A stretch of DNA of 61,589 nucleotides, the filler included, from Deltaproteobacteria bacterium (lineage in GTDB: Bacteria > JAEEML01): NCBI GenBank assembly GCA_016283195.1. It is 7 parts of 7 records of this genome, joined end to end, with 100 filler letters (N's around TTAATTAATTAA, not from the genome) between each part and the next. Parts side by side here need not be neighbours in the genome. Positions count along the whole stretch, not along the records: positions 32,280 to 36,316 come from JAEEML010000066.1; 6 more parts are not named here. The stretch is one strand, 5' to 3'. Made by a program: the position numbers and the translations under genes. The notes beneath the pieces are model-generated. The model ran no database searches. It worked only from the letters and a program-made list of their open reading frames with translations, and was not told where the DNA came from. Shown here piece after piece: positions 1 to 61,589 of this stretch (position 1 is its first letter; each line of letters starts with the position of its first letter).

Positions 1-1
1 C

Positions 2-217
2 ATCACCACCACCGTGGCCAAAACGGAGCGCGTCTCGGTCAATCCCAAAGCTTCTTATGACGATCCCGATGAAATAGAAGAAGATTTCGGCCACCAAATA
101 GAATTGCTTTTGGATGGCGGTCTTTTGCCCGGTCAACCAAGTTCCATCATCGACCTAACCATGGATCCGCCGGCTATTTTGCGCGAAGGGGCCGGCGATG
201 TTAGCTGGCTGCGCTGA
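2..217 (+). CDS. Sua5/YciO/YrdC-family protein, C-terminal part (5' truncated by window edge)
   Basis: LLLDGG...PSSIIDLT..PPAILREGAGD is the typical YrdC/YciO C-terminus; frame is open back to base 2. Confidence 0.8.
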   Translation: MTTTVAKTERVSVNPKASYDDPDEIEEDFGHQIELLLDGGLLPGQPSSIIDLTMDPPAILREGAGDVSWLR

Positions 218-258
218 GTTTCATTTAATAACTAACTAAAATAATTGGAGATTTTTTG

Positions 259-1518
259 ATGAACAAAGAATTATTTATGTCTGAAGTATGTGAGCACTTT
301 TTGCACTATGTCTCTTTTGATACCAAATCAGTAGAAGATATGGAAGCTTACCCCAGTAGCGAAGGGCAGTTGGTGCTTGGCAAAGAGCTCTTAAAAGAGC
401 TCACCAATCTGGGCCTTAAAAATACTTTTCAAGATGAGCACGGTTATATCTTTGGCACCATCCCGGCCAGCGCCGGCTGCGAAAAGGCCCCGGTAGTGGC
501 GCTTTTTGCCCACATGGATACTTCGCCGGAAAAGAGCGGCAAGGATATTAAGCCTATCATTCATAAAAATTATGACGGCGCACCCATAGTTCTCACCGGC
601 GGTGAAGCTCCGCTCACCATCGACCCGGCCAAAGATGCTAATTTAGCGGCCAAAAAGGGCGAAGATATCATCACCTCCGACGGCTCCACCTTGCTTGGCG
701 CCGATGACAAAGCCGGTGTGGCCGAAATTATGACTCTCGCGGCTTATCTAATGAAACACCCCGAAGTGCCCCACCCGGAAATCCGCGTTGTCTATACCTG
801 TGACGAAGAAGTGGGCCGCGGCGTTGATTTTCTCGATTTGAAAAAAGTAAATGCCCATGTGGGTTACACCTTAGACGGCGAAACTTTGGGCGAAATAGAG
901 GGCGAAACTTTTAGCGCCGATGTAGCCATTATCACCTGCCGCGGCTTTAACACCCACCCCGGCTACGGCAAAGGGCAGCTTATAAACAGCATTAAACTGG
1001 CCGCCGCCTTTTTGGAACTTTTGCCGCACGACAGCCTGGCCCCGGAGCTCACCGAAGGTCTGGAGGGCTTTTTGCACCCCTACGTTATCGAAGGCGGCAT
1101 CGACAGCACCACTATCAAAATACTTTTGCGCGATTTTGAGGAGAGCAAACTTTTGGAATACCGTGCTCTCTTAAATGATATAGCCGCCAAAGTACGCGCC
1201 CGCTTCCCCGGCGGCGAAGTGGAAGTAAATGTCAAAGAGCAATATCGCAATATGCGCGAAGGGCTAAAAAAAGAGCCTAGGGCCATGGCTCTGGCCAATA
1301 AGGCAGTGGAAATGGCCGGCCTCACTCCGGTCAATAAATCCATCCGCGGCGGCACCGACGGTTCGCGCCTCACCGCCATGGGCCTACCCACACCTAATGT
1401 CTTTGCCGGCGGCCACAACTTTCACTCGGCTAAAGAGTGGGTTTCCATTCAGGATATGGCTATGGCCGTAGTGGTCATGCTCAACATGATGGATCTCTGG
1501 GCAAAAGAGCAGCCATAA
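259..1518 (+). CDS. pepT: Peptidase T (tripeptide aminopeptidase, M20B)
   Basis: Motifs AHMDTS, LLGADDKAG, DEEVGRG, IRGGTDGSRL, HNFHS..EW; GGAG RBS upstream of ATG 259. Confidence 0.95.
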   Translation: MNKELFMSEVCEHFLHYVSFDTKSVEDMEAYPSSEGQLVLGKELLKELTNLGLKNTFQDEHGYIFGTIPASAGCEKAPVVALFAHMDTSPEKSGKDIKPIIHKNYDGAPIVLTGGEAPLTIDPAKDANLAAKKGEDIITSDGSTLLGADDKAGVAEIMTLAAYLMKHPEVPHPEIRVVYTCDEEVGRGVDFLDLKKVNAHVGYTLDGETLGEIEGETFSADVAIITCRGFNTHPGYGKGQLINSIKLAAAFLELLPHDSLAPELTEGLEGFLHPYVIEGGIDSTTIKILLRDFEESKLLEYRALLNDIAAKVRARFPGGEVEVNVKEQYRNMREGLKKEPRAMALANKAVEMAGLTPVNKSIRGGTDGSRLTAMGLPTPNVFAGGHNFHSAKEWVSIQDMAMAVVVMLNMMDLWAKEQP

Positions 1519-1540
1519 AGCAGATAGTGCTGTCGTTCAA

Positions 1541-1569
1541 TTGACTTGAAGTTGGGTTTTACATATACT
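1541..1569 (+). promoter_or_regulatory. Sigma70-type promoter
   Basis: TTGACT-N17-TATACT, about 30 nt upstream of ATG 1602. Confidence 0.7.
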
Positions 1570-1601
1570 CATAAGCGGACTTTTTGCTCAGGGAGACTGG
1601 C

Positions 1602-2153
1602 ATGAATTACCTGACAATTGCCTTATTAATCCTTTCGCCGGCGCTGGCGGCCGAAGAGCCGGCCACTGATAAAGATAATGCCGTTATTTCTCTGGCCGAC
1701 GATAATATGTCCGACAGTGAGCGCCTGAACTCAGCCAAAGAGCTGGTAGGAAATATGAATTCTTCACTTACCACCGTTATTGGCCATTTGCAGTCGGCAA
1801 GAGAAGAAAAAGATGCGATAAAGCTCAATTGCGTCAGCGAAAAGCTAACAAAAATCAAGGGTTTGCTTAAAATTTCCGAACAGGCCAATGTCGCTTTACA
1901 GGAAGCTATTGCCCGCAAAGATACCAACACTGCGGCTGCCGAATATTCCAAGATTTCCATTGCCGGCCAAAAATGCAATCAATTGGCCGCCGATAGTGAA
2001 GCTTGCATAGGCGAATTGGCCGTTTACGCCGGCGAGGGCGAAACAACTGTCAACAATAATAATGAGAGCCCCTATAATTCCGATGCTCTCGCCGCCGATA
2101 CACAATCAGTTATTGTGGTTACAAGGCCACCGGAGGCCAGTCCTTATCAATGA
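1602..2153 (+). CDS. Secreted helical hypothetical protein (myxobacterial-type)
   Basis: GGGAG RBS, signal peptide (..SPALAA), helical core KDAIKLNCVSEKL...SEACIGE. Confidence 0.7.
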   Translation: MNYLTIALLILSPALAAEEPATDKDNAVISLADDNMSDSERLNSAKELVGNMNSSLTTVIGHLQSAREEKDAIKLNCVSEKLTKIKGLLKISEQANVALQEAIARKDTNTAAAEYSKISIAGQKCNQLAADSEACIGELAVYAGEGETTVNNNNESPYNSDALAADTQSVIVVTRPPEASPYQ

Positions 2154-2238
2154 TTGGGGAGTTATAGAGAAGAATTAAAGCTATTATAGAGCGTGAGCCC
2201 ACCGCCAGGCCAGCGGTGAAAAGGTTTATTAATTGGTA

Positions 2239-3528
2239 ATGATTACGCGTTTTGCTAAATATATATGCGGCACACTTTTTCTGCTGCTTATTAGCTCAAC
2301 GGCCTTTGCCGCTATTGAAGATCGCGGTATTAGTGTCGGCGCCGGCAAGTTGCACCCTTATTACCAATTAGAGCCCCACTTCGCTACCAATCCCAGCCGC
2401 AAAGAGGTAGTAGCCGGCACTAGCGATATGGAAATTCTAAATCGTCTGGGCTTGGCCATTGATGCCGATGTGGAAAAAATCAAAGTAAATATGGATCTTT
2501 CCGGCGAGTACGATTGGTACCTCGGCTTGCAATCGGCTGCCACCAAGCGCTATTCCGATTGGGGCCTCAATTTAAATCTCGGTATGCACATTGCCCACAA
2601 GCGCAAATATTCCGTTAAAATAGACGAAATCTTTTCCAGAAGTGCCAATGCCTATGACCCGGCTATTTCCAGCGGCCTCAGTCTTTTAAACAACAATACC
2701 GGCCTGGCGCTTATCATGAAACCGGGCGGCGGAGCATTAGACCTTATTTTATCGTATAATTTCATGCTCTATTGGTATATGGCCGATGGCTATAGCCCCG
2801 AAGCTTTGCAAAATATGCGCCACAAAGTAACTTTTCAGAGCACTTGGCGCTTCTTCCCCAAAACTGCCTTAAACTTCACGGTTACAGCCACTCCTACCAT
2901 TTATTTGGGCAATGAAGCCGGAGCGCTTACCGAAGAAGGCAGTGCCGCTTATCCCTCTCTGAGCTCCTACAAAAATCCCAATGCCATGCCCATTACCGCA
3001 ACAATCGGGCTGGTTGGTCTCATGACTACTCATCTGGCTTTTAATGCCAGTGTCGGTTACGGCACTACTATTCTTTTGCAAAAGGAAATAGACAAAAAAG
3101 CCGATATATTGCATGCCGTCATCGGCAAATTGGAGCTCAAATACCTCATTAAGGATAAAGGCACCATCAAAGTCGGCTATGTGCGCGATGTGGGCCCCAC
3201 CAGCCTCTATCGGTTTTATGCCAAAAATATGTGGTACATCGGTTATGAGCAGTCAATACTTGATAAACGCTTAGTTTTGGACACCAAAGTATCTTACAGC
3301 ATGTTTAAATTTGGTGAAGAGCTGATCCCCAATAACAACTACAGCGGCCGCCGCCAGGATGGCGTTTTGGGCGGCGAGTTTTCCATAGCTTACAATTGCA
3401 AACGTATCTTTTCCATCGCCCTTATCGACCGCCTGGAATATCGCCACAGCAAATACATCACCTTCGCTGGCACCGGCGTCGGCTACATCACCAACAATCT
3501 GTTTTTAAGGCTGGAAGTAAGATATTAA
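2239..3528 (+). CDS. Outer-membrane beta-barrel protein (BBP2/Wzp-like porin)
   Basis: Signal peptide (..TAFA), N-terminal G-x-LHP..E..F..N, alternating beta-strand pattern, C-terminal LRLEVRY aromatic signature. Confidence 0.7.
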   Translation: MITRFAKYICGTLFLLLISSTAFAAIEDRGISVGAGKLHPYYQLEPHFATNPSRKEVVAGTSDMEILNRLGLAIDADVEKIKVNMDLSGEYDWYLGLQSAATKRYSDWGLNLNLGMHIAHKRKYSVKIDEIFSRSANAYDPAISSGLSLLNNNTGLALIMKPGGGALDLILSYNFMLYWYMADGYSPEALQNMRHKVTFQSTWRFFPKTALNFTVTATPTIYLGNEAGALTEEGSAAYPSLSSYKNPNAMPITATIGLVGLMTTHLAFNASVGYGTTILLQKEIDKKADILHAVIGKLELKYLIKDKGTIKVGYVRDVGPTSLYRFYAKNMWYIGYEQSILDKRLVLDTKVSYSMFKFGEELIPNNNYSGRRQDGVLGGEFSIAYNCKRIFSIALIDRLEYRHSKYITFAGTGVGYITNNLFLRLEVRY

Positions 3529-3579
3529 TAAAAAGCTGGGAAGCGGGGAAGCGGAATCACAATTTAATTGCTATAATTA

Positions 3580-4992
3580 CTATTCGCTCTTTTTGCCCAA
3601 GCCAAATTCATAGCCGATGCCAAAGAGGAATTGGTGTGCCGGCCCACTACCGGCGGCAATACTATCATCATTTATCAGGTAACTATACGCGGCCGATGCG
3701 GTAATACCGCGCCAAATATTTACTGTCCCTTCCAAAGAGGCCAAAAAGCTCCAAACTGCTTCACCATCGCCATAAACCGGTGCATAACGCTTGAGCATAA
3801 GAATAGTGCCCAGGCTAAAGCGGCTAAGGAAGGAACCCTGAACATGAAGGACGCCCTCCCCCTGACCGACAGCCGGCACTAAGAGCATGGTATACTGAGC
3901 GAAAAGATGGTTCGGCCAAGTAAAACGCGCTTTAAATTTTAAAGCGGCATGCCATTCGTCAGGCCAGGCATCAAGGGCAGCAAGATAAGTTAAATTCTCC
4001 TGCTGCCGCGGAATAAACATCGCCCGTTCCACGAAGTAAAAAGCGCCTACAGCTTGCGGATAATTTTCGCTGCCAAGAACAGAAATAGCCGCTTCAAAGC
4101 GTTTGGCTTCCTGAGACGCACGGTCTTCGTAGCCAATTTTAAGGCCGGCTCCGATAGCCGAACGCTTATAATTTAAGGTGTAGGCGGTAAAGGGAGTTAT
4201 AAAAACATTTTTAATAAAAAAGCTCTCTTCTATTTCCATGCCCAAACCGTAATTGGCAGTATCACCCATGACGGTGGGATCAATAAAAGCCGCCAAATTA
4301 ACGGCCAGAGATGAGAGATTGGGCCTTTCTTTAAAAACAGTGGCCAGCGGCCGCACAGCGCCGTAAATAGCTACCAAGGCCGGATTAAAGGGCTCGGCCA
4401 CCAAAATACCGAGCTCACCCAGTTTGCCTTGAAATTCGGCACGCAAAACAAGGCCGGCAGAATCGGGATTTAGCTGAGTATAAAGATTATCAATTAAGGT
4501 GCCTTGATAAATAGTGCGGCCACTTTCACGCCCCAAAAGCAGGAGCGCCGGCCCGGCTTCATTACCGATGCGCAAGGTGCCGATAATCCGCCCAAAATCA
4601 CCGGGATCATCCCAGTGAGATTTTAAAAGGCCCATGGCTTTATAAGTAGCTGTGGCCGGCGGGCGATCACCGATAAGACCAAAAAGCGGCATTTTGAGCG
4701 CTACTTGCCAAAGAGGGCGCTCGGCCAGAAAATAAAGGTCCAGCTCATAAGCCGGATCTTCACTGCGCATGCCAAAGAAGGTTCTGGCACCGAAAACCAG
4801 GCGACTCACACTAAGCTGCCGTTTTTCCCGCTCTTTTTTAGACTGCTCTTCTTTATCTTCCTGCTGAGTAGCTTTTTCTGCCTTAGCCTGCTCTGTTACC
4901 TCCCCGGCTTTTTTAGCTAAAGCCGGAAGTGGCACCGCCAGCTGGCAAACAAGTAGGCAGAAAAGTGCATTAAGCAGCAGAGGCTTTTTCAT
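3580..4992 (-). CDS. Exported hypothetical protein, probably outer-membrane beta-rich
   Basis: Signal peptide, charged linker, amphipathic beta pattern ending FLFGIGYEF. Confidence 0.6.
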   Translation of the reverse strand: MKKPLLLNALFCLLVCQLAVPLPALAKKAGEVTEQAKAEKATQQEDKEEQSKKEREKRQLSVSRLVFGARTFFGMRSEDPAYELDLYFLAERPLWQVALKMPLFGLIGDRPPATATYKAMGLLKSHWDDPGDFGRIIGTLRIGNEAGPALLLLGRESGRTIYQGTLIDNLYTQLNPDSAGLVLRAEFQGKLGELGILVAEPFNPALVAIYGAVRPLATVFKERPNLSSLAVNLAAFIDPTVMGDTANYGLGMEIEESFFIKNVFITPFTAYTLNYKRSAIGAGLKIGYEDRASQEAKRFEAAISVLGSENYPQAVGAFYFVERAMFIPRQQENLTYLAALDAWPDEWHAALKFKARFTWPNHLFAQYTMLLVPAVGQGEGVLHVQGSFLSRFSLGTILMLKRYAPVYGDGEAVWSFLASLEGTVNIWRGITASAAYSYLINDDSIAAGSGPAHQFLFGIGYEFGLGKKSE

Positions 4993-5912
4993 AGCGGTTT
5001 ACAATCGCTAATAGCCACATTTACAGCCAGGCCGCCAATGGAGACTTTAGCCCCGCCGCGGCCGTCGAGCTCCAACACCTTGCCTTCGCGGCCGGCAAAA
5101 AGACCGCCGGTGAGTTTAATTTTAGCGCCGCGGCTAAGGCCGTTTTGCTCTATTTTAGCCGCTTTGCGCACTTTAATAATTTGCACATCAACATTGATAT
5201 GGTCGTTGTCACGGCTCCAGGCGGCAAAACGATAAACCGGCAGAAGAGCCGCAAGGCGCCCGGCCAATAAAGATTTATAATCGCCAGCCTGTTTTATAAC
5301 TTCTTCCGCGCTGTCAAACCAACCAAGCTCCATAAGCACCGGTTCATCAAGCGCCTTCACCAAAGCAGCAGCCGCAGCGGCATCAACAGGCGCAGCCATG
5401 TCGGCGCCGTTTACTTTAAAGAAATAGCCCGCCGGCAGTTCTTTAAAACGGGCAAGTCCAATACTCTGATCCCAAGTCTTAGCCAGACGGGCAGCAAAAT
5501 TGGCTCTATCTATAGAGGCATCTTCATGCAAAGAGAGCTTTACGGAAACACCGGATTCAGCCACCTTAACCACTAAGGCCAAATGTTTGTAATAACTGGC
5601 AAAAGAAAAAATTTCTTCGGCATTTAATTTGGTCTTTTCCAAAAAGCGCTTCAGGCTTTGCTGATCGCGCTCATCGCGGATGGCGTAGGCCAATTGGCTA
5701 TCAACCTGCTTATTATTGGCAATGGAAGGATACTCATCGCTATAGGCCCAGGTAAGCGCAGAAGTAAGATCCGGGTTTTCGGCCAGGATAGCTTGCATCA
5801 GAGCTTTTAATTTGTCTTTTACCTTCATGCGCTCCAAGGTATAAACATTACTGCCCTGCTTCTTTTCTTCGTAAGCGGCAAAATCAGTTGCCAAAAAGCC
5901 TAAAAAATCCAC
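4989..5912 (-). CDS. Hypothetical protein with C-terminal KOW motif
   Basis: C-terminal RGAKIKLTGGLFAGREGKVLELD is a KOW motif; GTG start after GGAG; overlaps next gene by 4 nt. Confidence 0.7.
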   Translation of the reverse strand: MDFLGFLATDFAAYEEKKQGSNVYTLERMKVKDKLKALMQAILAENPDLTSALTWAYSDEYPSIANNKQVDSQLAYAIRDERDQQSLKRFLEKTKLNAEEIFSFASYYKHLALVVKVAESGVSVKLSLHEDASIDRANFAARLAKTWDQSIGLARFKELPAGYFFKVNGADMAAPVDAAAAAALVKALDEPVLMELGWFDSAEEVIKQAGDYKSLLAGRLAALLPVYRFAAWSRDNDHINVDVQIIKVRKAAKIEQNGLSRGAKIKLTGGLFAGREGKVLELDGRGGAKVSIGGLAVNVAISDCKPL

Positions 5913-6054
5913 GGTAACGGCTCCTAACGTAGTTACATCAAATCAATCCACCGGCTATAACCTGCCGGCAGAAAAACACAGTGGCGCAAGATAGCACAAA
6001 AATAGCTACCGGCCAAGTGGTGATTTAGATATTGTGAGGGCAAATTTAATATTC

Positions 6055-7413
6055 TCATTTTGGTGAGCATTGGCCATTTTTACAAACATATTCATCAAGG
6101 CAATCATAGACTGAAGAGAGACAAGTATCACCCAGATTGCCGCTGCCCACATCATTGCGCACACAAACCCAAAGATTATTCTCGCCAAGTTGCTGCTCGC
6201 AATCAAAATAGCCGTAAACATTGCTATCACCGGCAAAAGCCGTACAATCTTTCGCGCAAATACTTAAATCGGCGGCATAAAGGTGACAAATACCGCTCCG
6301 GCAGTCGGTATTGTAAAGGCAGGGATAACCATTAGGTAATTTGCTGGAATTCTTATACGGTGTACCGACAGGGCCGCAAATACCTTCTTCGTTACAAGTA
6401 CCGCTCTTGCAATCGCTGGAGATGTTGCAAGGATGGCCATCCTCTATAATGTGGTCAATATTATAGGTGCGCGGGCCGGTACAGGGTCTTTCGCCCGTCG
6501 GCATACAAAAGTTATCGATGCAATTTTCGCTTTTACAATGATAATCATCATAACAGGCCCCGCCGTCTTCTACATTCAGCTCAAGCGCCTGAGCCAGGCA
6601 AACAGCCGGATAAATGGGCGTTTCATCCATGCAAAATCCGCTTTTACATTCGTCATCTCTCTGGCATTCTTTGGTGCAATAACCAAGTATGCAATAAAGG
6701 CCCTTGGCACAATCAAAAACGGCATTATTACATGGGGCCCCCTCGCCGCTATGATTCTCCGGCAAACAGCTTCTACCGCTTAGCGACTGCGGATCATCCT
6801 GACAAGTATAAGGGCCGATATTTACAGTACTATCGTCACAGGCACTGGCGCAGATATTCAAATCACGCCCATGCCAGCAGTAGCCGCTCTGGCACTCTGC
6901 ATCAAACCAGCAGGGGTAGTTATCGCGGTTTTTAAGGGCTGTTTTAACCGTGTCCCCGCAATAGCGCGAAATGGTACCATTTTCTTCATCCCGGTAAGTT
7001 TTGCAAAAACCGCTCAGACAATCGTAATGAAAATTACAGGGCATACCGTCTTCAAGGCGAAACTCGGTGGGATAGTCCTCGAGCGCACCGACGCATTGCT
7101 CAACGGCAAAGCGGCACTCTACTGTGTCAAAATGGCAATTTTCATTGCAAGTCAGGCGGCCGGAAGCATAACCCTGCTCCAAAGTATAACAGTTCTTGCC
7201 ATTAAGATTTTCGCCGTCGCATTCTTCACCGTCGCGGAGGTCTATCCGGCCATTGCCGCATTTGGGAAATTTAGGATTAAGCGGATCTTCTTCCTCAAAA
7301 GACGGCGCTGTATAATCCGTTTTATTCTTAGGCTGACCGCTACTATTTTCACAAGCCGCAAGAAGCGGCAATATCGCTAAAAGCATACACCATATTATAT
7401 TATAAAATTTCAT
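6055..7413 (-). CDS. Cysteine-rich lipoprotein with Myxococcus-type Cys repeat
   Basis: GAGGAGG RBS, lipobox LLAAC, CGNG..D..EECDG.NL.G..C repeat, then many C-x5-C-x-SG-x-C modules. Confidence 0.8.
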   Translation of the reverse strand: MKFYNIIWCMLLAILPLLAACENSSGQPKNKTDYTAPSFEEEDPLNPKFPKCGNGRIDLRDGEECDGENLNGKNCYTLEQGYASGRLTCNENCHFDTVECRFAVEQCVGALEDYPTEFRLEDGMPCNFHYDCLSGFCKTYRDEENGTISRYCGDTVKTALKNRDNYPCWFDAECQSGYCWHGRDLNICASACDDSTVNIGPYTCQDDPQSLSGRSCLPENHSGEGAPCNNAVFDCAKGLYCILGYCTKECQRDDECKSGFCMDETPIYPAVCLAQALELNVEDGGACYDDYHCKSENCIDNFCMPTGERPCTGPRTYNIDHIIEDGHPCNISSDCKSGTCNEEGICGPVGTPYKNSSKLPNGYPCLYNTDCRSGICHLYAADLSICAKDCTAFAGDSNVYGYFDCEQQLGENNLWVCVRNDVGSGNLGDTCLSSVYDCLDEYVCKNGQCSPK

Positions 7414-7559
7414 AAGGAGTTCCTCCTCAGAAACAGCCATAAAAATGTAAGCCAAAAGCGGCTTTTTGGTCAATCTGCTAATTGCCAGGAATAAAAAGAT
7501 TTGCTAGGAGGTTTGGCTTACAGCGCCGTAATAAAGGCTATGGCGTTTCGGAGGTTTTA

Positions 7560-8783
7560 ATGAAAAAACGGGTATTCTTATTATTTATTGCTGCAGCAAC
7601 ATTTTTAATGCCGCAGTTTGCCTATGCTCAGGATGGAGCCACTGAGGCTGCAGCCCAGGAAAAGGCTATTGCAAACTCAGCCGCCCCGACGGCTGTGCGC
7701 CTGAATGACAACCATGAAAAACACCTTTTTTACTTTTTCTACCGCACCGGCTGCCCGCACTGCAAAGAGGCTCATCCTTATGTAAATGAATTAAAAGCCA
7801 AATATCCGGATATTACCTTTAAAGAGATAAATATCATGGATAGTGAGGAAAATCTGGAACTTTTGCGCAAAACGGCCCGCGAGCTCAAGCTGGAGAGCCT
7901 GGGCGTGCCGCTTTTTGTCATGGACGGCAAATCGGTGGTGGGCTTCCAAAAGGGGCAGCACGAAAAGCTCATCGAAGAGATGATTACCGAACACTTTTCC
8001 GATCCCAGCACCGACGCCTGTGAAGAGCGGGAGAAAAAGACCATTCAGGTGCCATTTTTGGGCCAGATTGATCCGCATCTGGTGTCGCTGCCCAGTTTTA
8101 CCTTTGTTATCGGCCTCTTGGATGGCATAAATCCCTGTGCCATGTGGGTGCTTATGTTCCTCTTAACCCTGCTTGTAAATGCCAAAAGCCGCCGCAAAGT
8201 GGTGCTCATCGGCTCTATTTTCGTCCTCTCTTCGGCAGTAGTCTATTTCCTCTTTATGACGGCCTGGCTCAATATTTTTACTTTTTTGGGCGTTTCGCCT
8301 TACGTCTCCATCGGCCTCGGTATTGTGGCTGTCACTATGGGCCTCATCAATGCCAAGGAGTTTTTCTTCTTTAAAAAGGGCGTAAGCCTCATGATTCCCG
8401 AGTCACAAAAGCCAAAACTTTTCAAGAAGATGCGCGCTATTATAAATAGCAAATCCGGCATTTTTTCCATCCTCGGAACTATAGCGCTCGCCTTTTTTGT
8501 CAATTTGATTGAGCTGGGCTGCACCGTGGGCCTGCCGGCTATTTACACCAAAGTATTAACTACTCAGCATATCGGCACCGCTACCAAGTATTTTTACATG
8601 ATGCTCTATAATCTCTATTATGTAATTCCGCTCGCTATTATCGTAGCCGGTTTTGCCTTTACCATGGGGCGCTTTAAACTGGAAGAAAAGCATGCCCGCT
8701 GGCTAAAATTGGTGAGCGGCACCCTTATGGTCACTTTGGGCCTCATCCTCATAATAAAGCCGGATCTTTTGGTTTTTGGCTAA
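7560..8783 (+). CDS. Thioredoxin/glutaredoxin domain fused to CcdA/DsbD-like transmembrane domain
   Basis: Signal peptide, CPHC motif, then about 6 TM helices with DGINPC and ELGCT cysteines. Confidence 0.85.
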   Translation: MKKRVFLLFIAAATFLMPQFAYAQDGATEAAAQEKAIANSAAPTAVRLNDNHEKHLFYFFYRTGCPHCKEAHPYVNELKAKYPDITFKEINIMDSEENLELLRKTARELKLESLGVPLFVMDGKSVVGFQKGQHEKLIEEMITEHFSDPSTDACEEREKKTIQVPFLGQIDPHLVSLPSFTFVIGLLDGINPCAMWVLMFLLTLLVNAKSRRKVVLIGSIFVLSSAVVYFLFMTAWLNIFTFLGVSPYVSIGLGIVAVTMGLINAKEFFFFKKGVSLMIPESQKPKLFKKMRAIINSKSGIFSILGTIALAFFVNLIELGCTVGLPAIYTKVLTTQHIGTATKYFYMMLYNLYYVIPLAIIVAGFAFTMGRFKLEEKHARWLKLVSGTLMVTLGLILIIKPDLLVFG

Positions 8784-8818
8784 TTTTCACCAGCTTAAGA
8801 GCAAAAGCTTTTTAAAGG

Positions 8819-8847
8819 TTGCAATCAAATAAAAAGTCTGCTATACG
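8819..8847 (+). promoter_or_regulatory. Sigma70-type promoter of rpsO-pnp
   Basis: TTGCAA-N17-TATACG with TG extended -10. Confidence 0.55.
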
Positions 8848-8907
8848 GCAAGCGCAATTGACGGTGCCCTCTGCCGGGGCATGCGCGACATCAAAAAGGA
8901 GTAAATA

Positions 8908-9177
8908 ATGGCGCAAACAATTGAGAAAAAAGCGGAAATTATCGAGAAATTCAAAAAGCACGATGGTGACACCGGTTCGCCGGAGGTACAAATTGCCCTC
9001 CTCACCGACCGCATCAAAACCTTGACCGACCATTTTAAAGTGCATCACAAAGATCACCACTCCAGACGTGGTCTTTTGAAACTGGTCAGCAAACGGCGCG
9101 GCCTTTTGGATTACCTCAAAAGAAAAGATTTAAACCGCTACCGCCAAATCTTGCAGGATCTTGGCCTCCGTAAATAA
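8908..9177 (+). CDS. rpsO: 30S ribosomal protein S15
   Basis: [13 protein letters not shown]...[22 protein letters not shown]; upstream of pnp. Confidence 0.99.
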
Positions 9178-9190
9178 TACGGCACCTAAT

Positions 9191-9240
9191 AAGGCTTCTA
9201 AACAGCGGAAAACTCTTCGGCTGTTTAGGGGCCTTTTTTA
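9191..9240 (+). terminator. Stem-loop/intrinsic terminator between rpsO and pnp
   Basis: AAGGCTTCTAAACAGC ... GCTGTTTAGGGGCCTT stem with G-U pairs, followed by a T run. Confidence 0.75.
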
Positions 9241-9289
9241 TATGGGCCGTGAGCATGGGGCTCATGGCAGTTAAGGAGATGGAAAAGAT

Positions 9290-11349
9290 ATGTCTAAAAC
9301 AGTAATGGAAACAGAAACAGGCGGAAAAAAGTACAGCTTTGAAACTGGTCTTTTGGCCCAGCAGGCCAACGGCTCGGTAATGGCGCGCCTCGGCGACACC
9401 ATGGTGCTCGTCACCGCCGTTTCGGCCAAAGAAGAACGGGCCGGGGCCGATTTTGTGCCGCTCACCGTTGATTATCAGGAAAAAATGTATGCTTCCGGGC
9501 GCATTCCCGGCGGCTTTTTCAAGCGCGAAGGCAAGCCGCGCGACAGCGAGACCCTGTCGGCCCGCTTAATCGACCGCTCCATTCGCCCGCTTATTTACAA
9601 AACATGGAACTTTGATACTCACATCGTGGCTACAGTAGTGAGTGCCGATGGCTTAAACGACCCGCACGGCATCTCCTTAACCGGCGCTTCTATGGCTATG
9701 ATGATTAGCGATATACCCTTCCAGGGGCCCATTGCCGGCCTGAGAATTGCCCGCGTTGAGGGCAAATTTGTTATCGACCCCACGCCGGCCGAGCGCGAAA
9801 AAGCCGATATCGACCTCTTTGTGGCCTCCAGCCATGAAGCTATCGTCATGGTGGAAGGCGGCGCCAAAGAGGCAACAGAAGCCGAAATCATCGATGCACT
9901 TCTCGCTGCTCATGAGGCCGCTCAGCCGCTGCTCGATATCCAGGACAAAATGGTAGCTGCCGTGGGCAAAACCAAACGGCCGGTGCCCGAGCGGGCTACC
10001 GATGAAGTGCTCATGGCTACAGTGGAAGCCGCAGCCAAAGACATCATCACCAAAGCTTATTCCATTAAGACCAAGCTGGCTCGCTATGCCGCTGTGGACG
10101 ACGGCTGGAAAGAGCTCATGGAAAAGCTCACCTCCGCGCAGCCGGAGCTCGCTGAACGCAAAGAAGAAATCCATGGCATGTATGAAAAGCTCCAGGCTGC
10201 TCATGTGCGCAATATGATAGTGGAAACCGGCCACCGCATTGACGGCCGCAGCACCACCGAAGTGCGCCCCATCAGCTGCGAAGTTGGCGTTTTGCCGCGC
10301 GTCCACGGCTCAGCTCTCTTTACCCGTGGTGAGACTCAGGCTCTTGTCACCGCCACTTTGGGCACTCACCTTGATGAGCAAAAATTAGAGGAGCTCTGCG
10401 GCGAAGAATATAAGCGCTTTATACTGCACTATAACTTCCCGCCCTTCTCTGTGGGCGAAGCCAAACCGCTGCGCAGCCCCGGCCGCCGCGAAATCGGCCA
10501 TGGTGCTCTGGCTGAGCGGGCTATTTTGCAGATGCTGCCCTTTGCCAAGGATCCGGCCAAGCAAAAAGACTTCCCCTACACCGTGCGCGTAGTCTCTGAT
10601 ATTTTGGGCTCCAACGGCAGCTCTTCTCAGGCTACTATTTGCGGCTCTTCCCTGGCTCTCATGGATGCCGGCGTACCTATTGGCGATGCTGTTGCCGGTA
10701 TTGCTATGGGCCTCATCAAAGAGGGCGATAAGATTGTCATTTTAACCGATATCCTGGGCGACGAAGACCACCTGGGCGATATGGACTTCAAAGTAGCCGG
10801 TACCAAGAAGGGTGTCACTGCCATTCAGATGGATATCAAAATCACCGGTATCGACCGCACCATTCTGGAACGCGCCCTCTCCCAGGCCCGCGACGGTCGG
10901 CTCCATATTTTGGGCATTATGAATAATTGCATCTCCGCGCCGAGAAGTGAGATTTCGCCTTATGCTCCGCGCTATATCACCATCAATGTGCGCCCGGAGA
11001 AGATTAAAGATGTCATCGGCCCCGGCGGCAAAGTTATTAAAGACATTGTGGCCAAAACCGGCTGTTCTATTGAAGTGCAAGATAGCGGCGCCATTAATAT
11101 CGCTTCTACCGATACTGCTAAAGCCGAGCTGGCTGTTAAAATTATTAAGGGGCTCACTGCCGAAGTGGAACTTGGCAAATATTATATAGGTAAAGTCACC
11201 AGTATTAAAGACTTTGGTGCCTTTATCGAAGTGCTCCCCGGCACCGACGGCCTCTGCCACATCAGCGAGCTGGCCGATTACCGGGTGAAAGATGTCCACG
11301 ACGAGCTGGAAGAGGGCCAGGAAGTATTGGTCAAAGTCATCGGCATTGA
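9290..11349 (+). CDS. pnp: Polyribonucleotide nucleotidyltransferase (3' truncated at contig end, within S1 domain)
   Basis: [28 protein letters not shown] motif IGPGGK, S1 domain. Confidence 0.98.
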
Positions 11350-11449
11350 NNNNNNNNNNNNNNNNNNNNNNNNNNNNNNNNNNNNNNNNNNNNTTAATTA
11401 ATTAANNNNNNNNNNNNNNNNNNNNNNNNNNNNNNNNNNNNNNNNNNNN
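11350..11449. other. Artificial contig linker
   Basis: N44-TTAATTAATTAA-N44 (six-frame stop spacer). Confidence 0.99.
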
Positions 11450-11483
11450 ATTTCCAGTACTTGAGGAGGTGAGGTCCGCTTAG

Positions 11484-11509
11484 CCGGGGCTGCTGCCCCA
11501 GCACCAGGC
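11484..11509. repeat. Small GC hairpin repeat (copy 1; related copy near 54254-54280)
   Basis: CCGGGGCTGCTGCCCCAGCACCAGGC versus CTGGGGCTAGCTGCCCCCGCGCCTGGC. Confidence 0.45.
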
Positions 11510-11558
11510 TATGGCTCGGTAGCCAGTTATAAAATACACGTAAATTCTGGTAGATATT

Positions 11559-11607
11559 CCCCCTCGCTATTTTCGCAGAAAATGGAGAGGGGGTCAGGGG
11601 GTGAGGG
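11559..11607 (-). repeat. REP-like palindromic element
   Basis: Minus strand reads CCCTCACCCCCTGA-CCCCCTCTCCATTTTC-TGC-GAAAATAGCGAGGGGG, an imperfect hairpin. Confidence 0.55.
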
Positions 11608-11625
11608 CGCCGCAGGCTGAGGGGT

Positions 11626-11949
11626 TCAGGCGTCGCTTTTAGCATCCGAAGCGCCGTCGGAGTTGGAATCAGGTAGCGAATGGCATTCTTGCCCCTCAGG
11701 GACATATTTGGAATCAAAGCGACCGGGGCTGCAAAGTTTATATCCCGGATATTCGCAAAATCCGCCTTTTTCACCGGCATCGTCTTTGCCATCTTCCATA
11801 ACGCATTTGCCGTTTGGATATTGGTCGCATTTGTAACCACCAGATTTGGTGCAATTGTAATTGATTGGCTCAGGCCCATAGCAGGCAGCCAAAAAGGCAA
11901 TAGGAGCGCCAAGCACCAGAGCGGCGATTTTTTGTTTTACATACTTCAT
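11626..11949 (-). CDS. Small Cys-rich lipoprotein
   Basis: Lipobox FLAAC(YGP), six further Cys, acidic tail. Confidence 0.7.
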   Translation of the reverse strand: MKYVKQKIAALVLGAPIAFLAACYGPEPINYNCTKSGGYKCDQYPNGKCVMEDGKDDAGEKGGFCEYPGYKLCSPGRFDSKYVPEGQECHSLPDSNSDGASDAKSDA

Positions 11950-11998
11950 AATAAACCCCTTTCTTTCTTTGTACCGGCTTTTTACCGATAACTGAATA

Positions 11999-12028
11999 AA
12001 CTTATCCTATTTTTTTTTTTTTTGTCAA
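11999..12028 (-). promoter_or_regulatory. Sigma70-type promoter with poly-A spacer
   Basis: Minus strand TTGACA-A13-TAGGA-TAAGTT, about 50 nt upstream of lipoprotein ATG 11949. Confidence 0.55.
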
Positions 12029-12069
12029 TATATGCTGCAACTAATTGAAAATAATGGTAAAAATAGCAA

Positions 12070-12888
12070 CTATTTTTTTTGGTATAAATTGGCTGCACTT
12101 TCGGCGGCAGCCAAAACTCCGCTGGTCATAGCACTGGAAAATCCGGCTCTTTCCATAGCATTAAGCCCGGCAATAGTGCAGCCTTTGGGAGTGGTGACTT
12201 TATCTATCTCGGCTTCGGCATGGCCGCCGGAGGTGATGAGCAGCGCCGCCGCCCCTTTAGCTACCTGAGAGACCATGAGCTGTGCTTCTTCGGCATGAAA
12301 GCCAATTTCCGTGCCGCCCTGAGCGGCAGCCCTGATAGCGCGCAAAAAGAAGGCAATGCCGGAGCCCACGAGAGCAGTGGCGGCGGTCATCTGGCTTTCT
12401 TCAATAATAATGGCCGAGCCGATTTTTTGATAAAGTTCCACTACTTTGGCGGCGGCGGCGCTATCATCAGAGCAAATTGTAGTCATGCTCTCACCGACGG
12501 CGGCGGCAATATTGGGCATAATGCGCACATTTTGGCTCATCGGGAAAAAGGCCTTTAATTCCGGACAAGTGACACCGCTAACGACCGAAATGAGCAACTG
12601 GCCCGGCTTTAACGCTTTAGCCACTTCCGCGGCAATGAGCGGTAAAATATGCGGCCGCACAGCGAGCAGCACCATATCCGCCATTTTTATAGAATCGCCG
12701 TTATTATAAGAAACCTGGTAACCCTCGCGGCTAAAGGGCAGGAGCACTTCGGCATCCGGGCGGGCGAGAATTATTTCTTCTTTGCTGAAAACACCTTTTA
12801 AAACAAAGCCTTTTACCATCGAAAGGCCGATATTACCGGCGCCGATAACGGCCAGTTTGGCCTCCTTTAATGAAGGATAAGATTCCAT
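12070..12888 (-). CDS. proC: Pyrroline-5-carboxylate reductase
   Basis: IGAGNIG, RIMPNI, GSGIAF, VTTPKGCTIAGL. Confidence 0.95.
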   Translation of the reverse strand: MESYPSLKEAKLAVIGAGNIGLSMVKGFVLKGVFSKEEIILARPDAEVLLPFSREGYQVSYNNGDSIKMADMVLLAVRPHILPLIAAEVAKALKPGQLLISVVSGVTCPELKAFFPMSQNVRIMPNIAAAVGESMTTICSDDSAAAAKVVELYQKIGSAIIIEESQMTAATALVGSGIAFFLRAIRAAAQGGTEIGFHAEEAQLMVSQVAKGAAALLITSGGHAEAEIDKVTTPKGCTIAGLNAMERAGFSSAMTSGVLAAAESAANLYQKK

Positions 12889-13080
12889 ATTTACTCCTAT
12901 TATTTATTAGTGGTTGTTAGCCATCTAGGTTAAATTCCTCTATTTTGCACCCGTGCTTTTGGGCTTTTCTCGTCATAATTTATGGCGACGAATAGCCCCT
13001 CCGGCGGCGCACTATAGCAGAATAAGTGATTGTTATAAAGGCAAATCTATTTTGTCTGGAGGCTTCTTAATGGCAGATTT

Positions 13081-13740
13081 TTAGTTGTTGGTTACCAGCA
13101 TACTTTGCGGATCGAGGTGGAGAGATACGCTGTCTTTTAAACCCTTAAAGGGTAATACTTCCACATAGTTACCGGTGTGACGCAGGCCCATGGAGCGGTC
13201 AGCGGCAGCGGTGAGCTCTTTGGCGTAGTCGCTTTCGACTTCGGCAGTGGCAGTCACCCAAATGGCCATATCCAGCTTTTTGGCCAGCTCTTTTAAAGCC
13301 GCCATGTTATCGGTGGTTAACTCGAGGCCATCGAGCAAAAGCACTTTGGCGGTAAAAATATTCTGGCTTGAAAGATCGGCAATGCGCTCTTCCAAACCGG
13401 CGAGCGAAAAGCGCTCGGCTTTGAAAGTCATAATAAAGCGTTTTTGCAAATTTTGCGCCCAAAGTTGCCCCAGAGCCACGCCGTCAAAGCGCTTGGCCAG
13501 GTGGCTTAACATTTCGTCGTACCAAACAGTGACTTTAGCGACCGGGTCGCCGATGGAAGCATGGATAACCGGCCCGTTGATGAGCATGGAATCCAAGGCA
13601 AATTGCACTAAAAGAGCGGTTTTGCCCACGCCGGGTTTGGCAATGACAACGCCGACTTCGCCGGGTTTTAAGGCCGCTTCGGTACGGCCACCGTTGAGAA
13701 GATGAATAGGATTTTGGTCGAGAATCTCATTAACTAACAT
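13081..13740 (-). CDS. KaiC/RecA-like P-loop ATPase domain protein
   Basis: Walker A region AKPGVGKT, Walker-B-like LLLDG; GGAGG RBS 11 nt after fusA stop. Confidence 0.75.
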   Translation of the reverse strand: MLVNEILDQNPIHLLNGGRTEAALKPGEVGVVIAKPGVGKTALLVQFALDSMLINGPVIHASIGDPVAKVTVWYDEMLSHLAKRFDGVALGQLWAQNLQKRFIMTFKAERFSLAGLEERIADLSSQNIFTAKVLLLDGLELTTDNMAALKELAKKLDMAIWVTATAEVESDYAKELTAAADRSMGLRHTGNYVEVLPFKGLKDSVSLHLDPQSMLVTNN

Positions 13741-13751
13741 TGGTGGCCTCC

Positions 13752-15185
13752 TTACTTGTTGTTTTTGGCTTCTTCAGCGTGAAATTTATCTAACAAATCT
13801 TTGGCAAGCGCAGCCGGTACCTGGCGGTAACAGGCAAACTCCATAGTGAATTGAGCTTTGCCCTGGCTATTGGAGCGCACCACAGTGGAGTAGCCGAACA
13901 TCTCGGAAAGCGGCACCTGAGCCTCAATAACGCAGTTATTGCCTTCATCCTGGGTACCAACGATGAGGCCGCGGCGCTGATTCAAAGTGCCCATGAGAGC
14001 GCCTTGGTACTCGGTCGGAGTTTCCACAACCACCTTCATAATCGGCTCTTGTAAAACCGGGCCGGCCTTCATATAAGCCTCTTGGAAACCGCCGCGGGCG
14101 GCCAATTGGAAGGCTAAATCTGAGGAGTCAACCGAGTGGGAGGCACCGTCGTTGATGGTGCATTGCACGCCGATGACCTGACATTTCATGAGTGGGCCTT
14201 TTTCCATGCAGGAACGGAAACCCTTGTCGCAAGCGCCGATGAACTGGGTTGGAATGGCGCCGCCAACAACTTGATTGTCAAAGATGTATTCTTCTTCGCA
14301 GGGCTCCAAATAACCGGCCACGCGGGCAAACTGGCCGGAACCACCGGTTTGTTTTTTGTGCAGGTAGTTGAAGTCGGCGTGCTTGGTGATGGTTTCGCGG
14401 TAGGCAACTTTGGGCTGACCAACGTTGACTTCGGCTTTGTATTCACGGCGCATACGCTCGATGTAAACTTCGAGGTGCAACTCGCCCATACCGGAAATGA
14501 TGGTTTCGTTTGTAACATCATCATTGGCCACGCGGAAGGTAGGATCTTCCTTGGTGAAGCGGGAGAGTGCTTTGGTCATATTAACGCGGGCGTTGTTATC
14601 GGCCGGAGTAATAGCCATGGAGATAACCGGCTCCGGTACATGCATGGCAGTCATGGTAAGGTTGACGCCCTGGGCCACAAAAGTATCGCCGGAAGCGCAG
14701 TCGATGCCAAAGAGGGCGCCGATGTAACCGGCGGGAATGGCCTCGATATCTTCCATGGTGTTGGCATGCATACGCACCACGCGGCCGATTTTTTGTTTGC
14801 GGCCGGTGCGCACGTTGGTGAGAGTGTCACCTTTGCGCAAAGTGCCTTGATAAACGCGGATATAAGTGAGCTGGCCAAATGGGCCGTCATCCAGCTTGAA
14901 GGTTAAAGCCACACAGGGTTTATCCGGGTTATTCTCCAAAACAACTTCGGCGCCGTCGTTGTCCATATCGTTGGCGGTGTTTTCCACCTCTTCCGGTGAG
15001 GGCAGGTAGGCGTTGACGGCATCGAGGAGCGGCTGAATACCTTTGTTTTTATAAGCAGAACCCATGAAAACCGGGGTGAGTTCGCGCTTTAAAGTACCTT
15101 TACGCACGCCGTCCATGATGAGTTCCGGGGTAACAGTACCTTCGAGAGCGGCTTCCATCAGCTCATCGGAGAAGTTGGAAGCGGC
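13752..15185 (-). CDS. fusA: Elongation factor G (5' truncated at contig end)
   Basis: [49 protein letters not shown]. Confidence 0.97.
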
Positions 15186-15285
15186 NNNNNNNNNNNNNNN
15201 NNNNNNNNNNNNNNNNNNNNNNNNNNNNNTTAATTAATTAANNNNNNNNNNNNNNNNNNNNNNNNNNNNNNNNNNNNNNNNNNNN
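15186..15285. other. Artificial contig linker
   Basis: N44-TTAATTAATTAA-N44. Confidence 0.99.
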
Positions 15286-15287
15286 TG

Positions 15288-16688
15288 GAAATTACCGATT
15301 CTCCTTATGTTGTGCTCAATATGCGCATTATGACCCGTATGGGCCAAAAAGTGCTTGATGTTCTCGGCGATAAGTTCTTCGTGCCCTGTATGCACTCTGT
15401 TGGTTACCCCTTGGATAACCGCCCCGATAAACCCTGGCCCTGTGCCGAAAATGTCGATGATAAATATATCGTCCAGTTCCCCGAAACTTATGAAATCTGG
15501 TCCTTTGGTTCCGGCTACGGCGGCAACGCCCTCCTCGGTAAAAAATGCTTTGCTCTCCGCATCGGTTCCGCTATGGCCCGCGATCAAGGCTGGTTGGCTG
15601 AGCACATGCTCATCCTCGATGTGGAAGATCCCAAGGGCAATAAAACCTACATCAGCGCCGCTTTCCCCTCGGCCTGTGGCAAAACCAACCTGGCTATGGT
15701 TACTCCGCCGGCCGGGCTCAAAGGCTACAAAGCCAGCACCATCGGCGACGATATCGCCTGGATTAAACCGGGAAAAGACGGCCGCTTCTATGCCATTAAC
15801 CCGGAAAACGGCTTCTTTGGCGTAGCTCCCGGCACCTCTTATGACAGTAACCCCATCGCCATGGATTCCATTAAAAAGAATACCATCTTTACCAACGTGG
15901 CTTTAACCGATGATGGCGATGTATGGTGGGAAGGCATGACCAAAGAGGCTCCGAAACACCTCATCGACTGGCATGGCAACGACTGGACTCCGGATATGAA
16001 CGCCGATAAAGCGCATCCGGCTGCTCACCCCAACTCCCGCTTTACCGCTCCGGCCATCAACTGCCCAACTCTTGATAAAGATTGGGAAAAAGGCTCCGGT
16101 GTGCCGATTAGCGCCTTTATCTTTGGCGGCCGTTTAGCCAGCAACTTCCCGCTCTGCTACGAAGCCAAAGACTGGGATCACGGTGTCTTTATGGCCGCTA
16201 CCATGGGTTCCGAAGCCACCGCCGCTGTTCTCGATGCTCACGGCGGTATCCGCCGCGACCCCATGGCCATGAAGCCCTTCGTGGGTTACAATATGGCCGA
16301 TTACTGGGGCCACTGGATTGAAATGGGCCACAAAGGCTACAAAGTGCCCAAAATCTTCCGCGTCAACTGGTTCCGTAAAGATGAGGAAGGCCACTTTATG
16401 TGGCCGGGTTACGGCGACAATATGCGCGTAATCAAATGGATTATCGACCGTTGCAACGGCGTGGCCGGCGGCGAGGAAACTCTGCTCGGCTTTAGCCCGC
16501 GCTATGAAGATATCGACTTTACCGGCCTTGATTACAGCAAAGAAGATTTTGCCAAACTCATGACCGTAACCAAAGAAGGCCTGGCCAAAGAGGCGGCCGG
16601 CATTGCTTCATACTTTGAGCAATTCGGCGACCATCTACCCAAAGAGCTGGCCGCTGCCCGTCAAGAAATGGAAGATAAATCCAAATAA
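15288..16688 (+). CDS. pckG: Phosphoenolpyruvate carboxykinase (GTP), 5' truncated
   Basis: [46 protein letters not shown]. Confidence 0.97.
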
Positions 16689-16727
16689 TTAAATTCACAC
16701 ACTTTTTAGAGAATAGTTCCTACTAAT

Positions 16728-17285
16728 ATGAACGAGGCCAAAGTAACCGCACTTGTCAGCGAGCTTTTGCGAGAAATAGGCGAAGACCCAGAGCGCGAAG
16801 GGCTCATAAAAACGCCTGAGCGCGTGGCTAAAGCCCTGGAGTTTTTAACCCAGGGCTACCGCCTAAATCCACAGGAGATTATCAACAACGCCGTCTTTGA
16901 AGCCAGCGCCAGCAATATGATTATTGTCAGAGATATTGAAATATATAGCCTCTGCGAACATCACATGCTGCCCTTCTTTGGCCATTGTCACATTGGCTAC
17001 ATCGCCAAAGACAAAGTGCTGGGCGTTTCAAAACTAGCCAGAATCGCTGATCTTTTTGCCAGGCGTTTGCAAATTCAGGAGCGCCTAACCGCTCAAATTG
17101 CCCAAATGGTGATGGACGAAGCCGGAGCCGAAGGTGTGGGCGTGGTGATGGAATGTCGCCACCTCTGTATGATGATGCGCGGGGTGGAGAAGCAAAACAG
17201 CGTTATGGCCACTTCCTCTGTTTTGGGCTCCTTCCGTGATGAGCCGGAAACCAGAGCGGAGTTTATGACCCTTTTAAACCGCTGA
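16728..17285 (+). CDS. folE: GTP cyclohydrolase I
   Basis: [37 protein letters not shown]. Confidence 0.97.
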
Positions 17286-17310
17286 TTCACCGCATTGGTG
17301 CTTTGTTTAG

Positions 17311-19605
17311 ATGAAACGCTTTTTTCCCATACTCAGCAGTTTTTTGGCTGTCTTTTTGCTCTCTATACTACCTAATAAGGCAGCCGCCGACCAAACTAAT
17401 CGGGAACTGCCCATAATTTCATCAATAAAACAGCACTTGGCGCTTAAAGCCCATCAAGAGCTATTCGACGGCAACTCCTTAACAAACAGCAATAACAATG
17501 ACTTAAATCCCGGAGATATGCTAATCAGCGCTTTGGTTAATTACCGCCAAGGCCACTGGGCAGAAGCTGCTGCACTCTATAGTCCGCTGGTTTCTCTCCT
17601 GCCGGAAATAGAGGATTATCTGCTCCTCATGCAGGCCCAAAGCGCCATGAATGCCGGCGATTACGCTGCGGCCAAACAAGCGGCGGAGCGCTTAAAAAGC
17701 GCCTATGCCGATTCGCGTTTTTATAAAAATAACCCCGCCCTCACCGGTGACATTGCCCTGGCAGCCGGTGATTATGCCTTAGCTATTACCGCCTATAGTG
17801 AGCTTATTTCTGAAGCCGGCACCGGCGGCAAAAATCTGCCTCTTTTGCGGCTTAATAGAGCCAAAGCTCTGGAACTTTCAGGCAATTTAGCCGAGGCCGC
17901 CAAGGAATACCAATATATCACCATGCACTGGCCGGCCTGGAGCGGCGCTAAAGAAGCCACAGATATTCTAAAAGCGCTTAAAGCTGCTGGTATAACACCG
18001 CCGGCTCCAGGTTATGCTGCCCAAAAAAGTTATGCTAAAGCTCTGCGCCGCGCCGGTCTTAATAGCCGCGCTGCCCAAGTTTATGAAGAGCTCTATAAAA
18101 GGACAAAAGATAGCAAAGAACGACTGGAGCTGGCTCCAATGCTCCTGGATGCTCTTTTAAAAGCTAATAAATATACCGAAACTCAGCGCTGGATGCACAA
18201 ACTGCCGCTTGATGAATTACCAAATCAAATCGAGCGCTTACAGCTGGAAGTGCGCCTGGCGAAAGGGCAGAAGGATAAGAAAAGGATAAATGATCTTTAT
18301 AAAAAATTTGAGGCCCAGTTTGCCACCGCCAAAGTCACGCGCAATATATTTTTAAATTTGGCTATTGATGCCCGCGATAGTGGCAATAATGAGCTGGCTC
18401 TTAAATACTTTGCCAAGGTTTTTGGGGCTAAAAGCAGTGATTCACTCGCCCAAGATGCTCTTTGGCAAAGTGCGCTTTTAGCCATTAGCACCGCTGATTA
18501 CCCAAAAGCGCTAAAATTTCTCGATCGCCTTTTAAATATTTATCAAAAAGATGCCTCCGGCACGGCGCGCATTCAATATTGGCGCGGGCGGGTCCTGCGC
18601 CTTAGCGGGCATGAAGCTGAAGCTGTAAATGCTTTTCAAAGCAGTCTTAAAGCCCTGGCAACCGGCTACTATGCTATGTTGTCCGCTTTGCAACTCGGCC
18701 AGGCAGCTCCGCCTATGCCGGTAAATGCCTATTTGGTAACAGCTCAAAATAATTTAGGAAATTGGTTGCCGCCAGCGGAGGAAAAGTCTCCTCTTCTCTG
18801 CGGCCTGGGCAAGCGTAATCGGCCGCTTTTGTCAAATACTGATTTGCCTGACATTCCCTGGGATAAGCCGGCTATAAGGCGTATTCTGCTCTTTGCCTTT
18901 TTAGAACTTTCAGAGGAAGTTTATACCGAGCTGGCCACGCTGGAAGCAAGTCATGAAAATATAAAGCTGGCCCACGCTTTGGGCGACTATTTTCATGCTT
19001 TTAGCTGGTCGGCCAAACTGCTTGGCAAAGATGCAAATAACCTGCCAAATACTGAAAATATGGCTCTGTTTAATTCTTACTATCCGCTCACCTATCCCGA
19101 TATTCTGCCGCAAGCCGCAGCGGAAAAAGAAATGTATGACCTATTATTACAAGCACTTATGCGCCAGGAAAGCGCCTATAAACCCTTTGCGCACAGCTGG
19201 GCCAACGCTCGCGGACTCATGCAAATTATTCCCGTTACCGGCAAGCGTATTGCCGCCCAAATCGGCGACAAAGATTTTGACGAAACGCGCCTCTTTGAAG
19301 AGCCTCTAAGCATTAATTACTCCGCCTGGTATTTAAAAGAGCTTTTAAACAAGTATCATCAGCAACTGCCCATGGCCATCGGCAGCTACAATGCCGGCCC
19401 CAAAGCCATGAGCCGCTGGATAGATGCCCGCGGCGAAATAGATACCGACCTTTTTGTGGAACGCATTCCCTATTTGGAAACGCGCAATTATATAAAAAGG
19501 GTGCTGGGAGTTTTGCATAATTATTGCACTGTTTATGAGCCAGGGACAATTATTCCCTGGCCGGCGCATCCGGATAACGCCTATGGCGACAATATAAACT
19601 TTTAG
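17311..19605 (+). CDS. Soluble lytic transglycosylase (Slt-type) with TPR repeats
   Basis: Signal peptide, TPR-like helices, C-terminal RQES, ARGLMQ, SYNAGP, ETRNYIK. Confidence 0.92.
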   Translation: MKRFFPILSSFLAVFLLSILPNKAAADQTNRELPIISSIKQHLALKAHQELFDGNSLTNSNNNDLNPGDMLISALVNYRQGHWAEAAALYSPLVSLLPEIEDYLLLMQAQSAMNAGDYAAAKQAAERLKSAYADSRFYKNNPALTGDIALAAGDYALAITAYSELISEAGTGGKNLPLLRLNRAKALELSGNLAEAAKEYQYITMHWPAWSGAKEATDILKALKAAGITPPAPGYAAQKSYAKALRRAGLNSRAAQVYEELYKRTKDSKERLELAPMLLDALLKANKYTETQRWMHKLPLDELPNQIERLQLEVRLAKGQKDKKRINDLYKKFEAQFATAKVTRNIFLNLAIDARDSGNNELALKYFAKVFGAKSSDSLAQDALWQSALLAISTADYPKALKFLDRLLNIYQKDASGTARIQYWRGRVLRLSGHEAEAVNAFQSSLKALATGYYAMLSALQLGQAAPPMPVNAYLVTAQNNLGNWLPPAEEKSPLLCGLGKRNRPLLSNTDLPDIPWDKPAIRRILLFAFLELSEEVYTELATLEASHENIKLAHALGDYFHAFSWSAKLLGKDANNLPNTENMALFNSYYPLTYPDILPQAAAEKEMYDLLLQALMRQESAYKPFAHSWANARGLMQIIPVTGKRIAAQIGDKDFDETRLFEEPLSINYSAWYLKELLNKYHQQLPMAIGSYNAGPKAMSRWIDARGEIDTDLFVERIPYLETRNYIKRVLGVLHNYCTVYEPGTIIPWPAHPDNAYGDNINF

Positions 19606-19632
19606 AGCTCATAAGCTCAGACGGGCCATACA

Positions 19633-20463
19633 ATGCAGCTAACACTGGGTAAATTAAAGATAATTTTAAGACCTAGCTTTTTAGCTGTCACCCTGGCCTT
19701 TAGCTACTCGCAACTTTGGCCCAAAATTTCACCCGCCACCCTGCCCCGGCTGCTAATTTTGGCTCTTATTTTTATTATTTCCATTGCTATTCATGAATTT
19801 GGCCACGCTCTGGCTTTTCAAAAAATCGGTCGCCCGGCAGAAATTACCCTCCACTTTTTGGGCGGCACCACCAGGCCCCTTTCGGCCGCGGCGCTAAAAC
19901 CTGGCGAAGAGCTTTTTGTCAGCCTCATGGGTCCACTGGCCGGCTTACTGCTCAGCGGCCTATCAGCTCTCGATTTGCTCTTTATTAACAGCGCAGAAAT
20001 TAAAGTATTTTTACAATATGCCCTCTATATTAACCTCATTTGGAGCGCCGTCAATCTCCTGCCGCTTATGCCTCTTGACGGCGGCCATGCCCTAGCGGCC
20101 TTATTAACTCTCCTCTGGGAGAGAGAAAGTAGCAAGATCCTTTACCTTATCTCTGCCATCTGCTCACTGCTGGCCGCCATTCTGACTGTTTACAGCGGCT
20201 TATATTGGGCCGCGGTTATTTTTGGCTATTTAGTATTCATAAATGCTCTTAATTTTTGGAAAATAGTAAAATATAATCCATCATTTAACAGCAAAGAGGC
20301 GGAGATAAAAGATCTTCTCGCCCAGGGGGCCATCGGCGCGGCCTTGCAAAAGAGCAAAGAGCTAATGAGAAACGCCGGCAAAGAGCGGCCAAGAGCCGAG
20401 GCACTATATAAATACTGCTGTGATGTGGCACAGTTGGAAGATGATGGAGAGAGTGGCGGCTGA
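19633..20463 (+). CDS. Site-2 protease (M50) family membrane metalloprotease
   Basis: HEFGH and NLLPLMPLDGG motifs, TM helices. Confidence 0.9.
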   Translation: MQLTLGKLKIILRPSFLAVTLAFSYSQLWPKISPATLPRLLILALIFIISIAIHEFGHALAFQKIGRPAEITLHFLGGTTRPLSAAALKPGEELFVSLMGPLAGLLLSGLSALDLLFINSAEIKVFLQYALYINLIWSAVNLLPLMPLDGGHALAALLTLLWERESSKILYLISAICSLLAAILTVYSGLYWAAVIFGYLVFINALNFWKIVKYNPSFNSKEAEIKDLLAQGAIGAALQKSKELMRNAGKERPRAEALYKYCCDVAQLEDDGESGG

Positions 20464-20471
20464 TTGCGGCT

Positions 20472-21938
20472 CTACTGCCCCGGCAGGGTAAAAGGCCTCA
20501 ACGGCTCCCGGCCGCTACCGGCCAAAGCGCGATATGGCAACAATTTTTCATCATCTTCATCGGCACTTATGAGGTAGCTCTTCATTTCCGCATAGCGCTT
20601 TTCTTTGGCCAAAAGTTCCATGAGCAGATAGAGCGGCTCGCCGTGTGCGCCCAGAATATCAACCGCTTGCCGCGCCTCATCCAGAGCCACAGCGGGCTTT
20701 TTACGCATAAAAGTGAGCCACCGGGCATAGTGATAAGCTATTTGCCCGGATTCATTCATAGTTTTGGCAAGTTCGGCCCAGAGTTCCAGCCCTTCGCTAT
20801 AGGCACCGTAGAGCATGAGCTCATCACCAAAAGTAATGTAATCTGAGAGAAGCGGCACCCTGTTTTCGGCCCGCAATTTGGCCGCTTTTAAAGAATCCGG
20901 CGGCGAAAATTCCAGGGAGTTTTTAGCTTTTTGGCACCAGGGAGCGTATAATTCGGCTAGCGGCAAAGGCACGCGGCAAGAGAGAACATACTGATAAAAT
21001 CCCTTTAAATATATGTAGTTACTGGAGGTGATTATTACACCATCCATCTCATATTGCTCGCTATTTTCTTTAAAATGGAGCTCCTCGTCAGTCACTCCGT
21101 CAGCCAAAAGGCGGCTCTCCAAATAAATGGTCACTCCCAAACTGTTTTGCAGCGCAAAAGCCTCCCCCTTTGGCAAAGATGCCTTTTCAATAAGCCAGCC
21201 GCTGGGAGCCATAAAGGTTACACCGTAGTGGGAATCCGCAAAAAGATAAGCCTTAGTAACCAAAATCTTGGGCACCATAAGCGGGATCAAAATAAGCCCT
21301 AAAACCAAAAACAGCCATTTTAATCTCTGATGTGTAGCCAGGCCAGCCGGGTGACACACAATAAAAAGCCGGCCACAAATAAACCCCGCGCCAAGCCCGC
21401 CGATATGGGCCAAAACGGAAACCCCGCCGCTTTTAAGACCAGCCAGGAGCAAAAGCAGCGTATAAATTGGCAAAATTATAAAAAGCAAACGCCGGTACCC
21501 CGGTTTGATATTGCGCCGATAGCGGTAACAAATAACTATCGTTGCCGCAAGGGCCGCAAAAATAAGGCCGGAAGCGCCATAAGTCACCGCTGCCCGGTCG
21601 CTAAGAGCCGCCAGCATGGCACTAAGCGCCCCAAAAGCATAAATAAAAAGCAAATCCAGGCGATAAAAAAAGAGCTCGCAAATAGTGCCAATAATAAGCA
21701 GAAGAGCCACATTGCCCCAAAGATGAAGCGGCGATTCGTGCAAAAAATTGGCTACTATGAGCCGTGAGCCTTCGCCGCTATCGGCAATAATTTGAGCCGA
21801 CGAAGCGCCCATAGCCGCCAGCTCCTCAAGCGAAAAGCGACCGCCCCCCTCCCCAAGATAATAGGCCAGCAGCAAACTAAGCACTAAAGCTGCTGTGAGC
21901 CCGGGAAAACGCATATTAGGTAATAACAAACGGCCCAT
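20472..21938 (-). CDS. Rhomboid-family intramembrane serine protease with C-terminal soluble domain
   Basis: FLH..PLHLWGN, GASG, AHIGGLGAG motifs. Confidence 0.88.
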   Translation of the reverse strand: MGRLLLPNMRFPGLTAALVLSLLLAYYLGEGGGRFSLEELAAMGASSAQIIADSGEGSRLIVANFLHESPLHLWGNVALLLIIGTICELFFYRLDLLFIYAFGALSAMLAALSDRAAVTYGASGLIFAALAATIVICYRYRRNIKPGYRRLLFIILPIYTLLLLLAGLKSGGVSVLAHIGGLGAGFICGRLFIVCHPAGLATHQRLKWLFLVLGLILIPLMVPKILVTKAYLFADSHYGVTFMAPSGWLIEKASLPKGEAFALQNSLGVTIYLESRLLADGVTDEELHFKENSEQYEMDGVIITSSNYIYLKGFYQYVLSCRVPLPLAELYAPWCQKAKNSLEFSPPDSLKAAKLRAENRVPLLSDYITFGDELMLYGAYSEGLELWAELAKTMNESGQIAYHYARWLTFMRKKPAVALDEARQAVDILGAHGEPLYLLMELLAKEKRYAEMKSYLISADEDDEKLLPYRALAGSGREPLRPFTLPGQ

Positions 21939-21985
21939 ATATCTCCATAAACAGTAGCCGGCCTTTGTAATCTAAACCGCTGGCG

Positions 21986-23122
21986 CTACCGGCCTATTCT
22001 AGCCCGCCCATATTCCACATAAAAACCAAAATTAAACTCTATCCGCCCATGGTCATCAAGAAGCGCTGCCGGCGGATTGGGAAAGGGAGCAGCCCGCTTA
22101 AAAGCGGCGAGAGCCTCATCATCAAGCGCAAAAACTCCGCTCTGGCGCACAATCCTGGCATCCAAAAGCGCGCCCTTTTCGTTTAAAACCACACCGATTA
22201 CCGTTTCCCTATCTTTGTAACCATACAAATTGCCGGTGGGATCGCGCGTTTCCAAAATGCTCTGCGGATACCAATTTTGGCTGACTTTTTGATGTAATCT
22301 ATTGAAAAAGCTGGCATATTTAAATTCACGGCTATTAAGAAATGTGCCATCGCCCTCTTCCACATCAGGCAAATAATTATTAGCCGGCGAACCGAGGATT
22401 TCAGCCAGCTCTTTAGTCGTGGGCAGCAATTTCAGGCCATTGGCACCATCCAAAAAGCCAAGTGATTGTTCGCCCTCCCGTGGCGGCAGTGTCCGCGTTG
22501 GCTTTAATTTCAAGCGATAAGGATTAGACTTAGCCTGCTCCTCTTTTTTATTCTCCGTACCATCGGCAGTTTCTTTAAGAGCCAGCTGACCAGCGGCGCT
22601 GGGAACATTAACGGTCTGCTCTTTAGCCTTTAAGTTTTGCTCTTTATTTTCTTGCAGTTTCTTAGCTAACTGCGAACCTTTCGGGCGAGGCATTTCTTTT
22701 TGCCGCGACGGCCTGTTGGCGGCTTTTTTATAATCTTTATCCATTTCCCGCGCCTTGGTCTCTTTATCGGTGCGGGTATTATATTCCGATAAATATTTGG
22801 CCTCCTCCGGCGGGCGATTATCCGGGCTTGGCGGCAGGTCAACTATTTGTTTATCAAGCTTTTTTATATCAAACTTCTCTTCTTCTTTTTTCTTTTTTCG
22901 CACCTCGCGCGCACCTTGCGGTTTTTTTTGGGGGGTGCGGCTACTGTGCGTCAAAGCGCCTTTTGGTACTTTTATATGCTGGATTTTTAGCGGAGCCTTG
23001 GGCGGTTTTTGCCAGGCAAACTCATTAAGGAACAAAAGAGCGGCGCCATGGAAACAAATAACCAGAGCAGCAATAAAAAGCGTGCGCCAGAATTTGTCGC
23101 TTTTTTGCTCTTTATCCAGCAT
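21986..23122 (-). CDS. TonB-family protein (TonB C-terminal domain)
   Basis: Single N-terminal TM with FHG, Lys/Pro-rich linker, SGVFALDDEALAAFKRAAPFPNPP. Confidence 0.85.
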   Translation of the reverse strand: MLDKEQKSDKFWRTLFIAALVICFHGAALLFLNEFAWQKPPKAPLKIQHIKVPKGALTHSSRTPQKKPQGAREVRKKKKEEEKFDIKKLDKQIVDLPPSPDNRPPEEAKYLSEYNTRTDKETKAREMDKDYKKAANRPSRQKEMPRPKGSQLAKKLQENKEQNLKAKEQTVNVPSAAGQLALKETADGTENKKEEQAKSNPYRLKLKPTRTLPPREGEQSLGFLDGANGLKLLPTTKELAEILGSPANNYLPDVEEGDGTFLNSREFKYASFFNRLHQKVSQNWYPQSILETRDPTGNLYGYKDRETVIGVVLNEKGALLDARIVRQSGVFALDDEALAAFKRAAPFPNPPAALLDDHGRIEFNFGFYVEYGRARIGR

Positions 23123-23127
23123 AGCGC

Positions 23128-23850
23128 TTATTCTCCACCGGCAGTAAGCTCGGCAAAATTCCAAGGAATTTTAGTAGTCAGATAGAGCTTTTTACCGCTA
23201 AGCGGATTAACAAAATCAAGAGCCAGAGCGTGCAAATAAAGACGCCCGGCCCACTTTGGTTTCACATTGGTATTATAAATTTCATCGCCCACAATAGGGT
23301 AACCGGCTTCGGCCAAATGGGCTCTTATCTGATGGCGAAAACCGCGGCGGATTACAACTTCAACTTCGCAAAATTCTTTCTCTTTTTGGCGCAGGGCAAA
23401 ATCACTTTTATATATTTCGCCGCTGCATTTTCGCCCGTGAGACTGATTTTTTGGGCTATAAACCACCTTCACCCGCGAGCCCCCTTTGCCGGCACGCATA
23501 AAATAGCTGGCAATATATGGCGGCAATTTGGCCGCTGTAGCCGCTTTATCGGTAATGGCCAAATATGTTTTTGCCACCGCTTCGGCAGCCAAAATCTCCC
23601 GCATAGCCGCAAAAGATTCATTGCTCTTGGCCAATAGCAAAAGGCCGGATGTAGCAAAATCAAGGCGATGCAAAATAGCCGGCTCCCAAGGGTGCCACCC
23701 AGCCACCCGGCCAAGTTCCGGGCGCATTTCCAGAATCATATCCAGCATAGTGGCTTCCGAAGATGGTGTGGCATTTGGGGCACTATGAATCCCCGGCGGC
23801 TTTTCCAGCGCCAAAAGATCATTATCTTCGTATATAACGGAGAGCTCCAT
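23128..23850 (-). CDS. RluA-family pseudouridine synthase
   Basis: KPPG, HRLDFATSG, GFRHQIRAH, IVGD.IY, LHA. Confidence 0.92.
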   Translation of the reverse strand: MELSVIYEDNDLLALEKPPGIHSAPNATPSSEATMLDMILEMRPELGRVAGWHPWEPAILHRLDFATSGLLLLAKSNESFAAMREILAAEAVAKTYLAITDKAATAAKLPPYIASYFMRAGKGGSRVKVVYSPKNQSHGRKCSGEIYKSDFALRQKEKEFCEVEVVIRRGFRHQIRAHLAEAGYPIVGDEIYNTNVKPKWAGRLYLHALALDFVNPLSGKKLYLTTKIPWNFAELTAGGE

Positions 23851-23952
23851 AACCTCACCAGTCCGGCAAAAATGCCGCCGGAATTATAACACAGTAGCAG
23901 CATTTTTTATGCCCAAATATTGGATGATTTTTCTGAGCGGCAATCCAGCGCC

Positions 23953-25293
23953 TTATTTAACAGCCTTAGGGGCCAAAGTAGGCTGCGGATGAAATTCTAT
24001 GCGCGTCCCAAATTCTTTGTTGATCTCTTCCACTAAAAGCGGCGTTTTTTGATCATCCTGCCGCTTGGCTTTAAATTCAGGCGAGAGAGCCATTTGCCGC
24101 CCGCTATCATCGGCATCTAAAAAGCGATTGACGAAATCAGGCCATAAAAACATAGGCATATCGCTCATAATTGAATCGCCATAAGCCGCCATTGGCAGCC
24201 CGTTTATCTCTTCGGCAATAGAGAGCACTTCCTCGTGTTTAATACTGAAAATATTGCGTTTGCAAAAGCCCAAAGAGCGCCCTTCTTCATCGTAAGCCAA
24301 AACAGAAGCACGCACATGCTCGCGCGGAAGCCCCAAATAAGTGGCCCCTTCTGCGGCCAAAAAATCCAGGCCGGCCGAAATAGCCCAGCCATCTATCCCC
24401 TGCTCCTGAAAATAGACATAAAGCGAACGCTGCTCGCCATAAACACGCTCTTTAAAGGGGCGGCCATAGCCCTCTGTCTCATAGCCGTTCTCAAAAAAAT
24501 CATGAATAAATACATCAAGTTCAGCGCGTGTGTAGCCAAAAGTAGTGGCCGCTAATAAATTAAAAAGTGTAAGCCCGTCAATAGAATCATCCTTTAAATG
24601 GCGGTTATAAGCCCAGGCCAAAAGCTCAAGGGATGTTTTTTGCCTCAGCGCTTCTGCCGCTTCCGGCGCCTCCTTTTGCAGATATTTCTCCAAAATTTTC
24701 AGCATCATGGTGTTATCAGGCAACCTGATGAGATTATTCTTCAGGACATAGCCCAAATAAACATTACTCACATCACCGGTCCAGGAGGTATTATCGAGGT
24801 CAGTTACAAAAAATGGTTTAATTTCAAGAAGTTTATACATTCCAAGGTCTAATTGAATAGCCTCATCAGCTCCGGTTTTCGCTGGCTCCAACAAAAGCGC
24901 CGCCTTAGCTTTAAGCATTTTGGCAAACATAGTGAGGCGCTGCCTGAGCTGCACCCGCTCTGCTCTGTTTAGGGGCGGCAAATCACCATTTGCGAGGAGG
25001 GTTTTTAAATAAGCGAAAACATCGCTCTCCTTTAAATTTTTTCCCTCGGCGGTTGGTGCCGGCAAGTTAGCCAGCCAGGCCAATGCCGCAGCAACTTTTT
25101 GCATATCCTTCTCATCAAAGCGCCCATTAGCGTCTATATCGAGGTCGGCCGGCTGATAAACAAAATAAGTGCTGTCCGGCTGCCTAAGGGGGATAACCGG
25201 CCCGGCCACAGGATTCAAAGGGGCACTGCCCCCGCACGAAGAGAGGCCAAGAGCTAAAAAGAGAAGAGAAGTTATAAACTTTTTATTTCGCAT
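23953..25293 (-). CDS. Lipoprotein with HAD-superfamily hydrolase domain
   Basis: Lipobox LSSC; DLDNT (motif I), ISAG (II), K (III), YGDSIMSD (IV). Confidence 0.75.
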   Translation of the reverse strand: MRNKKFITSLLFLALGLSSCGGSAPLNPVAGPVIPLRQPDSTYFVYQPADLDIDANGRFDEKDMQKVAAALAWLANLPAPTAEGKNLKESDVFAYLKTLLANGDLPPLNRAERVQLRQRLTMFAKMLKAKAALLLEPAKTGADEAIQLDLGMYKLLEIKPFFVTDLDNTSWTGDVSNVYLGYVLKNNLIRLPDNTMMLKILEKYLQKEAPEAAEALRQKTSLELLAWAYNRHLKDDSIDGLTLFNLLAATTFGYTRAELDVFIHDFFENGYETEGYGRPFKERVYGEQRSLYVYFQEQGIDGWAISAGLDFLAAEGATYLGLPREHVRASVLAYDEEGRSLGFCKRNIFSIKHEEVLSIAEEINGLPMAAYGDSIMSDMPMFLWPDFVNRFLDADDSGRQMALSPEFKAKRQDDQKTPLLVEEINKEFGTRIEFHPQPTLAPKAVK

Positions 25294-25490
25294 CGCACAC
25301 CGATATTTCTATGATAATAGTGCTCTTTTTGTTTGAGGCACCAACATGGGCTTTCTTTTAGCACACATTTAAGATTAAAGTCTATTTTATAAGAAAAAAT
25401 TACTAGCCAAGCCCCTTTTATTGGTGTAGATATAGTGACGTGTTTTTAAACGTTCTCCAACGGTGTTGGAGCAATAATAAGGAGTTTACA

Positions 25491-25763
25491 ATGAGAAAGA
25501 TTCGCCAAATGATGATGAAATTACGCAAAAACAAACTGGGCCAGGGTATGACGGAATATATCATCATCGTGGCGCTCATCGCCATTGCCGCTATCACCGT
25601 TATCTCTGTCTTTGGCGACAACCTGCGTGCCCAATTTGGTAACGCTGCCAGTGCTTTGGGCGGCGGAAATGGTGATGTTAACACCACCAATGATAGTGTT
25701 GGTGTTAGAGAACATGTAAATATGAGCAATTTCGGCGAAGGTACTGCAGACGGTGATTTATAA
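25491..25763 (+). CDS. flp: Flp/Fap (type IVc/Tad) pilin
   Basis: TAAGGAG RBS; basic leader, G|QGMTEY cleavage motif, hydrophobic helix, FG. Confidence 0.9.
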   Translation: MRKIRQMMMKLRKNKLGQGMTEYIIIVALIAIAAITVISVFGDNLRAQFGNAASALGGGNGDVNTTNDSVGVREHVNMSNFGEGTADGDL

Positions 25764-25784
25764 TCTGGTGCCTTGTTTATCCTA

Positions 25785-26342
25785 ATGCTCCAATATTTTT
25801 CCCCTATCTACGCCGCGCCTTGGGTGGCATGGATAGTCTCTTCTCTCATTATAATAGTCTCAGGCATAGCTCTTTACTTTGACCTGCGCTGGCGCATTAT
25901 ACCCAACTGGCTCACTTACGGCGCTCTCTTTACCGGGCTATTATTAAACGGCGTCTTGGCCGGCGGCGGCGGGCTTATTTCTGCCTTAATGGGCATGGTT
26001 GCCGCCTCAGCCGTTTTTTTGCCCCTCTTTTTTATGGGCGGCTTTGGCGGCGGCGATGTCAAACTCATGGCCGCTCTGGGAGCCATCGGCGGCTGTCAGC
26101 TAGCCTGCAATATTTTGCTTATTACAGCCATAACCGGCGGTTTTTTGGGCCTTTTGCAGGTTATTTTTAAAGGAGCTTTCCGGCAAATTTTTCATCGTCT
26201 TTTTTTGCTTGTAACTTGGCAGAAAAAAGCCTTAAATAGCGCCGCACCGGAGCAACAGCTCTCGATGCCCTACGGCCTGGCCATCGCTTTGGGATGCCTA
26301 GCCACAGTTATTTTGCAATACACAGGTAACTTGCTAATTTAA
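25785..26342 (+). CDS. cpaA: Prepilin peptidase, A24 family (CpaA/TadV)
   Basis: DLRWRIIPNWL, GGGDVKLMAALG, MPYGLAI; directly after flp. Confidence 0.88.
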   Translation: MLQYFSPIYAAPWVAWIVSSLIIIVSGIALYFDLRWRIIPNWLTYGALFTGLLLNGVLAGGGGLISALMGMVAASAVFLPLFFMGGFGGGDVKLMAALGAIGGCQLACNILLITAITGGFLGLLQVIFKGAFRQIFHRLFLLVTWQKKALNSAAPEQQLSMPYGLAIALGCLATVILQYTGNLLI

Positions 26343-26361
26343 TTAGTTTATGGAGAATATC

Positions 26362-27525
26362 ATGTCTAACGGTAATTTTATTTTTACTTCCGAATCAGTA
26401 ACCGAGGGTCACCCGGATAAAGTGGCCGACCAAATTTCCGATGCCGTGCTCGATGCCATTTTGGCCGCCGACCCCAATGGGCGCGTGGCCTGCGAAACCC
26501 TGGTTAAAACCGGCATGGCTATAATCGCCGGCGAGATTACCACCAGCACCTATGTGCATTTGCCGGATATTGTGCGCAAAACCATCACCGATATCGGCTA
26601 CAACAGCTCCGATGTGGGCTTTGACGGCCAAACCTGCGCCGTTATGTCGGCCATTGAGCGCCAGTCGCCGGATATCGCTATGGGTGTTGACTCCTCAGCC
26701 ACTCACGCCCAGGGAGCCGGCGATCAGGGTATGATGTTTGGCTTTGCCGTTAACGATACGCCGGAGCTCATGCCAGCGCCTATTCATTATGCTCATCTTT
26801 TAACCAAGCAGCTGGCTTTTGTGCGCAAGAATAATCGCTTGAAATTTTTGCGCCCCGATGGCAAATCGCAAGTAACCATGCGCTACGAAAACTGGAAGCC
26901 GGTCTATGTCGATACCGTGGTTATCTCGTCGCAACACGACCCCGATATTTCTCATGCCGAGCTGAAAGAGGCCATCATCGAAGAAGTTATCAAAGTGGCC
27001 ATTCCCGAGCATCTTTTGACGCCTAAAACCAAGTTTTTGGTTAACCCCACCGGCCGCTTCGTTATGGGCGGGCCGGAGGCCGATGCCGGTGTCACCGGGC
27101 GCAAAATCATTGTAGATACTTACGGCGGCTTTGCCCGCCACGGCGGCGGCGCTTTTTCCGGCAAAGATCCTTCCAAAGTTGACCGCAGCGCCGCCTATTA
27201 TGCCCGCTATATAGCCAAAAATATCGTAGCCGCCAAATTGGCCGATAAATGCGAAGTACAGCTGGCTTATGCCATCGGCGTAGCCGACCCGGTCTCCATC
27301 ATGGTGGACACCTTTAATACCGAAAAAGCGCCGGTCGCTAAAATTATCGAAGCTGTGCGCAAATATTTCCCGGCCCAGCCGCGGCAAATCATTGAGCAGC
27401 TCGATCTTTTGCGCCCTATTTATTCCAAAACCGCCGCTTATGGCCACTTTGGGCGCTCTGAGCCGGAATTTACCTGGGAAAAAACCGATAAAGCCGAGAT
27501 TCTGGCTGCCGAATTCAACCTCTGA
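26362..27525 (+). CDS. metK: S-adenosylmethionine synthetase
   Basis: [39 protein letters not shown]. Confidence 0.99.
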
Positions 27526-27543
27526 CAGGTTCTGGGCTTATTC

Positions 27544-28368
27544 ATGGAAATAGCGCCTCTTTATGCCCTCATTTTGGGGCTTATTCAGGGATTAACCGAG
27601 TTTTTGCCTGTCTCCAGCAGCGGCCACTTGGTTATTGCCCAGCAGTTTCTCGGCCTAAAAGAGCCTAATCTGCTCTTTGATACTTGGCTACACTTCGCCA
27701 CACTTATTGCCGTGTGTTTTTTCTATCGCCGCGATATTATAGATATTTTAAAAGATCTATGGTCACAGGCTAAAGCTGCTTTAGGCAAAAAGAGCGATGC
27801 ATTTTCCCCGGATAGGCCGGCAATACTTGGCTGGCTGGTAGTTTTGGCTTCCGTACCCACTGCGCTTATCGGCTTTTTGGCCAAAGATTATTTTGAGGAG
27901 CTATTTGGCTCAACGCACTCTGTAGCAGTTGCCCTTTTAATTACCGCTACCCTGCTCATTGCCACCAAGTTTATCAAAACTCAGGACAAAGGGCTCACCT
28001 GGTGGAAAGCGCTCCTGATTGGCCTCATTCAGGGCCTCGCCATCACTCCGGGCATCAGCCGCAGCGGCAGTACCATTGCCCTCGCTCTATTTTTGGGCAT
28101 AAGTGCGACAAAGAGTGCCCGTTTTAGCTTTTTGCTTTCAATTCCTGCCATTTGCGGCGCCCTGCTCTTGCAGGTTTTGCACCTTGGGTCCGCTGATTTG
28201 ACTCTGTTACAAAATAGCTGGCCGGCCCTTGCTCTTGGCTTTGTGGCGGCTATGGCTTCCGGCCTTTTGGCGCTTATTTTACTGGTAAAATTGCTTAAAG
28301 CACAAAAGTTCTATCTTTTTGCCCCCTATTTGGTCATAATCGCCACCGTAACTTTAGTCATGCTCTAA
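27544..28368 (+). CDS. uppP: Undecaprenyl-diphosphate phosphatase
   Basis: QGLTEFLPVSSSGH and PGISRSGST. Confidence 0.96.
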   Translation: MEIAPLYALILGLIQGLTEFLPVSSSGHLVIAQQFLGLKEPNLLFDTWLHFATLIAVCFFYRRDIIDILKDLWSQAKAALGKKSDAFSPDRPAILGWLVVLASVPTALIGFLAKDYFEELFGSTHSVAVALLITATLLIATKFIKTQDKGLTWWKALLIGLIQGLAITPGISRSGSTIALALFLGISATKSARFSFLLSIPAICGALLLQVLHLGSADLTLLQNSWPALALGFVAAMASGLLALILLVKLLKAQKFYLFAPYLVIIATVTLVML

Positions 28369-28392
28369 AGATTACAAATGCGGAGTTAATTA

Positions 28393-28932
28393 ATGAATGA
28401 GCAGGAATTAATAGCTAAATATGACATCAGCAAAACTCTAAGCGACCGTCTGCTGCGTAAAACCACCATTACTCTTGATGAAGTTGGCGACAGATTGGTG
28501 GAATTCATGCTGGATTTACACACCCTCTCCGATAATGATCGAGAGGCCTTTTGCAAAAAATATGTCACCCATGATTTAGCTGTTAAAGAGCAAGAGTTTT
28601 TTACTCTTTATTCACGGCTTTTAACCGCCAACAAAAGAGCGGCTTCTTCACCACTTAAGCCAATGACTTTAAATGGTTTTCTCTTGGTTTGGGATAATGG
28701 CGGCCGCGGTGGGGAAAATAAAGACCAGACTTTACAGCTGGGCGAGCTGGTGCAATATAACGGCCTTTATGACTTTTTACTTGATCTTTTTGCTCTTAGC
28801 GAGGCGGATCAGCTACATATTGAAAACATCCTCTCCGATGTCTCTAAAAAGTTTTGTAAGCCCGTCTTTGCCATGGTCAGAGAGATGAAAGCGGCCGGTA
28901 AACTGAATAACCTGCCACCATTTTATCTCTAA
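28393..28932 (+). CDS. Hypothetical protein
   Basis: 179-aa ORF with GGAG RBS, co-oriented in the operon; no family recognised. Confidence 0.6.
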   Translation: MNEQELIAKYDISKTLSDRLLRKTTITLDEVGDRLVEFMLDLHTLSDNDREAFCKKYVTHDLAVKEQEFFTLYSRLLTANKRAASSPLKPMTLNGFLLVWDNGGRGGENKDQTLQLGELVQYNGLYDFLLDLFALSEADQLHIENILSDVSKKFCKPVFAMVREMKAAGKLNNLPPFYL

Positions 28933-28977
28933 TTTTTTTAGCTTTATTTTTTAGATAAAAACACACAGAGGTCTATT

Positions 28978-31326
28978 GTGTCTTATAAAAACAGTGTTGA
29001 GGCTTATCGGCTGAATCCTGACAGACGGCGTGTATGGCAAAATATGGCAGCACTATTAAAAAGTGATGCCGAGCGCCTGGCTCTGGCTGATTTTCTCCAC
29101 AAAATGCCTTGGTCTTATGCCCGCGAAGTTCCTGAAGAAATTATTGCTACCCAGTGGAAGGTTTTAAACCAAAAGCAATATGAAAAACTGGCCGCCGATG
29201 AGAGCTATGTCTTTCATCACAAAGGCTGCTCTTCTTGGATTGGCGAAAGTAGTCTTAGCACCATCCCGGCTTTGCTTAGAAAATTAACCGGCGGTGAATT
29301 TTCTCCGCTACAGCGCATATTTTTTCATGAAAACAGCAAGTTAGCTGCAGCTATTGTCTATAAGTCCAAAGAAGCGCAAAAGCGCTCCTACCCCATTGAA
29401 CCGCCGGCTTGGATTGGCACTTTTAAAAAAACAACCTTAAATCACAGGAGGCAATCTTCCAGCATCTCTTTTGATACGGTGGTGATGGAAAATTCCACTC
29501 TCTTTCGCCTGGAAATATGCAATTCACCGCAATCGACAGTATTACATAAAATATGTGAAATCATGCAGCGCCACCAGGTGAATATTGCCACTTTGGATCT
29601 TTGGTCCATGAATAACGGCTGGACGGGATCACGCAAAATAAAAGAGCGCCACTCCATTGAAATAGAAGTGCGCGAATCACTGGAAGAGGCCATAATTCAG
29701 TCTATAAAGAATGACGCCTTTCGCTACCTGGTGGCGCTCTTAAAGGTACACTCACTCTTTGACATAATAGGCCCGGCCGTGATTGGCCCCAGCAGCTCAC
29801 ACACGGCCGGGGCCTGTCGCATCGGCATGCTGGCGCGGAATATTTTCATGGCTCTGGAAGAAGCCGGCCATTTTAAAAAGATTAGCCGCTTTGACATTAA
29901 ATTATATGGCTCTTTTCGTGATACCGGCCCCGGCCACGGCACGCACATTGCCCTGGGCGGCGGCTTAAAGGGCTTTGCCCCAGATTCTCCGGAACTCACC
30001 AAAGAGGGCGCGCTCGAAGTGCTCATAAAAAAAGGCATTCCCTGGAAAGATAAAAAGCGCGCTATACCTTTTGGTGGCTTTTTGGCAGCCAGCCCCGAGG
30101 AAGATCGCAAATATATTCGCCAACATGGCGATTGCATCAATATTGCCGAAATCATTGCCACTACCGATGCCGGCCCATTTGCCCTGGCCGGTTTTTCCAC
30201 CGGCGGCGGCATTGTGGAAATGCGCTATATCAATAATACCAAGATATTACCGAGTATTTCCGGCAAGCGCGACCTCTGGATTCAGCCGCCGCCTCTGCCG
30301 GCCACTCTGGACCTGGCACATGCGCCGGTAAAAGGTAAGAAATACGGCAAGATTGCCAAGATTTACCCGGAGAGAGCGCCGCTTGATGAATTTACTCTGG
30401 TTTTTAATACCTTCGATGAAGCGCTGGAGTACGCCAAGGATACACAAAAATCACTTTTGCAAATAGCCCTTGAGATGGAAGCCAAGTTGCAAAATACCAG
30501 CGCCGGCGAAATTATGCAAAATATGACCAATCTATGGGAGATAATGAAAGAATCTGTCCACAAAGGATTGGAAAATACGCGCCGTAGCACCATGGGCCTC
30601 TCCGGCGGCGACGCCATAAAACTATTGGAATATATCAGAGCTAAAAAATATGTCTCCTTCCACACTCTGGCCTCCACCTATGCCATGGCCTCGGCCGAGA
30701 CCAATGCCCAAATGGGACGCATAGTGGCCTGCCCCACCGCCGGCGCTTGCGGCATTATTCCCGGAGTGCTCCTGGCCTGGCACGATGTGCATATTGCCAT
30801 GGGCCTGCCGCCGGAGGGGCTGGAGCGCAAAGTGGTGGAGGCCCTTATCGTCGCCGCCTTTATCGGCATGATCTTTTATGACGATATACCCACAGCCGGG
30901 GCTACTCTTGGCTGCCAGGCCGAAATCGGCATCGGCGCAGCCATGGCAGCAGCGGCTATTGTCCAGCTGCAGGGCGGCACGCCGGAAGAGGTGGTGCACG
31001 GCGCTATTTTAACCATTAAAAACTGCATGGGCCTGGTTTGCGACCCGGTGGCCGGCCTGGTGGAAGTACCTTGTATCAAGCGCAATGCCATGTTTTCCAA
31101 CTTTGCCATCACCGCCGCCGATATGGCGCGGGCCGGCATTCGTTCCCAAATTCCGCCCGACCAGGTAGTGCTCGCCGTTAAAGAGGTTGGCGAACACATG
31201 TCCACAGCTTATAAAGAAACAGCCCATGGCGGCCTGGCAGCCACTCTAAATGGCAAAGATGTGGCCCGCCGCTTTGGCGAAATGTGCCAGGGCCTCTTTT
31301 GTGACACTTGCACGCTCTGCCACTAG
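28978..31326 (+). CDS. Fe-S L-serine dehydratase, fused beta+alpha chains with N-terminal ACT-like extension
   Basis: SLFDIIGP..IGPSSSHTAGA and LYGSF..TG.GHGT (beta chain); IVACPTAGACG, GCQAE, GLVCDPVAGLVEVPC (alpha chain). Confidence 0.9.
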   Translation: MSYKNSVEAYRLNPDRRRVWQNMAALLKSDAERLALADFLHKMPWSYAREVPEEIIATQWKVLNQKQYEKLAADESYVFHHKGCSSWIGESSLSTIPALLRKLTGGEFSPLQRIFFHENSKLAAAIVYKSKEAQKRSYPIEPPAWIGTFKKTTLNHRRQSSSISFDTVVMENSTLFRLEICNSPQSTVLHKICEIMQRHQVNIATLDLWSMNNGWTGSRKIKERHSIEIEVRESLEEAIIQSIKNDAFRYLVALLKVHSLFDIIGPAVIGPSSSHTAGACRIGMLARNIFMALEEAGHFKKISRFDIKLYGSFRDTGPGHGTHIALGGGLKGFAPDSPELTKEGALEVLIKKGIPWKDKKRAIPFGGFLAASPEEDRKYIRQHGDCINIAEIIATTDAGPFALAGFSTGGGIVEMRYINNTKILPSISGKRDLWIQPPPLPATLDLAHAPVKGKKYGKIAKIYPERAPLDEFTLVFNTFDEALEYAKDTQKSLLQIALEMEAKLQNTSAGEIMQNMTNLWEIMKESVHKGLENTRRSTMGLSGGDAIKLLEYIRAKKYVSFHTLASTYAMASAETNAQMGRIVACPTAGACGIIPGVLLAWHDVHIAMGLPPEGLERKVVEALIVAAFIGMIFYDDIPTAGATLGCQAEIGIGAAMAAAAIVQLQGGTPEEVVHGAILTIKNCMGLVCDPVAGLVEVPCIKRNAMFSNFAITAADMARAGIRSQIPPDQVVLAVKEVGEHMSTAYKETAHGGLAATLNGKDVARRFGEMCQGLFCDTCTLCH

Positions 31327-31334
31327 GAGGAGTC

Positions 31335-31910
31335 ATGAATCTTTCTACCGCTACAGAATATATGATAGCCTGGCGCCTCTTTTCGCTCTTTCCGGCGGCC
31401 TTTTATCTAAAGGCGGAAAATGGGCGCATTTTGGGCTATGCTGCCTCCAAATTTGCCCTAAAAGCCGAGATACACGTTTATACCAATACCAACAAAATGC
31501 GCGAAATCTTTTATATAAAAGCGCGAAAAGTAATAGATTTCTCGGCAGCTTACAATGTCTTTCGCTCACCTGGTGATGTACTCATCGGCACTTGGCGCCG
31601 CAAAGGCTTTTCTTCCATCACCCGCGACCACTGGGAACTACTCGATGCTCAGGGTAATCTTATCGGCGATCTTTTAGAAGATTCAGCGCAAAAAGCCATG
31701 ATGCGCCGCCTCTGGACAAGCTATATTCCCCAATCTTTTACTCTGCGGGTAAATGGCCTGGCTGTGGCCGATTATCACCAAACATTTTGGCCTTTTTTAC
31801 TGCGCCTTAAAGTGGAACTTGCCGGTGAGCCGGATCCTGATATGGCCATCATGGTAGCTGCCGGCGGCATTTTACTGGATGCGATAGAAGGCCGGCAAAA
31901 GCGCTGGTAG
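31335..31910 (+). CDS. LURP-one/scramblase-like (tubby C-terminal-like) protein
   Basis: GGAGG RBS; IKARKVIDFSAAY, IG..RRKGF.S..RD.W pattern. Confidence 0.65.
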   Translation: MNLSTATEYMIAWRLFSLFPAAFYLKAENGRILGYAASKFALKAEIHVYTNTNKMREIFYIKARKVIDFSAAYNVFRSPGDVLIGTWRRKGFSSITRDHWELLDAQGNLIGDLLEDSAQKAMMRRLWTSYIPQSFTLRVNGLAVADYHQTFWPFLLRLKVELAGEPDPDMAIMVAAGGILLDAIEGRQKRW

Positions 31911-31921
31911 AAGAGAAAAAA

Positions 31922-32179
31922 ATGGAATTAAATCGCCAGATTCTCGGTAAAGCGGCTCTCATTTTTAAAGATATCCTGCAATTTAGCGGTCCAGCTGATG
32001 GTACCTTACAACTCTTTTTCAAAAAAAATCCCAAGCTTGGTTCCGCTGAGCGCAAACTAATTTCAGAGCTTATTTTTAGCGCTCTGCGCCATTTGCAAAC
32101 AATCAAAGAAGCCCTGGAGGCACCGGCTAATACTGATTCGACAGCCCTTCTCCTAGCTGCCCTTTACCTCTACCACCAA
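31922..32179 (+). CDS. RsmB/NOP-family RNA methyltransferase, N-terminal fragment (3' truncated)
   Basis: PAD..L..FFK.NPKLGS.ER..ISE..F..LR N-terminal pattern. Confidence 0.7.
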
Positions 32180-32279
32180 NNNNNNNNNNNNNNNNNNNNN
32201 NNNNNNNNNNNNNNNNNNNNNNNTTAATTAATTAANNNNNNNNNNNNNNNNNNNNNNNNNNNNNNNNNNNNNNNNNNNN
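32180..32279. other. Artificial contig linker
   Basis: N44-TTAATTAATTAA-N44. Confidence 0.99.
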
Positions 32280-32280
32280 C

Positions 32281-32730
32281 ATCACTTCCGGCGACACAGC
32301 CTTTCGCAGCGCCCGCATGACTATTTTCGATTGGCTAAAACTCGATGAAAAAAAGCTTTCCACCCGCCTCCTTGTCACCACTCCGCTTTTGCTTACCGGC
32401 CTTCTTATCTCTTTTTTGGATTACGGCATCATCTGGCGCTATTTTTCCTGGGCCAACCAGACTCTGGCCATGATTGTGCTCTGGGCGGGCGCTGTCTTCT
32501 TAGTAAAGCAAAATATTCAGCAAAAATATGTGAGCCTTATAGCGGCGGCCCCGGCCACCTTTATGTCGGCCGTCTCTTTTACTTACCTCATTTATGCGCC
32601 GGAGTGTTTTAATCTGGGAGCCAGAGGCGAGCTGGGCCTTACCATTTCTTACGTCGGCGGCCTTTTGGGAGCGCTAATCTGCGCGGGCCTCTTTGTCTTT
32701 ACCGTCTTTCGGCCGGCTGGGAGGAAATAA
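32281..32730 (+). CDS. cstA: Carbon starvation protein A family transporter, C-terminal part
   Basis: ITSGDTAFRSAR and IWRYFSWANQTLA. Confidence 0.9.
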   Translation: MTSGDTAFRSARMTIFDWLKLDEKKLSTRLLVTTPLLLTGLLISFLDYGIIWRYFSWANQTLAMIVLWAGAVFLVKQNIQQKYVSLIAAAPATFMSAVSFTYLIYAPECFNLGARGELGLTISYVGGLLGALICAGLFVFTVFRPAGRK

Positions 32731-33044
32731 TGCAAAAAGTGCGCATCACCGTAAAAAAGATAGTCTCTCATAGCGATTTAATCGCCGAATATGAAAACCC
32801 CATCGAGCACGCCTGTGATATGCGGCTTAATCAGGTCTTTATTTGCAACGGTTGGGAAAAACCGGAGGGCTGTTGCCTAAGTGCCTGGGAGACTGTTTCG
32901 CCCTTTGTCATGGCTCTCGCCCACGGCGGGCAGAATTTTTATGACGGCTGGATGAAAAACCCGCGCTCGGCCATGATCTCCTGCAACGACGGCTTTCGGC
33001 CGGTGAGCTTTTTGCTGGAAACAATGGAGGAAGAGGCGGAATAG
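32730..33044 (+). CDS. TIGR04076-family protein
   Basis: KVRITV...YENPIEHAC...C.SAW...SCNDGFRPVSF. Confidence 0.8.
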   Translation: MQKVRITVKKIVSHSDLIAEYENPIEHACDMRLNQVFICNGWEKPEGCCLSAWETVSPFVMALAHGGQNFYDGWMKNPRSAMISCNDGFRPVSFLLETMEEEAE

Positions 33045-33089
33045 AAGCAAAAAACAAGCAGGCGCTGACGGAATAATCCGCTGCTTTAA

Positions 33090-33335
33090 TTACTCACCCA
33101 CTTTTTTAATAAAAAGCTCAAATGTGCCATCGCCATTATCAATAAAATCAAGAATTTCGTGCCCCTCCTCTTTAACGCTTCTGGGCACGTTTTCCGCCGG
33201 CTCACCACCGTTCAAATGCACCTCAAGAATTTGCCCTTCGTCCATCTCTTCAAGTGCTACTTTGGTTTTTACAAATGTAATCGGGCACTTTACATCGGTG
33301 ATATCAATTTTCTCATCTATTTGAAATTCCGCCAT
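33090..33335 (-). CDS. TusA/SirA-family sulfur carrier
   Basis: DITDVKCPITFVKTK..LE..GQILEV...NVPRS. Confidence 0.9.
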   Translation of the reverse strand: MAEFQIDEKIDITDVKCPITFVKTKVALEEMDEGQILEVHLNGGEPAENVPRSVKEEGHEILDFIDNGDGTFELFIKKVGE

Positions 33336-33338
33336 TTT

Positions 33339-33770
33339 TTAGTTCTCTATAATAATTAGTTCTTCTTTTTCGGCCAGGCGTTCGCCCAAAGGTCCCTCAA
33401 TATGAAAGGCATTAAGCACCGGCTCGGCTGCCGCCAGCGACAAAATAAGATAAGAGGCTTTGCTGTCATGAGCCAGGCGCTTATCCTCCTCCGAGGGGCG
33501 CGAGGGCGTCTCCGGGTGCGAATGCCAGTTACCCAAAAGAGTTAAGCCGCTTAATCTTATATCTTTTAAAGCCGTTAGCTGATCCTCCGGCGTGATGGAA
33601 AAGTGGTCGGCGGCATGGTCGCTGTTGGTGAGCAAATAAACTTTTTTTATCTCTCTTACCCCGTCTGGGCGGTCGTCGCCGGCAATAAGGCCGCAGGCCT
33701 CCTCCGGCTTTTGGGCCAGGGCATGGCGATAGAGCTGCTCAAAATCGGCTTTATGCATTAGAATTTTCAT
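33339..33770 (-). CDS. JAB/MPN+ (M67) metallopeptidase
   Basis: PEEACG and WHSHP...PS.ED JAMM motif. Confidence 0.93.
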   Translation of the reverse strand: MKILMHKADFEQLYRHALAQKPEEACGLIAGDDRPDGVREIKKVYLLTNSDHAADHFSITPEDQLTALKDIRLSGLTLLGNWHSHPETPSRPSEEDKRLAHDSKASYLILSLAAAEPVLNAFHIEGPLGERLAEKEELIIIEN

Positions 33771-33776
33771 AAGTGC

Positions 33777-34592
33777 CTAGTCTTTCTTCTTTAATTCGCA
33801 AACCGGTTGATCGTAATCAATGAGTTTGGTGATGGTTGGGTTATCTGAGCAAACAGCACAGCCCGCGCCACGCGGCGGCAATTTTATCTTGTGAAAAGCC
33901 ATTTCCAAGCCATCGAAAGTGAGCAGCGAGCCGCTTAAAAGCTCACCGGCCCCGGTAAGAAACTTGATAGCTTCGAGCGCTTGCAAAGTGCCGATAACTC
34001 CGGCCATGGCACCGATAACTCCGGCCTCCTTGCAAGTGGGGATGGCATCTTTAGGTGGTGGATTTTTAAAAATACAGCGATAACAAGGGCTTACTCCGGG
34101 AATAACAGTGGTGAGCTGGCCGGCAAAGCGCACAATACCGGCATGGGAAAGCGGCTTTTTAGCCATAACGCAGGCATCGTTGATTAAAAATTTAGCGGCA
34201 AAATTATCGGTACCGTCGATGATGAAATCATAATCTTTAATAAGCTCCATTATGTTGGAACTATTAATAAATTGATAATATGGATTCACCGTTACATCGG
34301 GGTTTATGGCGCGCATGGTTTCTGCTGCCGATTCAACTTTTTTGCGCCCTAAATCGGCGGTAGTGTGAATCACCTGGCGTTGCAAATTGGAAAGATCCAC
34401 CACATCGGCATCGGCAATACCGATAGTGCCCACTCCGGCCGCCGCCAGATAAAGAGCCACCGGCGACCCCAAACCGCCGGCGCCGATAATCAGCACTTTG
34501 CCGTTTAAGAGCTTCTTTTGCCCTTTGGCCCCAATTTCTTTTAAAATAATATGCCGTGAATAGCGCTCCAGCTGCTCATTCGTAAAAGCCAT
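33777..34592 (-). CDS. ThiF/MoeB/HesA-family adenylyltransferase (E1-like)
   Basis: RYSRHI, GAGGLGS, SNLQRQ, DGTDNF, CYRC, C.EAGV, CAVC. Confidence 0.95.
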   Translation of the reverse strand: MAFTNEQLERYSRHIILKEIGAKGQKKLLNGKVLIIGAGGLGSPVALYLAAAGVGTIGIADADVVDLSNLQRQVIHTTADLGRKKVESAAETMRAINPDVTVNPYYQFINSSNIMELIKDYDFIIDGTDNFAAKFLINDACVMAKKPLSHAGIVRFAGQLTTVIPGVSPCYRCIFKNPPPKDAIPTCKEAGVIGAMAGVIGTLQALEAIKFLTGAGELLSGSLLTFDGLEMAFHKIKLPPRGAGCAVCSDNPTITKLIDYDQPVCELKKKD

Positions 34593-34798
34593 TATCTACC
34601 GCCCCCCATGAAGTAGAGAAATTCCACAGCATCACCATCCTTTAAACGGTGGCTGTCAAAGGCGGCCCGCTCAATGAATTCTTCGTTAACCGCCACGGTT
34701 ACATAAAGCGGGCTCTCTACTTTTTCTTCAACAATAAGCTCCTGAATAGTCAAATTGTCGGCCACTTCTTTGCTTTCGCCGGCTATGGTAATTTTCAT
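34592..34798 (-). CDS. thiS: ThiS-family sulfur carrier with C-terminal extension (ends FMGGGR)
   Basis: VAVNEEFI...LKDGDAVEFLYFMGG beta-grasp pattern; AGGAG RBS. Confidence 0.9.
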   Translation of the reverse strand: MKITIAGESKEVADNLTIQELIVEEKVESPLYVTVAVNEEFIERAAFDSHRLKDGDAVEFLYFMGGGR

Positions 34799-34809
34799 CT
34801 TTATTCTCC

Positions 34810-36315
34810 TCAGGTTAGAGTTTTCAAGACCTTTATAAGAGCATCAATATCACTGGGCGAATTATAGAGCGCAAGTGTTGGCCGCACCGAGCTTTCATAG
34901 CCGAAACGCCGCAAAACAGGCTGGGCGCAGTGGTGGCCGGTGCGCACGGCAATACCGCAACTATCGAGCTTTTTTCCTACCTCTTCGTCGCTGTAGCCAG
35001 CCAGTTTAAAGGAGAGCACCGAAGCCTTGTTAAGAGCCGTGCCAATCAAGGTAAGTCCTTTGATTTTTTGCATTTCCTTCATGGCATAGTGCAAGAGTTC
35101 GTGCTCCCAGCGATAAATACAGGGCATACCAATTTCATTTAAATAAGTCAGCGCCGCCCCCAGCCCCACCGCATCGGCAATGCTCCCGGTGCCGGCCTCA
35201 AATTTATTGGGAATACCATTATAAACGGTGCGCTCAAAGGTGACATCGGCTATCATATTGCCGCCGCCATGATAAGGCTCAGCCGCCTCCAGGAGCTCTT
35301 TTTTACCATAAAGAACACCAATACCGGTTGGCGCAAAAATTTTATGGCCGGAAAAGACAAAAAAATCGGCATCAAGTGTGCTCACGTTTACCGGGATATG
35401 CGCCACCGACTGAGCGCCGTCAATGAGAATGCGGACACCGTGGCGATGAGCCAGAGCAATGAGCTCTTCCACCGGAGTAACAGTGCCAAGCACGTTGGAT
35501 ACATGAGTCAGAGCCACAAATTTGGTGCGTTTTGTAAAGAGTTTTTCATATTCGGAAACAATTAGCTGCCCGCTCTCATCGCAGGGGATCACTTTTAAAA
35601 GGGCCCCGGTTTTTTGAGCAATGAGCTGCCAGGGCACAATATTGGCATGATGCTCTAAAATAGAGACAATTATCTCATCGCCAGGCTGCAAAAGCGGCTT
35701 TACATAAGCACTGGCCACCAAATTTATACCTTCGGTGGTGCCGCGTACAAAAATTATCTCCTCGGAACTTCCGGCGCCGATAAAATCCCGCACAATATTG
35801 CGGGCGTTTTCATAAGCATCGGTAGAACGGGCAGCCAAGGTGTGGGCCCCGCGATGCACATTGGAGTTTTCATGAGTATAATAATAGGAAAGCCGGTCGA
35901 TCACCGCTTGCGGCCTTTGAGTGGTGGCACCGTTATCGAGCCACACCAGCGGGTAGCCGTTTACGCGCTCGCTTAATATCTGGAAATCATTGCGAATTTG
36001 CGCCAAAGTTTTGCGGCCGATGCGAATGGATTCATCGCTACCGGCCGCCTGAGGCGGCCCAATGTGGCCCGCGCTCAGTGTAGCCGGAGCAGCTTTAGAT
36101 ACATTAGCGGCACTTTTAGGCTCCACTTTAGGAGCATAAGCCACCGGTTCTGGCAAAAGTAACGCCTCAGGCAGGCTAACAGGAGCACTATGTTGCAAGC
36201 TAAAAGCTGCGGCCGGTGCCGGCTCCATGACCTCTTGGCCTACCCTTCCCTGCAAATCGGGAAAGAGGGCACTCGCCATAGCCGAAATCTCGGCTACCCC
36301 GGGCAAGCCAAAGTG
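34810..36315 (-). CDS. SufS-type cysteine desulfurase with disordered N-terminal extension (family 2A encapsulin cargo type), 5' truncated
   Basis: WLDNGATTQ, ENSNVHRGAH.LAARSTDAYE, FSGHK, RTGHHCAQP; Pro/Ala-rich extension of about 100 aa or more. Confidence 0.88.
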   Translation of the reverse strand, partial: HFGLPGVAEISAMASALFPDLQGRVGQEVMEPAPAAAFSLQHSAPVSLPEALLLPEPVAYAPKVEPKSAANVSKAAPATLSAGHIGPPQAAGSDESIRIGRKTLAQIRNDFQILSERVNGYPLVWLDNGATTQRPQAVIDRLSYYYTHENSNVHRGAHTLAARSTDAYENARNIVRDFIGAGSSEEIIFVRGTTEGINLVASAYVKPLLQPGDEIIVSILEHHANIVPWQLIAQKTGALLKVIPCDESGQLIVSEYEKLFTKRTKFVALTHVSNVLGTVTPVEELIALAHRHGVRILIDGAQSVAHIPVNVSTLDADFFVFSGHKIFAPTGIGVLYGKKELLEAAEPYHGGGNMIADVTFERTVYNGIPNKFEAGTGSIADAVGLGAALTYLNEIGMPCIYRWEHELLHYAMKEMQKIKGLTLIGTALNKASVLSFKLAGYSDEEVGKKLDSCGIAVRTGHHCAQPVLRRFGYESSVRPTLALYNSPSDIDALIKVLKTLT

Positions 36316-36316
36316 C

Positions 36317-36416
36317 NNNNNNNNNNNNNNNNNNNNNNNNNNNNNNNNNNNNNNNNNNNNTTAATTAATTAANNNNNNNNNNNNNNNNNNNNNNNNNNNN
36401 NNNNNNNNNNNNNNNN
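36317..36416. other. Artificial contig linker
   Basis: N44-TTAATTAATTAA-N44. Confidence 0.99.
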
Positions 36417-36417
36417 G

Positions 36418-36729
36418 GGGGCTGAGAGCTTTTTGCAACCAACTACTCTAAAAATTATCGTTATGGGTCTTGTGGCCTTTGTTTGCGGCACCGCCGGCGG
36501 TGTGCTTCTCGGTAAATTGATGTATCTCTTATCCGGCGGCAAAATTAACCCCATCATTGGCGCCGCCGGCGTGAGCGCTGTGCCTATGGCCGCCCGCACC
36601 GCGCATGTGGAAGGTCTTAAAACCGATCCCAGCAACTTCCTCTTAATGCACGCCATGGGCCCCAATATCTCCGGCGTTATCGGCACCGCTGTGGCCGCCG
36701 CCGCCATGATTGCCATCTTCGGCGGCTGA
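36418..36729 (+). CDS. Na+-translocating decarboxylase beta subunit (OadB/GcdB/MmdB family), C-terminal part
   Basis: [18 protein letters not shown] and [11 protein letters not shown]. Confidence 0.93.
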
Positions 36730-36758
36730 ATCCTTCTTGGCAAAAAAAGCCAAAAAAC

Positions 36759-36995
36759 TGCGAGATTGACTTTGTGGCGCGCAAAGGACGCAATCAGTAT
36801 TACATACAATCGGCTTTTTCGATGGACGATCCACAAAAGGAAATGAGCGAGTTAAGGCCGCTTTGGGCAACAGGTGATTTTTTTAAAAAAGTAGTTGTTT
36901 CAAAAAGTTATGGAAAAAGTTGGGTGGATGAGAAAGGTGTTTTAAGAATAGGACTTATGGACTTTTTGCTGGATGAGGATAGTTTTGCGCGCTAG
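36759..36995 (+). pseudogene. Remnant C-terminus of AAA+ ATPase / DUF4143 protein
   Basis: CEIDFVARKG..YYIQSA...E.RPL..GDFFKKVVV...IGLMDFLL with no room for the ATPase domain upstream. Confidence 0.65.
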
Positions 36996-37075
36996 CTGGG
37001 AAGTCTTTACACCCGGCAGATTTTATGCCGTGCGCCATCTCCTGTTTTACCTGCAAAATGTCTAAATTTTGGGGG

Positions 37076-38317
37076 TCAGAACAGGTTTTTAACTTCAGCC
37101 AGTGAAAGATTCTGTTCGCGGGCTATGCGGGCCAAATCCTCATATTCATATTTGGCCTTTTTCACTCCGTAGCCGGCCGCTTCTTTTAGCCGCACATTGC
37201 CTAATTTGTTTTTTTGGTTTACAAGCCGTCGCCTTAGCACATGGCGCTTTATGGCTTTTTCTCTAATACCCAGAGTGCTGGTGTGCTTAAATATGAGGCT
37301 TATCAGGAGCTCTTTTTTCTCTTCATCGCTAATTACCGTGAGCAGCGTGCCCTGGCGCCCTTTTTTCATAATCACCGGCGTTAAATAGACTTCAAGCGCG
37401 CCAGCAGTGCGCAGCTCTTCGGCGGCAAAAGCCAGCTCCTCGCCGCTCATGTCGTCAATATTGCAGGATAATTCATATAAATCGCCGCTTTGGTCTTCTT
37501 GCTCGCCCAAAAAAGCTCTGACACAATTGGCGGCCGGAAAATCTTTATGCCCCAGGCCGTAGCCGATTCTCTGTCCTCTCATTACCGGCCTTGGGCCAAA
37601 TTTTGGTACAAAATATTTGAGCAGAGCGGCGCCGGTGGGTGTACAAAGTTCGCCTTCTATGGCGCCGCTATAACTTGGTATAGCAGTGAGCAGCAGGGCT
37701 GTAGCCGGAGCAGGAACCGGTAAAAGCCCGTGGGCGCATTTTACTGTGCCGAAGCCGGTATTGACCGGTGAAGCCATTATTACATCAGGCGCCAGAATCT
37801 CCATAAGCATGGCTACCATGGCAATATCCATAATGGCATCTTTGCTGCCCAGCTCATGAAAGTGCACCTCGCTTACCGGCCGGCCGTGCACCTGGCTTTC
37901 CGCTTCGGCAATAAGCTGATAGACAGCCATAATATCATTTTTTACTTTGCTGCTTACTTCCAGCCCGGCCACATATTCGTTAATAGTGGCCATAGAGCTA
38001 TGCTCATGATGGTGATCATGTTCATGATTATGGTTTTCATGCTCATGCTTGTGCTCGTGTTCATGCTCATGCTCGTGATGCTGGGCCGAGTTATCGTGGC
38101 TTTCCTCTTCGGCGCCATTAACGGTTACATGGAGCAAAGAGCCGCTTATGGCGCATTTTTGCCCTTTTTCCCGGCTGACTAAAACGCCTTGGAGGCCAAG
38201 TTTATTTATTTTGCGCAAAAATTCTTCCTGGGCCAGCGGCGGGAGCAGTTCAATGAGTGCAGCAGCCAACATATCGCCGGCAGCGCCCATATTTAATTCC
38301 AAATAGAGAGTTTTCAT
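37076..38317 (-). CDS. larC: Nickel-pincer cofactor nickel insertase LarC
   Basis: GAAGDML, His-rich tract, VHFHE.G..D, CAHG.LPVPAPAT, ELCTPTGAA, NIDDM, MKKGR. Confidence 0.95.
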   Translation of the reverse strand: MKTLYLELNMGAAGDMLAAALIELLPPLAQEEFLRKINKLGLQGVLVSREKGQKCAISGSLLHVTVNGAEEESHDNSAQHHEHEHEHEHKHEHENHNHEHDHHHEHSSMATINEYVAGLEVSSKVKNDIMAVYQLIAEAESQVHGRPVSEVHFHELGSKDAIMDIAMVAMLMEILAPDVIMASPVNTGFGTVKCAHGLLPVPAPATALLLTAIPSYSGAIEGELCTPTGAALLKYFVPKFGPRPVMRGQRIGYGLGHKDFPAANCVRAFLGEQEDQSGDLYELSCNIDDMSGEELAFAAEELRTAGALEVYLTPVIMKKGRQGTLLTVISDEEKKELLISLIFKHTSTLGIREKAIKRHVLRRRLVNQKNKLGNVRLKEAAGYGVKKAKYEYEDLARIAREQNLSLAEVKNLF

Positions 38318-39063
38318 TTTTTTACTTCCAAATGGTTAATGCGCGAAGCCATCATAGCGGCGCCGAAGCCGTTATCAATGTTAACTGTGGCCACACCGGC
38401 AGCACAAGAGTTCAGCATGGCGAGTAGAGCCGAGAGGCCGCCGAAAGAGGCTCCGTAACCGATGCTGGTGGGTACGGCAATCACCGGAGCGGCCACCAGG
38501 CCGGTAACCACACTGGCGAGAGCCCCGTCCATACCGGCCACAACTATAATAACAGCTGCTTCCTGTAATTCGGAGAAGTGGGCCAAAAGGCGATGCAATC
38601 CGGCCACCCCCACATCGTTGAGACGCAGCACTTTATTGCCCAAAAACTGGGCTGTAAGAGCGGCCTCTTCCGTTACTTTTAAATCGCTGGTGCCGGCCGA
38701 AATCACCAAAATTGTACCATGGCCGTTTGGCCTTGGCATACCGCCGATAACCGCCAGTTCGCCTTCGGGATAATAGTGCCAGGGCAAAGTGGTTGTTATT
38801 CCGTCTGCCTTTTCGGCACTTAAATGAGTTATTAAAATATTATTTTGCCCATTTTCGGCCATGGCGGTGATAATGCCGTTTATTTGCTCCGGACTTTTGC
38901 CGCCTCCGTAAATAACTTCTCCGGCCCCGGTGCGTACTTGGCGGTGCAAATCTATCTTGGCATAGCCGAGGTCTTTATAAGGAAAACCTTTTAGTGAAAA
39001 ACGGGCCTCGTCAATTGTTAAACTGCCGCTTTTAACCTCTTCCAAAAGCTCTTTTATATCCAT
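38314..39063 (-). CDS. larB: Nickel-pincer cofactor carboxylase LarB
   Basis: AKID.HR, AGTSD, DVGVAGLHRL, VAGMDGAL, PTSIGYG, NIDNGFGAA. Confidence 0.95.
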   Translation of the reverse strand: MDIKELLEEVKSGSLTIDEARFSLKGFPYKDLGYAKIDLHRQVRTGAGEVIYGGGKSPEQINGIITAMAENGQNNILITHLSAEKADGITTTLPWHYYPEGELAVIGGMPRPNGHGTILVISAGTSDLKVTEEAALTAQFLGNKVLRLNDVGVAGLHRLLAHFSELQEAAVIIVVAGMDGALASVVTGLVAAPVIAVPTSIGYGASFGGLSALLAMLNSCAAGVATVNIDNGFGAAMMASRINHLEVKK

Positions 39064-39082
39064 GAAAAACCCTTTGTAAGCC

Positions 39083-39841
39083 TTAGTCTCTTGGCTCAAG
39101 ATCCAGTAGTACGGCCGGGAAAAATTCCTTTAAACCGCTGAGTATAGCCTCTCTGTTTTTTATAGCCAGAGCAAGCTCTTTTTTGGGTAATTGCAATCTT
39201 GCTGCCTCGTGAAAAAGGCGTAAACGCAAATTAGTAAAGCCAAGGCTTTTTAAAAAGGCTTCGCCCTGTTCCACTGCTAAAAGCTCTTCTTTGGTGATGA
39301 CTTTCCCCGTTGGAAAACGGGTGGCCAGGCAGGCGTAAGGCGGCTTATTCCAGGTAGAAAGGCCCATTTTTTTAGAATATAAGCGCACTTTTTCTTTGGT
39401 GAGGCCACATTCCTTAAGCGGCGAGCGGATGTTTAATTCTTTTAAAGCGCGCATTCCCGGGCGCTCATCTTTCTTGTCTGAGGCATTGGTGCCGTCGATG
39501 ATTAGGGAAAAGCCTTCTGCTTTTGCTGCGGCTAAAAGGCTTGTAAACATTAATTTTTTGCAAAGATAACAGCGCTCTGGCGGATTAACAGCAATTTCTT
39601 TATGTAAGAGAATATCAATTTCTATAATTTTGAGCTTGAGCGCTAAAAAGCGGCAATGCTCTCTGGCCTCTTTTAATTCAAAAGCCGGCTGAAAAGAGCT
39701 TTTTAAGTAAAACGGCTGGCAGGTGGCTCCATATTTTTTAGCTGCGTAAAGTAAAAAAGTGGAATCAGTACCGCCGGAATAGGCCAAGGCTACCTTGTTG
39801 TTTCTCTTGAAAAAGTCTTTTAAATTCAAGCAATAATCCAT
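39083..39841 (-). CDS. larE: Nickel-pincer cofactor sulfur insertase LarE
   Basis: PP-loop SGGTDS, RCYLCKK, DGTNASD..RPG, ACLATR. Confidence 0.93.
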   Translation of the reverse strand: MDYCLNLKDFFKRNNKVALAYSGGTDSTFLLYAAKKYGATCQPFYLKSSFQPAFELKEAREHCRFLALKLKIIEIDILLHKEIAVNPPERCYLCKKLMFTSLLAAAKAEGFSLIIDGTNASDKKDERPGMRALKELNIRSPLKECGLTKEKVRLYSKKMGLSTWNKPPYACLATRFPTGKVITKEELLAVEQGEAFLKSLGFTNLRLRLFHEAARLQLPKKELALAIKNREAILSGLKEFFPAVLLDLEPRD

Positions 39842-39854
39842 AATGTAACAGTTA

Positions 39855-41132
39855 TTACAAAAGACAATCAATCATGTCGGGGCCGAAAACGGGAATATGG
39901 GCGTTTTGGGCTACCTCCAGGCGTTCGGCAAAGGAATCGTCTATGAAAATAGCCTCTTTATTTTTAATATAGGCCGATTTTTTTTCTGCCTTTTCCAGCT
40001 GATGTACTTCATCAAAGAGCTCACTTAGGCGCAGTTCTTTAAGTTTTTCTTTAAGAACGCCACCTTTGTGCCGCGAGAGCAAAATGAGCTTTTTTCTTTC
40101 ATTAAGCCCTTTAAACAAAAGTGTGAGCAGAGCGGTATTGAGACGCTTTTCTTCCAAATAGAGGCAATCGTCAAAATCCACATATATTTCATTATATTTA
40201 AGCGAAAGACGATAGCGATTATCGAGGGCCCTATCAAGCTCAATATCGTAGCCGCTATTGGTTAAGACGGAAAGTGGATAACCGAAAGCATCAAAGAGCG
40301 TCATGAGGGCAAAATTAAGACCGATGGCCCGAAAAAGGCCGGAAGAACCGCCAAGGCGACTGGCTACTTCCAGCAAAGTAAGCTCGCCGGCGCTATCTTC
40401 CTTTAGCTGGAAAAACCAGGCACCGCGCATGGTTAGTGCGCCGTTTATGGCCCTAGCCATGGCTAAAAATTCCTGGTTTCGCTCTGTAGCCGGCACGGTA
40501 TTTACGCTGATGCCGTTCATGATGCGGCGGCGCCGGCGCCCCTTGGCTACCAAAAGCCGCCCCTCTTTATCGGTAAAGCAATCGACAGTATATTCCGGGC
40601 CGCTTAAATATTCGCTGAATATATAAGGCTTATTTAAGGCTTTTATAGCGCTGAGCGCGGCTTCGTTCTCTATTTTTTGGGCCCCGCGGGAGCCGTAACC
40701 AATGTCCGGCTTTGCAAAAATAGGAAAACTGACATCCTTATTTATATCAATAATTTTTGGACATTTTACCACCGCTGAAAGGGCTTTATATGTAGCGCTT
40801 TTGGAGAGGCAGACGGCGGTGGTTTTAGGCGGCGGGGCAATAACCAAAGCGCCCAAAAGGGGCTCGTTTTCTTTCGTCGCGCTGATAACGCTGTCCATAG
40901 CCGGATAGATGGCATCTATATGCTCTTTTTGCACCAGAGCGGCTATGGCCGGAATAAAGGCCGGGTCATTTACCATTGGCAGGCCGCCGATATAGTTTTC
41001 ATAGACAAATTGGCCGTGGTCGGCTACCGAGCTGGCGCCGATGAGCTCAAAATGGCGGCTTTCTTTTAGGGCCCGGTGGATTTCCAGGGCTATTTCCGAA
41101 CCGCAGGGAAAGACTAAAATGCGCTTTTTCAT
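39855..41132 (-). CDS. ATP-grasp domain protein with C-terminal HAD-like domain
   Basis: ILVFPCGSEI, KP..GYGSRG, EYL.GPEYTVD, LLEVASR; then DFDD...FIDDSF.ER. Confidence 0.85.
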   Translation of the reverse strand: MKKRILVFPCGSEIALEIHRALKESRHFELIGASSVADHGQFVYENYIGGLPMVNDPAFIPAIAALVQKEHIDAIYPAMDSVISATKENEPLLGALVIAPPPKTTAVCLSKSATYKALSAVVKCPKIIDINKDVSFPIFAKPDIGYGSRGAQKIENEAALSAIKALNKPYIFSEYLSGPEYTVDCFTDKEGRLLVAKGRRRRRIMNGISVNTVPATERNQEFLAMARAINGALTMRGAWFFQLKEDSAGELTLLEVASRLGGSSGLFRAIGLNFALMTLFDAFGYPLSVLTNSGYDIELDRALDNRYRLSLKYNEIYVDFDDCLYLEEKRLNTALLTLLFKGLNERKKLILLSRHKGGVLKEKLKELRLSELFDEVHQLEKAEKKSAYIKNKEAIFIDDSFAERLEVAQNAHIPVFGPDMIDCLL

Positions 41133-42052
41133 GCTTCATCACCGTTTATTTGCAAAACTGCCATGCCGTCTTTTAGTGGCAGGTAGAGAGTGTCGCCTTT
41201 TAAAAGATATTGCCCGGCGAGCTTCATATCGGGCCGTTTTTCCAGTAATTTTTTGAGATAATAGCAATCGATGCCCAAATTTACATGCAGAGGATAGGAA
41301 TCATTAAGACCGGTTAGCATGAGTTCCAACTCGTCCATGGTGAGCTTTTCTGGATCAATAGCTCTATCGGCAAAATTTGGCCGCCTGGCCCAAAAGGTGT
41401 GCTTTTCCGGCTGCGGCTCACCGGCGGGAATGGTGCCGCTTTTTATCATCTTGGCAAAAAGCTCGCCTCCCAGGCGGCCGCAGTGATCTATGTAATCAAT
41501 AATATGCATTTTTTCGGTAATTTGCAGTGCTGCTTGGCTGATAATGGCTCCGCGATCGGCGCGCTCGTTCATGTGATGAAGAGTTACGCCGGAGGCTTCA
41601 TAAAGCCCCTTTTTCCATATCCAGAAGAAGGGGGCTGGGCCGCGCAAGAGGGGCAGAAGCGAGGGGTGCAGATTAAGAGCGGCGCTGGGGGCCAAAGAGA
41701 GTAAATTTTGGCTAAAAAGAGTGTTAAAACCAATAGTTAAAAAAAAGCTCGGGCGCTGCCCGGCAATATGAGCCAAAACAGCCGGATTATTGACATCATG
41801 CGTTTCCAGCATATCGCAGCCCATTCTGATGGCGAGTGGACTAAGGTCATAAGGGCCGCGCGTCAGGCTGGGAATATAGCGCTCTCCGCGGGAAAACTGA
41901 AAATATTGCAAAGGGTCACGCGGCTTTTGCGGATTTTTAGGCGGCAGGCCCACCACCAGCAAAAGCGGAAATATCCCTTGCTCCAGAAGTACTTCAATAG
42001 CTCTATAAGTATAAACGGTGTGTTGTCCGAAAAGGATAAAAGGTAAGCGCAT
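41129..42052 (-). CDS. Formyltransferase-family protein (Fmt-like N-terminal domain)
   Basis: NLHPSLLP.LRGPAP and GVTLH.M...D.GAII. Confidence 0.85.
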   Translation of the reverse strand: MRLPFILFGQHTVYTYRAIEVLLEQGIFPLLLVVGLPPKNPQKPRDPLQYFQFSRGERYIPSLTRGPYDLSPLAIRMGCDMLETHDVNNPAVLAHIAGQRPSFFLTIGFNTLFSQNLLSLAPSAALNLHPSLLPLLRGPAPFFWIWKKGLYEASGVTLHHMNERADRGAIISQAALQITEKMHIIDYIDHCGRLGGELFAKMIKSGTIPAGEPQPEKHTFWARRPNFADRAIDPEKLTMDELELMLTGLNDSYPLHVNLGIDCYYLKKLLEKRPDMKLAGQYLLKGDTLYLPLKDGMAVLQINGDEA

Positions 42053-42147
42053 TGCTCCTCCGTTGCCAGCCCCTTTAGGCGAGTATCTTGTAACATTAAG
42101 AGGCGGTTAAGGGAATGGGGGAGATGGGATAAAGGCTCCCCCGGCTT

Positions 42148-45100
42148 TTATTTGTCCCCTTCATAAATGACATAAGCCGGCTTTAAGTGCGAGCGCCCAA
42201 TGCGGATGCCGTAAAGTGCGCGTTTATCCTGCGGATAGATGGGGCCGGAAGATCTGGATTCGTGAGTGTAGTAAGTACGGGCGCTTCCATAACCTTGGCC
42301 TCCCCTTAAATACATAGAATCCACGAGCTCCTGATAGCCGCCCACCATGTCATAAATGCCAAGGGAGTTGGGTTCTTTTTGCTTTATTTCATGCGGATCA
42401 TCATCGCGCCAGGCAATAGTGGCAAGATATTCCGGATATTTATCTTGATTTCTCCTGATATGATCTTTTTGCAAAATCTCTTCCATGCCGCCAAGTGAGG
42501 CATATTCCCACTCTTCCTCGGTTAAGAGGCGGTAACCATTAGCTTTTTCGTCGGCAATGCCAAAATATTCGCCCACATAATCCGGTGTGTCATAATAATA
42601 TTTGCCTTTACTATCGCGGGCTATTTTTTTATCACCTCTGTTTTTGAGCCAAATTGCCGGATCTCTTTCGCGGGAGATATCGGAATCGTAATAATATGGC
42701 GTTAGCCCTTCGGCTAAACTCAAAAGGTTACAATAAATAACCGCTTCGGCATAGCTTATATTATAAGCCGGATAATTCGGGCCCAGGCCATACTTGGCGC
42801 TAGGGCGGTAGGGCGGATTCCACTCATCGCGGGAATTTGCCTGCCCGGGGCCGGTGCCTTTGCTGGCTACGCCGTAATAAGTCATGTATTTTTCCCATTC
42901 GCCTTGGGTAACAGCATGGTCAAAAACGTAAAAATCTTTGATAGTTACTTCCTCCTTACCTTTAAAGATGGCCGACCTGCTGACTCTTTTGCTGATGGTG
43001 CCGCCCTTTACCAATATGAGGCCGTTTTGGCTTGGCCGAGCGGTTTTCACGGTAAGGGTGACATCGCTATCGGGCATAGTAAATGAGCCGTCGTCATTTA
43101 TATAGAGATTATGATCTTTCCCATCTTTCATAGCGAGGGAATTAAACTCGCAACCTTTTGGCAAAAGCACTTTTATAGTTATGTTTTCGCCTTTCACCGG
43201 CGCAGAGTTACTCAGTTCAACACGCCCACAAGTGAGCGGCTCCACTTTAATTTCCAGGCGCTTTGGCACTCTAAAGCGGGCCGATACGGTAACCGCCGAA
43301 TCAGGCATAACAAAGGAATTTGCAGTACTTAAAGAAATTTCCCGCCCGGATTCATCTCTTACTTTATAGCTTTCGAGCTCATAACCGGCCTCAGGTGCCG
43401 CTTTAAGGCGCACAATAGCGCCGCTTTTAGCCGCTTTTTGTTTAATGGTGATGGTGCCAAAGCGGGCCGGCTCCACTCTTATTGGCAGAGCTTTTGGCTT
43501 TGAAACTTTGGTGCGGGCCAGGCGGAAAGTGGGGTAAATATTGCCTCCCAGCATATTAAGCTTGTAGCGAATAGATATTTTTTGCTCATTACTTAAAGCA
43601 GATGCGCGTAAAAAGTCGCCGCGCTGCACATGGTATTCACCCTCAGCCGGCCCCTCCAGCGGAGTATCGGGGCTAATATTTTTGGCTTCGACAAATTTAT
43701 CCCACACAAGTTCGCCGCGCTGCTCATCCAGCATGCCGTAAAGGCCGTTTAAATTGGGCATGCGGGTGGTAAAATCGCTTTCAAATGTATCGGAACTGGA
43801 GAACATTTTTTGGTCGATATTTTCTATACCGTTCCAATATAAAGTCTGCGATTCCGGGATCTTACCATCATGCCCGCCTCTTAGGGCATATTCCCATTCC
43901 ACTTCGGTTGGCAGGCGGTAGCCCTCGGCACTTAGATCCATTTTGAGCATTTTATCCATGGCTCCATGCATCATGCCATCGCTTTTTCCGGGATAAACGG
44001 TGGTGTAATAACCGGCGGCATTTTTTTGCACATAAAGATCTTTTACCTCGGCCCAATCGGCGGGTTCATAGAGTTTTTGCCCATTATATTCAATATAATA
44101 GGCCGGCGCATAGCCCTCGGCAATACTGCGCTCATTGCAATAAATTATGGCATCATACCAGACTAAATTTCCGTCATCTGAGGCATATTTTTTAAAATCG
44201 GCCGGGTTTACTTTGGTTTTAGCTATATAAAAATCATTTATTTTGATTTGGCGCCCATAAATAAACATCGGCGAATATTTGGCGGCCTGGCTCACTGTGC
44301 CGCCTTTTATTAAAACCATGTCGTCTTTGCCGGTGCGCGGCGTACTTTGGAGGCTCGCGGCGCTGCCCTCTTTTTCCAGCCATTTGTTTTTAAGGTCTTC
44401 CATCTTGAGCGCGCTGACATCGGGAGTTACCGGGCCGGGCAGCTTTAAAGCTATGGTGATAGCCGGCAAAACGCCCATAATATTAGAAGTTTCTGCGCTA
44501 TCGGAGAGAACGCTGCCGTAGCGGCTGCCAATGCCTACCCGCCCGCGCCCGGTGCTGGCATAGCCCATATCGGGAGCGTGTTCGTCGTAGCCGGGAGCGC
44601 GCAAAAAGTAGTCATCGCCCACCGGATAAGTGTGCTCATGGAGCCTTCTTCTTGCGCCCATGGCGAGAGCATAATCGGTAGCAAGCCGCACTCTGGCCGG
44701 GAACTCGGTGTCCCACTTCATGGGCGGCAAATCTTTGGGCACAAAGCCGTATTCGCGGTTTTCCATCTCCATGGGGCTCAAAATAAATACTTTATCCTGC
44801 GTATTGGCGCTCCCATAATTCTTGGTGCGCTTTTTGCTGTAATCATCAATAATATAAGAAGAAGCGTCGGTATTTTTAACCAAAGCAGTAAATATTTTCT
44901 TTTGCGCCGCCTGGCTAAAAGCGCCTTGCAAAAAGCCTTTGCCTTTATAGCTGGTATTTAATTTTGTGGCCCCTTTAGCTGTCGGTATATAGTAATAATT
45001 AAGGCCATTTAAGTAGGCTCTAAGCTGGCTGTGCTGATAGCTATTTTCATATACTTTTTTGTTGCCGCCGATAGTGCGCAGCGAATAATTTTTATCTTTT

Positions 45101-45618
45101 AAATCGTTAGCCAAATCATCTTTGGCAGCGCTCATGTAGTAGGGCACGGCAGCGAGAATGGATTCGGCGAGGAGCAGCGCTTTTTGGCTGCCGTTATAAT
45201 TTTGGGTGATAACCCGCCACTTAATGGGCTCCACTTTAAAATAGGCCGTTTTACCGGCCGAAGCGGGGTAAACTGTAGAATTATCGCTATAAAAATCAAA
45301 AAAATAGGAAGTATTGTCATAAGCCGGCGCTTCCGGAGCGCTTTGCAAAATCTTGGCATACCAAAAGCCGTCGCTGCCGAGGTAATAGGTATTGCCGCCG
45401 CTAATATGCTTTTTTTTTTCATCAATAGTGACATCTATAGCTTTAATAGTTTGCGGCCAGTCGCCGAAATAGACATAGGTGCCGCTAGGGCCAGCCGTGC
45501 CGTCGGTACCCTGAGGCAAAACTTCCGGATTGCTGTGAAACTTGTATTCCGCAGCGCGGGCCAGCGGCAGAGCGGTAAAGAGCAGAAAAAAAGAGAGAAT
45601 AAAAGATTTTTGGGCCAT
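42148..45618 (-). CDS. Large secreted multidomain protein with two FGE-sulfatase (SUMF1-like) domains and two beta-sandwich repeats
   Basis: Signal peptide; YFGDWPQT/FKVEPIKWRV N-terminal domain; two GYRL.TE.EWEYA..GG...PN..G.Y.M domains; two F.MPDS.VT repeats. Confidence 0.8.
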   Translation of the reverse strand: MAQKSFILSFFLLFTALPLARAAEYKFHSNPEVLPQGTDGTAGPSGTYVYFGDWPQTIKAIDVTIDEKKKHISGGNTYYLGSDGFWYAKILQSAPEAPAYDNTSYFFDFYSDNSTVYPASAGKTAYFKVEPIKWRVITQNYNGSQKALLLAESILAAVPYYMSAAKDDLANDLKDKNYSLRTIGGNKKVYENSYQHSQLRAYLNGLNYYYIPTAKGATKLNTSYKGKGFLQGAFSQAAQKKIFTALVKNTDASSYIIDDYSKKRTKNYGSANTQDKVFILSPMEMENREYGFVPKDLPPMKWDTEFPARVRLATDYALAMGARRRLHEHTYPVGDDYFLRAPGYDEHAPDMGYASTGRGRVGIGSRYGSVLSDSAETSNIMGVLPAITIALKLPGPVTPDVSALKMEDLKNKWLEKEGSAASLQSTPRTGKDDMVLIKGGTVSQAAKYSPMFIYGRQIKINDFYIAKTKVNPADFKKYASDDGNLVWYDAIIYCNERSIAEGYAPAYYIEYNGQKLYEPADWAEVKDLYVQKNAAGYYTTVYPGKSDGMMHGAMDKMLKMDLSAEGYRLPTEVEWEYALRGGHDGKIPESQTLYWNGIENIDQKMFSSSDTFESDFTTRMPNLNGLYGMLDEQRGELVWDKFVEAKNISPDTPLEGPAEGEYHVQRGDFLRASALSNEQKISIRYKLNMLGGNIYPTFRLARTKVSKPKALPIRVEPARFGTITIKQKAAKSGAIVRLKAAPEAGYELESYKVRDESGREISLSTANSFVMPDSAVTVSARFRVPKRLEIKVEPLTCGRVELSNSAPVKGENITIKVLLPKGCEFNSLAMKDGKDHNLYINDDGSFTMPDSDVTLTVKTARPSQNGLILVKGGTISKRVSRSAIFKGKEEVTIKDFYVFDHAVTQGEWEKYMTYYGVASKGTGPGQANSRDEWNPPYRPSAKYGLGPNYPAYNISYAEAVIYCNLLSLAEGLTPYYYDSDISRERDPAIWLKNRGDKKIARDSKGKYYYDTPDYVGEYFGIADEKANGYRLLTEEEWEYASLGGMEEILQKDHIRRNQDKYPEYLATIAWRDDDPHEIKQKEPNSLGIYDMVGGYQELVDSMYLRGGQGYGSARTYYTHESRSSGPIYPQDKRALYGIRIGRSHLKPAYVIYEGDK

Positions 45619-45672
45619 GTTTTAACTCCCGTCTAAGTCCTTGGGGCGCCGTTTTAGTGCACATTTTTTCAA

Positions 45673-45772
45673 NNNNNNNNNNNNNNNNNNNNNNNNNNNN
45701 NNNNNNNNNNNNNNNNTTAATTAATTAANNNNNNNNNNNNNNNNNNNNNNNNNNNNNNNNNNNNNNNNNNNN
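45673..45772. other. Artificial contig linker
   Basis: N44-TTAATTAATTAA-N44. Confidence 0.99.
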
Positions 45773-46993
45773 AAGGGCCGGCACAATGGTATCGCGCAGG
45801 CGGTAGGGGGTGATGGGGTTAATGTAAATACGGGTACCGCCCTCAAAGCCGGCCGGCGTATTTACGCGTAATTTAATAAGAATATGGAATGGTATTTTAT
45901 CCATGGAATCTTTTGGCGTATAATACCACTCCTCATTGCAGGATATTTTGCGGCCTAAAGCGGCGTGCATAGCGTGCACTAAATCGCTCATATCTTTGAG
46001 CTCTTCTGGCAAAAGCTCGTGTGGGCGCGTCTTGGCGCTCTTGGAATAAATGGCGAGAGAGGGATAGCGGTGACCGATATCCACAAAGGCAATAGCATGG
46101 TCATTTTCGGCCACCACTCTATTGGTATGGGCAGCAAAATTCACCAATAACTCATTATAAATATTGGGATTATCCCGCACTTTGCGCGAGGCCCATTCAA
46201 GGGCGGTGCCCCACTCATCAAGGCCCACCAATTGGCGGTGCAAGTGATCGAAAGAGGCCCCGGCCGGCGAGAGCCAGTTCTGGAAGGTGGTGACATAACG
46301 CACATAGCGATTGTGGCTATAAATATCCTTCATGGCGGCAATAGTAAAATTCATATAAGCAAAGTGCTCATCAGGCGTTAAGTCACCGGAAGCAAAAAGT
46401 TCGCTCGCCGGCCCTTCCCCGGGCACAAAGTGGCGATGGCAAATAATGAGCTCATGGGTGCCGGCAAAAAAAGGATCCACCTGGTGGAGCTTTTCCTGCT
46501 CGCTGATGGCCTCTATCTCCTCCGGGCGTTTACCCGCCATTTTTAGTTTATAATCAACTATTTTTAAGACATGCTGCCGCCCGGCCGGGTCATCAAGATA
46601 GCTTCTTTTCCACTGGGCGATATTTTCGTCTAAGTGATAATTATAGTTTTTGCTCCAATAGTTTAAACTCACTATTTCAAAGAGGTTGGAAACGCGCCTA
46701 AAAACCCAGCTATTCTGCCTGGCTTCATGATAGCTAAGGCGCGGTTTCATCACATATTGACCGTTTTCCAGCACCAGGCGGTTTTTTTCCGGCGGGGTAG
46801 AGTCCAGCTGGCTGACACAAAAATCGCAATAATCTTCCGGCTCATGGCGCTCACGGGCTTCGTTATTATAGCCGGGGCGCAAGGGGCGATTATCGCGGCC
46901 GGGCACCGACCAAACCTCAGTCTCGGTAATGGGGTTTACCTGCTTGATAGTGCCGTCTTTCATGTGGATAAGATATTCGTGATATGCACTCAT
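45773..46993 (-). CDS. DUF4921-family protein (GalT/HIT-like), 3' truncated
   Basis: DGTIKQVNP..TEVWSVPGR.NRP, CDFC, TPPEK.R, FQNWL.PAGASFDHLHRQ. Confidence 0.8.
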
Positions 46994-48357
46994 GGCTCAT
47001 CGTCCTTTTTAAGGAGCTGGCTACACTCCTCTTTGAGCAGCTGGCGGACAAGTTGCAAAACATCATTAAAACCGAGCAAAGTAGCAATTTGTTCCAGCGA
47101 AAAGCGCCCCTCTTCGTCACCTATAGCGGCTCGCGCTCTTTGCAAAATAAGCGCCCAATCATCCTCGCTTAAATTTTCCGGCGCGAGCAAATGTTTAACA
47201 CTTTGCCACTTTTCTTCCAGCTCGCGAACTCTGGCTATTTCCAGCCTTAAAGTGCCGCGGGCCCTTAACATATCCATATAATAATAAGAAAGCGGCAAAT
47301 CACCGCTGAATAAAAGTTGCCGCAAGAGCAATCGCCGACGCAGTATTTGCTCTAAGTGGTTAATATGACAATTATTTTGTTTAAGCCAGTTATTTATGCC
47401 AATGGGCGAATTAATGGCGCGTTCCCGCCAAAAGAGCTGCGCTTCGGCCTCCAGTTCCGCAGGCGAAACAGTAAGATTCAGGAGCCTAGCGGCGCTCTCG
47501 GCCAGCATATCCAGCTGAGCAGAAAGCTCCCTAGCCATAAAGCCCCTACTCAGCCGGCCATATTCCAATAAGAGCCGCGGTGTGACTCCGCTGCCGCTCC
47601 CCGGTTCCAGGGAGATATCTTCACCGATTAAGCGTTCTAAATAAATAGTATCGGAAAGCACAAAATCCGGGGAGGACGGCCGGGCGGGGTTTTTCTGCCA
47701 AGATGCGGCTTTTTTTAAACATTCTATGGCATCAAGGCGCTTTCTATCCACCCCGCCGGCCGCGCAAAACTGCCTGAATTCCGGAGTTATTTCCACACCG
47801 GCAGTTTTGCCGGCAGCGAGCAGGGACGCCACAGTGCGCTCCGGGTAATAATCATTTTGCGCTATATTAAGCAGGGCGGCGGCGCTTTCTTTAGTGATAA
47901 TATTCTGCTCCAGCGCCGCCGCCAGAGTAGCCCGCACATTGACAAGCGGCCAAGAGAGTGGGCGAAAAGACTCTTCTTTGGGAGCATGGAGCACGGCCAC
48001 TTCGTCATCGCGGGTGAGCTCGCCGCTCTTATACCAATCATAAATTTGCCCCACCCCGACCATACCAAACGGGTGAAGTTCCGCTGCTCTAAGAGCGCCC
48101 ATACTGGCAGCGCCGAATATTTTAACACCTTGAGAAAGCGCAAGCAGCAGCTCTTTATGCCACACTGCCGGCACACGGTTAAAATAGCCGTCGATAATAA
48201 CGACAAGGCGCGGCTTTTGCCAGAGAAGGCCGGCTATATCACCTTGAGATACCGGCCCTAAGTAGTGGGCTTTTAATATTTTTTCGGCCTCGCCTTGCTC
48301 TAAAGAGGGCCCTAAAAAAACAAATGTGTGGTTTATAAGATCGTTATCCTGCCGCAC
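46990..48357 (-). CDS. tfuA: TfuA-like protein with C-terminal extension
   Basis: FVFLGPSL, IIDGYF..VPAVWHKE, GAASMGALRAAEL..FGM.G.G, DDEVAV.H, YYPER, KRLDA; probable GTG start overlapping ycaO stop. Confidence 0.93.
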   Translation of the reverse strand: MRQDNDLINHTFVFLGPSLEQGEAEKILKAHYLGPVSQGDIAGLLWQKPRLVVIIDGYFNRVPAVWHKELLLALSQGVKIFGAASMGALRAAELHPFGMVGVGQIYDWYKSGELTRDDEVAVLHAPKEESFRPLSWPLVNVRATLAAALEQNIITKESAAALLNIAQNDYYPERTVASLLAAGKTAGVEITPEFRQFCAAGGVDRKRLDAIECLKKAASWQKNPARPSSPDFVLSDTIYLERLIGEDISLEPGSGSGVTPRLLLEYGRLSRGFMARELSAQLDMLAESAARLLNLTVSPAELEAEAQLFWRERAINSPIGINNWLKQNNCHINHLEQILRRRLLLRQLLFSGDLPLSYYYMDMLRARGTLRLEIARVRELEEKWQSVKHLLAPENLSEDDWALILQRARAAIGDEEGRFSLEQIATLLGFNDVLQLVRQLLKEECSQLLKKDDEP

Positions 48358-49618
48358 CGCTCTCTTCCCTCGCTTGTTTAAAAGAGGCTTCGCGTTCACC
48401 GCGCGTCACCCCGGGAATATGAAAGGCGGTTTCCAGCTTAGGAATCACCAGGCGCACCACTTCTAAAGGCCAAGCGGGCATAGTGAGCCTGAAACCGGCC
48501 ACTTGATCTATTTTGGCTTTTTTGAGCTCGCAAAGAGCGTAGGCAATATCCTCCTCCACTGTCGGCTTTCCAAGCTGTTTTAAACTGCGCCCATCCAGGC
48601 ACCCCTGCCCGCCGGGGACAAAATATTCATCTAAAGCTTTCCAGAAAAAAGCGGTGAAATTATTCTCATATTTACTGCGCGTAATATCATCGCGCACGCC
48701 GCTGATGAGCGTCAGCCGCCCCTGAATGGCCTCGGTAACCGCCCGGCACATGGCATGGTAGGGATTATGATGAGTGCCGGAGCCAAAAAAACAGCTGCGC
48801 TGACTCAGAGGCCGAAAACAGCTATCTTCTTCAAAAAGGAGAGCTGTCATCGTATAAAGATTAATATCGCGGCTGACATTGACAATAACCACCTTGAGCC
48901 CGGCGGCAACAATTTTGTCCAGTAAGGCCCTTAAGGGCGGATATGCCAAAGTATCTAAATCGAGTTGATATTTTGGCCACTCATTAAGGGGCACAGTATC
49001 CATGAAAATAGTCCAGGCATCGCGCTCAATGAGCTCGCAAAGAGCGTGATAAGTGGCTTCCGGCAGTTTTGAGCCGCTGGCGAGGCCGTTGGAAGAGCGC
49101 ATAAAAGTTGCTGTTTCTCCCTCTAAAATCCGAAAATCAAGATTCACCGTCTCAAGAGGCGCCCAAATGCTTTTACCGCTAAAAAGCTCTTCCCCCCGGG
49201 CCCAGAGCATAACTTTATCAGGGCTCAAAAGAGCCTCTTTAAGGCGCGGTAATTCCAAGGGATTTATGGCCATTTCCCCGCGCGCCGAAAGCTCGTTATA
49301 ACTGGCTCTAAGAGTGGTGAGCGGCGCGCGTTCGGCCACATAAGCCTCAAGCGATTCCATAGCCGCCCCGATGCGCGCTTCCGCACTTAATACGCCCTTG
49401 CCCTGGCTCACCGTGAGCGAATAAGAATTTGGGCGCACCGCCATCCAAACCGGAATACCCACCCAATCAAGACCGGTAAGGTCAGCCACTCTGGTAATGC
49501 CGGCCAGCGGCAAAACCGGCTGGATACGCTGCCACATCTCCTCGGCTTCAAGCGCTCTCTCCGGGAAGCTAACCTCACGTTTTTCTTGGTGAAAATCCGG
49601 GCCACTGAATATCGTCAT
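48344..49618 (-). CDS. ycaO: YcaO-like protein (TfuA-associated thioamide synthetase type)
   Basis: GITRVADLTGLD..GIPV..AVRPNS..L.VSQGKG, MESLE, SSNGLASG, ELIERDA, EAIQGRLT.ISG.RDD; no PxP C-terminus. Confidence 0.95.
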   Translation of the reverse strand: MTIFSGPDFHQEKREVSFPERALEAEEMWQRIQPVLPLAGITRVADLTGLDWVGIPVWMAVRPNSYSLTVSQGKGVLSAEARIGAAMESLEAYVAERAPLTTLRASYNELSARGEMAINPLELPRLKEALLSPDKVMLWARGEELFSGKSIWAPLETVNLDFRILEGETATFMRSSNGLASGSKLPEATYHALCELIERDAWTIFMDTVPLNEWPKYQLDLDTLAYPPLRALLDKIVAAGLKVVIVNVSRDINLYTMTALLFEEDSCFRPLSQRSCFFGSGTHHNPYHAMCRAVTEAIQGRLTLISGVRDDITRSKYENNFTAFFWKALDEYFVPGGQGCLDGRSLKQLGKPTVEEDIAYALCELKKAKIDQVAGFRLTMPAWPLEVVRLVIPKLETAFHIPGVTRGEREASFKQAREESGAAG

Positions 49619-49626
49619 GGCTTTTC

Positions 49627-51450
49627 TTATTTAGTGCAATCAAAAGCAACCTTGGCTTTTTGCCCGGAGGTCACTGTGATATTTTTAGTTATTTTGCGCC
49701 CGTTTTCACATTCGGCTTTTACCTGATAATCACCGGCCGGCAGATTTTGATAGTTCGTTGGGGTATCATCTTTGCTCCCGGTACCAAGGGAAATCTTGGC
49801 CCAGGGATTGGCATTAACAAAGAGAGTTCCCTGGCCTTGCGGCAAAGTATATGTAGCGTCTTTACCGTTTTTAACAGTTACCTGAGCAGTGTGGCTGGTA
49901 CCTGTATCCGGCCGATAAAAGCGCAATTTATAATTACCGGGACTAAGTTCCAGATTACGCACCGGCACATTGCCGCGCTCGCGGCCGTTAATACTTAGGC
50001 GCCATTGTTTATCGGCACTAATAGTCAAATAGCCTTTGGGACTTTCGGCATGAGCTTTATGAGCCGCTTCTCCGGCGGCCGGAATTTCCGCTTTGGCGCC
50101 CTCTTGGGGCTCAGCCATCGGTGGTGCCGGAATAGCTGCCGGAGGTATTGGTTTTTCCTCCGGCCGGGCTGTTTGATCTACGGTTTTAGCTACCGCTGTT
50201 TTCGGCTCCTCCGGCAGCGGCTGAGCAGGCTTTTTTAAAGTGCCAAAAGCCAAAAAGAGCACGCAAACGGTAATAAGTGCCATCACAACTGCGCTGATCC
50301 AGAGAATCATGCGCATTTTGGGATCAACAACCTCTTCTTCCTCAATAATAACTTCGCTGCCCTCTGGAGTAATAACCCGGGTAGCGGTGGCTCCGGCACG
50401 GCGCTGAGCACTTAAGCCGCTGGGCACCGTGTCATCGGCAGAACGCCTGGGAGAGGGAGTGTGGCCGGCCAGGCTAATTGTAGAAGCTTGTTTGGCCATT
50501 TCTTCCAGCTTTTCCGGGCTATAAGGGTCGTCTTTTAATTTATCGGCAAAGAGCTCCTGCATATAAGAGCCCAGAGCCTGCGGCGAGGTGCTGCTGCCTT
50601 GATCTAAAATAAACTGCTCAAGATCATTAGCAAAATCATAAGCTGTGGCATAGCGGTCATCGGCTTTGGCCGCCAGGCTATGCATAACAATTTCTTCCAG
50701 ATCTTTGGGGTAACCGGGAATAATTTTGCTGGGCGGCGGCACCCTACAATTCATCACCGCATGGAGCGTCTCTATCTCATTTTCACGCTTAAAAAGGCGC
50801 TGGCCGGTAGTGATTTCATAAAGCACAATACCGGTAGCGAAAATATCACTGCGCCCGTCTATCGGCTTACCTTTGGCCTGTTCCGGGGACATATAACTAT
50901 ATTTGCCCTTAAGCACACCGGAACGCGTTTCGGTCATTTTGCCACGTGCTTTAGCCACGCCAAAATCCACAATTTTGGGGAAACCATTATAAGTTACCAA
51001 AATATTTTGCGGACTTATATCGCGGTGCACCAAACCCAGCGGCTTACCCATGGCATCACAGCTGGCATGAGCAAAACCGAGACCGTTGCAGGCTCCGTAA
51101 ATCATCTGTGCGGCATTGACATAAGGGATAATATGCCCTTTGGCCACTTCGGCATTATAGATTTGCCGCACATCTTCGCCTTTAATAAGCTCCATGGCGA
51201 TAAAATAGGAGCCTTCTATTTCCCCCAGCTCATAAATTTGCACAATATTTGGGTGATTGAGATTAGCGGCAATGCGGGCCTCATCCTGAAACATGGTAAT
51301 AAATTCGGAATGTTCCGTAAGGTGAGGCAAAATGCGCTTAATGCAAACCAGCCGCTCAAAACCGGCCAAACCGGTTTGCCTGGCCAAAAAGACTTCGGCC
51401 ATGCCTCCGGTGCCCAGTTTTTTTAAAAGTACATAATTACCAAACTGCAT
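49627..51450 (-). CDS. Hanks-type Ser/Thr protein kinase with TM helix and PEGA-like extracytoplasmic domains
   Basis: FGNY.L.KKLG.GGMAEVFLA, HRDISPQN, DFG.AK, KGK..YMSPEQ; TM helix; C-terminal PEGA-like repeats. Confidence 0.95.
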   Translation of the reverse strand: MQFGNYVLLKKLGTGGMAEVFLARQTGLAGFERLVCIKRILPHLTEHSEFITMFQDEARIAANLNHPNIVQIYELGEIEGSYFIAMELIKGEDVRQIYNAEVAKGHIIPYVNAAQMIYGACNGLGFAHASCDAMGKPLGLVHRDISPQNILVTYNGFPKIVDFGVAKARGKMTETRSGVLKGKYSYMSPEQAKGKPIDGRSDIFATGIVLYEITTGQRLFKRENEIETLHAVMNCRVPPPSKIIPGYPKDLEEIVMHSLAAKADDRYATAYDFANDLEQFILDQGSSTSPQALGSYMQELFADKLKDDPYSPEKLEEMAKQASTISLAGHTPSPRRSADDTVPSGLSAQRRAGATATRVITPEGSEVIIEEEEVVDPKMRMILWISAVVMALITVCVLFLAFGTLKKPAQPLPEEPKTAVAKTVDQTARPEEKPIPPAAIPAPPMAEPQEGAKAEIPAAGEAAHKAHAESPKGYLTISADKQWRLSINGRERGNVPVRNLELSPGNYKLRFYRPDTGTSHTAQVTVKNGKDATYTLPQGQGTLFVNANPWAKISLGTGSKDDTPTNYQNLPAGDYQVKAECENGRKITKNITVTSGQKAKVAFDCTK

Positions 51451-51465
51451 CTATTAGTATTCTTC

Positions 51466-52209
51466 CTAAGCGGCATCCTTAAACATATCTATCATCTTGC
51501 GCACTGTGTCGTCAAAGCTGTCACATTCATCGGTGCCCTGCTTCAAAAACGACTCAACTTCTTCAATTTTATCAATGGCATAATCAGTTTGCGGGTCGGT
51601 ACCGTATTGGTAAGCACCGAGCAAAATCAAATCGCGCTGTTTTTCATAAGTGGCTAAAACTTCGCGCAGTTTACCGGCCGCCTTTTTGTGCTCTTTGGTG
51701 ACAATGCCGCTCATAACACGGGAGAGTGAAGGCAAAACATCAATAGCCGGCCAGTGGTTACGGGCACCTAAAGCACGGTTTAAAATAATGTGACCATCCA
51801 AAATACCGCGCACTTCATCGGCGATAGGCTCTTCCATATCACCGCCCTGCACCAGAATGGTATAAAGAGCGGTAATAGAGCCGGTATCGCTGTTGCCGGT
51901 GCGCTCCATCAGGCGGGGAATCTGGGCAAAAACACTGGGCGGATAACCCTGTCTAGCCGGCGGCTCGCCGAGAGCCAAGCCGATTTCACGCTGGGCACGG
52001 GCAAAACGGGTGGAAGAATCCATCATAAAGAGCACTTTGTGGCCTCTATCGCGGAACCATTCGGCAATAGCCGTGCTGACAAAGGCGCTCTTTAAACGCA
52101 CCAGCGAGGGGGTATTGGAGGTAGCCACAACAACCACCGACTTTTTCATACCCTCTTCGCCCAAAGATTCTTCTATAAAATCACGAACTTCGCGGCCACG
52201 CTCACCAAT
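51466..52209 (-). CDS. sctN: Type III secretion ATPase (SctN/FliI family), 5' truncated
   Basis: [48 protein letters not shown]. Confidence 0.9.
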
Positions 52210-52309
52210 NNNNNNNNNNNNNNNNNNNNNNNNNNNNNNNNNNNNNNNNNNNNTTAATTAATTAANNNNNNNNNNNNNNNNNNNNNNNNNNNNNNNNNNN
52301 NNNNNNNNN
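52210..52309. other. Artificial contig linker
   Basis: N44-TTAATTAATTAA-N44. Confidence 0.99.
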
Positions 52310-54097
52310 CACTTCATCCAGGCAGGAAGCAAAATAAGCCATAGCTTTGTCATAAGTGGCCGGGAGGGTGAGGTCAACTCCGGCTTTTTCCAAAAGTTTT
52401 TGCGGATAATCGCTGTCGCCGCTCTTTAGGAGGGTGAGGTAGCGGTCGCGGCCTTCTGATCCTTCCTCTTCCACCATTTCATTTAATACTACGGCCGAGA
52501 GAAAACCGGTGGCATATTGATACACATAAAAATCATAATAAAAATGCGGTATATAGGCCCACTCGTGGCTGATGACCTTATCAATGGCCGTAAGGCCCTC
52601 ACCGGCGCCGTAGTAGCGCGAGACCAGCTGATAATAGGTATCATCAAGCACCTCGGCAGTCAGCGGCTCACCGGCTTCGGCTTTTTCGTGGATACTGAGC
52701 TCAAATTCGGCAAACATGGCCTGGCGGAAGACGGTGGTGCGGAACGATTCCAAAACTTCACCCAAAAGGGCGAGGCGTTCGGCCGGGGCGCTGGCCTTCT
52801 TTAGAAGATGCTTTATCAGCATGAGCTCATTAAAAGTGGAGGCTATTTCTGCAATAAAAATAGAATATTGGCTCTCGTGATAGGGCCGCTCGCGGTTAGA
52901 ATAAAAGCTGTGCATGGCATGGCCGAATTCGTGAGCTACGGTGGAGACGGCATCGTAATCGCCAATATAATTTAAGAGCACATAGGGGTGCACATCGTAA
53001 GCCGAGCCGCTCATATAAGCGCCGCTTATTTTGCCCTGGTTGGGGTAAACATCTACCCAGCCGTTTTTGGGATCCAGCCCTTTGGCCAGTTCGGCCCCAT
53101 ATTCTTCGCCCAATGGTTTTAAGGCTTCCAGTATAATTTTGCAGCCTTCGGCATAAGAATAATGGCCCTGCGGCGGGGTGGCGATGGGCAGGTACAAATC
53201 GTGATAATTTAGCGTATTAAGTTTTAAAAGGCGCTTTCTGATTTTTAAATAGCGCTTTAAAAGCGGCAAATGGCGCCCGATGGCTGCTATCAGCTCTTTA
53301 TAAAGTTTGGGGCTGATGTTGTCGCTATCGAGAGCGGCGGCAATGGCGCTTTCATAATGGTGGGTTTTGGCAAAAAAGATGTTGGTTTGTAACTGGCTCA
53401 CCAGCATGGCGGCCATGGTATTGGCATAGCGCCCGTAAGTGCCAAAGATAGTTTCAAAAGCCTTTTGACGCACCTCCTGGCTTTGATGCAGGCGCAGCTG
53501 GGCAAAGAGCGGCTTGCTAAAGGGCATTTCCCGGCCATCGACGGTGATATTGGGGAAGGGCATTTCGCTATCGCTAAAGGTGCTGTAAATTTTATATGGC
53601 CCTTGAGCCAGGCGGCTGGCTTCGGCCAAAATGGCCTCTTCGCCGGCGGTGCCCACATGCGGGCGGTGGCGGCCGATATTTTCTAAATAGTGGCGGTAGG
53701 GTGCCGTTTCCGGGGCGCTCAAAAGCTCGTTAAATTTGGGCTCCGGAAGAGCGAGCAGGGCCGGTTCGATGGCTGAAGTGGCGCCGGCCAAAATGGTAAA
53801 GAGCTCGGTGGCGGTGCTTTCAAGTGCCTGGTTTTCATTATCTTTTAAATCCTGATGGGCCAGGCGCTCAGCATAAGAATGCAGGCGTTGCAGCCGTTTT
53901 TCGGCGGCAAAGAGCGTCTCAAACATGGCGGCCACTTTGGCCGGAGAAGCGGTAAATTGCGGTAATAATTTGCCAATTTTGGCTACTTCTTCTTTAAAAA
54001 TGGCAATATCTTTTTCCCAAGCCTCTTTACCAGCGTAAAGGTGCTCTACCTGCCAGTGGAAAGCGCTATCGCTCTCTTTTCTTGCCGGAATATCCAT
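52310..54097 (-). CDS. pepF: Oligoendopeptidase F (M3B), 3' truncated by a few codons
   Basis: GK.SGAY, HPYVLLNY, AHEFGHAMHS, AEIASTFNE, PHFYY.FYVYQYA. Confidence 0.95.
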
Positions 54098-54280
54098 TTA
54101 GTGACTCCTCCTTGGCACCGCCCGGGCCGGGCCGGCGCTTTCGGGGGCGACTTTAGCAGGGCGGATAAGATAATGCCAGGCTTATTCTTTGCTGTGAACA
54201 ATTATACCGGAAAGCGGCAGGGTGTATTTGAATTGGTCAGATTGATTGAAGGGCTGGGGCTAGCTGCCCCCGCGCCTGGC

Positions 54281-54994
54281 TTACGGAGCGTTCTTAATGC
54301 AGCGCACGGAGAAGGCGTAACTCTTTGGGGAGTTGTCCACGTAGGCATCGCCACCGCCTGTTGCGCCTGTCAGGCTTAGATTGTCGGCGCTATTGGTATC
54401 GCGCTCATACTCCGTGGCCGCCCAAAAGTAGGCATCAGATCCGAAATTTAGGTGAAGGCCATCGACGTAGTAGCCGGCGGGCAGGGCGCCAAAGCCGGTA
54501 TTATTGGTAATCAGCTCACCGTAATCGGCCCACACCGGGTTTTTGGCAGCTAAAGCTAAAAAAGCCGGATCAGGGGCTACAGGATCGGTAATATCTTCAT
54601 AACCTGCATAAGCTAGTAAATTGATAAAATCTGTTTTGGTGGGCAAATGCCAGCCTTGGGGGCACACTTTTATGGCATCTGCAAAGGTATAAAGGCAGCC
54701 ATAATGTTTAACAAAGTCAGCATCGGTATTGGTATCGGCATAGCAGGTAACAGAAGTGCCGTCTGTAGCCTGGTCGGTGGCCATATTTTTGGCCATCCAT
54801 ACTTGGCCGTTTATATTTACCGAATCAATTTTATCACCATCGCTACTCGCATCTTTGGCCTCGTCTGTTTTGCTATCACTCGGCTTTTGCGGCTCATTAC
54901 CGGGGGCCGGTTTTTCCTCTTCATGGTTACCGCAGCCTATGGCCAAAAAAATGACTAGCCCGGCAAAAAGAAAGAGATGTTTACATTTTTTCAT
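54281..54994 (-). CDS. Lipoprotein with Fibrobacter succinogenes major paralogous (FISUMP) domain
   Basis: Lipobox LAIGC; INGQVWMAKN, YG.LY, CPQGWHLPT, GF.ALPAG, FW..TE, FSVRCIK. Confidence 0.9.
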   Translation of the reverse strand: MKKCKHLFLFAGLVIFLAIGCGNHEEEKPAPGNEPQKPSDSKTDEAKDASSDGDKIDSVNINGQVWMAKNMATDQATDGTSVTCYADTNTDADFVKHYGCLYTFADAIKVCPQGWHLPTKTDFINLLAYAGYEDITDPVAPDPAFLALAAKNPVWADYGELITNNTGFGALPAGYYVDGLHLNFGSDAYFWAATEYERDTNSADNLSLTGATGGGDAYVDNSPKSYAFSVRCIKNAP

Positions 54995-55015
54995 AATATT
55001 TCTCCATGTGCTTCA

Positions 55016-55073
55016 CCTTAAAACCCAAACAAAAACAAGGAGAAGAGTAGCATAGTGGGAAAGGGATAGCAAG
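55016..55073 (-). repeat. 58-bp direct repeat, copy 1 (contains sigma70-like promoter on minus strand)
   Basis: CCTTAAAACCCAAACAAAAACAAGGAGAAGAGTAGCATAGTGGGAAAGGGATAGCAAG; minus strand reads TTGCTA-N17-TACTCT. Confidence 0.9.
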
Positions 55074-55094
55074 ATGAAAATGTGGTTAAAGTTA

Positions 55095-55961
55095 TTATGC
55101 GCCGGCCATGAGTTTCTGGAACTTGGCTTTGCTCACCCCGGCCTGCTCGGCAGCATCATCAATGGAAAGTAGGCCTTTTTTGACAAGACCGAAAAGAGTA
55201 TCAAAAATACCTTCCTTTCTCCCTTCCTTTCTCCCTTCAACTCTCCCTTCTTCTTTAAACAAGTTCATGGCTTCTGTTTCATTATATTCGGTGAGTAACA
55301 TGCCTTTTACCTCCGCTTGGTGAATCTCTAAAAATGGTTTTAAAATAAAATCACTTGGCATTTCACTTATAACTTTATTAACTGCCTCTTCGGCGCTCAT
55401 ACTTTTGCTATTTTCCCGAATTTTCTCGATAATCCAAGAATATTCCATAAGCGGTTTGCAAGCACGGGCCAAGTCTTTATTGTGGCCAAAGTTGATATTC
55501 AGCATTTTTACGGTGACTTCAATATCGGCCTTGGCCCCTTCCGGAAAAGCATCGGAAAGTTTTAAGAATTTTTCGTCCGGCTCTTCATCTTTGCCATTAT
55601 AAAAGACCACAAACTTGGGCACCGGTAATTTGATGAGCGTTGCGCCGTATTTATTAAGGCGCTCTTTTTTTACATAGGCTTCAAAAATATTGCCAACATA
55701 TTGCAAAAGCCTGAGCGGCATATTGGGGTTGTAGCTTGATTGCTGCTCGTAAAGACTCAGCTGGTTATCGATGATGAAGGAAACATCGTTGTGCATACCC
55801 AGGTAAAGGACTTCTTTGATGGTGGTAATTTCAATTTTGCTTGGGTCAGTATAATTAGAGCCGTTAACAGCATTATAAAGAGATAGCGTCCAAGCTCTAT
55901 TTTCATTTGAGCCAAAAATAAAAGTAAATAGGCGATCTTTATACTCTTTTTGCAAGGTCAT
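55095..55961 (-). CDS. Rpn-family recombination-promoting nuclease / PD-(D/E)XK putative transposase
   Basis: YKDRLF..IF, NDVSF, YEQQSS.NPNMPLR, FVVFYNG, C-terminal EG(R/x)xEG repeats. Confidence 0.85.
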   Translation of the reverse strand: MTLQKEYKDRLFTFIFGSNENRAWTLSLYNAVNGSNYTDPSKIEITTIKEVLYLGMHNDVSFIIDNQLSLYEQQSSYNPNMPLRLLQYVGNIFEAYVKKERLNKYGATLIKLPVPKFVVFYNGKDEEPDEKFLKLSDAFPEGAKADIEVTVKMLNINFGHNKDLARACKPLMEYSWIIEKIRENSKSMSAEEAVNKVISEMPSDFILKPFLEIHQAEVKGMLLTEYNETEAMNLFKEEGRVEGRKEGRKEGIFDTLFGLVKKGLLSIDDAAEQAGVSKAKFQKLMAGA

Positions 55962-56043
55962 GGTTGCCTCCGACTTGCAGAGGAATTATAGCACATTTGG
56001 AGATGAATAGCCAAGTGGACAAAACTGCACTTCATGTATCTAC

Positions 56044-56101
56044 CCTTAAAACACAAACAAAAACAAGGAGAAGAGTAGCATAGTGGGGAAGGGATAGCAA
56101 G
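56044..56101 (-). repeat. 58-bp direct repeat, copy 2
   Basis: Matches 55016-55073 with two mismatches. Confidence 0.9.
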
Positions 56102-56237
56102 GAGAAAACAAGCCAGCTGCCACCGTGCTCATCTTTCTTTGGTTTATTCTTCCTTTTGTCTATTCCCGCTTGACCCTAAAAGCTAAGAGAATTATTAAAG
56201 GGGCCACGGCTTTTGTGCCGCGTTTTAGGAGTGTTAT

Positions 56238-59200
56238 ATGTCGTTTACCGCTAATGAAATCCGCGAAATGTTTCTCTCTTTCTTTGAAGAAAAGGGCCAC
56301 CGCCGCTGCCGTTCTTACCCGCTGGTGCCGCCGGGTGACCCCACCCTCTATTTTACCAATGCCGGCATGGTGCAGTTTAAAGATGTCTTTACCGGGGCTA
56401 AAGTGCTGGATTTTAAGCGGGCAACAACGGCCCAAAAGTGCCTGAGAGTGGCCGGTAAACACAACGACCTGGAAGAGGTGGGCGTAACCACCCGCCATCA
56501 CACCATGTTTGAAATGCTGGGCAACTTTTCCTTTGGCGATTATTTTAAAAATGAAGTTATTCCCTGGGCCTGGGAGCTTTTGACCGAGCGCTATAAACTC
56601 GATCCCAATCGCCTCTATGCCACCGTTTTTGCCGGTGAAGGCGATATTCCGCGCGATACCGAAGCCGAGCATATTTGGCGCGATGTCATTGGCCTGCCCG
56701 CCGAGCGGGTGCTCTTTTTTGGTGCCAAAGACAACTTTTGGTCTATGGGCGAGACCGGCCCCTGTGGCCCCTGCTCGGAAATCCTCTATGACCAGGGGCC
56801 GGGCGTGGTGCCCTGTAATAATCCACACTGCGACCCAACTTGTGATTGCGGGCGCTATCTGGAGATTTGGAATCTCGTCTTTATGCAATTTAACCGCAAT
56901 GAAAAGGGCGAGATGCAGCCGCTGCCGCGCCCCTCTATTGATACCGGCCTGGGCCTGGAGCGCATTGCCGCTATTTTGCAAGGCGAGCACAGTAATTTCC
57001 ATAGCGATATTTTTATGCCGCTCATTAACAAGGTGGCCGAGCTGGCCGGTAAGAGCTATGGCCGCTCGCAAAGTGCCGACGATATTTCCATGCGCGTCAT
57101 TGCCGACCACTCAAGGGCTACCACTTTCCTCATTGCCGACGGCGTTTTGCCCTCCAACGAGGGGCGCGGTTATGTCTTGCGCCGCATTATGCGCCGCGCT
57201 ATCCGCCATGCCCACCGCCTAGGCATAAAAGAGCTCTTTATGGCGGTTATGGCCGAAGAAGTGGCGCGGCAAATGGGCGATGTTTATGAAGAACTCACCA
57301 AAAACCTCTCTTTTGTCAAAGAGGTGGTAAATGCCGAAGAAAAGGCTTTTAGAAAGACTATTGATAACGGCCTGAAACTTTTGGGCAAAGCGGTAGAAGA
57401 GGCGCGGGCCTCTGGGCGCGACATCCTGGACGGAGCCACTATTTTTAAACTCTACGATACTTACGGCTTCCCCATGGATTTGACCCGCGTTATTGCCGCT
57501 GAAGAGAAGATGCACCTTGATGAAGCCGGTTTTGAAAAAGAGATGGAGGCGCAGCGCAAACGGGCCGGCGCTTTTAAATCCACTCAGGCGACCGCCGAGA
57601 TTTATCAGGCACTCTCCCGCGCTCTCGGCAAAATCGAATTTATCGGCTATCCTCATGAGAGTAAGCCCTTAAACGAGAGAAAGGAGCAGTGGGAGCGGCG
57701 CACTGTTTCGGATAAAAGCTATATCGGCTCAAAAAGCCAAATTGCCGCCATTTTGCACGAGAGCCAGCTCTCGCAGGATGCGGCTATTAGTGCCGGTGAG
57801 CGCTTTGAAGTGGTTGTCTCCCCGGCGCCCTTTTATGGCGAAAGCGGCGGCCAGGTGGGCGATATTGGCTACATTTGGCTAAAAGAGGCGGCCGAGCCGA
57901 CTTTGAAAGTAATTAATACCATTAAGCCGGTGGAAGGGCTTATTATCGCCCAGGTGGAAGCGCTTACTGCTTGTGAACTAACTGTCGGCACGGCGGTTTT
58001 TGCCGCTTATGATGAAGATCGGCGCCTGAGAATTCGCGCTCATCACAGCGGCACGCACCTTTTGCAAGGCGGCTTGCAGCACATTTTGGGCGACCATGTG
58101 CGCCAGTCCGGTTCTATGGTTTCAGATGAGAGATTGCGCTTTGATTACAGCCACTTCTCGCAGCCTACCAATGAGCAGCTCGCCGCTGTGGAAGATTTTG
58201 TCATGGCTCGTGCCGCCACCCCGCACGAGGTGGTGACCGAGGTGCTGCCATACGATGAAGCGGCCAAAAAGGGCGCCATGATGCTTTTTGGCGAAAAGTA
58301 TGGCGATGTGGTGCGCGTGGTAACTATGGCCGATTCCATGGAATTTTGCGGCGGTACCCATGTGGCTTCCACCAAGGAGGTGGCTCCGCTCATTATTATA
58401 AAGGACGAGGCTCTTTCGGCCGGAGTGCGCCGTATTGAGGCTCTCGCCGGCGCGGCGGCGCGCGACAAGGTGGCCTTTTACCATGACTGGCTCTATAACG
58501 TGCTGGTAAAAGCCATGGGCGGCGCCAGCCAGCCCAAAGAGGTAGATGGCGGCGAAGGGCAACTTAGCGCCATTAGAGCCGCTGTGGAAAAGCTGCGCCA
58601 ACGGGGCGAAGAGCTTTCCGGCAACTTAGCGGGCCTGATTGACCAGGAAGTGGCAGTGCTCTCGGCCGAAAAAATGAGCGCCGCCGCGCCGGACGAAGTG
58701 CTAAAAATATGGCGCGCCGATCGCCAGCTCTTGCAAGAATTACAGCAAATTTTAAATGGCAAAGTAAATGAGCTGGATAGCGCACTCGATGCTTTAGAAA
58801 ATGACAACCCGCTGGCTAAATCTCTCTTAAAAGTGCTGGTTACTTTGCGCAAGCTGGTAAATACCGGCGAAGAGCTTTTAAAGCAAAAAGCCGCCGCCGC
58901 TGCCGATAACCTGGCCGATGACCTTTTGGCAAAGGCCGAAAAAGTTGGCGATATTACTATTGTTTCCGGCCGCGTTGACCAAATCGGGGCCGGAGAGCTG
59001 CGCAATTTGGCCGATCAAATTCGTTCCAAGAACGATAAAGTTATTCTCTGCCTGGTGCGCAAAGCCGATAAGGTGAATATTCTAGTGGCATTAAGCGCCG
59101 CTCTCACCAAAGAGTATAATAGCGGCAAGATAGTGGGCGAGCTGGCGGCTATTGTGGGCGGCCGCGGCGGCGGTAAGCCGGATTTGGCGCAGGCCGGCGG

Positions 59201-59261
59201 CAGCGATGTAACTAAAGCCGACGAAATTATCCCCGCCTTTTTGCAAATAGTTAAAAAATAA
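56238..59261 (+). CDS. alaS: Alanine--tRNA ligase
   Basis: FTNAGMVQFK, HHTMFEMLGNFSFGDYFK, IDTGLGLER, editing motifs HSGTH and CGGTH, GGRGGG.PDLAQAGG. Confidence 0.99.
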   Translation: MSFTANEIREMFLSFFEEKGHRRCRSYPLVPPGDPTLYFTNAGMVQFKDVFTGAKVLDFKRATTAQKCLRVAGKHNDLEEVGVTTRHHTMFEMLGNFSFGDYFKNEVIPWAWELLTERYKLDPNRLYATVFAGEGDIPRDTEAEHIWRDVIGLPAERVLFFGAKDNFWSMGETGPCGPCSEILYDQGPGVVPCNNPHCDPTCDCGRYLEIWNLVFMQFNRNEKGEMQPLPRPSIDTGLGLERIAAILQGEHSNFHSDIFMPLINKVAELAGKSYGRSQSADDISMRVIADHSRATTFLIADGVLPSNEGRGYVLRRIMRRAIRHAHRLGIKELFMAVMAEEVARQMGDVYEELTKNLSFVKEVVNAEEKAFRKTIDNGLKLLGKAVEEARASGRDILDGATIFKLYDTYGFPMDLTRVIAAEEKMHLDEAGFEKEMEAQRKRAGAFKSTQATAEIYQALSRALGKIEFIGYPHESKPLNERKEQWERRTVSDKSYIGSKSQIAAILHESQLSQDAAISAGERFEVVVSPAPFYGESGGQVGDIGYIWLKEAAEPTLKVINTIKPVEGLIIAQVEALTACELTVGTAVFAAYDEDRRLRIRAHHSGTHLLQGGLQHILGDHVRQSGSMVSDERLRFDYSHFSQPTNEQLAAVEDFVMARAATPHEVVTEVLPYDEAAKKGAMMLFGEKYGDVVRVVTMADSMEFCGGTHVASTKEVAPLIIIKDEALSAGVRRIEALAGAAARDKVAFYHDWLYNVLVKAMGGASQPKEVDGGEGQLSAIRAAVEKLRQRGEELSGNLAGLIDQEVAVLSAEKMSAAAPDEVLKIWRADRQLLQELQQILNGKVNELDSALDALENDNPLAKSLLKVLVTLRKLVNTGEELLKQKAAAAADNLADDLLAKAEKVGDITIVSGRVDQIGAGELRNLADQIRSKNDKVILCLVRKADKVNILVALSAALTKEYNSGKIVGELAAIVGGRGGGKPDLAQAGGSDVTKADEIIPAFLQIVKK

Positions 59262-59422
59262 TTGCCCCTGCTTTGCGGGGTATGGCTGGCCATTAAAAGC
59301 CTGGTGATCGGACAGCACAAGCGGAAGGCATTGGCACTAGGGAAAAGCGGGGCATCGGTAGCTAGTTGTTAATTGTGATTTTATGGCGTTATTATCTGGA
59401 GTACCTGGCCACTTTTGCCAGC

Positions 59423-60628
59423 TTAATGAAACAGCCCGCGATGGCCGTGGCCGTGATGCTTACTGCGGTGCCGGTGCACTTTTTCGCCGGCTTTCAATAA
59501 CATAATATCGCCGGGGGTCAAGGTACCATCACTATTTCTATAATCATCACTACTGCTATCTTGTTGGCCAAAGTGCTCGTTAGGATGGAAGAGATAATAA
59601 ATAAGGCCGTGTTCGGTACGTGATTCCGGATGGGTAAACGAATAGCCAGTGAGTATCATAATAACAAAATCTACCGCATAAATACCGAGCGCAATAATTA
59701 AACCTACCAAACAGAAGGCTACTATGCAAAGAATAGTGCCTACTACTCCACCATCTTTATCAGTTGTGCCGTCTCCTTGCGTAGTAGGCTCTGTCACAGT
59801 GTCAGCCGGCGTGGCCAGCAATTTATCATCAGCGGGTTTAACTGTTTCCGCCTCCGCATTGGTACTCACCATTTTTACCGCCTTTAATACCGCTTCTTTC
59901 TGCTCTTTCTCCGATACTCCGGCCTCTTTAGCGCTAAAATCAAATATCCCTTTGACAACGCTGCTTAGCTTCTCCACGCTCATCTTTTGGGAGAGGGCGG
60001 AGAATTTATTTCCCAGCTCATCTTGCGAATCACTAAGGCTTTTAAGGAGCTCATCTTTTTGGCCAAGCGTTTTTTTCTTTACCGCTAACACTTTGTTCTT
60101 TTGTAATAATTCTGCCGTTTTTTGATACATGGCATCGGTAGCGCTATCTTCCCCCGCCAGGCTATCGCTGGCGCTATCAGCCAAATCGCCCAAAGTCTTT
60201 TTAATGGTTTCCAAAATAGCAGCCACTTGGCCCAAATCTTCCTCCGGCAGCTTTTCGGCCATATTTAGGGCTTTTTGCTTAAGATTTTGCGCCTTAGCCA
60301 TAGCTGCTTCGCTGCTGCCGTCCAGGTTATTTTTTATGGCCGCCGCGGAATCTATAGCCTTCTTGGCACTCTCTTTGGCGCTATCCACCATTTGGCCCAC
60401 ATCCGGCACCTCGCCGCTCAGCGAAATTTTCAGGCTACCGATGCCGAGTTCCAGCTTTTTTTCGCCGGAAGCCGCTTCTGCTGCCTGGTTACTTTCCGCC
60501 GGCTTCTTGCGCGAGCAGCCGGCCGTGGTTACCGAGGAAAAAGCCAGCAAAGTAATGAGTGTAACCATTTGGCCAAAGGTGCTTTTTAAAATAAAGGTGA
60601 GTATTTTCTTTCTATCTGTTTTGGGCAT
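59423..60628 (-). CDS. Hypothetical membrane/lipoprotein with coiled-coil region and His-rich tail
   Basis: Hydrophobic N-terminus with TAGC, Ala/Lys/Ser-rich helices, long hydrophobic segment near C-terminus, ends HRHRSKHHGHGHRGLFH. Confidence 0.65.
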   Translation of the reverse strand: MPKTDRKKILTFILKSTFGQMVTLITLLAFSSVTTAGCSRKKPAESNQAAEAASGEKKLELGIGSLKISLSGEVPDVGQMVDSAKESAKKAIDSAAAIKNNLDGSSEAAMAKAQNLKQKALNMAEKLPEEDLGQVAAILETIKKTLGDLADSASDSLAGEDSATDAMYQKTAELLQKNKVLAVKKKTLGQKDELLKSLSDSQDELGNKFSALSQKMSVEKLSSVVKGIFDFSAKEAGVSEKEQKEAVLKAVKMVSTNAEAETVKPADDKLLATPADTVTEPTTQGDGTTDKDGGVVGTILCIVAFCLVGLIIALGIYAVDFVIMILTGYSFTHPESRTEHGLIYYLFHPNEHFGQQDSSSDDYRNSDGTLTPGDIMLLKAGEKVHRHRSKHHGHGHRGLFH

Positions 60629-61001
60629 ATTAAGCTCCCTACCTGTGCTTGCTCTTTGGCTAATAATTATTTAATAGCCGCATATCTTTGCCATCTCATA
60701 GCAGAAAAGTGCCGTAGTGAGCAAGTGGGGGCAAAATGGAGAGTGCAAATGGCAATTTTTGCCCAATATGATGCAGAAGATGTGAGCGCAGACTTTCAGC
60801 ATTTTTGAGCTTGATTAATAAATATGTTGCTTTTTATACTTCCCCCGCGAAGTGGCCAGATATCTTTAAGGCCAACTAACTTTTTTTAGGAGCAAGAATT
60901 TGCCCGCAAATTAGAGCCCCAAAATTAATGCGCTGCCTTAGCTGCCGGCCTTTTTTTTAGTGTTAGTGCAGCTATGAGCGGCAGGCTCTTTAAGGTGTTA
61001 G

Positions 61002-61589
61002 ATGCAAGATAATAATTGGCTGGATGAGCCCGCTGGCAGCCGGCGCTATTTTGGCTTTCAATGGCATATTACCGATAGATGCAATTTGCGCTGTAAGCAC
61101 TGTTACCAGGATAGCTATTCGCCGGAAAGTGAGCTCCCGGCGGCGGCTCTTATGGCGATGGTGCAAAAGATCTTTCATACTTTGCCAGAGAGTGAAATAG
61201 AGATCAATCTCACCGGCGGCGAGCCGCTCTTTTATCCGGAGATTTTTGACCTTTTGGAGCGGCTCGCCGCCTATCCGCGCCTTACTGAGCTCAATATTAT
61301 CACCAATGGCACCCTGATAGACCGAGCTATGGCCCGCCACCTGGCCTCTTTGCCGCAAATATCGGCCATCAAAATATCCCTCGAAGGAGGGGGCGCCGCT
61401 GAAAATGACGCCATTCGCGGGGCCGGCCATTGGCAAAAGCTCTTAAGAGCCATAGAAGCGCTTAAAGCGGAAGATATACCCATTGTTCTCATGGTTACCC
61501 TTTCGGCGCATAATTACAAAAGCATTGGCGCTATTGCCGATTTTGCCTATAGGGAGCAGCTCTCCGGTGTAATATTTGAGCGTTTTGTA
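61002..61589 (+). CDS. Radical SAM protein (3' truncated by window edge; absent from ORF track)
   Basis: Own translation: MQDNNWLDEPAGSRRYFGFQWHITDRCNLRCKHCYQ...INLTGGEPL...IITNGTL...ISLEG; TAAGG RBS. Confidence 0.92.
   Translation, partial: MQDNNWLDEPAGSRRYFGFQWHITDRCNLRCKHCYQDSYSPESELPAAALMAMVQKIFHTLPESEIEINLTGGEPLFYPEIFDLLERLAAYPRLTELNIITNGTLIDRAMARHLASLPQISAIKISLEGGGAAENDAIRGAGHWQKLLRAIEALKAEDIPIVLMVTLSAHNYKSIGAIADFAYREQLSGVIFERFV

Follow-up and report, generated by a model that had tools for sequence, protein, structure and literature searches.

The stretch of DNA analyzed here (the window) is 61,589 nucleotides long. Between positions 33090 and 36317 it carries five co-oriented open reading frames on the minus strand. 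The most upstream is the 3' part of a gene for a cargo cysteine desulfurase (CyD; 34810..36317; Aminotran_5, 461.6 bits). It is followed by genes for a ThiS-type sulfur carrier of 68 aa (34592..34798; Pfam ThiS, 47.3 bits; TIGR01683, 67.6 bits against a cut-off of 37.45), a ThiF/MoeB-type E1 adenylyltransferase of 271 aa (33777..34592; PF00899, 294.7 bits; NF004281, 291.3 bits against a cut-off of 266), a JAB/JAMM metallopeptidase of 143 aa that we call JAB1 (33339..33770; Prok-JAB PF14464, 84.0 bits), and a TusA/SirA-type persulfide carrier of 81 aa with a Cys-Pro motif, DVKCPITF (33090..33335; PF01206, 70.5 bits). The Pfam scores of all five proteins exceed their respective cut-offs. Intergenic gaps are 11 nt (desulfurase-ThiS), 6 nt (ThiF-JAB1) and 3 nt (JAB1-TusA), and ThiS and ThiF overlap by 1 nt, confirming the first-pass annotation, which had described desulfurase, thiS, thiF, JAB and tusA as co-oriented with gaps of no more than 11 nt.

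The desulfurase frame stays open up to the contig end, where an artificial spacer between contigs begins (36318..36417; N...TTAATTAATTAA...N). It follows that the window strings several contigs together and that the desulfurase gene is truncated at one of their ends, as had been proposed. A TTG at 36306 was considered as the start codon and rejected as an artefact; the true start (MITT...) lies outside the window on another contig of the same genome (G000:C159:566), where the locus resumes. The last 537 nt of the window's contig (C101:3501-4037) match C159:1-537 with 98.5% identity. It should be noted that this adjacency is inferred from a sequence overlap with 8 mismatches rather than from reads, which counts against the reading that we prefer below.

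Joining the two contigs completes the locus. Reading downstream on the minus strand, C159 carries a promoter-like site identified from sequence (G000:C159:3678-3651), a second JAB gene with a JAMM motif, JAB2 (G000:C159:3040-3489), a gene for a fusion of ThiS-like, E1 and rhodanese domains (PF02597, PF00899 and PF00581; G000:C159:1575-3038) and a gene for a 319-aa family 2A encapsulin shell (G000:C159:553-1512), whose stop codon is overlapped by the desulfurase start by 14 nt. The window thus holds the downstream half of one predicted eight-gene sulfur island with the order JAB2, fusion, shell, desulfurase, ThiS, ThiF, JAB1 and TusA, in which two E1/ubiquitin-like/JAB sets flank the shell-desulfurase pair. 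The first-pass annotation had placed a shell gene just upstream of the desulfurase, beyond the contig break, and the overlap puts one there. It had also made the desulfurase the head of the operon; this does not stand, as three genes precede it. Two of these, JAB2 and the fusion, lie beyond the break and were invisible from the window.

The shell scores 474.3 bits with the family 2A model NF041162 (cut-off 380) and 310.5 bits with PF19307, which bears out the expectation that the assembly would hold a family 2A shell. The family 2B model gives 370.1 bits, under its cut-off of 400, and the protein has no cNMP-binding insert, so by sequence it belongs to family 2A. Against the PDB, it matches 8T6R with 363 bits and SrpI (6X8M) with 354.5 bits across 305 residues. 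Close relatives form a large gut and rumen clade, found in at least 524 species-level genomes. Cultured carriers include Ruminococcus flavefaciens ATCC 19208, Pseudobutyrivibrio xylanivorans DSM 14809 and Lachnospiraceae bacterium AB2028, and Data S1 of Benisch 2024 already lists clade members such as Lachnospiraceae bacterium G41 and Fibrobacter.

Read across the contigs from C159:566, the whole desulfurase is about 511 aa long, with Aminotran_5 spanning residues 121-490. It contains the SGHK and GHHCA motifs, as do 74/74 homologues. The cargo desulfurase model NF041166 scores 775.2 bits, compared to 535.2 bits for the SufS model TIGR01979, a margin of 240 bits that supports the earlier assignment to the family 2A cargo type. 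Counting against it, the score falls short of the NF041166 cut-off of 800, which a full-length homologue of 591 aa (L012) also misses (779.3 bits); the model aligns to our protein at profile positions ~214-623 only. About 100 residues precede the catalytic domain within the window, and these hold the cargo-loading motif GLPGVAEISAMASALFPDL (36253..36309, minus strand). The full extension of ~115 aa, completed from C159, is rich in Ala (18%), Pro (12%) and Ser (10%) and is putatively disordered. Homologues give the consensus aG[LV]PS[AE]aEL..LAN.LFPDL, which resembles the LARLANEFFS motif of Nichols 2021. A relaxed pattern finds the motif in 74/77 homologues and a strict one in 70/77, while in shuffled sequences the mean count is 0.89 and the highest 4. 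The N-terminal motif reported in the first-pass annotation is therefore conserved. We conclude from these sequence features that shell and cargo together make up a desulfurase encapsulin of family 2A.

The same proteins could in principle be housekeeping enzymes, with the desulfurase acting as SufS for iron-sulfur clusters and ThiS/ThiF serving thiamin or molybdenum cofactor synthesis. In keeping with this, the SufS subfamily model TIGR01979 and the thiS model TIGR01683 both pass their cut-offs. However, the cargo model outscores SufS by the margin given above, the desulfurase carries the extension with its conserved loading motif, and its gene overlaps that of the shell. Searches of the eight island genes against Pfam and NCBIfam gave no match to a Suf scaffold family. 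Furthermore, this genome, rated 100% complete in 190 contigs, has no match for ThiG (PF05690), MoaE (PF02391) or TtuA (TIGR00269), models for which the controls matched in 14, 11 and 7 of 14 genomes, respectively. An acceptor enzyme for thiamin, molybdopterin or TtuA-type tRNA thiolation was thus not found, and we regard a housekeeping role as highly improbable.

The genes on either side of the encapsulin pair resemble known systems for sulfur transfer. In the fusion, PF02597 scores 29.3 bits (residues 3-89, cut-off 22.5), PF00899 240.7 bits and PF00581 49.2 bits. Among 41 aligned fusions, the AGG tail of the ubiquitin-like domain, the Cys443-x4-Arg-Ser loop of the rhodanese domain (CKEGQRS here, with Cys443, Arg448 and Ser449) and four zinc cysteines are all invariant. 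Together, a ThiF domain and a C-terminal rhodanese with an active-site cysteine give the protein the MoeZ/Uba4 architecture, although it scores below the equivalog cut-offs of MoeZ (NF005902, 371 bits against 647) and of MoeB. Both predicted carriers, ThiS and the ubiquitin-like domain of the fusion, combine a beta-grasp match with a C-terminal Gly-Gly. The JAMM zinc motif (Glu ... HxHx7SxxD) is present in both JAB proteins and in 44/44 JAB1 and 54/54 JAB2 homologues. In the CysO/MoeZ/Mec/CysM system of Mycobacterium tuberculosis and in eukaryotic Uba4/MOCS3-Urm1, an E1 with a C-terminal rhodanese loads the carrier thiocarboxylate. The fusion shares this E1-rhodanese arrangement, and a partner JAB, with these systems and with types 4b-4d of Iyer 2006. 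In contrast to them, it has its carrier attached N-terminally to the E1, so that the carrier must be cut free after the invariant AGG. Iyer 2006 describes ThiF proteins that bear a ubiquitin-like domain at the N-terminus, in thiamin operons and once beside sulfhydrylase genes, and does not mention the three-domain form beside a shell.

As E1/ubiquitin-like/JAB sets can also serve protein conjugation, we considered whether the two sets act mainly in the manner of SAMP/TtuB, tagging or regulating shell or cargo, or serve in defence against phages, as CBASS Cap2/Cap3 and Bil do. In NCBIfam, 'desampylase' is indeed the best name for both JAB proteins (71.5 and 46.1 bits, each short of the required 130), SAMP1 is a weak match of the ubiquitin-like domain (43.6 bits, cut-off 60), and PADLOC returns partial matches to the Cap2 E1 and the Cap3 JAB. 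These PADLOC matches are weak (at most 69 bits for E1 and 33 bits for JAB) and cover shared cores only, with none for JAB2, ThiS, TusA or shell, whereas MoeB and MoeZ models score 367-373 bits. Pfam detects no E2 domain or cyclase among the eight island genes, so that neither these components nor the strong model matches of a CBASS or Bil system are found. In addition, one E1 is fused to a rhodanese with an invariant cysteine, the other is accompanied by TusA, and neighbours in relatives are Cys/Met enzymes. Conjugation as the main role is accordingly very unlikely.

The second set is more familiar. ThiS ends in MGGGR, one residue past the glycines, as expected of a precursor, and in 46/46 homologues a further 1-6 variable residues come after the GG(G) at the C-terminus. 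ThiF has no rhodanese domain, and 43/44 of its module homologues are shorter than 300 aa. The Cys-Pro motif of TusA is kept in 38/43 homologues. The Wolinella succinogenes HcyS/HcyF/HcyD/MetY thiocarboxylate route to homocysteine corresponds to type 4e in the 2006 classification of Iyer, Burroughs and Aravind, and the window has the corresponding gene set: a ThiS-like carrier with residues past GG, an E1 without rhodanese, a JAB and SirA/TusA. Elsewhere, the module adjoins a small sulfite reductase and an enzyme resembling O-acetylhomoserine sulfhydrylase. The first-pass annotation had taken ThiS, ThiF and JAB for a set that makes protein thiocarboxylates, as in the Wolinella route fed by sulfite reductase. 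With TusA, they do match a thiocarboxylate module of the kind usually found beside sulfite reductase, as both the domain set and the shell-free loci indicate. Judging by its distribution, ThiS-ThiF-JAB-TusA is an independent module that is widespread alone.

To survey conservation, we compared 80 related loci in bacteria of the gut and rumen. The order proposed for the core is well kept. The fusion gene lies directly upstream of the shell in 78/80 loci, the remaining two being cut at a contig end, and the desulfurase gene is downstream of the shell in 77/80. JAB is directly upstream of the fusion in 51/68 loci. SAT occurs in the neighbourhood in 54/80. Rrf2 or LysR regulators and CysK also occur in the neighbourhoods of relatives. 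For co-occurrence, we sampled 201 genomes of the Lachnospiraceae family, comprising 5 shell carriers and 196 others; related genomes are not independent, so Fisher values make the significance look greater than it is. The fusion is present in 5/5 shell carriers and 0/196 others, a strict tie to the shell gene that also sets it apart from CysO/MoeZ. By these counts, this clade of gut and rumen encapsulins is strictly partnered by the fusion rather than by TusA.

The module follows the shell less closely. ThiS and ThiF lie within 8 kb of the shell in 45/80 loci, or 33/41 where each flank extends for 6 kb or more, and module ThiF is found in 4/5 shell carriers and 17/196 other genomes. It may be that encapsulin operon and module are separate units without any hand-off, clustered only by a shared Cys/Met regulon, and that module sulfur comes from free sulfide or another desulfurase. 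The 17 shell-free occurrences favour this and count against a functional link, as do the variable position and gene order of the module beside the core and its absence within 8 kb in 8/41 well-flanked loci (4/5 genomes checked among these hold it elsewhere). The regulators, CysK and SAT that share the neighbourhoods, and a further NifS/IscS-like desulfurase on contig C116 of this genome, are also consistent with separate units. However, ThiS begins here 11 nt past the cargo stop codon, and the module is enriched in shell carriers. In Fibrobacter, core and module have different nearest relatives, which counts against a functional link, yet they are adjacent again. Furthermore, the small sulfite reductase stands beside the module in 7/8 shell-free loci and in only 6/45 shell-linked loci (2/32 of those with ample flanks), suggesting its loss where a shell is present. 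We therefore consider it rather unlikely that the two are mere neighbours.

The loss of sulfite reductase leads to our preferred reading. Iyer 2006 defines type 4e by sulfite reductase and sulfate-assimilation genes, which occur in 7/8 shell-free relatives and are mostly missing beside encapsulin. In this genome, there is no match for the small, module-associated sulfite reductase, and the type 4e linkage of sulfite reductase or sulfate-assimilation genes with O-acetylhomoserine sulfhydrylase is not found. We propose, with a probability of roughly 0.6, that the encapsulated desulfurase supplies the sulfur for Wolinella-type protein thiocarboxylates in place of sulfite reductase. Two absences in this genome count against the proposal. 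An O-acetylhomoserine-sulfhydrylase-like gene is near the module in 37/46 module loci (7/8 shell-free loci), but this genome has no MetY-like orthologue, the best match being 32% identical, which also distinguishes it from the Wolinella route. SAT, a usual island gene in relatives, is absent as well.

The replacement of sulfite reductase could work as follows. The encapsulated desulfurase would strip sulfur from cysteine and retain it in the shell as S0 or persulfide, as has been demonstrated for its Acinetobacter homologue. Sulfur would exit as a small species via the pores, or at the shell surface, and would be captured as persulfide, in cis by the rhodanese domain and in trans by TusA. JAB2 would release the ubiquitin-like domain after AGG and JAB1 would trim ThiS-GGGR. 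Each E1 would adenylate its own carrier, which the persulfide would turn into a thiocarboxylate, and the thiocarboxylates would donate sulfur to sulfhydrylases to give homocysteine or cysteine in relatives. Benisch 2024 gives 6 Å for the largest pore in the solved family 2A shell, too narrow for proteins to pass. With pores of at most 6 Å, the cargo is out of reach for both TusA and the rhodanese domain, which counts against any direct transfer. Contact between desulfurase and TusA is thus unlikely, and the direct feed through TusA suggested in the first-pass annotation is physically doubtful. Tentatively, the fusion and its JAB could be the missing 'withdrawal' machine of desulfurase encapsulins, one that docks on the shell and takes S0 as rhodanese persulfide into a thiocarboxylate that rebuilds homocysteine or cysteine, with TusA and the ThiS module as a second outlet; we hold this version to be possible rather than probable.

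Compared to SrpI/CyD of Synechococcus elongatus (Nichols 2021; PDB 6X8M) and Enc/CD of Acinetobacter baumannii 118362 (Benisch 2024; PDB 8T6R), as described there, the island is alike in its HK97-fold shell without a cNMP domain, its SufS-type cargo directly downstream, and a putatively disordered loading domain at the cargo N-terminus that bears an L..LAN..F motif; relatives here, too, often have SAT nearby. It differs in that the loading domain is short (~115 aa versus ~225) and leaves the first 225 positions of NF041166 unaligned, that the accessory 'rhodanese' is the C-terminal domain of the fusion, with a JAB before it, and that a ThiS-ThiF-JAB-TusA set follows the cargo. Canonical gammaproteobacterial family 2A loci have no ubiquitin-like genes and none of these other additions (0/5), and the words ThiF, TusA, JAB and MoeZ have 0 occurrences in the main texts of three papers, Nichols 2021 and Benisch 2024 among them.

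Storage of elemental sulfur in desulfurase encapsulins was demonstrated by Benisch 2024, which describes the route of retrieval as unknown and proposes the operon rhodanese as a candidate. In the clade described here, this 'rhodanese' is part of a predicted self-contained thiocarboxylate-forming enzyme found only with the shell, and a second carrier system, normally dependent on sulfite reductase, adjoins the encapsulin without one. The locus thus offers a concrete candidate acceptor pathway for encapsulin-stored sulfur, and the island may be how gut bacteria draw on it. In the withdrawal version, shell, cargo and carriers would form a complete sulfur bank, which gut anaerobes have come to use in place of sulfite reduction. 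The locus also bears on the path by which cysteine sulfur reaches methionine in rumen bacteria.

The five close-packed minus-strand ORFs described in the first-pass annotation are present as written, and all of their Pfam matches exceed the cut-offs. They encode a class-V aminotransferase (desulfurase; 34810-36317), ThiS (34592-34798), ThiF (33777-34592), a Prok-JAB peptidase (JAB1; 33339-33770) and TusA (33090-33335). Desulfurase and ThiS are 11 nt apart, ThiS and ThiF overlap by 1 nt, and gaps of 6 nt and 3 nt precede JAB1 and TusA, respectively. The window consists of several contigs with N...TTAATTAATTAA...N spacers between them, and this gene string occupies contig C101 of the genome (G000), which is 4037 nt long (window 32280-36317). 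N runs around the TTAATTAATTAA spacer at window 32180-32279 and 36318-36417 join C100, C101 and the next contig, so genes on opposite sides of a spacer are not true neighbours. The desulfurase frame is open to the contig end, and its apparent TTG start at 36306 was rejected as a contig-end artefact.

A shell gene had been predicted beyond this contig break, and we located it. The genome (3.22 Mb, 190 contigs, completeness rated 100%, contamination 4.18%) has one family 2A encapsulin shell gene, at C159:553-1512 on the minus strand. Positions 1-537 of C159 align over their full length, on the same strand, with C101:3501-4037 at 98.5% identity (8 mismatches), indicating that the two contigs abut. 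The shell protein scores 474 bits on NF041162 (cut-off 380) and 310.5 bits on the Pfam SrpI-like model, while the family 2B model stays under its cut-off; the nearest solved structures are Acinetobacter 8T6R (363 bits) and SrpI 6X8M (354.5 bits). Directly downstream of the shell, C159 stops within the 5' part of a desulfurase gene. The true cargo start (MITT...) is at C159:566, with a 14-nt overlap with the shell stop codon that is the same in relatives, and C159 and C101 together give a complete cargo protein of about 511 aa.

Two further genes lie upstream of the shell on the same strand of C159. Nearest the shell is a 487-aa fusion in which a ThiS-family domain (residues 3-89, ending IAGG) is joined to ThiF (240.7 bits) and rhodanese (49.2 bits) domains, and this is preceded by a second Prok-JAB gene (JAB2, 149 aa). 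The eight-gene unit thus reads JAB2, fusion, shell, cargo, ThiS, ThiF, JAB1, TusA, and the desulfurase does not head the operon as had been proposed. A single strong promoter-like site was found upstream of JAB2, at C159:3678-3651(-); it agrees with the consensus at 11 of 12 positions and is a consensus match only. No convincing terminator was detected after tusA in a consensus-based scan, and an Rfam search of the island and of three related loci identified neither riboswitches nor T-boxes. We do not count as island members the two genes adjoining tusA (cstA and a TIGR04076-family gene) or the CPBP protease gene that precedes JAB2; none is conserved, with no matches in the best 80 loci described below.

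The break between C101 and C159 looks like strain microheterogeneity. Within the shared stretch, the nucleotide differences between the copies of the cargo 5' part (8/537) cause five amino-acid changes. At about 35985, the window copy has Q where the C159 copy has P, in DFPIL; this P is kept in 75 of 77 extension sequences examined (C159 copy counted), and the Q may reflect strain variation or an error. The opposite end of C101 likewise matches a contig end, that of C42, at 93-98% identity, with positions 4635-6020 of locus L007 (on C42) corresponding to window 32317-33044. This repeat comprises the cstA 3' end and the TIGR04076-family gene, between which C42 alone has an additional 461-aa ORF matching Methylase_S (60 bits), the specificity domain of type I restriction-modification systems. 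The repeat looks like two strain haplotypes within one bin. Public runs holding part of the stretch (a share of at most 0.26) are animal gut metagenomes; four of them, assembled onto the stretch, gave only short contigs, too short to bridge the C101/C159 break. Two metatranscriptome libraries yielded 151-195-nt contigs on the desulfurase and tusA with 0-1 mismatches, too little to claim transcription.

Elsewhere in the window, the contig after C101 carries (37076-39871) a LarC-like nickel insertion gene (414 bits) with a long His/Glu-rich insert, then a LarB-like gene (AIRC domain), then a 262-aa ORF that has no Pfam match at 1e-5 and which we take to be LarE-like. On C100, a 782-aa ORF (28978-31326) joins serine dehydratase beta and alpha chains; ahead of both, an N-terminal stretch of some 250 residues has no match.

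The desulfurase itself has the features of an encapsulin cargo, as first suggested. Its best NCBIfam model is the family 2A cargo model NF041166 (775.2 bits over positions 225-623, short of the cut-off of 800), and the SufS subfamily model scores lower, at 535.2 bits. The PLP-lysine motif SGHK and the catalytic motif GHHCA are present, and in the window about 100 residues, among them GLPGVAEISAMASALFPDL, precede the catalytic domain. We examined 77 cargo homologues whose 5' end is intact. Some 16 residues after the start, a motif with the consensus aG[LV]PS[AE]aEL..LAN.LFPDL occurs in 74 of the 77 by a relaxed pattern and in 70 by a strict one, compared to a mean of 0.89 (maximum 4) for shuffled N-termini. 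It corresponds to the LARLANEFFS motif of SrpI-associated desulfurases in Nichols et al. 2021. Two further motifs are semi-conserved: [FY][AS]P.V (70/77; AYAPKV in the window) and, just ahead of the catalytic domain, I..G.K[ST]L (64/77; IRIGRKTL in the window). FDWEHP, found in 27/77, is absent from the window's cargo, whose extension is short (143 residues to DNGATTQ vs a median of 195). Several motifs of this kind fit the multi-motif loading domain of Benisch et al. 2024. The first-pass annotation had made its reading depend on a shell in the genome and on a conserved N-terminal motif, and both were found.

To survey conservation, we took one genome per species. At least 524 loci encode a close shell relative, and the best 80 (82-89% identical over the best-matching segment) were analysed for gene content by tblastn with the eight island proteins. 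The sources of these 80 loci are isolates and MAGs from rumen and gut, whose labels include Lachnospiraceae, Ruminococcus/Oscillospiraceae, Fibrobacter, Succinivibrionaceae, Treponema and Selenomonas, among others. In 78/80 the shell is directly preceded by the fusion, the remaining two loci beginning at the shell, and the desulfurase lies downstream in 77/80, the other three being cut by contig ends. A JAB gene directly precedes the fusion in 51 of 68 loci with room for it. ThiS and ThiF are found within 8 kb in 45/80 loci (33 of the 41 having at least 6 kb on each side), and all four module genes (ThiS, ThiF, JAB1, TusA) in 41/80. The module can be upstream or downstream of the core (fusion, shell and cargo), with TusA first or last. 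Nucleotide identity between the best loci and the window's island is only 64-76%, so the protein conservation is due to selection and not to recent copying. Among 41 sampled relatives' genomes, all at "same domain" kinship, two have a shell match, G000 counted; the other match, a 472-aa frame, is probably family 2B. That all relatives drawn are "same domain" means that either no close kin were among them or placement was lacking. One Lachnospiraceae-family genome (G522) has two shells (C40:3804-4715 and C26:36957-37874), each adjoined by its own fusion, and two module ThiF genes.

We used co-occurrence to separate the two carrier systems, within 201 genomes of the family of the Lachnospiraceae isolate AB2028 and 301 genomes of one class. 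Five of the 201 have a shell. The fusion, detected as a 45-51% identical match in an ORF of at least 490 aa (four carriers) or 419 aa (G447, the fifth), was present in 5/5 shell carriers, each time adjoining a shell, and in 0/196 other genomes. For the module ThiF, counted at 70% or more identity to that of the window, the figures were 4/5 shell carriers vs 17/196 others. The Fisher values, 4e-10 for the fusion with the shell and 4e-4 for the module ThiF, exaggerate significance, as kinship between genomes makes them non-independent. Whole genomes were also checked for five encapsulin loci without a module within 8 kb: four have the module elsewhere, in one case about 12 kb away, and the fifth, a Treponema genome, has the fusion only, with no module genome-wide. 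A sample of 300 other genomes, from the class to which a Succinivibrionaceae carrier belongs, contains five family 2A loci of the canonical kind; these read SAT-shell-desulfurase, and none of the five has ThiS, ThiF, JAB, TusA or E1-rhodanese matches. Taken together, the co-occurrence counts and canonical loci indicate that the fusion is a clade-specific, strict partner of the shell. The ThiS-ThiF-JAB-TusA module is, as read from these genomes, an independent system often recruited beside the core.

In a FastTree of concatenated shell, fusion and cargo (69 rows, midpoint-rooted), Fibrobacter (3 rows), Succinivibrionaceae (3), Treponema, Selenomonas and a Planctomycetales-labelled MAG are nested among Clostridia. 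The window's island has a branch of 0.21 and belongs to a starred group of 15 rows that also includes Lachnospiraceae and Succinivibrionaceae. In the module tree (42 rows, midpoint-rooted) the window again falls with Succinivibrionaceae and the Planctomycetales-labelled row. The Fibrobacter module groups with the Ruminococcus type and the Fibrobacter core with a Lachnospiraceae isolate. These placements fit repeated juxtaposition of core and module. Given the midpoint rooting and the chance of mislabelled MAGs, we name no donor.

A carrier needs an exposed glycine carboxylate for adenylation. Each of the 46 ThiS homologues has 1-6 variable residues after a C-terminal GG(G) (R 15, Q 7, C 7, others), the window's ending being GGGR; such a tail is reportedly a precursor form trimmed by the partner JAB, as in work on Wolinella HcyS/HcyD and Pseudomonas QbsE/QbsD. 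An alignment of 41 fusions shows no variation at A87-G88-G89, at Cys292, at four zinc cysteines or in the rhodanese Cys443..Arg448-Ser449 loop, and the linker after AGG is variable. The JAMM motif is present in 44/44 JAB1 and 54/54 JAB2 homologues and the TusA Cys-Pro motif in 38/43, and the module E1 is without a rhodanese domain in 43/44. Iyer, Burroughs and Aravind 2006 defined neighbourhood types 4b-4d (ThiS/MoaD, JAB and an E1-rhodanese fusion, with or without cysteine synthase) and type 4e (ThiS/MoaD, JAB, an E1 "always" without rhodanese, and SirA, i.e. TusA), the latter including Wolinella and also having sulfate-assimilation genes and O-acetylhomoserine sulfhydrylase. Since the two carrier sets match these two kinds of neighbourhood as described there, the island is an encapsulin-cargo pair flanked by one of each. 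Two near-identical 78-aa ThiS-family genes ending PLGGG lie elsewhere in the genome (C37:913-1149 and C160:19468-19704), each adjoining a predicted lipoprotein gene, with no E1, JAB or ThiG nearby.

Shell-free modules differ from those beside encapsulins in their likely sulfur source. In eight genomes the shell-free order is MetY-like gene, small sulfite reductase (about 290 aa, NIR_SIR and ferredoxin domains), TusA, thioredoxin, ThiS, ThiF, JAB. The MetY-like gene, sulfite reductase and TusA each occur in 7/8 of these loci, and CysN-like and sulfate-binding genes lie near them. Beside encapsulins, sulfite reductase is rare, at 6/45 module loci and 2/32 with at least 2.5 kb on each side of the module (p = 8e-5 and 1.5e-5 vs shell-free loci, the significance again being exaggerated by kinship between genomes). 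L012-type loci have a JAB2-fusion-shell-cargo-SAT cassette between the MetY-like gene and thiS; in shell-free locus L104 these two genes are adjacent with no cassette between. A MetY-like gene (411.7 bits on TIGR01326, under the cut-off of 495.1) is found in 43/80 and a SAT-like gene in 54/80 of the best loci. The window's island is a reduced version with neither. No MetY-like orthologue was found anywhere in the genome (best match 32% identity), nor any match to the sulfite reductase of the shell-free loci. A thioredoxin gene lies between tusA and thiS in Ruminococcus-type islands (L081, 12157-12507 and 13941-14846) and in five of the eight shell-free modules (among L106-L111), sometimes accompanied by a gene resembling thioredoxin reductase. 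Thioredoxin could be an electron donor in persulfide or S0 chemistry, and is absent from the window's island.

Candidate sulfur users in the genome are CysK on C156 and, at the end of C132, a cystathionine-gamma-synthase-like gene and a CysK-like fragment. ThiG, MoaE and TtuA were not found in G000, which speaks against an end use in thiamin or molybdopterin synthesis or in TtuA-type tRNA thiolation. A phage-defence reading of the island was also rejected. The cystathionine-gamma-synthase-like gene (C132:62057-63217) is 94.8% identical in protein and 86.7% in DNA to the gene found after the ThiS module of a Fibrobacter succinogenes MAG (L047:15672-16832); island genes are only 58-85% identical to the same MAG. 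The 94.8% identity hints at either the taxonomy of G000 or gene transfer.

Alongside the observed gene content, catalytic motifs, linkage and co-occurrence of the island, we propose that sulfur would flow from the encapsulated desulfurase to the carriers, with every step conditional. The first-pass annotation had the store feeding the relay directly through TusA. According to Benisch 2024, the widest pore of the Acinetobacter family 2A shell is 6 A, so no protein could touch the cargo and direct feeding is unlikely as stated. The same source demonstrates sulfur storage in the shell for the Acinetobacter homologue only. Its Data S1 already lists rumen shells and cargos (Lachnospiraceae bacterium G41, Fibrobacter, Pseudobutyrivibrio) with an "associated rhodanese" and SAT; we infer that this rhodanese is the fusion. 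Supplementary File 2 of Nichols 2021 has ten neighbour rows, nine of them Pfam families, and ThiF is not among them. ThiF, TusA, JAB and MoeZ were not met in a check of the main texts of Nichols 2021, Andreas and Giessen 2021 and Benisch 2024 that covered some of these words in each paper. At least one row of a supplementary table of Andreas and Giessen 2021, apparently of Family 2, has JAMM, ThiF, a sulfur carrier and TusA. In full-text literature other than PDF supplements, no paper combined encapsulin with thiocarboxylate, or encapsulin with both ThiF and desulfurase; ThiF may be listed among enriched families in one such supplement, Fig. S5 of Andreas and Giessen 2021. Each part of the island is of a known kind, and what appears undescribed is the combination of a strictly shell-linked fusion with an HcyS-type module without sulfite reductase. 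This combination of fusion and module offers a testable answer to how encapsulated sulfur gets used.

Follow-up and report, generated by a model that had tools for sequence, protein, structure and literature searches.

A YcaO-TfuA pair and a receptor kinase between two probably unrelated conserved genes in a draft gut bacterial genome

Introduction

YcaO enzymes use ATP to activate the oxygen of a backbone amide, and TfuA releases sulfide from a thiocarboxylated carrier of the ThiS type. In methanogens, a YcaO-TfuA pair is said, in work placed in eLife in 2017, to thioamidate a glycine of McrA. To our knowledge, thousands of YcaO-TfuA pairs have been recognised in bacteria, with products for a handful only.

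Two bodies of published work bear on what such bacterial enzymes may act upon. A survey of bacterial clusters for thioamidated RiPPs with TfuA and YcaO, the thioamitides and thiovarsolins among them, gives 613 cluster families (PMC8120280). The YcaO of Escherichia coli has been described as thioamidating the ribosomal protein uL16, a substrate found by proteome-wide co-folding (PMC13063428).

Here we analyse a ycaO-tfuA locus from a draft bacterial genome in which the pair is preceded by a receptor-type kinase gene. With moderate confidence, we interpret the pair and the kinase as a functional three-gene unit placed between two unrelated conserved genes, the substrate being encoded elsewhere.

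Results

The locus is a single short contig

The window, that is the whole stretch of DNA analysed (61,589 nucleotides, filler included), holds six N44-TTAATTAATTAA-N44 linkers and therefore consists of seven joined contigs. Positions 45773..52209 are one entire contig of the draft genome (C105, 6,437 bp) with such a linker on either side. The assembly is fragmented into 190 contigs, and marker genes give 100% completeness; the host is a gut bacterium of a barely sampled lineage. The features of the contig and its joints are as follows.

45673..45772, no strand: artificial contig joiner N44-TTAATTAATTAA-N44
45773..46993, minus strand: DUF4921 (GalT/HIT-like), 407 codons present, 3' end on contig C162
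46990..48399, minus strand: long-form TfuA (Pfam PF07812, structure match)
48344..49618, minus strand: YcaO, 424 aa, of the TfuA-associated (thioamide-forming) type, an ATP-dependent enzyme predicted to activate backbone amides (Pfam and nearest structure)
49627..51450, minus strand: receptor-type Hanks Ser/Thr kinase, 607 aa (Pfam Pkinase 124 bits, PEGA 38 bits)
51466..52209, minus strand: sctN, C-terminal 247 codons of a type III secretion/FliI-family ATPase, 5' end cut by the contig end
52210..52309, no strand: artificial contig joiner N44-TTAATTAATTAA-N44

Both sctN and DUF4921 are cut at the contig ends, and therefore the finding of nothing else on the contig carries little weight. The initial annotation had stressed that precursor, protease and transporter genes are missing from the contig; this is literally true, but at 6.4 kb it is a nearly empty claim, and the argument built upon it had taken an assembly joint for real sequence. 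The locus was extended downstream through contig C162, which has an exact overlap of 61 bases with C105 at its end and into which the DUF4921 reading frame runs on, and upstream through L103, a 9,353-bp metagenome contig of a close relative. An FGE-sulfatase protein and a peptidase M3 were rejected as neighbours of the locus, both being located on other contigs.

Gene arrangement and conservation

All five ORFs are on the minus strand, in agreement with the initial annotation, and Pfam identifies them as a T3SS-type ATPase, Pkinase plus PEGA, YcaO, TfuA and DUF4921. The spacing is also as annotated: gaps of 15 nt between sctN and the kinase gene and of 8 nt between the kinase gene and ycaO, an overlap of ycaO with tfuA, and an ATGA overlap of tfuA with DUF4921. 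This spacing bears out the claim that a precursor ORF has no room between the five genes. The ycaO/tfuA overlap measures 56 nt with the mechanically assigned GTG start of tfuA and 14 nt with the GTG at 48357; the latter, giving a protein of about 455 aa, is likely the true start and is preferred because the closest homologue starts at the corresponding position. Scans for consensus promoters and terminators performed no better than chance, and L103 has a promoter-like site before sctN only.

The order in L103 is Fib_succ_major, a 161-nt gap, sctN (452 aa), kinase, YcaO, TfuA and DUF4921. A relative without the linkage would have spoken for a chance association; since the gene order is retained in L103, this is not what is seen at close range, and L103 is too closely related for shared order to mean much. 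Codon alignments between the window and L103 gave the following values.

sctN: amino acid identity 99.2%, dS 0.41, dN/dS 0.017
kinase: amino acid identity 86.0%, dS 0.72, dN/dS 0.129
YcaO: amino acid identity 89.6%, dS 0.71, dN/dS 0.092
TfuA: amino acid identity 81.6%, dS 0.93, dN/dS 0.130
DUF4921: amino acid identity 98.3%, dS 0.43, dN/dS 0.032

These ratios indicate that all five genes are under purifying selection. The two flanking genes (98-99% identical) are 4 to 8 times slower at non-synonymous sites than the three middle genes (82-90%). The middle genes also have the higher dS; shared function need not be the reason, as recombination or codon usage could account for it.

The YcaO-TfuA pair

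The pair itself, as initially annotated, is genuine, and both of its genes are intact: both proteins belong to the expected Pfam families, and both point to archaeal McrA-thioamidation models and to thioamide-forming enzymes as the nearest structures. YcaO matches PF02624 over the full profile (1-325 of 325) with 206.2 bits (cut-off 25.7), and the closest solved structure is the YcaO MJ1094 of Methanocaldococcus jannaschii (6pe3/6peu, E 1.3e-22), its SNGLASG and ELIERDAW stretches aligning with 6pe3. Residues E195, E198 and R199, which we take to be ATP/Mg ligands, are invariant in 45 sequences. Against the curated models, YcaO scores 175.5 with TIGR03266, under the cut-off of 365, and 30 bits with the S12/EcYcaO-type model (cut-off 700). 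A tree of YcaO proteins places the sequences from the window and L103 by themselves on a long branch (1.73) and not within the main clade of 83 rows.

TfuA matches PF07812 with 165.1 bits (cut-off 30) and scores 222.6 with NF033432, under the cut-off of 235.2. A profile comparison with the TfuA of Methanosarcina acetivorans (PDB 6xp8) yields E 1.6e-71; the N-domain of the AlphaFold model (pLDDT 85.8) has a TM of 0.93 to this structure, and Foldseek reports E 8e-19, TM 0.93 on the target and 41% identity. By profile alignment to 6xp8 the TfuA domain extends to about residue 216, beyond which the protein continues with a conserved extension, about 220 aa long and all helical. Modelled alone, the extension is again all helical (pLDDT 86.7), with a weak resemblance to peptide-binding chaperone domains. 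Long-form TfuA proteins 32-37% identical to this one over about 93% of its length are also present in Myxococcota, Pseudomonadota, Cyanobacteriota, Acidobacteriota and others.

To place the pair among its relatives, we surveyed the neighbours of 160 loci fetched with TfuA profiles (80 from genomes and 80 from metagenomes, L103 included). A YcaO match is present in 78/80 and 72/80 of these loci, on the same strand and just 5' of tfuA among the matches listed. The genome also contains four matches to ThiS-family carriers. On homology, the best reading of the core is a TfuA-dependent YcaO pair predicted to form thioamides.

The receptor kinase

The kinase has an N-terminal kinase domain with HRD, DFG and SPE motifs, one hydrophobic segment (approximately residues 378-404), a Pro/Ala-rich linker and a C-terminal PEGA domain. 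Its identity to the L103 protein is 86% in the codon alignment and 83% by tblastn, and an orthologue (P0244, 84%) is reported from a 9,353-bp contig, the same size as L103. A full-length homologue of the kinase (P0245, 60%) and a homologue of TfuA (P0005, 50%) each come from a single 14,386-bp Logan contig; the equal size of the two contigs suggests that the linkage of kinase and TfuA is probably kept in a relative 50-60% identical to the window.

No neighbours of such YcaO-TfuA pairs are more common than signalling enzymes. A kinase/cyclase family, in which TPR is combined with Pkinase or Guanylate_cyc and in some members also with AAA_16, is encoded no more than 5 kb from the pair in 31/80 genome loci and 16/80 metagenome loci. 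The neighbours of related pairs match TIGR03903 with 239-352 bits and TIGR04510 with 39-55 bits, all under cut-off, and the kinase studied here matches TIGR03903 with 78 bits in the kinase domain only (positions 6-243 of 1267; cut-off 705.75). Its architecture carries PEGA as opposed to the AAA_16/TPR of the kinase-linked clades. Mapped on the YcaO tree, the kinase label needs 10 changes; together with the long separate branch of this YcaO, this indicates that the kinase was not inherited from those clades.

Does the kinase then belong to the unit? It might be a mere neighbour of an orphan ycaO-tfuA pair whose precursor is encoded elsewhere. Membrane segment and PEGA domain make up an ordinary receptor kinase architecture, the tree argues for no shared ancestry with the kinase-linked clades, and kinases are not rare in this genome, where tblastn finds 22 kinase-domain matches on 18 contigs, or about 20 genes; the kinase domain is moreover 57-67% identical to many PEGA kinases, several of them source-named Myxococcota. 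Against this stand the gap of just 8 nt to ycaO, the adjacency kept in L103 and probably in the more distant relative, a rate class that is that of YcaO and TfuA and not that of the flanks, and the frequency of signalling enzymes beside other pairs. We therefore consider the neighbour-only explanation rather unlikely, and the functional coupling of the kinase to ycaO-tfuA suggested by the same evidence to have about an even chance of being correct.

Precursor and substrate search

Neither a precursor nor a protease nor a transporter gene was found in approximately 9 kb downstream (C162) or 2.3 kb upstream (L103). The genes downstream encode a PIN toxin, a sulfatase and Lon, of which sulfatase and Lon are divergent or distant; upstream in L103 is the Fib_succ_major surface protein. 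A conventional thioamitide cluster just past the contig ends, which had been considered initially, is thus absent from the extension on both sides. The substrate is not encoded at the locus.

We searched the whole genome for precursor families, using profiles that can miss short peptides and unassembled DNA. A small-ORF family located upstream in 31/160 TfuA loci has its best match in this genome at E 1.6; repeat-tailed proteins (F6), which also occur beside relatives of the pair, and their companions (F4) have no match at E<=1, and Nif11 leaders have none. NHLP leaders also have no match in this genome, in a search whose control gave no signal in any control genome. McrA (PF02249) has no match at E<=0.01, the control being positive in two methanogens.

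An enzyme pair without a recognisable precursor might instead thioamidate a folded cellular protein, as methanogen pairs do with McrA and the E. coli enzyme with uL16, and would then have no precursor gene; candidates are the adjacent kinase, a part of a secretion system, a ribosomal protein or another protein. Consistent with this are the four precursor families not found in the genome, the archaeal McrA-modifying models and structures nearest to YcaO and TfuA, the kinase gene that fills the slot directly 5' of ycaO, which is the precursor position in relatives, and the published case of a bacterial YcaO thioamidating a protein (PMC13063428). The uL16-modifying YcaOs are however stated in the same source to be without TfuA nearby, and the present genome is without McrA. 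Homologous long-TfuA pairs in other bacteria mostly adjoin candidate peptide precursors, and the weakly chaperone-like helical extension of TfuA suits an unfolded substrate as well. A folded protein as substrate thus appears unlikely. We favour a peptide: the substrate is most likely a peptide or small protein encoded elsewhere in the genome or in the unassembled part of the draft.

The flanking genes

The sctN fragment matches ATP-synt_ab (profile 66-213 of 213) and T3SS_ATPase_C, and covers positions 180-422 of 423 of TIGR02546 with a score of 392.7, which is low because the gene is truncated; the N-terminal half is missing from the whole assembly. The full-length orthologue in L103 (452 aa, 99% identical) scores 609.1 as SctN, just above the cut-off of 604.75, and 598.2 with FliI_clade2 (cut-off 629.8). 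This gene is not in a secretion or flagellar gene cluster, the upstream gene in L103 being that of the surface protein. FlhA is encoded beside murB and FliP on another contig, both apart from the ATPase gene, and flagellin was not found in the genome.

DUF4921 matches PF16268 with 548.9 bits (cut-off 28.5) over about 1-399 of 425 profile positions, and is 51-58% identical to most of its best 120 homologues, which by source name come from many phyla. Full-length DUF4921 genes were found in 3/100 other genomes, and YcaO, TfuA and kinase genes are near none of these three genes; one is two genes away from a GH57 glycosidase.

A functional tie of the pair to type III secretion, and DUF4921 as its uncharacterised partner, had both been proposed in the initial annotation. 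We see no sign of either: neither gene occurs in any of the 159 TfuA loci other than L103, which is the sole case of the 160, both are conserved far above the middle genes, and DUF4921 lacks the pair in 3/3 cases elsewhere. DUF4921 is probably an unrelated gene of metabolism, conserved and co-transcribed, and sctN, at the start of the operon, is probably a bystander; that both are bystanders is, on this evidence, very probable. A system in which all five genes act together, for example modifying a secretion substrate to which DUF4921 adds a nucleotidyl group, would fit the tight spacing suggestive of a single transcript, the 161-nt gap and promoter-like site before sctN only in L103, the identical order there and an ATPase encoded apart from the other export genes (FlhA, FliP), but we consider it highly improbable in view of the 159 loci without either flank, the three DUF4921 genes without such neighbours, the slower flanks, and the closeness of L103, which is too great for order to count.

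Discussion

We propose that in the three-gene unit YcaO would spend ATP and activate a backbone amide oxygen of its substrate, while TfuA would free sulfide from a thiocarboxylated ThiS-type carrier, converting the amide to a thioamide. The kinase most likely regulates or senses: an outside signal would switch the enzymes on, or the kinase would respond to the product, a role parallel to that of the kinase/cyclase-TPR proteins found with many related pairs. sctN and DUF4921 would share the transcript of the unit and not its function, and it is most likely by accident of gene order that they adjoin the pair.

The absence of a recognisable precursor and the attached receptor kinase make this locus a clean test case for two questions, namely whether bacterial TfuA-type pairs ever act on proteins, and why signalling kinases and cyclases so often adjoin them. 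It is doubtful, at a quite low probability, that this locus is the first case in which a folded bacterial protein is thioamidated in a TfuA-dependent manner, with the co-conserved receptor kinase as switch or target; if true, an outside signal would be linked to a backbone sulfur mark.

Among described systems, the methanogen pair shares with this locus the same two families in the same adjacency, and supplies the best-scoring curated models and the nearest structures. Both scores nevertheless fall under the equivalog cut-offs (175.5 versus 365; 222.6 versus 235.2), the host is a bacterium without McrA, a kinase adjoins the pair, and TfuA bears a helical extension (about 220 aa) which the archaeal protein, at 217 aa, lacks. 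Bacterial thioamidated RiPP clusters likewise have adjoining ycaO and tfuA; unlike them, the present locus has no precursor, protease, transporter or further tailoring gene, the four precursor families are not found genome-wide, and YcaO is on a long separate branch. A signalling-type enzyme is also found beside YcaO in the systems of TIGR03903 (TOMM system kinase/cyclase fusion) and TIGR04510 (putative peptide modification system cyclase), but the kinase here has a membrane segment and PEGA, not AAA_16 and TPR. Finally, E. coli YcaO, as its report describes it, is a bacterial precedent in which a folded protein is modified and there is no precursor gene; the uL16 clade is presented there as acting without TfuA (PMC13063428), whereas the YcaO of this locus is paired with one.

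Gene layout and extension of the locus

At the heart of contig C105 is a YcaO-TfuA enzyme pair of a familiar type. Its setting is unusual: the lineage is isolated, no substrate can be recognised and a putative receptor kinase is co-conserved. The window is no single chromosome stretch, since six N44-TTAATTAATTAA-N44 joiners divide it into seven contigs, and because these linkers join separate contigs, any neighbourhood finding across a linker point is void. The FGE-sulfatase protein and peptidase M3, seeming neighbours in the window, belong to other contigs. Positions 45773-52209 are, letter for letter, the whole of C105 (6,437 bp), one of the 190 contigs of a 3.22 Mb draft genome.

Linkers and genes of C105 in the window
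11350-11449, 15186-15285, 32180-32279, 36317-36416, 45673-45772 and 52210-52309: N44-TTAATTAATTAA-N44 linkers
51466-52209, minus strand: sctN (FliI/SctN-family ATPase), last 247 codons, cut by the contig end
49627-51450, minus strand: Hanks-type Ser/Thr kinase, 607 aa, with a C-terminal PEGA domain
48344-49618, minus strand: YcaO, 424 aa
46990-48399, minus strand: TfuA, long form
45773-46993, minus strand: DUF4921, cut at profile position 397-399 of 425

The initial annotation described a run of five co-oriented genes. The genes are real, and so are their spacings (15 nt, 8 nt, an overlap and an ATGA overlap), but the framing of the run is an assembly artefact, one whole contig lying between two linkers. 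TfuA more probably begins with the GTG at 48357, which gives a 14-nt overlap with ycaO, the same as in L103, a 9,353-bp metagenome contig of a close relative. A contig other than C105 (window 39855-42052 and 42148-45618) carries overlapping ATP-grasp and formyltransferase-like genes; beside them, FGE-sulfatase, InlB B-repeat-like and DUF6273 domains occur together in a protein of 1,156 aa.

On the downstream side, C105 begins with 61 bases that recur identically at the end of contig C162, where the last DUF4921 codons lie. Beyond DUF4921 lie a short ORF, a PIN-domain toxin gene, a sulfatase-family gene and a DUF2281-like ORF, with a 634-aa gene of no recognised family and then Lon on the opposite strand. 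The short ORF and PIN-domain gene, immediately 3' of DUF4921 (C162, fetched as L007, 8346-8990), look like a VapBC-type toxin-antitoxin pair. No RiPP genes, whether precursor, leader protease or exporter, are found on C162 downstream of DUF4921.

The N-terminal half of the sctN ATPase is assembled nowhere in the genome. L103 gives the complete order: a Fib_succ_major surface protein, a 161-nt gap, sctN (452 aa), kinase, YcaO, TfuA and DUF4921, the last cut by the contig end. Extending the contig, as had been suggested, shows the five-gene order kept in this relative. Reads covering the locus come from animal-gut DNA metagenomes at 2-5x depth, with contig pieces of 170-670 nt; in these shallow metagenomes no joint of sctN directly to DUF4921 was found, and none of the records covers the whole stretch. 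Among the sequencing runs listed for the locus, none was of RNA. Scans of the locus for consensus promoters and terminators returned counts at chance level.

The kinase, YcaO and TfuA form one rate class

Comparison of the window with L103 places kinase, YcaO and TfuA in one rate class, distinct from the flanking sctN and DUF4921. Purifying selection on all five genes indicates that none is decaying.

Divergence between the window and L103
sctN: amino acid identity 99.2%, dS 0.41, dN/dS 0.017
Kinase: amino acid identity 86.0%, dS 0.72, dN/dS 0.129
YcaO: amino acid identity 89.6%, dS 0.71, dN/dS 0.092
TfuA: amino acid identity 81.6%, dS 0.93, dN/dS 0.130
DUF4921: amino acid identity 98.3%, dS 0.43, dN/dS 0.032

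Comparison of ycaO/tfuA neighbourhoods likewise sets the flanks apart: outside L103, neither DUF4921 nor sctN occurs in any fetched locus (each in 1/160 TfuA loci). Full-length DUF4921 is present in three of 100 other sampled genomes, in no case with YcaO, TfuA or a kinase nearby; one copy lies two genes from a GH57 glycosidase and another beside a sugar-binding protein. Given this near-absence from TfuA loci, and the occurrence of DUF4921 elsewhere without these partners, we read both flanking genes as bystanders. The functional link to a type III secretion system (T3SS) and to DUF4921 suggested in the initial annotation is thus not supported, and the adjacency is most likely accidental. Among the best 120 DUF4921 homologues most are 51-58% identical, from sources including Ignavibacteria, Nitrospirae, Planctomycetota, Chloroflexi and KSB1, a distribution that would fit a conserved metabolic enzyme. 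Our literature search found no paper on DUF4921.

The full-length L103 ATPase scores 609.1 against the SctN equivalog, narrowly above the cut-off of 604.75, and 598.2 against FliI_clade2, under the cut-off of 629.8. Its counterpart heading the C105 operon is the sole FliI/SctN ATPase of the genome. FlhA/SctV (C83:5562-7730, L183) is on its own, with murB and an amylase as neighbours, and FliP (C58:19384-19695) is at the end of another contig; the export-apparatus genes are therefore scattered, with sctN outside any secretion cluster. No flagellin was found in the genome, which may possess a reduced or non-flagellar type III-like apparatus.

Signalling proteins near related TfuA loci

A TfuA-profile survey drew 80 loci each from species-representative genomes and from metagenomes, of which 78 and 72, respectively, have a YcaO match; in every listed row this match lies right before tfuA and shares its strand. 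The commonest neighbour family of these pairs consists of signalling proteins:

Guanylate_cyc-AAA_16-TPR, about 1,020-1,090 aa
Pkinase-AAA_16-TPR, about 1,170-1,250 aa
Guanylate_cyc-TPR, about 590 aa
Pkinase-TPR or Pkinase-PD40, about 750-890 aa

In at least 31/80 genome and at least 16/80 metagenome loci, such a protein is encoded no more than 5 kb from the pair, and it is of kinase type in at least 11 and at least 7 (the 7 including L103); these counts are lower bounds because ORF calling was crude where GC is high and cost 15 loci their core genes. The neighbours match, below cut-off, the NCBIfam models 'TOMM system kinase/cyclase fusion protein' and 'putative peptide modification system cyclase', so database curators are already aware of the theme. 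No paper on signalling proteins beside YcaO/TfuA was found in the literature searched, whose supplements may list such neighbours; in the available text of PMC8120280 the word 'kinase' occurs zero times (its supplements may differ).

A YcaO tree of 89 rows sets the window and L103 apart from the main clade (83 rows), on a branch of length 1.73 and with a Nostoc sequence as sister (SH-aLRT 96). The kinase label requires 10 changes on this tree, and the window kinase, with its transmembrane segment and PEGA domain, differs in build from the STAND-type kinases of related loci. The separate branch and different build argue that the kinase link arose separately, in parallel rather than by shared ancestry. 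At another locus, L104, the kinase/small ORF/YcaO/TfuA genes are flanked by a phage-type integrase and an N6 DNA methylase fragment (L104:2-943, 7223-7576), which hints that some kinase/YcaO/TfuA modules are mobile.

The kinase

From its sequence, the kinase looks like an active receptor kinase: the HRD, DFG and SPE motifs are there, along with a single hydrophobic segment and a PEGA region that faces outward. A predicted complex of YcaO with kinase residues 1-330 scored 0.00, uninformative in either direction.

The kinase and tfuA might have seemed unlinked in a relative, the TfuA homologue P0003 (75%) being on a 31,027-bp NCBI contig and the kinase homologue P0244 (84%) on a 9,353-bp contig. 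This reading was rejected because L103, of 9,353 bp, carries both genes together; P0003 must come from a different assembly. A further kinase homologue, P0245 (60% identical, full length), and TfuA homologue, P0005 (50%), are each listed on one Logan contig measuring 14,386 bp. The equal lengths suggest that the two genes probably share a contig, a weaker line of evidence than the common rate class; no contig of that length is named for any of the 120 best DUF4921 homologues. With 22 kinase-domain matches on 18 contigs of the genome, chance adjacency is unlikely for any single gene, yet not absurd.

Many PEGA-domain kinases, several of them source-named Myxococcota, share 57-67% identity with the kinase domain, which is high for a genome alone in its phylum within the genome set compared; this could reflect transfer or a deep relationship.

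Search for a precursor

The initial annotation saw no precursor peptide. None is present at the locus, and the four precursor families sought (small upstream ORFs, repeat-tailed F6 with F4, Nif11 and NHLP leaders) have no match genome-wide.

A small-ORF family directly upstream of ycaO in relatives is found by HMM in 31/160 TfuA loci, nearly always in that slot (L023:8399-8674, L047:2549-2818, L057:8320-8610, L104:4156-4494, L156:2589-2906, L164:8276-8698 and others). Members are 57-140 aa long and share an N-terminal strand-like motif, many with a conserved C-terminal motif; neither Pfam nor NCBIfam matches them. They are a candidate precursor class for long-TfuA systems. Against the six-frame translation of our genome, the best E value of this HMM was 1.6.

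F6 proteins (about 218 aa, 14 members; L019:12890-13501, L084:4662-5285, L132:3893-4546 and L088:12670-13341 among them) carry at their end a 5-6-residue peptide repeated 5-8 times in tandem. They lie downstream of tfuA, beside an F4 companion (about 430 aa, 19 members) and a cyclase-TPR protein; neither family has a match at E<=1 in our genome. Nif11 leaders occur beside the pairs of cyanobacterial relatives, and none was found in the genome; nor were NHLP leaders, a weak test whose control matched nowhere.

Two other YcaOs of the genome (C31:42334-43293 and C61:10817-11788; L008, L009) are stand-alone, about 500 aa, in non-RiPP contexts: one adjoins a trypsin-like protease and LpoB, and the other overlaps an Asp-Al_Ex permease gene with a MatE exporter upstream.

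The substrate could still be a short or novel precursor, or one encoded in unassembled DNA. That the pair acts on a protein substrate we consider improbable.

The YcaO and TfuA enzymes

Judged by their sequences, YcaO and TfuA are an intact pair of the thioamide-forming type. YcaO covers the entire Pfam profile; among curated models it fits best the archaeal McrA-glycine thioamidation YcaO (175.5 bits, under the cut-off of 365) and the generic YcaO domain. Of the solved structures, M. jannaschii MJ1094 is the closest, and the conserved SNGLASG and ELIERDAW stretches align with it. TfuA scores 222.6 against the archaeal equivalog, just short of the cut-off of 235.2; a profile of 30 long TfuAs matches PDB 6xp8 (E 1.6e-71), on which the TfuA AlphaFold model (pLDDT 85.8) superposes with TM 0.93. 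TfuA is described as a hydrolase delivering sulfide with thiocarboxylated ThiS homologues (in the available text of PMC13063428, citing Liu et al. 2021). ThiS-family matches in the genome number four.

The TfuA extension (residues about 250 to 469) is conserved across phyla in the long form, and is confidently modelled as a helical domain. An RRE was rejected, the model being all helical with the winged-helix sheet absent. Foldseek with the TfuA model recovered matches to the N-domain only. The best VIA-align rows for the extension are chaperone domains of PEB4, SurA, PrsA and trigger factor, at Z 7.6 to 3.9, below the trust level for helical matches; we keep only as a lead that the modelled extension may hold unfolded substrate.

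Compared with the methanogen McrA thioamidation pair, both scores fall below cut-off and the genome contains no McrA, yet archaeal models and structures are the closest to this YcaO and TfuA.
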